Assembly (NCBI GenBank): GCA_964016885.1
Contig: CAXHJY010000117.1
Coordinates: 7,260 to 71,259 of the forward strand
Origin: Eledone cirrhosa
Taxonomy: Eukaryota
Length of the DNA: 64,000 bases
Direction of reading: 5' to 3'
How positions within the stretch are numbered: position 1 is the first letter of the stretch; every line of letters starts with the position of its first letter. Positions 1-64,000 of this stretch are shown in pieces. A model generated the notes under the pieces. It saw nothing but the letters and a program-made list of their open reading frames with translations, had not been told where the DNA came from and searched no databases. Made by a program: the position numbers and the translations under genes.

Positions 1-222
1 ATTTATCTATAAAACTGTTTATATCGTATTTTGTCTGATGAAGGCATAGCATATTGTTAATATGATATCCCCGAAATATATATAATGAAATAAATATGGT
101 TTTATAAATATAGTTTTCCATTTATTTAATATTGTAAATATACTCCAAATATTTGTCGAGTGCTTTTATATCAGTTATAAATATTTACTAGTTGTAACCC
201 AACAATTTTAAATATAACTTTA
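1..222 (+). mobile_element. Family A hammerhead-bearing Penelope-like terminal remnant (cut by window edge)
   Basis: Homologous to 14918-15250 and 8040-8150; ends in (TA)n; GAGTGC at 158-163. Confidence 0.65.
27..92 (+). ncRNA. Minimal type I hammerhead ribozyme (family A)
   Basis: Helix I TATTTTGT/ATGAAATA, CTGATGA 35-41, helix II CATATT/AATATG, GAAA 73-76, palindromic helix III TATATA, TA cleavage site. Confidence 0.8.
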
Positions 223-230
223 CATATATT

Positions 231-263
<33 letters not shown>

Positions 264-298
264 ATTTATATATATATATATTTATATATATATATATT

Positions 299-1038
299 AT
301 ATCGTGTAATCAGAAACTAAGAAAAACATTTAAATATTATAAACCTAATTAATAACATTATTTTAGATATTAATGTAGGGCGGTGGATTGGCAGTATCGG
401 TAGAGGGTCGGACGCCATGCTTTCCAGCATAGTTACGTCCCTTTACGATCTGAGTTCAAATCCCGCCGAGGTTGACTTTGCCTTTCATCCTTACGGGGTC
501 GATAAAATAAAGTACCAGTAATGCACTGGGTAATTGCTGGCCTTGTGCCTAAAGTAGAAACAATATTTTAGATATTAATATATAATTTAATTTAAATGTT
601 AGTTAACCTATAAATTTAATTTAATTAAAATTCTACTACAGATGAGATTATAAAATATTGTGTAATCATAAAATTGTGAAAAACTTTTAAATATTACTAA
701 TATATACTTTGTAAATTAATTTATAGATTAATTTTAATTTATTTAACCTTTTACTAAAATTCCTTTACAGATAAAATTTAACAAAATATCGTGTATTCAA
801 TGACAGAGAAATATTTTTTAATATTATTGACCTAATTAATGTACAATTTAGAAATATATTTATAATTTGGTTTTAATTTGGTTAACCTAAAATTTAATTT
901 AATTGGCTTAAAATTAAAATCCTAATACAGATGGATTGCAGAGGTGTCATGTAATCATAGACTGAGATAGGTTTTAGATGTATACCTAGTTAATATATTC
1001 TTTGCAATTTTTGAAAAAATATGTATATATATGTGTAC

Positions 1039-1077
<39 letters not shown>

Positions 1078-1590
1078 TATATATGTGTGTATATATTAAT
1101 TTTAATTTTTGTTTACCTATAATTATATTGTACTATAGATAAAATACAATATCTGTTTTAATTATTATAAACCTAATTAACATATACTATAGAAATTAAT
1201 ATATAATTTTTAATTTAGTTAACCTATAATTTATATTCTACTACCGATGTAATACTTTATTTGGTTTTTTTCCCTATTACTAAATTCATTTTCTAATATT
1301 GATACCATAACGTTAATAATTTTAATTTAGTTATACTATAATTAATACTCTACTACTATTTAACTTCAAAATTCCGCTTCAAATATTATAAACCTAAGTA
1401 GTATACACCTTAGAAATCAATATATTAACTATCTTTAATTTAGTTAACCTATAATTAATAGTCTACTTATATTAAATGCATAATTTTGCCTTCTTTCTTA
1501 CATTTCCTAATACTGAAACTACTATGTAAACACATATTATGATCTAAATGCAGATTAATATTCTATGTTTCTTGAAACTATATTTACTAT
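299..1590. repeat. Degenerate AT-rich tandem repeat, unit ~130-160 bp
   Basis: Recurrent variants of ATCGTGTAATCA, AATATTATAAACCTAATTAA and TTAGTTAACCTATAA near 300, 657, 787, 946, 1160 and 1380; interrupted by a SINE. Confidence 0.6.
378..563 (+). mobile_element. tRNA-headed SINE (main family), full length
   Basis: B-box GAGTTCAAATCC, central GCCTTTCATCCTTACGGGGTCGATAAAATAAAGTACCAG; 16-bp TSD TATTTTAGATATTAAT at 359-374 and 564-579. Confidence 0.9.
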
Positions 1591-1629
1591 AATCCCCTCC
1601 CCCACCTATTATTATTTGTATTTGTAAGC

Positions 1630-1761
1630 GTGGATGTATGTATGTATATGTAGGTAGGTATGTATGTTTGGGTGTTTGTATGTGAGTATAAAAATACATA
1701 TGTGCGCATGTAAATAAGGGTGTATGATTGTATATATATATATATATATATGTATATATTG

Positions 1762-1816
<55 letters not shown>

Positions 1817-1931
1817 CTATGTATTTATGTGGGTATATGTGTGTATGTATATGTATGCGCATATATACGTCTATGTGTATATGTGTGTATGTGTATATAT
1901 GTACGCATATGTGCATGTATATGTGAGTGTG

Positions 1932-1962
<31 letters not shown>

Positions 1963-2013
1963 TTGTAGTTGATGTGTGTATGTGTATATATATATATGTG
2001 TATGTATATGTAT

Positions 2014-2080
<67 letters not shown>

Positions 2081-2180
2081 CATATTTGTCTGACTGGGTG
2101 TATTAATTTATTTATTTATTTATTTCTTTTATTTTATTATTTTATTTTTTTATTTATTTTTATATATATGTATATATATG

Positions 2181-2211
<31 letters not shown>

Positions 2212-2495
2212 GTGTGTGTATATGTATGTATGTATGTGTATGTATATATGTGTGTGTGTGTGTATGTGTGTATATATTTATGTGTATATATATCTCTATT
2301 TATAATGTATATATGTGTATGTATATCCCTTTATTTATGTATGTCTGAGTTGTGTGAGCGTGGTGGTTGTGTTTGTATGTGTATACGCATACATGGATGT
2401 GTATGTATGTGTATATATGCGTATATGTATGTGTGTATGTGTGTGTATATATGTATGTCTATGTATGAATATATATATGTATGTATGTGTATATA

Positions 2496-2534
<39 letters not shown>

Positions 2535-2728
2535 TATATGCGTGTGTGTATATATATATATCTTTGTGTATATGTGTACGTGTACATGTGTGTGTGTATG
2601 TGTGTATATATATATGTATATATATATATATGTATATATATATATGTGTATATTTATATATGTATATATATATATTATATATGTGTGGGTTTGTATGTGT
2701 ATAAGTGTATATACATGAGTGTATTTAT

Positions 2729-2778
<50 letters not shown>

Positions 2779-2973
2779 TGTGAATGTATGTATATATATA
2801 TGTATGTGTGTATATATATATATATATGTGTGTATATATGTATATGTCTATGTATTTATATGTGTATATGTATGTGTCTCTATATGTATGCGCGTATGTG
2901 TATGTGTATATATATGGTGTGTGTATGTATATGTATGTGTATGTATGTGTTCATGTGTATGTATATGTACGTG

Positions 2974-3004
<31 letters not shown>

Positions 3005-3030
3005 ATCGATGTATATTTTATATTTTACTT

Positions 3031-3075
<45 letters not shown>
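1630..3075. repeat. Compound (TA)n/(TG)n/(TATG)n microsatellite
   Basis: Directly visible. Confidence 0.95.
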
Positions 3076-3077
<2 letters not shown>

Positions 3078-3229
3078 CTTAATATTTTTCTTTTTTCTTT
3101 TTCTTTTTATTTCTAAATTTATAGATACATTTATAAATAGGCAGTTTGCTGACACCAGTAAATACTGACCTCTTCCCCCCCCCCACCTACTTTCTGTATC
3201 TGGATCTAAATATGTGTGGCAGTGTTTAT

Positions 3230-4045
3230 GTGCGCGCATTAATGTCCATATGCTTATGATAATAGTATATACACATATGTGTGTGTGAGTGTGTGTGTGT
3301 ATTTATGTTCGTGGTTGTGTGTATGTTCGTGGTTGTGTGTATGTTTATGCGTATATGCGCGTGTGTGTGTGAATGTATGTATATGTGTGAGTATATGAAT
3401 GTGTATATATTTATTTTTATATTTATATGTTTATATGCGTATATGTATTTTATCTGTAGATTATAAACATACAGAGGACATTAGCCCTGAATTTTTGTAT
3501 TTACATACATCTTTTCGGCATGCGTATGCATGTGAACATATATTTTTATGCATATCTGTGAACGAAGTTACTTACATATATACACACACCTAACTGTATA
3601 AACTTTTTGTGTTTCCATTGGTCAATTTGAACTCTGTTCCCAAACAGACCTGTAATTTTGAATTGTTGTTATTATCAATAAATATATTTCATTATTTCTG
3701 AAGACGGCATATATATGAGTTGGTATGTATATTTAATTTTGATAGTTTGTATAATTTTGTATAATTTTGTATAATTTTGTACATAGATCTGTTAAATATA
3801 CATGCAATTCTAACACATATATATCCCAGAAACGATCGTTAATAATGAACTTTTTTTGTTTAATATAAGGAACTGTTTCATTGTTTTATTCATTATTTTT
3901 TTAATATTTTATCTTGACTCTGTATTCCGTTATCTTTCACCGAAAGTGATTTTTCATTGCATCTCTTCTTTCCATGATATCCGGATTACATTGAGTTCTT
4001 CATACGGATTGGACACTACCGTAAACTCTTGGTAGATTTATCTAC
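3230..4045 (+). mobile_element. Family B hammerhead-bearing element
   Basis: Homologous over ~650 bp to 61080-61697; contains the hammerhead fold at 3688-3849; boundaries approximate. Confidence 0.65.
3688..3849 (+). ncRNA. Hammerhead ribozyme with ~120-nt helix II (family B)
   Basis: TTCATTATTT-CTGAAGA (3698-3704) ... GAAA (3829-3832)-CGATCG-TT-AATAATGAA. Confidence 0.7.
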
Positions 4046-4066
4046 ATATATTTATATATATATATT

Positions 4067-4097
<31 letters not shown>

Positions 4098-4221
4098 TTA
4101 TATATATTTATATTTATAATTATATATTTTTATATATATATATATTTATAAATGAAGTAACTCCGTCGGAAAAGTCCAGTAAAAAAGAGTGCTTTATGTA
4201 ATAAACAACATAAGGCAATTA

Positions 4222-4282
4222 TTTCATTTACCAGTGGTTTCTTAAAAGCAAACAAAATTTGCTTTCAATCATCAGAATGAAA
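4222..4282 (-). ncRNA. Type I hammerhead ribozyme
   Basis: Minus strand: TTTCATT-CTGATGA-TTGAAAGCAAA/TTTGCTTTTAA-GAAA-CCACTGG-TA-AATGAAA; all three helices pair. Confidence 0.88.
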
Positions 4283-4334
4283 AAATCCTGGCGTATTTCT
4301 TGACGTTGGATTTTTTAAAATCAGAAACGAAATA

Positions 4335-5008
4335 TCATATATTTATATATATTTATATACATATTTATATATATGTATTTATATACATATTTATATATAT
4401 ATATCATATATTATATATATAGTATACATATTTATATATATATATCATATATTTATATATATTTATATACATATTTATATATATATATCATATATTTATA
4501 TATATATATATTTATATATATATATATTTATATATATTTATATATATTTATATATATTTATATATATTTATATATATATATATTTATATATATATATATT
4601 TATATATATATATATTATATATTTATATATATATATATTTATATATTTATATATATATATATTTATATATATATATATTTATATATTTATATATATATAT
4701 TTATATATATATATATTTATATATATATATATACATATTTATATATATATATACATATTTATATATATATATTTATATATATATATATACATATTTATAT
4801 ATATATATATACATATTATATATATATATATACATATTTATATATATATATATATATATATACATATTTATATATACATATTTATATATATACATATTTA
4901 TATATATATATATTTAAATATGTATATATAAATATATATATATTTATATATATATATTTAAATATGTATATATAAATATATATATATTTATATATATATA
5001 TACATATT

Positions 5009-5084
<76 letters not shown>

Positions 5085-5091
5085 ACATATT

Positions 5092-5168
<77 letters not shown>

Positions 5169-5175
5169 ACATATT

Positions 5176-5212
<37 letters not shown>

Positions 5213-5243
5213 ACATATTTATATATATATACTATATATAATT

Positions 5244-5277
<34 letters not shown>

Positions 5278-5349
5278 TATATATATATATTTATATATAT
5301 ATATTTATATATATATATTTATATATATATATATATTTATATATATATT

Positions 5350-5380
<31 letters not shown>

Positions 5381-5393
5381 ATATATTTATATT

Positions 5394-5427
<34 letters not shown>

Positions 5428-5433
5428 TATATT

Positions 5434-5469
<36 letters not shown>

Positions 5470-5878
5470 TATATATATATATTTATATTCATATATATAT
5501 ATATATCATATAATATATATTTATATATATATATATTTATATATATATTTATATCATATATATATATATATCATATATTTATATATATATATATATATAT
5601 ATTTATATTCATATATATATATATATCATATTTATATATATTTATATATATATATTTATATATATATATTTATATTCATATATATATATATCATATAATA
5701 TATATTTATATATATATATATTTATATATATATTTATATTCATATATATATATATATCATATATTTATATATATATATATATATATATTTATATTCATAT
5801 ATATATATATATCATATTTATATATATTTATATATATATATTTATATATATATTTATATCATATATATATATATCATA

Positions 5879-5918
<40 letters not shown>

Positions 5919-5989
5919 TATATATATATATCATATATATATATTTATATTCATATATTTATATATATATATTTATATATATATATATT

Positions 5990-6020
<31 letters not shown>

Positions 6021-6608
6021 TCATATATATATATATATATATATTTATATTCATATATATATATATATATATTTATATTCATATATATATATATATATAT
6101 TTATATTCATATATATATATATCATATATTTATATATATATATTTATATTCATATATATATATATATTTATATTCATATATATATATATATTTATATTCA
6201 TATATATATATATATTTATATTCATATATATATATTTATTTATATTCATATATATATATATTTATATTCATATATATATATTTATTTATATTCATATATA
6301 TATATATATTTATTTATATTCATATATATATATTTATTTATATATATATATTTATATTTATATATATATATTTATATTTATATATATATATTTATATTTA
6401 TATATATATATTTATATATTTATATTTATATATATATAATTATATTTATATATATATATTTATTATTTCATATATATATATAAATTTATATTTATATATA
6501 TATATTTATATTTATATATATATATTTATATTTATATATATATATTTATATTCATATATATATATTTATATATATATTTATATATATGTATATACATATA
6601 TTTATATA
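4335..6608. repeat. (TA)n-derived array with TTTA/TTCA/TCA interruptions
   Basis: Directly visible. Confidence 0.95.
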
Positions 6609-6808
6609 TAACGAAAGAAGTGTGGTAAGGAACCAGCTGGACCATAACGCACCAGAGTACTCAATACTTAGGGTTATAGAGTGGGTAATAGGAAAATGTT
6701 TAACCCCGACGGCAGAGCTCAAGCCGTTTCAACGGCTATTTCTGTACGCGTCTAGAAATAGCCGTCGAAACGGACTGAGATCTGCCGTCGGGGTTACACA
6801 TTTTTCTA
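6609..6808. mobile_element. Family C fold-back element
   Basis: Starts AACGAAAGAAGTGTGGTAAGGAACCAG; inverted arms ~6691-6743 and 6754-6806; flanked by (TA)n; six copies in window. Confidence 0.8.
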
Positions 6809-6811
6809 GTA

Positions 6812-6851
<40 letters not shown>

Positions 6852-6856
<5 letters not shown>

Positions 6857-7140
6857 CTATACTTGGGGAGGGTCATATTGTTATAATAATATTGCCAGAA
6901 ATAATAACAGAACACACTCATTGTTTGGTTTCTTTTCGCTTCTGCATCTTTTATATCTCCACAGTTAATTTATTTGGCAATCAATGTTTATCATTGTCTT
7001 ACCAACGGTTAAAAAATACAGATATAAAAAAATATATATAGTTTAACAAAGTTCTTTCGTTGCACACCTACAACATCATCTGTGGTACTATTATCATGTT
7101 TCCTCCCATTGTTTTGTATTGTTCACGCCATTTTTATTTT
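6852..7140 (-). mobile_element. Family D element with degenerate hammerhead (CAGATGA core)
   Basis: Homologous to 17898-18358 and 35140-35238. Confidence 0.7.
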
Positions 7141-7192
7141 ATTTATTTATTCATTTATTTATAAATTTATAAATATACATCCAAATAAATAA

Positions 7193-7236
<44 letters not shown>

Positions 7237-7296
7237 ATTACTTTCAAACTAAAGGGTGTCATGTATGATACAAAATCAAATATATCAAACATATGT

Positions 7297-7552
7297 CTCT
7301 CTCGTTCTCTCTCTCTCTCTCCCTCGTTCTCTCTCTCGTTCTCTCTCTCGTTCTCTCTCTCTCTCTCGTTCTCTCGTTCCCTCTCTCGTTTTCTCGTTCC
7401 CCCTCTCTCTCTCTCCCCCTCTCTATCTCCCCCCCCCTCTCTCTCTCTCGTTCTCTCTCTATCTCTCTCTCACTCTCTATCTATTTCTTTCTCTCTCTCT
7501 CTTTCTCTCTCTCTCTTTATCTCTCTTTCTCTCTCTCTTTCTCTCTCTCTCT
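7297..7552. repeat. (CT)n-rich polypyrimidine tract
   Basis: Directly visible. Confidence 0.9.
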
Positions 7553-7980
7553 ATATATATATATTTATTTATTAATTTATTTATTTATATATATTTATTT
7601 ATTTATTTATAAAATCATTCGTCCTAAGGCTTGCACTCTGACATGTTTTTATCTCTTAGTATTCTTCTGAAAGTATAATTATTCCAGTAATGGTTAGATT
7701 GGACTACCAGCCGCATTATTAAAAACAATAATATTTCTTCTCTGAAGATTCGCTGAAAATATTCTTTATAATAATATATATGCAGACGTACACACATATA
7801 TGTATACAATTGTTATATTGCTTCGATGAAATACCGTCTAAGGAGTAACATTTTTTAAAAAAATTTATTGCCTTCTCCTCCATTTATTTTTGTGTGTATG
7901 TATTTCGTTCAGCGCAGCGGTAGGAGTTCTCCTACATGGATATAAAGTAGTGGCCATACTCGAAAACGAGTTGGCAGCCA

Positions 7981-8022
<42 letters not shown>

Positions 8023-8067
8023 GCAATGATATTAAATAAATGCAAACTATATTTATAAAACCATATT

Positions 8068-8128
8068 TATTCTATTATATATATTTCAAAGGTACCAAAT
8101 CTTTGGTACGCTCTCATCAGATAAAATA
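8068..8128 (-). ncRNA. Minimal type I hammerhead (family A-related)
   Basis: Minus: TATTTTAT-CTGATGA, helix II GTACCAAA/TTTGGTAC, GAAA-TATATA-TA-ATAGAATA. Confidence 0.85.
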
Positions 8129-8212
8129 CAAAGTTTGTTTTATAAATATTGACATACCCAGGAATAGGATCTCAACGGTTATTTCTGGATATATAGATAT
8201 ATATATATATAC

Positions 8213-8243
<31 letters not shown>

Positions 8244-8948
8244 AGACAAAACTTTCCAATCACAGTACCTAGTTTTCGTTAATTCAGCTACATGTCTATT
8301 TGGAGTAAATTTCAGCCTCCACGAAGAGTTACAGTCCAACTAGGCAACATGTGGGAGGAATGGAGAGACATCTTGGTCACATGGAGGGGAGAGGGGGGGA
8401 GGGGGACTTTCCAACTTATGCAATGGTTGAGGTGGTGGAATTGATGAGGATGGTTTTAGGTGGTTCTGGAGGCGGTGGTGGGAGCTAGTAGAGGTTGTGG
8501 GATGGGTGGTGTTTGTGGTAGAGGTGGCCTGTGGTTGTTTTAGTGATAGTGGTTGTGGTTGTTGTAGTGATGGTGGGTGGGTGGTGTTTGATTGAGGTTA
8601 TGTGGGCCTGTGGCTGTCGCAATGGCTGTGGTTGGGGTAATGGTGGGGGGGTGTAGTCGTAGTGGTGGTGGTGATCAGTGGTAGTGGTCGTCAGTGGTTT
8701 AAAGCCGAGGCGACTGCCTGTGTTGTGTTTCAATGAGCAGCCCTATAGAAGTAGGGAAGCTCGTAGCTGGGGTGCACCAGTCGGTTGGCTAGATTCATGT
8801 CGGGTATCATAGGGGTGTCCACATATTTGTTCAGCTGTCCCACTGGAAAGATAAGATGGAACATAACAACGGTGTGAGGAGTGGCTCATTACTCAACGGT
8901 CGTGTATGTATACATATACACGTATATATACTATATATATATATATAT

Positions 8949-9278
8949 AAATATCTTTAAGTCGTTTGGAAGCCTCGACAATGCAGATGGGTAAATCTCC
9001 GGGTAACAAGGTCCGGTGGTGGAGAGAGAGATGTAAGTGGGTGTACGTTGAGATGCGTTGTTATTTTTATTTTATCCTTTATACTCTTCCCTTCATTCTA
9101 CACATCTCACACATCTTATACACACCACGCATCTCAACGTACACCCACTTACATCTCTCTCTCCACCACCGGACCTTGTTACCCGGAGATTTACCCATTT
9201 GCATTGTCGAGGCTTCCAAACGACTTAAAGATATTTACTCATTGTTCCACAATGCTTCAAGCAAACTTCAATACTCAT
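8949..9278. mobile_element. Family H fold-back element
   Basis: Near-perfect inverted arms 8949-9057 and 9128-9236; same family at 11794-12360. Confidence 0.85.
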
Positions 9279-9370
9279 ATATATATATATATATACTATA
9301 AGGATATATATACTATAATGATATAAGGATAAAGAAACAAGAATCAGTGTTGCATCATAACATATTTAAT

Positions 9371-9463
9371 AACATATTACATATGTTTCACTATCGATCA
9401 ACTCGAGAAAGACCTATTATTGTTCGAACCCGACTCTGTAATCGAAAGATCATCAGATATGTT
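9371..9463 (-). ncRNA. Hammerhead ribozyme with ~60-nt helix II (family F, left arm)
   Basis: Minus: AACATAT-CTGATGA ... GAAA-CATATG-TA-ATATGTT. Confidence 0.8.
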
Positions 9464-9507
9464 GCCTATGATTCTATGCATAGAATCGGAGACGAGATCA
9501 CATAGGA

Positions 9508-9601
9508 AACATATCTGATGATCTTTCGATTACAGAGTCAGGTTCGATCAATAATAGATCGTTCCTCGAGCTGATCGATAGTGAAATATATGTAATATGT
9601 T
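9508..9601 (+). ncRNA. Hammerhead ribozyme with ~60-nt helix II (family F, right arm)
   Basis: AACATAT-CTGATGA (9515-9521) ... GAAA (9583-9586)-TATATG-TA-ATATGTT. Confidence 0.8.
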
Positions 9602-9732
9602 ATTAAATATGTTATGATGCAACAATGAATCCTTGTTCCTTTATCCTTATAGTATTATACTCTGCTCTGCGCGAGCATCGAGTGCTCAACCGGCATACCG
9701 CCTATGAATGCAATTTTTCTTGCAAGCATACA

Positions 9733-9805
<73 letters not shown>

Positions 9806-9975
9806 GTGTGTGTGTGTAAAAGGTAAACAGAAATAACAACACAATCGGTACAGTATATGGAAGGGAGCAGATGTGTATGTATGTATGTATATATATATAT
9901 ATATGTGTATATATATGTATATGATGCAACACTGATTCTTTGTTCCCATATACATTAATTATATATATATATATA

Positions 9976-10019
<44 letters not shown>

Positions 10020-10443
10020 TGTACTTCCTATCTGTTTGTTTGTTCTTTTTGTTTGTTCACGAACTGCTTCTATGGTTTTGGAGACAGACCCCCCCCCCCC
10101 CTTAACAATATATATTCTGAAACTACATTGCCCAAGGTACTTGGATAAGTATATTTCATTTTAATAAAAGGCTTCCCCGGCGGCACAAAGCCCCGGTGAA
10201 AATGTTTTCTCTTCGATTTATATGAAATTTAAACCATAGGTAAATGACAAGATATGATGCCTATTCACAATATTCCAGCAAATTTCAATAATATTAAAAC
10301 ACCCTAATGGGGGTTAAACCCCCGATAGTGAACATATTTTTTTGTTTTTTTTTGTTCAGGAACTCCTCCTATGGTTTTGGAGATAGGCCCCCATAACCAT
10401 ATTGACTGCATATAACTGTATTGTTGAGGCTTCCAAAACGACC

Positions 10444-10489
<46 letters not shown>

Positions 10490-10492
<3 letters not shown>

Positions 10493-10555
10493 ATCCCGTT
10501 AAGGGTGAAAGCAGCAATTCTTTGCTTAAACTTTAATCTGTTATTTTAATAAATA
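10490..10555 (+). mobile_element. Family I fragment
   Basis: AGATCCCGTTAAGGGTGAAAG...AAACTTTAATCTG, also at 21117-21258 and 63030-63100. Confidence 0.7.
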
Positions 10556-10572
10556 TATATATATATATATAT

Positions 10573-11753
10573 TATATATATCCAAAATTAAGATAAATTG
10601 AATTAAATTAAATTAAATCAAATTAAATTAACGGTCATAAAATGCTCGGATCTACTCATTAGAATCTTGGAGCATATTTTACGGGTGATATGGCGCATGT
10701 CTATCTGACATGACACCCTTAATTTAATTTGATTTAATTTAATTTAATTCAATTTATCTTAATTTTGGATATATATAAATACGGCCCCTTAGTTCTAGAG
10801 CTAACTCAGTTGAAAGGACTTGACTGCTGTTTCTAGTTGTCGATAACCCTATTCACGCCACTGGAACGAAGCTGGTATGATGTGTGTATTTTTAGTAGAT
10901 ACAACACGTGTTACTGGCCAGTCGCTGATTTGAACTTGATGCGTAAACACAGATCGCTGGACCTCTTCTTTGTTGAAAATCCAGGACCTGGCTACTGTCG
11001 TTTACCAATCGATTAATTGGTGAAATATATTTCTTTAATGGAATATATACAAGGAAGATTAATCAATTTATAAGGTATCTATTTTTCAAGTTTTAGTTAA
11101 ACTTTAATTAGTTACCTACCTAGCTGTATGTGCTTACACACTTTTACAAATTATTCCCTGTGATTGTTTCATATGTTTTTTTTAGATATATATATATGTC
11201 AATCAATTTCTAGTTGATATAAAATGCTCGGATCTATTCATTGGAATCTTGGAGCATATTCTACAGTGGATATCGCGCATGTCTCTCTGACATGGCACCC
11301 TTAATTTAATTTTGGATAAATATACGGCTACTTAATTGTAGAGCTAACTCAGTTGAAAGGACTCGGCTGCTATTTCTACTTGTCGGTAACCCTATTCACG
11401 ACACTGGGATGAAGCTGGTACGATGTGTGTTTTTTTTTTAAAATGCAACACGTGCTGCTAGTCATTCGCAGATTTGAATTTGCTGTGTAAACACAGATAG
11501 TTAAATCTTCTCCCTTGTTGAAAATCCGTTTGGCTACTGTGGTTTACCGATCGGTTAATGGTGAAATATATTTCTTTAATGAAATATATACAAGGAAGAT
11601 TAATCAATTTATAAGGTATCTATTTTTCAAGTTTTAGTTAAACTTTAATTAGTTACCTACCTAGCTATGTGTGCTTACACACTTTTACAAATTATTCCCT
11701 GTGATTGTTTCATATGTTTATTTTTGATATATATGTCAATCAATTTCTAGTTG

Positions 11754-11758
<5 letters not shown>
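10573..11758 (+). repeat. Head-to-tail dimer (10638-11220, 11220-11758) with a short 5' inversion
   Basis: Both units begin AAAATGCTCGGATCTA and end CAATCAATTTCTAGTTGATAT; 10573-10630 is the inverted copy of 10719-10777. Confidence 0.85.
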
Positions 11759-11793
<35 letters not shown>

Positions 11794-11796
<3 letters not shown>

Positions 11797-12355
11797 AGAG
11801 TATTGAAGTTTGCTTGAAGCATTGTGGAACAATAAGTAAATATCTTTAAGTCGTTTGGAAGCCTCGACAATGCAGATGGGTAAATCTCCGGGTAACAAGG
11901 TCCGGTGGTGGAGAGAGAGATGTAAGTGGGTGTACGTTGAGATGCGTGGTGTGTATAACATGTGTGAGATGTGTAGAATGAAGGGAAGAGTATAAAGGAT
12001 AAAAATAAAAATAACAACACAAGAGAGAGTTACCTTGGGAGAGATTTAATAGTCCCTATATATTTCGGATTCACATCCATCAACTGGGGTTTTTTTTCCA
12101 GGGTGGGGGAAAAGGTTGTCTGTCGGACAACTCGGAACGCGTCTTTCGCTGTTTGTTACCTCTCCCAAGGTAACTCTCTTGTGTTGTTATTTTTATTTTT
12201 ATCCTTTATACTCTTCCCTTCATTCTACACATCTCACACATGTTATACACACCACGCATCTCAACGTACACCCACTTACATCTCTCTCTCCACCACCGGA
12301 CCTTGTTACCCGGAGATTTACCCATCTGCATTGTCGAGGCTTCCAAACGACTTAA

Positions 12356-12360
<5 letters not shown>
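11794..12360. mobile_element. Family H fold-back element, ~200-bp arms
   Basis: Inverted arms ~11840-12043 and 12161-12360; (TA)n on both sides. Confidence 0.88.
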
Positions 12361-12453
<93 letters not shown>

Positions 12454-12639
12454 GTGTATATATATATATATATATATAAAGACTATTGTTGGTCTGTGTA
12501 GCATTAATAGTCCCAGTTAATGCCAGTACTGCCTAAATCTCTGACATCTATATAATACCTTTTAACGTTGTGTAGTTACCACTATTTACTCCCATCATCA
12601 GTACATGGTTGACGTGATCATTTAACAAGTCTAACATTA

Positions 12640-12721
12640 TATATATATACACACACACATATATATATGCACATATATATATATATAAATATACATATAC
12701 ATATATATACACATATATATG

Positions 12722-12754
<33 letters not shown>

Positions 12755-12899
12755 GTATATATACATACACATATGTATACATATATATATATATGCATAT
12801 ATATATATGTATATATACATATATATATGTATATATACATACACATATGTATACATATATATATATATATGCATATATATATATATACATACATATATA

Positions 12900-12940
<41 letters not shown>

Positions 12941-13182
12941 ACATACATATATATATACATACATATATATATATACATACATATATATATATATGCATAC
13001 ATATATATATATACATACATATATATATATATGCATACATATATATATACATACATATATATATATGCATACATATATATATATATATACATACATATAT
13101 ATATATATATACATACATATATATATATATATGCATACATATATATATATATATACATACATATATATATATATATGCATAC

Positions 13183-13214
<32 letters not shown>

Positions 13215-13408
13215 GCATATATATACATACATATACATATATACATAGATACATATATGCATACATACATATATACATATGTAAGTATGTATATATATAT
13301 TTATACATATATACATATATAGACACATATATATATTTATTTATATATATATGTATATATACATATTTATATATATATATATATATGTATACATATGTAT
13401 ATGTATAT

Positions 13409-13460
<52 letters not shown>
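12640..13460. repeat. (TA)n/(CATA)n/(CA)n compound microsatellite
   Basis: Directly visible. Confidence 0.95.
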
Positions 13461-13464
<4 letters not shown>

Positions 13465-13944
13465 TCACATGTAGATATATGTATATATATGTACATACAT
13501 ACACAATTGACCGTGCGTGTTGAATACACGTTTCTTAACAAGACTTCACTCATGCTACACAAATATCGCATTGTTTCATGTTTTCATTCTCTCTCTTAAC
13601 TCCTCTCTCCCCTCTCCCTCTCTCTATCGCCCCTCTCGCCCCTCTCTCTCTCTCTCCCTATCCCTCTCTTTCCCCTCTACCGTTCTCCCCCCCTATTTCT
13701 CTATCCCCCTCTCTTCCCCTCCCTCTTTCTCTCACCCCCTCTCTTTCTCTCTCTCTCAGAATATATATATATATACATATATATATATTTCCATTGACAG
13801 TACATTATTTGGTACATCTTCTGGTTTCAATATCATCGTATTCCACGATCATTCCATAAACTCTTCATATAAATACCCTGTATGTTTGCTTTACTGATAC
13901 TCTCAATTCCTTATGATCGTCTTAATAGATATGTAAATAGATTA

Positions 13945-14003
<59 letters not shown>

Positions 14004-14019
14004 GTTCACAAACACACAT

Positions 14020-14560
14020 TTATATATACACACACACATTTATATATACACACACACACATTTTCCTTCATATATACACACGCACAAATGGTTTTTATTG
14101 ACGATAAATATACATGCATGTACATAGAATATTTGAAAAACTATATTATGTTCTGGATAAATACATGTATATGTGTATATATATACACACACACATTTAT
14201 ATATACACACACAGATTTTCCTTCATATATACACACACACACAAATGGTTTTTATTGACGATAAATATACATGCATGTACATAGAATATTTGAAAAACTA
14301 TATTATGTTCTGGATAAATACATGTATATGTGTATATATACATACACACACATATATATAAATAGATTTTCATTCATATTGTGGATATATACATATATAT
14401 GAGTATGTATACATACACATACATATATATATATACACGCATTTTCATTCATATTGTGGATATATACATATGTGTATAAATACATACACATACATATGGA
14501 TGTACACACATTTTCGTTCCTATGCTCACACACATAAATGGTTTTTAATGAAGGTAAACA
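14020..14560 (+). repeat. ~155-bp tandem duplication with degenerate further copies
   Basis: ATGGTTTTTATTGACGATAAATATACATGCATG block at ~14088 and ~14245. Confidence 0.8.
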
Positions 14561-14674
14561 TATATCCATGTGTATATATGCAATATTTAAGATTATATAC
14601 TATATTCTAGTAATCGCTCTGTATAATCAGCTTCTGATTTTTTCTGGAATTCTATAAGAATCCAGCTTATATAA

Positions 14675-14763
14675 TTTTCGGCGAAAGCGGGGAGTGCGTG
14701 GCTCTGATGATCGCCAACAGCGTGAAACAAGCTGTTAGCTTCTCTCCCTTCTTTCGCCGAAAA
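14675..14763 (+). ncRNA. Type I hammerhead with long extended helix I
   Basis: TTTTCGGCGAAAG/CTTTCGCCGAAAA, GGGAG/CTCCC and GGCT/AGCT around CTGATGA (14704-14710), CGC/GCG helix II, GAAA (14724-14727)-CAAGCTG-TT. Confidence 0.8.
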
Positions 14764-14845
14764 GAAGTGACATAGTCACTACTTTAAAACCGATAGCGTA
14801 TGCTCTTCAAGATATTTTTAATTAAACATACAGTATATTGCCAAA

Positions 14846-14917
<72 letters not shown>

Positions 14918-15246
14918 GCAAATGTTCTATTTAAATTGTTGGGATACAACAAGCAAATATTTTTATAACTGATATAAAGCACTCGACAAGTATTTTCTTT
15001 TTTTCTCTCTCTCCGTCATTTTCCTTCTCCGTAAGACAATGACTTACTAAGATAAACAAATCCAATATCCCTGATGTCTTCCAAAAGTAACGGTTGCATT
15101 TTGAAAGGGTATGTCAAAATTTATTTATAAAACTGGTATATATTGTATTTTGTCTGATGAAAGCATACCATAATTTAACATGGTATCCTTGAAATATGTA
15201 TAATAAAATAGATATGGTTTTATAAATATAGTTTCGATTTGTTAAT

Positions 15247-15250
<4 letters not shown>
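14918..15250. mobile_element. Family A element with its 3' tail inverted at the left end
   Basis: 14918-14995 is the reverse complement of ~148-222; 15115-15250 matches 1-130. Confidence 0.75.
15146..15210 (+). ncRNA. Minimal type I hammerhead (family A)
   Basis: TATTTTGT-CTGATGA, helix II AAG/CTT plus ATACCAT/ATGGTAT, GAAA-TATGTA-TA-ATAAAATA. Confidence 0.85.
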
Positions 15251-15287
<37 letters not shown>

Positions 15288-15444
15288 TATACTACAGGGC
15301 AGAAATGCTACAGAGCAGAAATACAATGAAGATGTTTTCTTCCAGACAACTGTCTTGAATCATCGGACATTCGGAGACATTTGCCTGGAGGAAACGATCG
15401 TCAGCAATTAGATGCCTTAAAAGATTTGATTGTTTCATATGTTG

Positions 15445-15922
15445 TATATATATATATATATATATTTATTTAATGTATATATATATATACATATATATTT
15501 AATGTATATATTTAATGTATATATATATACATATATATTTAATGTATATATTTAATGTATATATATATACATATATATTTAATGTATATATATATATATT
15601 TAATGTATATATACATATATTTAATGTGTGTATATATATTGTTAACCTGTATATACCCATATATATATATATATATTTAATGTGTATATATATATATATA
15701 TATATTTAATGTGTGTATATATATATATATATTTAATATGTATATATATATATATTTAATATGTATATATATATATTTAAAAAGTATATATATATTTAAT
15801 AAGTATATATATATTTAATGTGTATATATATTTAATGTGTGTATATATATATATATATTGTGTATATATATATATATTGTGTATATATATATATATTTAA
15901 TGTGTATATATATATATATTTA

Positions 15923-15953
<31 letters not shown>

Positions 15954-15984
15954 ATGTGTATATATATATATATATATATATTTA

Positions 15985-16055
<71 letters not shown>

Positions 16056-16213
16056 TTAATGTGTATATATATATATATATTTAATGTATATATATATATT
16101 TAATGTATATATATATATTTAATGTATATATATATATTTAATGTATATATATATATAAAATGTGTATATATATATAAAATGTGTATATATATATTTAATG
16201 TGTATATATATAT

Positions 16214-16247
<34 letters not shown>

Positions 16248-16392
16248 ATTTAATGTGTGTGTATATATATATATTTAATGTGTATATATATATATATAAT
16301 GTATATATATATATATATAATGTATATATATATATATATTTAATGTGTATATATATATATATTTAATGTGTATATATATATATATATATTTA

Positions 16393-16478
<86 letters not shown>

Positions 16479-16522
16479 ATGTGTATATATATATATATAT
16501 ATATTGTGTATATATATATTTA

Positions 16523-16563
<41 letters not shown>

Positions 16564-16607
16564 ATGTGTATATATATATATATATATATTGTGTATATAT
16601 ATATTTA

Positions 16608-16639
<32 letters not shown>

Positions 16640-16644
16640 ATTTA

Positions 16645-16688
<44 letters not shown>

Positions 16689-16774
16689 TTAATGTGTATA
16701 TATATACATATATATATGTATATATATTTAATGTATATATATATACATATATATATGTATATATATTTAATGTG

Positions 16775-16807
<33 letters not shown>

Positions 16808-16822
16808 TTAATGTGTATATAT

Positions 16823-16873
<51 letters not shown>

Positions 16874-16881
16874 TATGTGTG

Positions 16882-16913
<32 letters not shown>

Positions 16914-16950
16914 ATGTGTACATATATATAAATATATATATATATTTAAT
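15445..16950. repeat. (TA)n array punctuated by TTTAATGTG
   Basis: Directly visible. Confidence 0.95.
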
Positions 16951-17022
16951 GCACATGCGTATGAGAGGGGGATCAAGTGATGACAATTCTTGAAATTAAT
17001 AAGTAGCCATAAAACACACACA

Positions 17023-17054
<32 letters not shown>

Positions 17055-17897
17055 CACATACACATATAAACACACACAGACGTGTGTGTGTTTATGTGTC
17101 TGTATTTATATATATATATGTGTCTGTATTTATATATATATATGTGTCTGTATTTATATATATATATGTGTCTGTGTTTATATATATATATGTGTGTGTG
17201 TTTATATATATATATATGTATATATATGTTTGTGTGTGGGTACAGATAGCTGGGCAAAATACCTGGGTCGTTAGCGATGTCTGTCCCGTTGTTTGTCTCA
17301 ATACATAACAATACTATCTTTAATAATAACCCTCACTGAAGAGCCAGTAAAGTATGTGATATCATTGATATACTCTGTATTAAACTACATATTTCTCTAC
17401 CTACTCTATATAACATACAATCATTTTGTTCACTAAGTCGCTATTATGTTTCTTTCTATTGACAAGGCTCCCTGGTAAATGCCACAGCTGACACCCTCTC
17501 TAATTAGCTAATTAGAGCTGTGTTTGTGTACAACCATGTAGATGCTCTTACGTGCATCTACATGGTTGTACCCCCCCCCCCACACACACACACGAAAAAT
17601 AATTGTTTTTATAAGAACAATTCATCCATATAAGATGCTCTACCTGGAAACTTAAAAGTGTAATTATTTTTCCTATGTATTGCGACTTTTGGTCCAACCT
17701 GTATATATGTATATAGATATGTTTATGTGTGTGTGAGTGTGTGTGAGTCCCGGGTTCAATCGGGGGTAACCACACGTACTCAATACAATATATATGTATG
17801 TGTATATATGTATGTGTATATATGTATATATATATATATAGCGGCGATGAATTAGTTTTGCGAGGTTTTTTTTATATGAAATCGTGTGTCGAAACAA

Positions 17898-18350
17898 ATA
17901 TTGTTATACTTGGGGAGGGTCATATTTGTGTAATATTGCCAGAATTAATAACAGAACACACTCACTGTTTGGTTGGTTTTCACTTCTCGCTTCTGTGTCT
18001 TTTATATCGGTAATCTAACTTACTCGGTCCTCAATGTTGCCATTGACTGACCGACGGTCAAAAATAATACAGATACAAACACATATATATAGTTTATCAT
18101 AAATCTTTCCTTGCACATCTGCAACATCGTCAGTGGTGCTATATTTTCCTCCTGTTATATATGTGTTTGTGTCTATATTGTATTTGTATTATTTTTGACC
18201 GTCGGTCAGTCAATGGCAACATTGACCACCGAATAAATTAGATTACCGATATAAAAGACACAGAAGCGAGAAGCGAAAACCAACCAAACAGTGAGTGTGT
18301 TCTGTTATTAATGCTGGCAATATTACACAAATATGACCCTCCCCAAGTAT

Positions 18351-18358
<8 letters not shown>
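17898..18358. mobile_element. Family D fold-back element
   Basis: Inverted arms ~17898-18085 and 18163-18358; hammerhead core in the spacer. Confidence 0.85.
18094..18139 (-). ncRNA. Hammerhead-like fold (family D)
   Basis: Minus: CTGACGA-TGTTGCA-GATG-TGCAAG-GAAA-GATT-TA; helix I weak. Confidence 0.55.
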
Positions 18359-18398
<40 letters not shown>

Positions 18399-18636
18399 CG
18401 CGCTCTGTGTGTGAATATATATCCAACACAAATGCTCCCTCCCTCAGTAAGTTTTCCCCTCTCTAGCATAAATATGGGTGTTTACGAGTGTTTTTGTTGT
18501 GTATTTATGGAAATACAATATATGAATCTGTAATTCCTGGTGAAATAAGACATGCTGTATTGTCAAATAACGTTTTTTGGGGCATCTGAGAGGGTCCAAG
18601 CTCTCATCGAGGGTCGTAGAGAAAGGGAGAGAGAAA

Positions 18637-18674
<38 letters not shown>

Positions 18675-18816
18675 TCTCAGCTGATACTTTTTTACTCGAA
18701 AAGATTAAAGGTTAAGTTGACACAGGTGGGATTTGAACGTATAACGCGAAACATTTGATCCGGCTTTCTAACGAAAGTGCCAAATCGTTGAATCTCTATC
18801 AATATATGAATGCATG

Positions 18817-19148
18817 GTAGAGAGTCGGACGCCATGCTTTCCAGCATAGTTACGTCCCTTTACGATCTGAGTTCAAATCCGGCCGAGGTTGACTTTCCCT
18901 TTCATCCTTACGGGGGTCGATAAAATAAAGTACCAGTAATGCACTGGGTAATTTGCTGGCCTTGTGCCAAAAGTAGAAACAATTATTAACTACTGCAAAA
19001 TCATTTGATTTGCAGTAATCGATAGAGCGTCAGTCAACATGCTTTGCAGCATAGAGGTTAGCTTTGCCTTTCATCCTTACGGGGTCGATAAAATAAAGTA
19101 CCAGTAATGCACTGGGTAATTGCTGGCCTTGTGCCTAAAGTAGAAACA
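18817..19148 (+). mobile_element. Dimeric main-family SINE inside one TSD pair
   Basis: Two SINE bodies; AATATATGAATGCATG at 18801-18816 and 19149-19164. Confidence 0.85.
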
Positions 19149-19604
19149 AATATATGAATGCATGTTCCCGTAACTCCTGGGTTTGTCGTAGAGGCTATGT
19201 ATTGACATAGAGTTGCTTAGGGCGGCTTTTTAAAAACCTGGTGGAGCTCAGTTCATCTCCATATGTCGTCCAGAGGAAGTGAGAGAGGAAGTGAGAGAGG
19301 AAGTGAGAGAGGAAGTGAGAGAGGAGGTGAGAGAGGAGGTGAGAGAGGAGGTGAGAGAGAGATATACAGGAGGAATTGAGCCCATGATGAAATGTAAAAT
19401 TGACGTCAACGGGATTTGAACTGAGAATGCAGAGAGTCGGGACAAATAGTGGAAAGTATTTTATCCGACGTTCTGCCAGTTTGCCGCCATATCAATGCCT
19501 GCAAATGATACGACCTCTCCCTGATATATTACGTGAGGGCGTTTATTGAATTCAGTACAATGATGTTTCTTTGCAAAATTGGGACCTCCGACATAATCCA
19601 CAAT

Positions 19605-19864
19605 GTAAAGGAAAGGAAGATAAACAAATGCCGGCGATTGTCCGGCCGCTTCCTCTTCGTACAGGTCGCCGTCCAGACTTCAAGCATACTCGGACCCCGT
19701 ACTGCCGTGCTCCTCCGAAAGATCGGAACGTCAACAGCCCCGTCTGGGGAAAGGAGACCCGCGAGGTTGAGTGGTTGTTGCAGCGGGTGTCGCTGGCCAT
19801 TGTCCGCGGGAATGCTTTTGCGATCTTGTCCGTTGGGCGCAGCTGCGTTTCTGCTGCGCCCTAG
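19605..19864 (+). pseudogene. CRE-clade-like non-LTR retrotransposon C-terminal restriction-like endonuclease fragment (frameshifted)
   Basis: FLFVQVAVQTSSILGPRTAVLLRKIG, then in another frame EVEWLLQRVSLAIVRGNAFAIL; resembles the FxPxAxETxG...QRxSxAxQRGNA C-terminus. Confidence 0.75.
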
Positions 19865-20324
19865 GCCTAGAGACCATCACCCCCGAACCAACCCCTCACC
19901 TCCATTCTTCTGTGACCCAGATCTTTGCCCTTACCTTCTTTTCCTGTGTTCATAACCACAAAAGACACTTGAATTTTTTTACAATAAATCGCATTTACAA
20001 ATAAAATGGAGAAATTGGAAAAACAGCATTATGTAACTATGAATTATGTATATATATATATTTAGATATGTATATGGTATATATATATATATATATATTA
20101 GAGAGAGAGAGAGAGCATATTTATATGTAACTACGGCTTATTTATATATATATGTATATGTATGTATATGTATATATTTATATGTAACTATGTGTATATG
20201 TAAATATGGTCATATATAAATATATATATGACCAAAGATTAATATGGTTCATTGATTACTCAATGAATACAGATTTACAATAGATTAAAAACACCCAACA
20301 AGGAAGTTTTCTGGAGTTATTAAT

Positions 20325-20499
20325 ATTATTCAAAATATTAATAAATGAAGACATTCACATAATCAAAATATATATTTTATTATATATATTTCGAAGGTAC
20401 TGTGCTGTTTTTTCAGTACGTCCTCATCAGATAAAATACATGAATTGATGTATGACATATATTTTGATTATGTGAATGTCTTCATTTATTACTATTTTG

Positions 20500-20506
<7 letters not shown>
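20325..20506. mobile_element. Family A-related fold-back element
   Basis: Inverted arms ~20327-20371 and 20458-20506 around a hammerhead. Confidence 0.75.
20373..20438 (-). ncRNA. Minimal type I hammerhead
   Basis: Minus: TATTTTAT-CTGATGA, helix II GTACTG/CAGTAC, GAAA-TATATA-TA-ATAAAATA. Confidence 0.87.
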
Positions 20507-20530
<24 letters not shown>

Positions 20531-20716
20531 GGGCGGGTAAAATTCCCGAGATCCATGGACGAGTTCTTTCCAGCGGTCTCTGTCCCTCATTATCGCTGCC
20601 ATGTCCTGCTTCTCCAACAGACCGGTGTCTGTCCTTAGGGCATCGGCATACGTTAACCTTGGTCTTCCACTTCCAGTGTGTCCATGTAGAGGCTCCCACA
20701 GGAGTATGGGGTGGCA
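20531..20716 (-). pseudogene. RTE-type LINE ORF C-terminal fragment
   Basis: Minus frame ILLWEPLHGHTGSGRPRLTYADALRTDTGLLEKQDMAAIMRDRDRWKELV (W-x-P-x-HG...GRP...DR-x-x-W pattern). Confidence 0.75.
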
Positions 20717-20909
20717 GTTTCCCTCTCTCTCAAAAAAGCGGGATACATGTATAGTAACTATAGAACTCCATGAAGAAATGAATGTTGCCGATTCCTTCTA
20801 ACAACAACTTGTCTTAAACATCTATAAAGACACGGACGAATCGAGATGGTTCTGCCACCGTACATATGTCTATATATTCATATATATATATTATATATAT
20901 ATATATATA

Positions 20910-21040
20910 ACAAAGGAATTGTGGTAAGGAACCAGATGGACCATAACGCACCAAAGTACTCAATACTTAGGGTAGTAGAGTGGATAATAGGAACGAGTCG
21001 AAACGGCTCGAGCTCAGCCGTCGGGGTCCTACTCGTTCCT
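20910..21040. mobile_element. Family C element, short fold-back
   Basis: Same GTGGTAAGGAACCAG terminus; arms AGGAACGAGT/ACTCGTTCCT. Confidence 0.8.
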
Positions 21041-21116
21041 ATATATATATATATATATAATAAATGCTCGATAAGGATAAATATGTATCAAATATATAAG
21101 AACCCTAGAGCAAATA

Positions 21117-21251
21117 TTTATTAAAATAACAGATCAAAGTTTAAGCAAAGAATCGCTGCTTTCACCCTTAACAGGATCTTCTGAAGGTCAGTTTCAGAAG
21201 ATCCCGTTAAGGGTGAAAGTAGCGAATCTTTGCCTAAACTTTAATCTTTTA

Positions 21252-21258
<7 letters not shown>
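21117..21258. mobile_element. Family I fold-back element
   Basis: Inverted arms ~21120-21186 and 21193-21258. Confidence 0.8.
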
Positions 21259-21309
<51 letters not shown>

Positions 21310-21569
21310 AGTGTGTGTGTGTAAATATGTGTATATATGTGTGTGCGTAAATATTTGTATATATATGTGTGTGTGTGTGTAAATATTTGTATATATATAT
21401 ATATGTGTGTGTGTGAGTAAATATTGGTATATATGTGTGTGTGTGTAAATATCTGTGTATATGTATGTATCTGTGTCTGTGTGTGTTTATATATATATAT
21501 GTATGTGTGAAAATACATATATGTATACGTGTGCATATGTGTATGTATATATATATTTGTGTATATATG

Positions 21570-21610
<41 letters not shown>

Positions 21611-21689
21611 ATATATATATTTGTGTATATATGTATATATATGTGTGTATGTATATATATATTTGTGTATATATGTATATATATGTGTG

Positions 21690-21722
<33 letters not shown>

Positions 21723-21826
21723 GCGTGTGTGTTTCTATGTATATATATAAACAGAAATAACTACACAACCTGTACAGTATATGGAAGGTATATATTAGGT
21801 TAAAGCTTGATATAGCAGGAAGAGGC

Positions 21827-21862
21827 TCTTAACGTTTCGGACGCTAGTCCTTCATCAGAAGA
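21827..21862 (-). ncRNA. Ultra-minimal hammerhead (family K)
   Basis: Minus: TCTT-CTGATGA-A-GGAC-TAGC-GTCC-GAAA-CG-TT-AAGA; element ~21750-21905, second copy ~46806-46990. Confidence 0.85.
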
Positions 21863-21955
21863 AAGAATGAGAAATAAGATAGATGGAGGGGACGGGCGGG
21901 ATGGAATTGGAAAAAATGTCTTTAGATAAAAATAACAGGTCCATTCATGTTGACA

Positions 21956-23146
21956 TCTTTATATATATAAAAGCGAGGATGTGTGTGTCTGTGTACAACT
22001 TTATATGCATAAGGCTTTCACAATTACCAACTGAATTTTCTGTGCACGTTGCACAGGTCGCTAAGATTGTCACATCACAAACATTTTTCAAATCGACCCA
22101 CGTTGAGCAATAAAAAATCGATATTAAAATTATCGGTAGAAAAATAGATGTAAGGGAGATAACAAACTTTATTGACAATCCTTATAAAAAAGGGAGATAA
22201 CCAACTTTTCAGAAAGTGGTTTACCTCCTAATACATTGGTTCTGAAAGAGGGAACACCAGTTATTTTGCTGAGAAATATCACTCCTCCAAAACTATGCAA
22301 TGGTACAAGCCTTGTGGTTAAAAAACTGTCTCCACTTAGTATTGACGCTACCATTCTATCCGGATTTAGAAAAGGCGAGGATGCGATAACAAAAATTAGC
22401 CTGACTACATCAGGCGTGGATACTCCCTTCTCCTTTCGCCGAACCCAATTTCCCCTTCGTGTTGCCTTTGCGATGTCCATAAACAAGTCGCAAGGTCAAA
22501 CTCTCTCCCTCGCTGGAATTCACTTGGATGAACCTTGCTTTTCGCACGGACAATTCTACGTTGCCTGCTCACAAGATGGCAGTCGAGATAATCTCTTTGT
22601 GTTTGTTCCGAAAAGAAAAACAAAGAATATCGTCTATCGTCTATCCTGAGGTGATTTAATGTTAACAAAAAAACTTATTACAGCTCTGCCTTAACTTCAC
22701 CTTACTCATTACAAAACATATCAATGAATATGTCATGCAGGATATTTTGGATTAAAAGTTAAAAATTTAACCATACACAGCAAAGGATGCTCTCAAAGAA
22801 TAGATTTTCTCTTATTCTACTCTCATTGTTTTTTTTTTTTTGTTTGTATACAACTCTTCTTTCATTACAACCTTTTGTACTTTAGCAAAACTGCCTGTTT
22901 TTTTACAGATTTGCAACGTGTATTGTCTTTAATCATTTGTATAACTACATCCTCTTCAGTGTTTTCCTTCATTATCAACATAGTTTTATGTGTACAAAGA
23001 TTGCACTAAATATTCGTTTGCATTAATTATTGAAGACTTCTGATTATTTTGACAGGTTGGGGACAAATAATGTTCTTCTTTTACTTCCTAGCTGTATATT
23101 CTTAGCATAATTTCAAACCCCGAGCAACGCCGAGTAAATCTGCTAG
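21956..23146 (+). mobile_element. Internally deleted Helitron
   Basis: 5' TCTTTATATATATAAAA after an A; degenerate 3' hairpin CCCGAGCAACGCCGAG then CTAG (23143-23146) before a T; helicase remnant inside. Confidence 0.85.
22236..22649 (+). pseudogene. Helitron RepHel PIF1-family helicase C-terminal fragment
   Basis: VILLRNI...LCNGT...RTQFPLRVAFAMSINKSQGQTL...FSHGQFYVACS...TKNIVY; N-terminal motifs and Rep domain absent. Confidence 0.92.
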
Positions 23147-23181
<35 letters not shown>

Positions 23182-23196
23182 TTGTAAATATATATG

Positions 23197-23234
<38 letters not shown>

Positions 23235-23236
<2 letters not shown>

Positions 23237-23340
23237 GCGATGAGTCTTTGATTACAGCGTCGGCTTAGATCGATACAGTTTGAACCTTGAGCTGATCAAT
23301 AGCGAAACGCACGTCACCAACCAATAAACGAAATGAAGGA
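23235..23340 (+). mobile_element. Family F-related fragment with damaged hammerhead
   Basis: GCGATGA-GTCTTTGATTACAG...GAGCTGATCAATAGC-GAAA-CGCACG-TC-ACCAACCAATAAA. Confidence 0.55.
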
Positions 23341-23373
<33 letters not shown>

Positions 23374-23599
23374 ATATTATATATATATAGTGTGTGTGTG
23401 TGTTTAAGAGATAGTAACTGTGATATGTCGAAGTTGATAGTGAGGGTTGTAGTGATGTAGAGAAATGTTATGAGAGGAAAGGTGGGGGCGGGGGTAGTAG
23501 GGAGGTGGCGGGGAGTCAGTCTAAATGTTTGGCGCCAAATAGAAGTTCTGATACTGTCTGACTGACTGATGATATTACTGACATCTACAGTGTGGCTAT

Positions 23600-24435
23600 T
23601 ATCACTATCGTTATCATCATCATCATCATCGTTATCATCATCATCATCATCTTAACAATCATCATCATCACTATCTTAATCACCATCATCATTGTTGCAA
23701 CCATCATCGCCATCTTAACTATCTATCATCATCATCATCATCATTTTAACCATCATCATCATCATCATCACAGCTAGCAGCAGCATCGCAAACATAATCA
23801 TCATCATCATCATCATCACCACCACCACCACATCATCATAACCATCATCATCAGAACTATAACCATCAGAACCATAACCATTACATGCATCATCATTATC
23901 GTCATTATCATCATCACGATCGCCATCATGATTATCGTTGTCATAATCGATTTCATCACCATCATCACCATACTCGTTATCCTAAACATAACCACCACCA
24001 CCACAACAGTCTCCACCACCAGTCTCCACCACCACCAGTCTCCACCACCAGTCTCCACCACCACCACCAACACCAGTCTCCACCACCAACACCAGTCTCC
24101 ACCACCACCACAGTCTCCACCACCACCACAGTCTCCACCACCACCACAGTCTCCACCACCACCACCACCACCACCACAGTCTCCACCACCACAGTCTCCA
24201 CCACAGTCTCCACCACCACAGTCTCCACCACAGTCTCCACCACCACAGTCTCCACCACCACCACCACCACCACAGTCTCCACCACCACCACCACCACCAC
24301 AGTCTCCACCACCACCACCACCACCACAGTCTCCACCACCACCACCACCACCACAGTCTCCACCACCACCACAGTCTCCACCACCACCACAGTCTCCATC
24401 ACCTCCCCTACCACCACAGCCTCCACCACCATTAC
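23600..24435. repeat. (CAT)n then (CCA)n/CAGTCTCCA trinucleotide-derived array
   Basis: Directly visible. Confidence 0.9.
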
Positions 24436-24471
24436 CAGTATGCCCATCACTCAAATATATCTGATAGCAGA

Positions 24472-24528
24472 TCACATGACGCCCACGTCACGTGATGATG
24501 TCACATGCCATCTTGACGTCATGTTTAC
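24472..24528. promoter_or_regulatory. Dense cluster of transcription-factor consensus sites
   Basis: TCACATGA, GTCACGTGA, GTCACATG, GCCATCTT, TGACGTCA and TGTTTAC within 57 bp. Confidence 0.4.
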
Positions 24529-24559
24529 ACAGGAGCTGTAGATGTTGTTTGTGGCGTAC

Positions 24560-25170
24560 GTGGTGAGGGTGGTGGTGGTGATGACGACGATGGTGGAGGA
24601 GGTGGTGGTGATGACGACGATGGTGGAGGAGGTGGTAGTGATGACGACGATGGTGGAGGAGGTGGTAGTGATGACGACGATGGTGGAGGAGGAGGTGGTA
24701 GAGATGACGACGATGGTGGAGGAGGTGGTGGTGGAGGAGGTGGTAGTGATTTTTGTTGTTGTTGTTGTTGTTGGTTGTGGCGATGTGTTGTTGTTGTTGT
24801 TGTCATACAGTACCCCTTCATGACCCATCTATCGTCACAAACACTGTCACACTCACACTCACACTCACACACTCTCACTCTCACTCTCACTCACACTCAC
24901 ACACTCACACTCATACACACTCACTCACACACTCACACTCACTCACACTCACACACTCACACTCACACCGTCACATACACTCACACACTCACTCACACTC
25001 AGTCACATACTCACACACTCAATCACATACTCACACACTCAATCACAATCAGTCACATACTCACACACTCAATCACAATCAGTCACATACTCACACACTC
25101 AGTCACATACTCACACACTGTCACACACACACATACACACACACACACATACTCACACTCACTCTCTCTC
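24560..25170. repeat. (TGG/TGA)n 30-bp units followed by (CACT/CA)n
   Basis: Directly visible. Confidence 0.9.
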
Positions 25171-25653
25171 TCAGTGAACAAATCAAATATACAGGCATTT
25201 GTATTTCAGAGTTAACAAACTAGCTATGTGATACTCCTTGTTGGGGTTGCAACTCACTGAGGTGTAGTGTGGTAGTGTTCGGGACATTTAGTGTGGTAAT
25301 GAGGATGCACACACACACAGAGCTAACCTCCCGCTGACGAAATGACCCCACGCCTAATTACGTAATTCATACTATCATTACCTAATATTCTGCACATGGC
25401 TTCACCTTTCAGTGCACGACCAGCAGTTCGGTACCGTGGAAACTGTTATAGCAATCCGGGTACTGTATCATATTTCTCACACAGTCGTTTTTTTTCACTG
25501 TTTAACGAAAGTGTGCACTCTGGCCAGCTGGATTCGAATTTTAATAACACGAACTTAGTTCACAATTGAGTGGGAGGGTAAATGACTGAAGCTATGTCCT
25601 TTCTATTCGACTTGCTTCGTCTCGTAATTATATATATATATATATATATGCTC

Positions 25654-25698
25654 GAGTCACCGATGACGGATAAGAGTCCAGAAACAGCTGTGTGGCTT
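25654..25698 (+). ncRNA. Variant, probably inactive hammerhead
   Basis: GAGTCA-CCGATGA-CGGA..TCCA-GAAA-CAGCTG-TG-TGGCTT; core T>C change and G at the cleavage position. Confidence 0.6.
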
Positions 25699-62434: not shown

Positions 62435-62827
62435 ATGAAGTCGTAGACTAATATTCTATTTAAGAAACCTAATGGTTCTCGGCTTCGGAGTTAAGAATAA
62501 TGTAAATAAATTAGTAGAACGACAATGACAGAGGTTAATAAATTCATAAAAGTAATAATAATTAATATATACATACACACATCTACGTACATACATACAT
62601 ACACGAGCATACACGAAAATATGCCATACATGCATAAACATGCACGTACACATAAACACACGCACACGTGCGTAAACCTGCTGTGTGTATATATATTTAA
62701 TCATTATTAGTTTCATGATTTTAATAACCTCTGTCATTTTCGTTGTACTAATTTATTTACATTATCTTTAACTCTGAAGCCGAGAATCATTCGGTTTCTT
62801 AAATAGAATATTAGTCTACGACTTCAT
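62435..62827. repeat. Inverted repeat with ~145-bp arms
   Basis: 62435-62580 versus 62683-62827. Confidence 0.85.
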
Positions 62828-63123
62828 TTATACCATAAACGTGGTTTTGTCTTTGCGTGTAATTGTTCTCAACGCTCCACATAACGACGTTTAATCTTCG
62901 CTTTTTTCCGTTCATTGCCAGGGAACGTCTTCACGAACCAAAGTATCGTCTTCCTGTTTTCCTTCGGTTGCAACGTTTTTTCGAAATATTTACTTCTGCG
63001 TTCACAAATTGATTTTTTTTTTTTTTTAGTCTCAGAAGATTCCGTTAAGGGTGAAGGTAGTGATTCTTTGCTTAAACTTTAATCTGTGATTTTAATAAAT
63101 ATATATTATACATACATATATAT

Positions 63124-63180
<57 letters not shown>

Positions 63181-63181
<1 letters not shown>

Positions 63182-63388
63182 ACGGAGGAAATGTGGTAAG
63201 GAACCAGGTGGACCATAACGCACCAAAGTACTCAATACTTAGGGTAGTAGAGTTGGTAATAGGAGCGAGTAGGACCCCGACGGCTGAGCTCAAGCCGTTT
63301 CGACGGCTAATTCTGGACTAAAATTCTGGACTAGAATTAGCCGCCGAAACGGCTTGAGCTCAGCCGTCGGGGTCCTATTCGCTCCTAT
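63181..63388. mobile_element. Family C fold-back element
   Basis: Arms ATAGGAGCGAGTAGG...CTAATTCT and AGAATTAG...CCTATTCGCTCCTAT. Confidence 0.82.
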
Positions 63389-63415
63389 ATATATATATTT
63401 TATATACATATATTT

Positions 63416-63454
<39 letters not shown>

Positions 63455-63580
63455 CAATAGATATATACAGATGTCTCGCCGTGTCTATAAGTAGAATGTT
63501 TCTTCAGTCTTACTTAACATGTCACTTTTAATCTATAGACGACAATCTTGAAATCTTACTAACTGGAATGTGACATAATA

Positions 63581-64000
63581 TGGTGGGGGTGGTGGTGTTG
63601 TGTTGATGGTGTTAGTGGTGTGGTAGTGGTAGTGGTGGTAGTGGTGGGGGTGGTAGTGTTCGTATGGTGGTAGTATTAGTGGTGGTGTAGTGATAGTGTG
63701 GTGGTGGGGTAGTGTTCGTGTTGTGGTAGTGGTGGTGTTGTGTTGATGGTGTTAGTGGTGGTGGGGGTGGGGGTGGTAGTGTTCGTGTTGTGGTGGTGTT
63801 GTGCTGATGGTGGTAGTGTTAGTGGTCGTGTGGTAGTGGCGGGGGGTGTAGTGTTCGTGTTGTGTGAGTGGTGTTGGTGGTAATGGTGGGGGTGGTAGTT
63901 TTCGTGTTGTAGTGGTGTTGTGTTGATGGTGGTAGTGTTAGTGGTCGTGTGGTGGTGTCGTGGTAGTGGTGGGGGGAGGGGTGTAGTGTTCGTGTTGTGG
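63581..64000. repeat. (TGG)n-rich degenerate tandem repeat with TAGTGTTCGTGTTG
   Basis: Directly visible; runs off the window. Confidence 0.9.

Follow-up and report, generated by a model that had tools for sequence, protein, structure and literature searches.

Can a hammerhead ribozyme carry an arm of more than a hundred nucleotides between the two halves of its catalytic core and, if so, what would such an arm do? The question is raised by two places on the forward strand of the window, by which we mean the whole 64,000-nt stretch of Eledone cirrhosa DNA analysed here. A preliminary description, made from the letters of the window, had read both as hammerheads with an expanded helix II. The motif is the pseudo-LTR hammerhead of a Hydra-clade Penelope-like retrotransposon (PLE).

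The two motifs of the window

The first hammerhead (3688..3849, plus strand, as are all features of the window unless a minus sign is given) has the layout TTCATTATTT-CTGAAGA-insert-GAAACGATCGTT-helix I strand. The 5′ strand of helix I (3688..3697), placed from the sequence and from pair tallies, precedes the core nucleotides C3 to A9 (CUGAAGA, 3698..3704), and only its last 7 nt would lie within the transcript, whose putative capped start, judged from the positions of copy ends, is the A at 3691 of an initiator-like TCATT. Helix II occupies the next 124 nt (3705..3828), where 115-116 nt is typical of the family, and reads C·A, G-C, G-C and C·C at its base, after which come a long stem, a middle helix and, in the apical part, an internal loop. 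The middle helix has in its 5′ strand the GTATGT kept in lineages A to C of the family (3723..3728), a candidate splice donor; the apical domain TGATA...TACATAGATC (3740..3789), kept across lineages, holds three TTTGTATAAT units (3746-3775). Beyond the insert come G12 to A14 and the helix III palindrome (3829..3840, GAAAC starting at 3829 and the palindrome spanning 3831-3840), the predicted cut site after U3840 (N17; the triplet is GUU here and GUA in lineages B and C) and the 3′ strand of helix I (3841..3849). The end of the pseudo-LTR (3850..3912) reaches the short 3′ end of the family at ~3912, a putative first start of reverse transcription, and an optional tail of ~136 nt (3913..4048) ends at (TA)n, where a second start would lie. 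The second hammerhead (61489..61643) has a 10-bp helix I, its core at 61499, GAAAC at 61622 and N17 at 61633, with a helix II insert of 116 nt between core and GAAAC.

The preliminary description was right that an insert of ~116-124 nt (124 nt in copy 1, 116 nt in copy 2) splits the core halves and that a hairpin with short repeats bridges them: against shuffled sequences the two copies fold with z = -5.8 and -6.7, respectively, none of 200 shuffles being as stable, and TTTGTATAAT occurs three times in copy 1 and twice in copy 2. Other details had to be amended. Helix I, described as conserved, is a perfect 10-bp helix in the family form, but in copy 1 one A is missing from the 3′ strand, and the helix is bulged beside the core; the palindrome, given as CGATCG, is present but extends over AACGATCGTT, which makes an intermolecular helix III of 8 bp; and the first pair of helix II is C·A and not G-C. 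The genome search with relaxed helix II length that had been proposed, using a core-N100-130-core pattern, returned at least 6,375 exact matches, with 0 for the reversed-pattern control. Both distant copies are indeed present (identity 143/152), but they are young siblings in this repeat, so that their likeness shows descent and is no sign of selection.

As anticipated, the motif escapes Rfam, which gave 0 matches at the gathering score over the whole window, missing its short hammerhead-like motifs likewise, and no hammerhead model at E<=10 between 3550 and 4100. The window also holds hammerhead-like motifs of other kinds: a family with a ~60-nt helix II (+9515 and -9456, head-to-head, and -56943), two tested members of which fold only 1.4-1.6 sd better than shuffles; a further repeat family of cores with 26-35-nt spacers, mostly followed by GAAATATAT (+35, +15154, -20430, -8120 and +61983); and minimal-type motifs with 13-nt spacers (-46913, -21858, +14704 and +34508). 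Across the genome, hammerhead arm lengths are ~13, 30, 60, 90 and 100-125 nt.

Host element, lineages and covariation

The first hammerhead belongs to a 5′-truncated Penelope-like copy (559..4048) made of a microsatellite-rich 3′ region, pseudo-LTR and tail, with no ORF; over 3.6 kb it is 91% identical to non-coding sequence of another genomic locus (L031). The second belongs to a shorter copy of the same element (61077..61697), which has the short 3′ end followed by (TA)n. The element ORF is absent from both (tblastn of the ORF against the window gave no match). Compared with the 3.0-Gb genome, the motif region has 1,010 candidate matches, the best 40 of them at 96-100%. Among four tandem units fetched, three have an intact 830-codon frame (813 aa from Met), and the fourth is interrupted after 759 codons. 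This single ORF encodes a reverse transcriptase (RT; DIxxYY, YRDD) followed at the C-terminus by a GIY-YIG endonuclease (YIGAT), with RWR at residue 37, DKT at 115, CNCRNKANC (CxCX5C) at 673, CRLC (CxxC) at 771 and CNH (CxH) at 799; 118 homologues at 31-48% were found among 7,994 candidates scored, and a Pfam search with the ORF gave no match at cut-off. The assignment to the Hydra clade rests on the diagnostic motifs (Craig et al. 2021, PMC8557442, section 11) and on the architecture of the element, which has the pseudo-LTRs, inverted 5′-truncated copies, optional tail and (TA)n targets that are hallmarks of Hydra elements. Inverted copy pairs show two 3′ ends, one short and one with the ~136-nt tail, (TA)n following both, and one arm of each kind is found in 7 of the 8 junction loci parsed (of 15). 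A 3′ region of ~3.5-4 kb, mostly (TA)n/(TG)n microsatellite, is present in every long copy (L068:3487-7630; window 559-3690), so that the unit is over twice the size reported for Hydra elements. Between RT and endonuclease, the L068 ORF contains an Asn/Thr/Lys-rich insert (residues ~470-590) that recalls the N-rich inserts of rotifer Penelope ORFs (PMC3846280). A non-LTR retrozyme was considered and rejected: the tandem units are 6.5-7 kb long and coding, not non-coding units of a few hundred nucleotides, and the short copies are dispersed or head-to-head.

Besides the young lineage A, to which the TTTGTATAAT duplication is limited, we examined lineage B (134 pattern matches, including a few young copies; an arm of ~106 nt; identity mostly 60-79% in ORF pieces), lineage C (308 matches; arm ~102 nt; ORF pieces mostly 50-77% identical) and lineage E (1,231 candidates, 40 of them scored and 15 examined; arm ~90 nt). 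The proteins of the older lineages are ~55-78% identical, a helix II of 100-125 nt is kept and the 8-bp helix III palindrome persists. Since MAFFT misaligned the stems of lineage C (alignment A3), the tally of pairs was made by register from the core and covers 91 motifs of A, 23 of B and 34 of C taken from fetched loci, with 3 others set aside; overlapping loci may repeat a copy in these tallies, and the search patterns required the core, the constancy of which in lineages A to C is thus partly built in.

From the core outward, the first four pairs of helix II read C·A, G-Y, G-C and C·C in lineage A, C·A, G-C, G-C and C·C in C, and U-A, G-C, G-C and C·C in B. The first pair (10.1-11.1) is C·A in 87/91 motifs of A and 33/34 of C and U-A in all 23 of B, where U was found in 91/92 copies when the position was left free. 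Pairing at the helix II base, on which the preliminary description made its reading depend, is therefore partial: the first pair is mismatched in lineages A and C and Watson-Crick in B, and pairs 2 and 3 are present. Pairs 5 to 10 are A-U, U-A, A-U, U-A, A-U, U-A in lineages A and B, and G-C, G-C, G-C, U-A, A-U, G-C in lineage C, so that four of these six basal positions changed from the A-U/U-A to the G-C class with both sides swapped, all pairs being Watson-Crick. Pair 5 varies within lineage A itself (A-U, G-U, G-C). Helix I, which pairs both motif ends over 10 bp in the family, shows compensatory changes between lineages as well, from U-A to C-G at pair 5 in lineage B and at pair 10 in lineage C; pair 6 is U·G in one subfamily of A. 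All this takes place at an insert identity between A and C of 69/101.

Within 19 A and B sequences, 96.4% of cells pair versus 19-59% for slid controls, in a structure derived from the same sequences, and the three pairs with two-sided change in alignment A2 do not beat the shuffle control (162/500). It is lineage C, compared by register, that supplies the strong covariation, and the independent events behind it are few. Hairpin z-scores range from -3.7 to -6.7 across the copies and lineages tested, and each of the four lineages has the apical TGATA...ATAGATC motif. In two other organisms, DNA contigs match parts of the hammerhead motif but none extends across all of it, so that they contributed nothing to the covariation. 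Taken together, the compensatory changes indicate that the long-armed hammerhead fold is a real, selected structure. The proposal of an expanded-helix-II variant thus stands, but not as a recent insertion: the arm is long in all four lineages, and the TTTGTATAAT duplication adds only ~10 nt in the youngest.

Shorter arms are rare (3 matches with 5-35-nt gaps, 13 with 45-75-nt gaps). We rejected a short-armed ancestor, the three matches with 5-35-nt gaps being internal deletions with full-length partner arms, and a stepwise decay from a canonical helix base in the young lineage, the distant lineage C being likewise C·A. In head-to-head pairs (L149, L150 and L151), the hairpin is often internally deleted in one arm and whole in the other, which suggests that the RT slipped at the stem.

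Hairpin, helix I and palindrome are all retained in lineage E, with C at position 4 in 12/15 copies and an extra GAA in 13/15; in these loci (L209-L223), G-C pairs stand directly against GAAA and the core is CCGAAGA in most copies. An altered core beside an intact hairpin means that catalysis may not be what is conserved, and lineage E argues that the structure can outlast the standard core.

Predicted folding, copy ends and the RNA template

Both window copies have the type I core (CUGANGA and GAAA), the A15.1-U16.1 pair and an NUH cut site, which is GUU or GUA in lineages A to C (N17 being U or A); position 4 differs in lineage E. A monomer forms 2 bp of helix III and two copies together form 8 bp, the palindrome duplex having a computed energy of -10 kcal/mol. 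In the predicted ground state, UUUCUG pairs with YAGAAA and buries the core. The catalytic fold lies above this state in 7/7 representatives, by 3.4-5.8 kcal/mol with a 7-bp helix I and by 1.2-3.1 kcal/mol with the full helix I; it costs 9.9 kcal/mol in window copy 1. When longer downstream context was included, the cost rose to 6-14 kcal/mol and the blocking pairs had probabilities of 0.06 to 0.99. The monomer RNA is predicted to be one long rod with its core switched off, and with such a spread this off state is a prediction and not a result.

A G10.1-C11.1 pair is called highly conserved in PLE hammerheads (PMC4209133), and mismatches occur there naturally, with C·A in PLE-X1_cBra and U·U in many Hydra motifs (PMC8557442, File S2) and a natural U·U elsewhere (PMC3088659). 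PLE hammerheads are described as slow and dimeric (PMC4209133), known motifs of this kind as slow (PMC6765202), and the minimal ones as lacking the tertiary contact between loops I and II (PMC6155905); the invariant C·C at pair 4 of helix II is a candidate for such a contact in the Eledone motif. The C·A first pair, the 2-bp helix III of the monomer, the predicted burial of the core and the altered core of lineage E make fast cleavage doubtful, and ribozyme activity is probably low.

The ends of genomic copies carry a record of the RNA that was copied. Genome-wide, 1,588 copies have a non-C base before ATTATTTCTGAAGACGGC, that is, they begin 7 nt before the core. Among the 100 listed, none has native upstream sequence, two read (TA)n-G-ATTATTT, and the base before the start is G in 27, A in 50 and T in 23, with G in only 6 one place further up; this tally was made by eye, and the opposite arm could supply the G in 6 of the 27 cases. 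A non-templated G is a mark of a copied cap, and TCA+1TT an initiator. Position 3691 would accordingly mark a capped transcription start. Copies of lineages B and C likewise begin within helix I, 7/30 and 8/30, respectively, being without native upstream sequence. Head-to-head junctions with less than 30 nt between two cores number 863, some of lineage C included, with 0 in the control.

Starts at the cut site are scarce by comparison. An anchor downstream of it finds 8,799 copies in all; of the 100 listed, 30 + 14 were mapped and the remaining 56 carry both core halves by coordinate match to the core-pattern list. Not one of these 100 has its start at the cut site; in 13 the start falls within the 140 nt that separate core from anchor, and 7 of the first 30 start exactly at -7. 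Genome-wide, a two-base filter yields 22 candidate starts at the cut site, 14 of which are junctions of the fold-back kind that show A-run microhomology; close to the site there are 78 head-to-head junctions. The start peak exceeds the cut-site count well over tenfold; the two filters are not alike, and these counts leave room for a slight excess at the cut site. With 1,588 copies at -7 against 22 candidates at the cut site, the reverse-transcribed template was likely uncut.

A working model, its alternatives and known systems

We therefore favour, with a probability of about 0.62, a slow, dimer- or protein-dependent type I hammerhead with a 100-125-nt helix II in a Hydra-clade PLE, whose RNA starts 7 nt before the core and is copied uncut. 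An internal Pol II initiator in the upstream pseudo-LTR would overlap helix I, and RNA would start 494 nt before the ATG. The element RT would begin at two internal sites, ~70 and ~205 nt past the cut site, run through the intact hammerhead and stop at the cap, leaving many tiny head-to-head insertions in (TA)n; starts in the first pseudo-LTR would give arms of 200-340 nt, and starts in the second long, often truncated copies. The core, predicted to be off, could be switched on by the 8-bp palindrome of a second copy or by bound protein, which would be easiest in the 3′ read-through copy, where helix I has 10 bp. Cleavage, if any, would part the cap from the ORF or the body from the RT start sites, and so be either a brake or a step of later processing. 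The long arm would stay outside the core and leave its geometry untouched; to judge by its conservation, the apical loop most likely binds a protein, namely the element RT-endonuclease, at the RNA 5′ end. In Anolis, the PLE hammerhead needs protein to cut, and in vitro the main template is RNA that has not been cut (PMC11167929). We offer, as a tentative extension that we regard as unlikely to hold in full, that the ~100-nt arm is a safety catch which holds the core off, docks a protein and hides a splice donor, one hairpin thereby choosing between spliced mRNA, uncut template and cleaved RNA.

The same observations could mean that the hammerhead is catalytically dead and persists as promoter DNA and as a 5′ RNA hairpin recognised by an element protein. 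The altered core and intact hairpin of lineage E, the C·A first pair, a core predicted to be paired away and the near absence of copies starting at the cut site would all fit, as would the overlap of the first 33 nt with the putative initiator and, in lineage C, a DPE-like AGACGT at +28; Penelope has a DPE (PMC2377424). Yet lineages A to C preserve, with compensatory changes, GAAAC, the palindrome, H at position 17 and helix I pairing, all of them 130-150 nt from the start, and the U-A pair at 10.1-11.1 is restored in lineage B, so that we hold this account to be unlikely.

Compatible with the slow hammerhead we favour, and somewhat less probable again, is that the arm hides a splice donor, GTATGT at ~+33, which would be joined to an acceptor 37 nt before the ATG. 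The mRNA would thereby lose upstream ATGs (there are 10), the hammerhead's 3′ half and the RT start sites, and the hairpin would keep the template unspliced. GTATGT is found in 95/99 motifs of A, at least 17/23 of B and 26/34 of C, and changes in the middle helix fall mostly on the partner strand; the donor is absent from lineage E. The sequence TTTAG/TTGAGCTC lies 37 nt before the ATG in L068 (~1008) and L178 (minus strand); as lineages A and C share it and their homology sets in at the AG, it is likely the 3′ splice site of a 5′ UTR intron, and in Penelope the 5′ UTR contains an intron 46 nt downstream of the start (PMC2377424). A short intron of 44-54 nt fits poorly, with a precise GT-AG loss in 0/13 copies with a 48-78-nt arm and only 19-24 nt from donor to branch.

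An efficient ribozyme in vivo, whose cut RNAs are destroyed or serve only as mRNA while the genome records the small uncut fraction, seems improbable to us. The core is complete in lineages A to C, with the 10-bp helix I of a read-through copy the price is only 1-3 kcal/mol, the cut site is the exact meeting point of a few head-to-head junctions, and the 22 matches there may exceed a background of ~8 ends per position; set against this are the 2-bp monomeric helix III, the mismatched helix II base, the GUU triplet of the most abundant lineage and the slowness of known PLE motifs (PMC4209133, PMC11167929, PMC6765202). Finally, a chance AT-rich microsatellite hairpin between two chance core-like words, which the largely (AT)n-like stem of lineages A and B might suggest, is refuted by the covariation, with GGGUAG/CUACCC in the same register in lineage C, by z-scores of -3.7 to -6.7 and by a pseudo-LTR position matching that of all other Hydra elements (PMC8557442), and can practically be dismissed.

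The role of hammerheads in Penelope-like elements has been described as unclear (PMC8557442). The present family offers an in vivo record of thousands of insertions whose 5′ ends mark a putative cap rather than the cut site, in agreement with the one in vitro study (PMC11167929), and supplies a putative exact start, two putative sites of RT initiation, intact reading frames and the fold in four natural variants. Descriptor searches have been limited to spacers of 7-17 or 35-50 nt (PMC8557442); whole families escape such descriptors and Rfam, and the number of hammerheads counted in animal genomes is accordingly too low.

Hydra-element hammerheads were already known, as were, for one element, uncut templates and protein-assisted cleavage in vitro (PMC11167929). 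In the literature covered here, we found neither a natural hammerhead of type I whose helix II covaries over 100 nt (supplementary motif lists may include cases with a long stem II) nor a capped-start signature inside a PLE hammerhead. The Eledone motif resembles the Hydra-clade PLE hammerheads (PMC8557442, File S2) in being type I, on the sense strand and near the 3′ end, and in its short palindromic helix III, frequent mismatch beside the core, (TA)n targets and protein motifs. It differs in its arm of 100-125 nt, where Hydra motifs have a 3-7-bp helix II and 3-10-nt loops, the longest loop 2 in File S2 being 35 nt in a non-Hydra PLE-X, and in its unit of ~6.5-7 kb with a ~136-nt tail versus elements of <~3 kb with a usual tail of 30-40. 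With the minimal PLE hammerheads (Cervera and de la Pena 2014, PMC4209133) it shares the extra nucleotide after A9, the palindromic helix III, a predicted use as dimer and a motif in both flanking repeats; there, however, a "larger than usual" helix II has 7-8 bp and G10.1-C11.1 abuts the core, whereas in Eledone a Y·A pair intervenes and the stem has ~40-50 bp. As in Anolis Poseidon (Frangieh et al. 2024, PMC11167929), two internal RT starts define a short end and a tail, and the RNA template is uncut, both putatively so here; for Poseidon, no RNA ends were found at the cut site. The evidence for that element is in vitro and its ORF starts inside stem II; ours is genomic, a sharp capped-start signature lies in helix I and the ATG lies 353 nt past the cut site. 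Finally, the discontinuous CLEC2 hammerhead (Martick et al. 2008, via PMC6155905) likewise has a very large arm insert that standard searches missed, but it is of type III, with an insert of 150-1,500 nt in helix I, and resides in the 3′ UTR of a host mRNA, whereas the Eledone arm is a covarying helix II rod in a mobile element.
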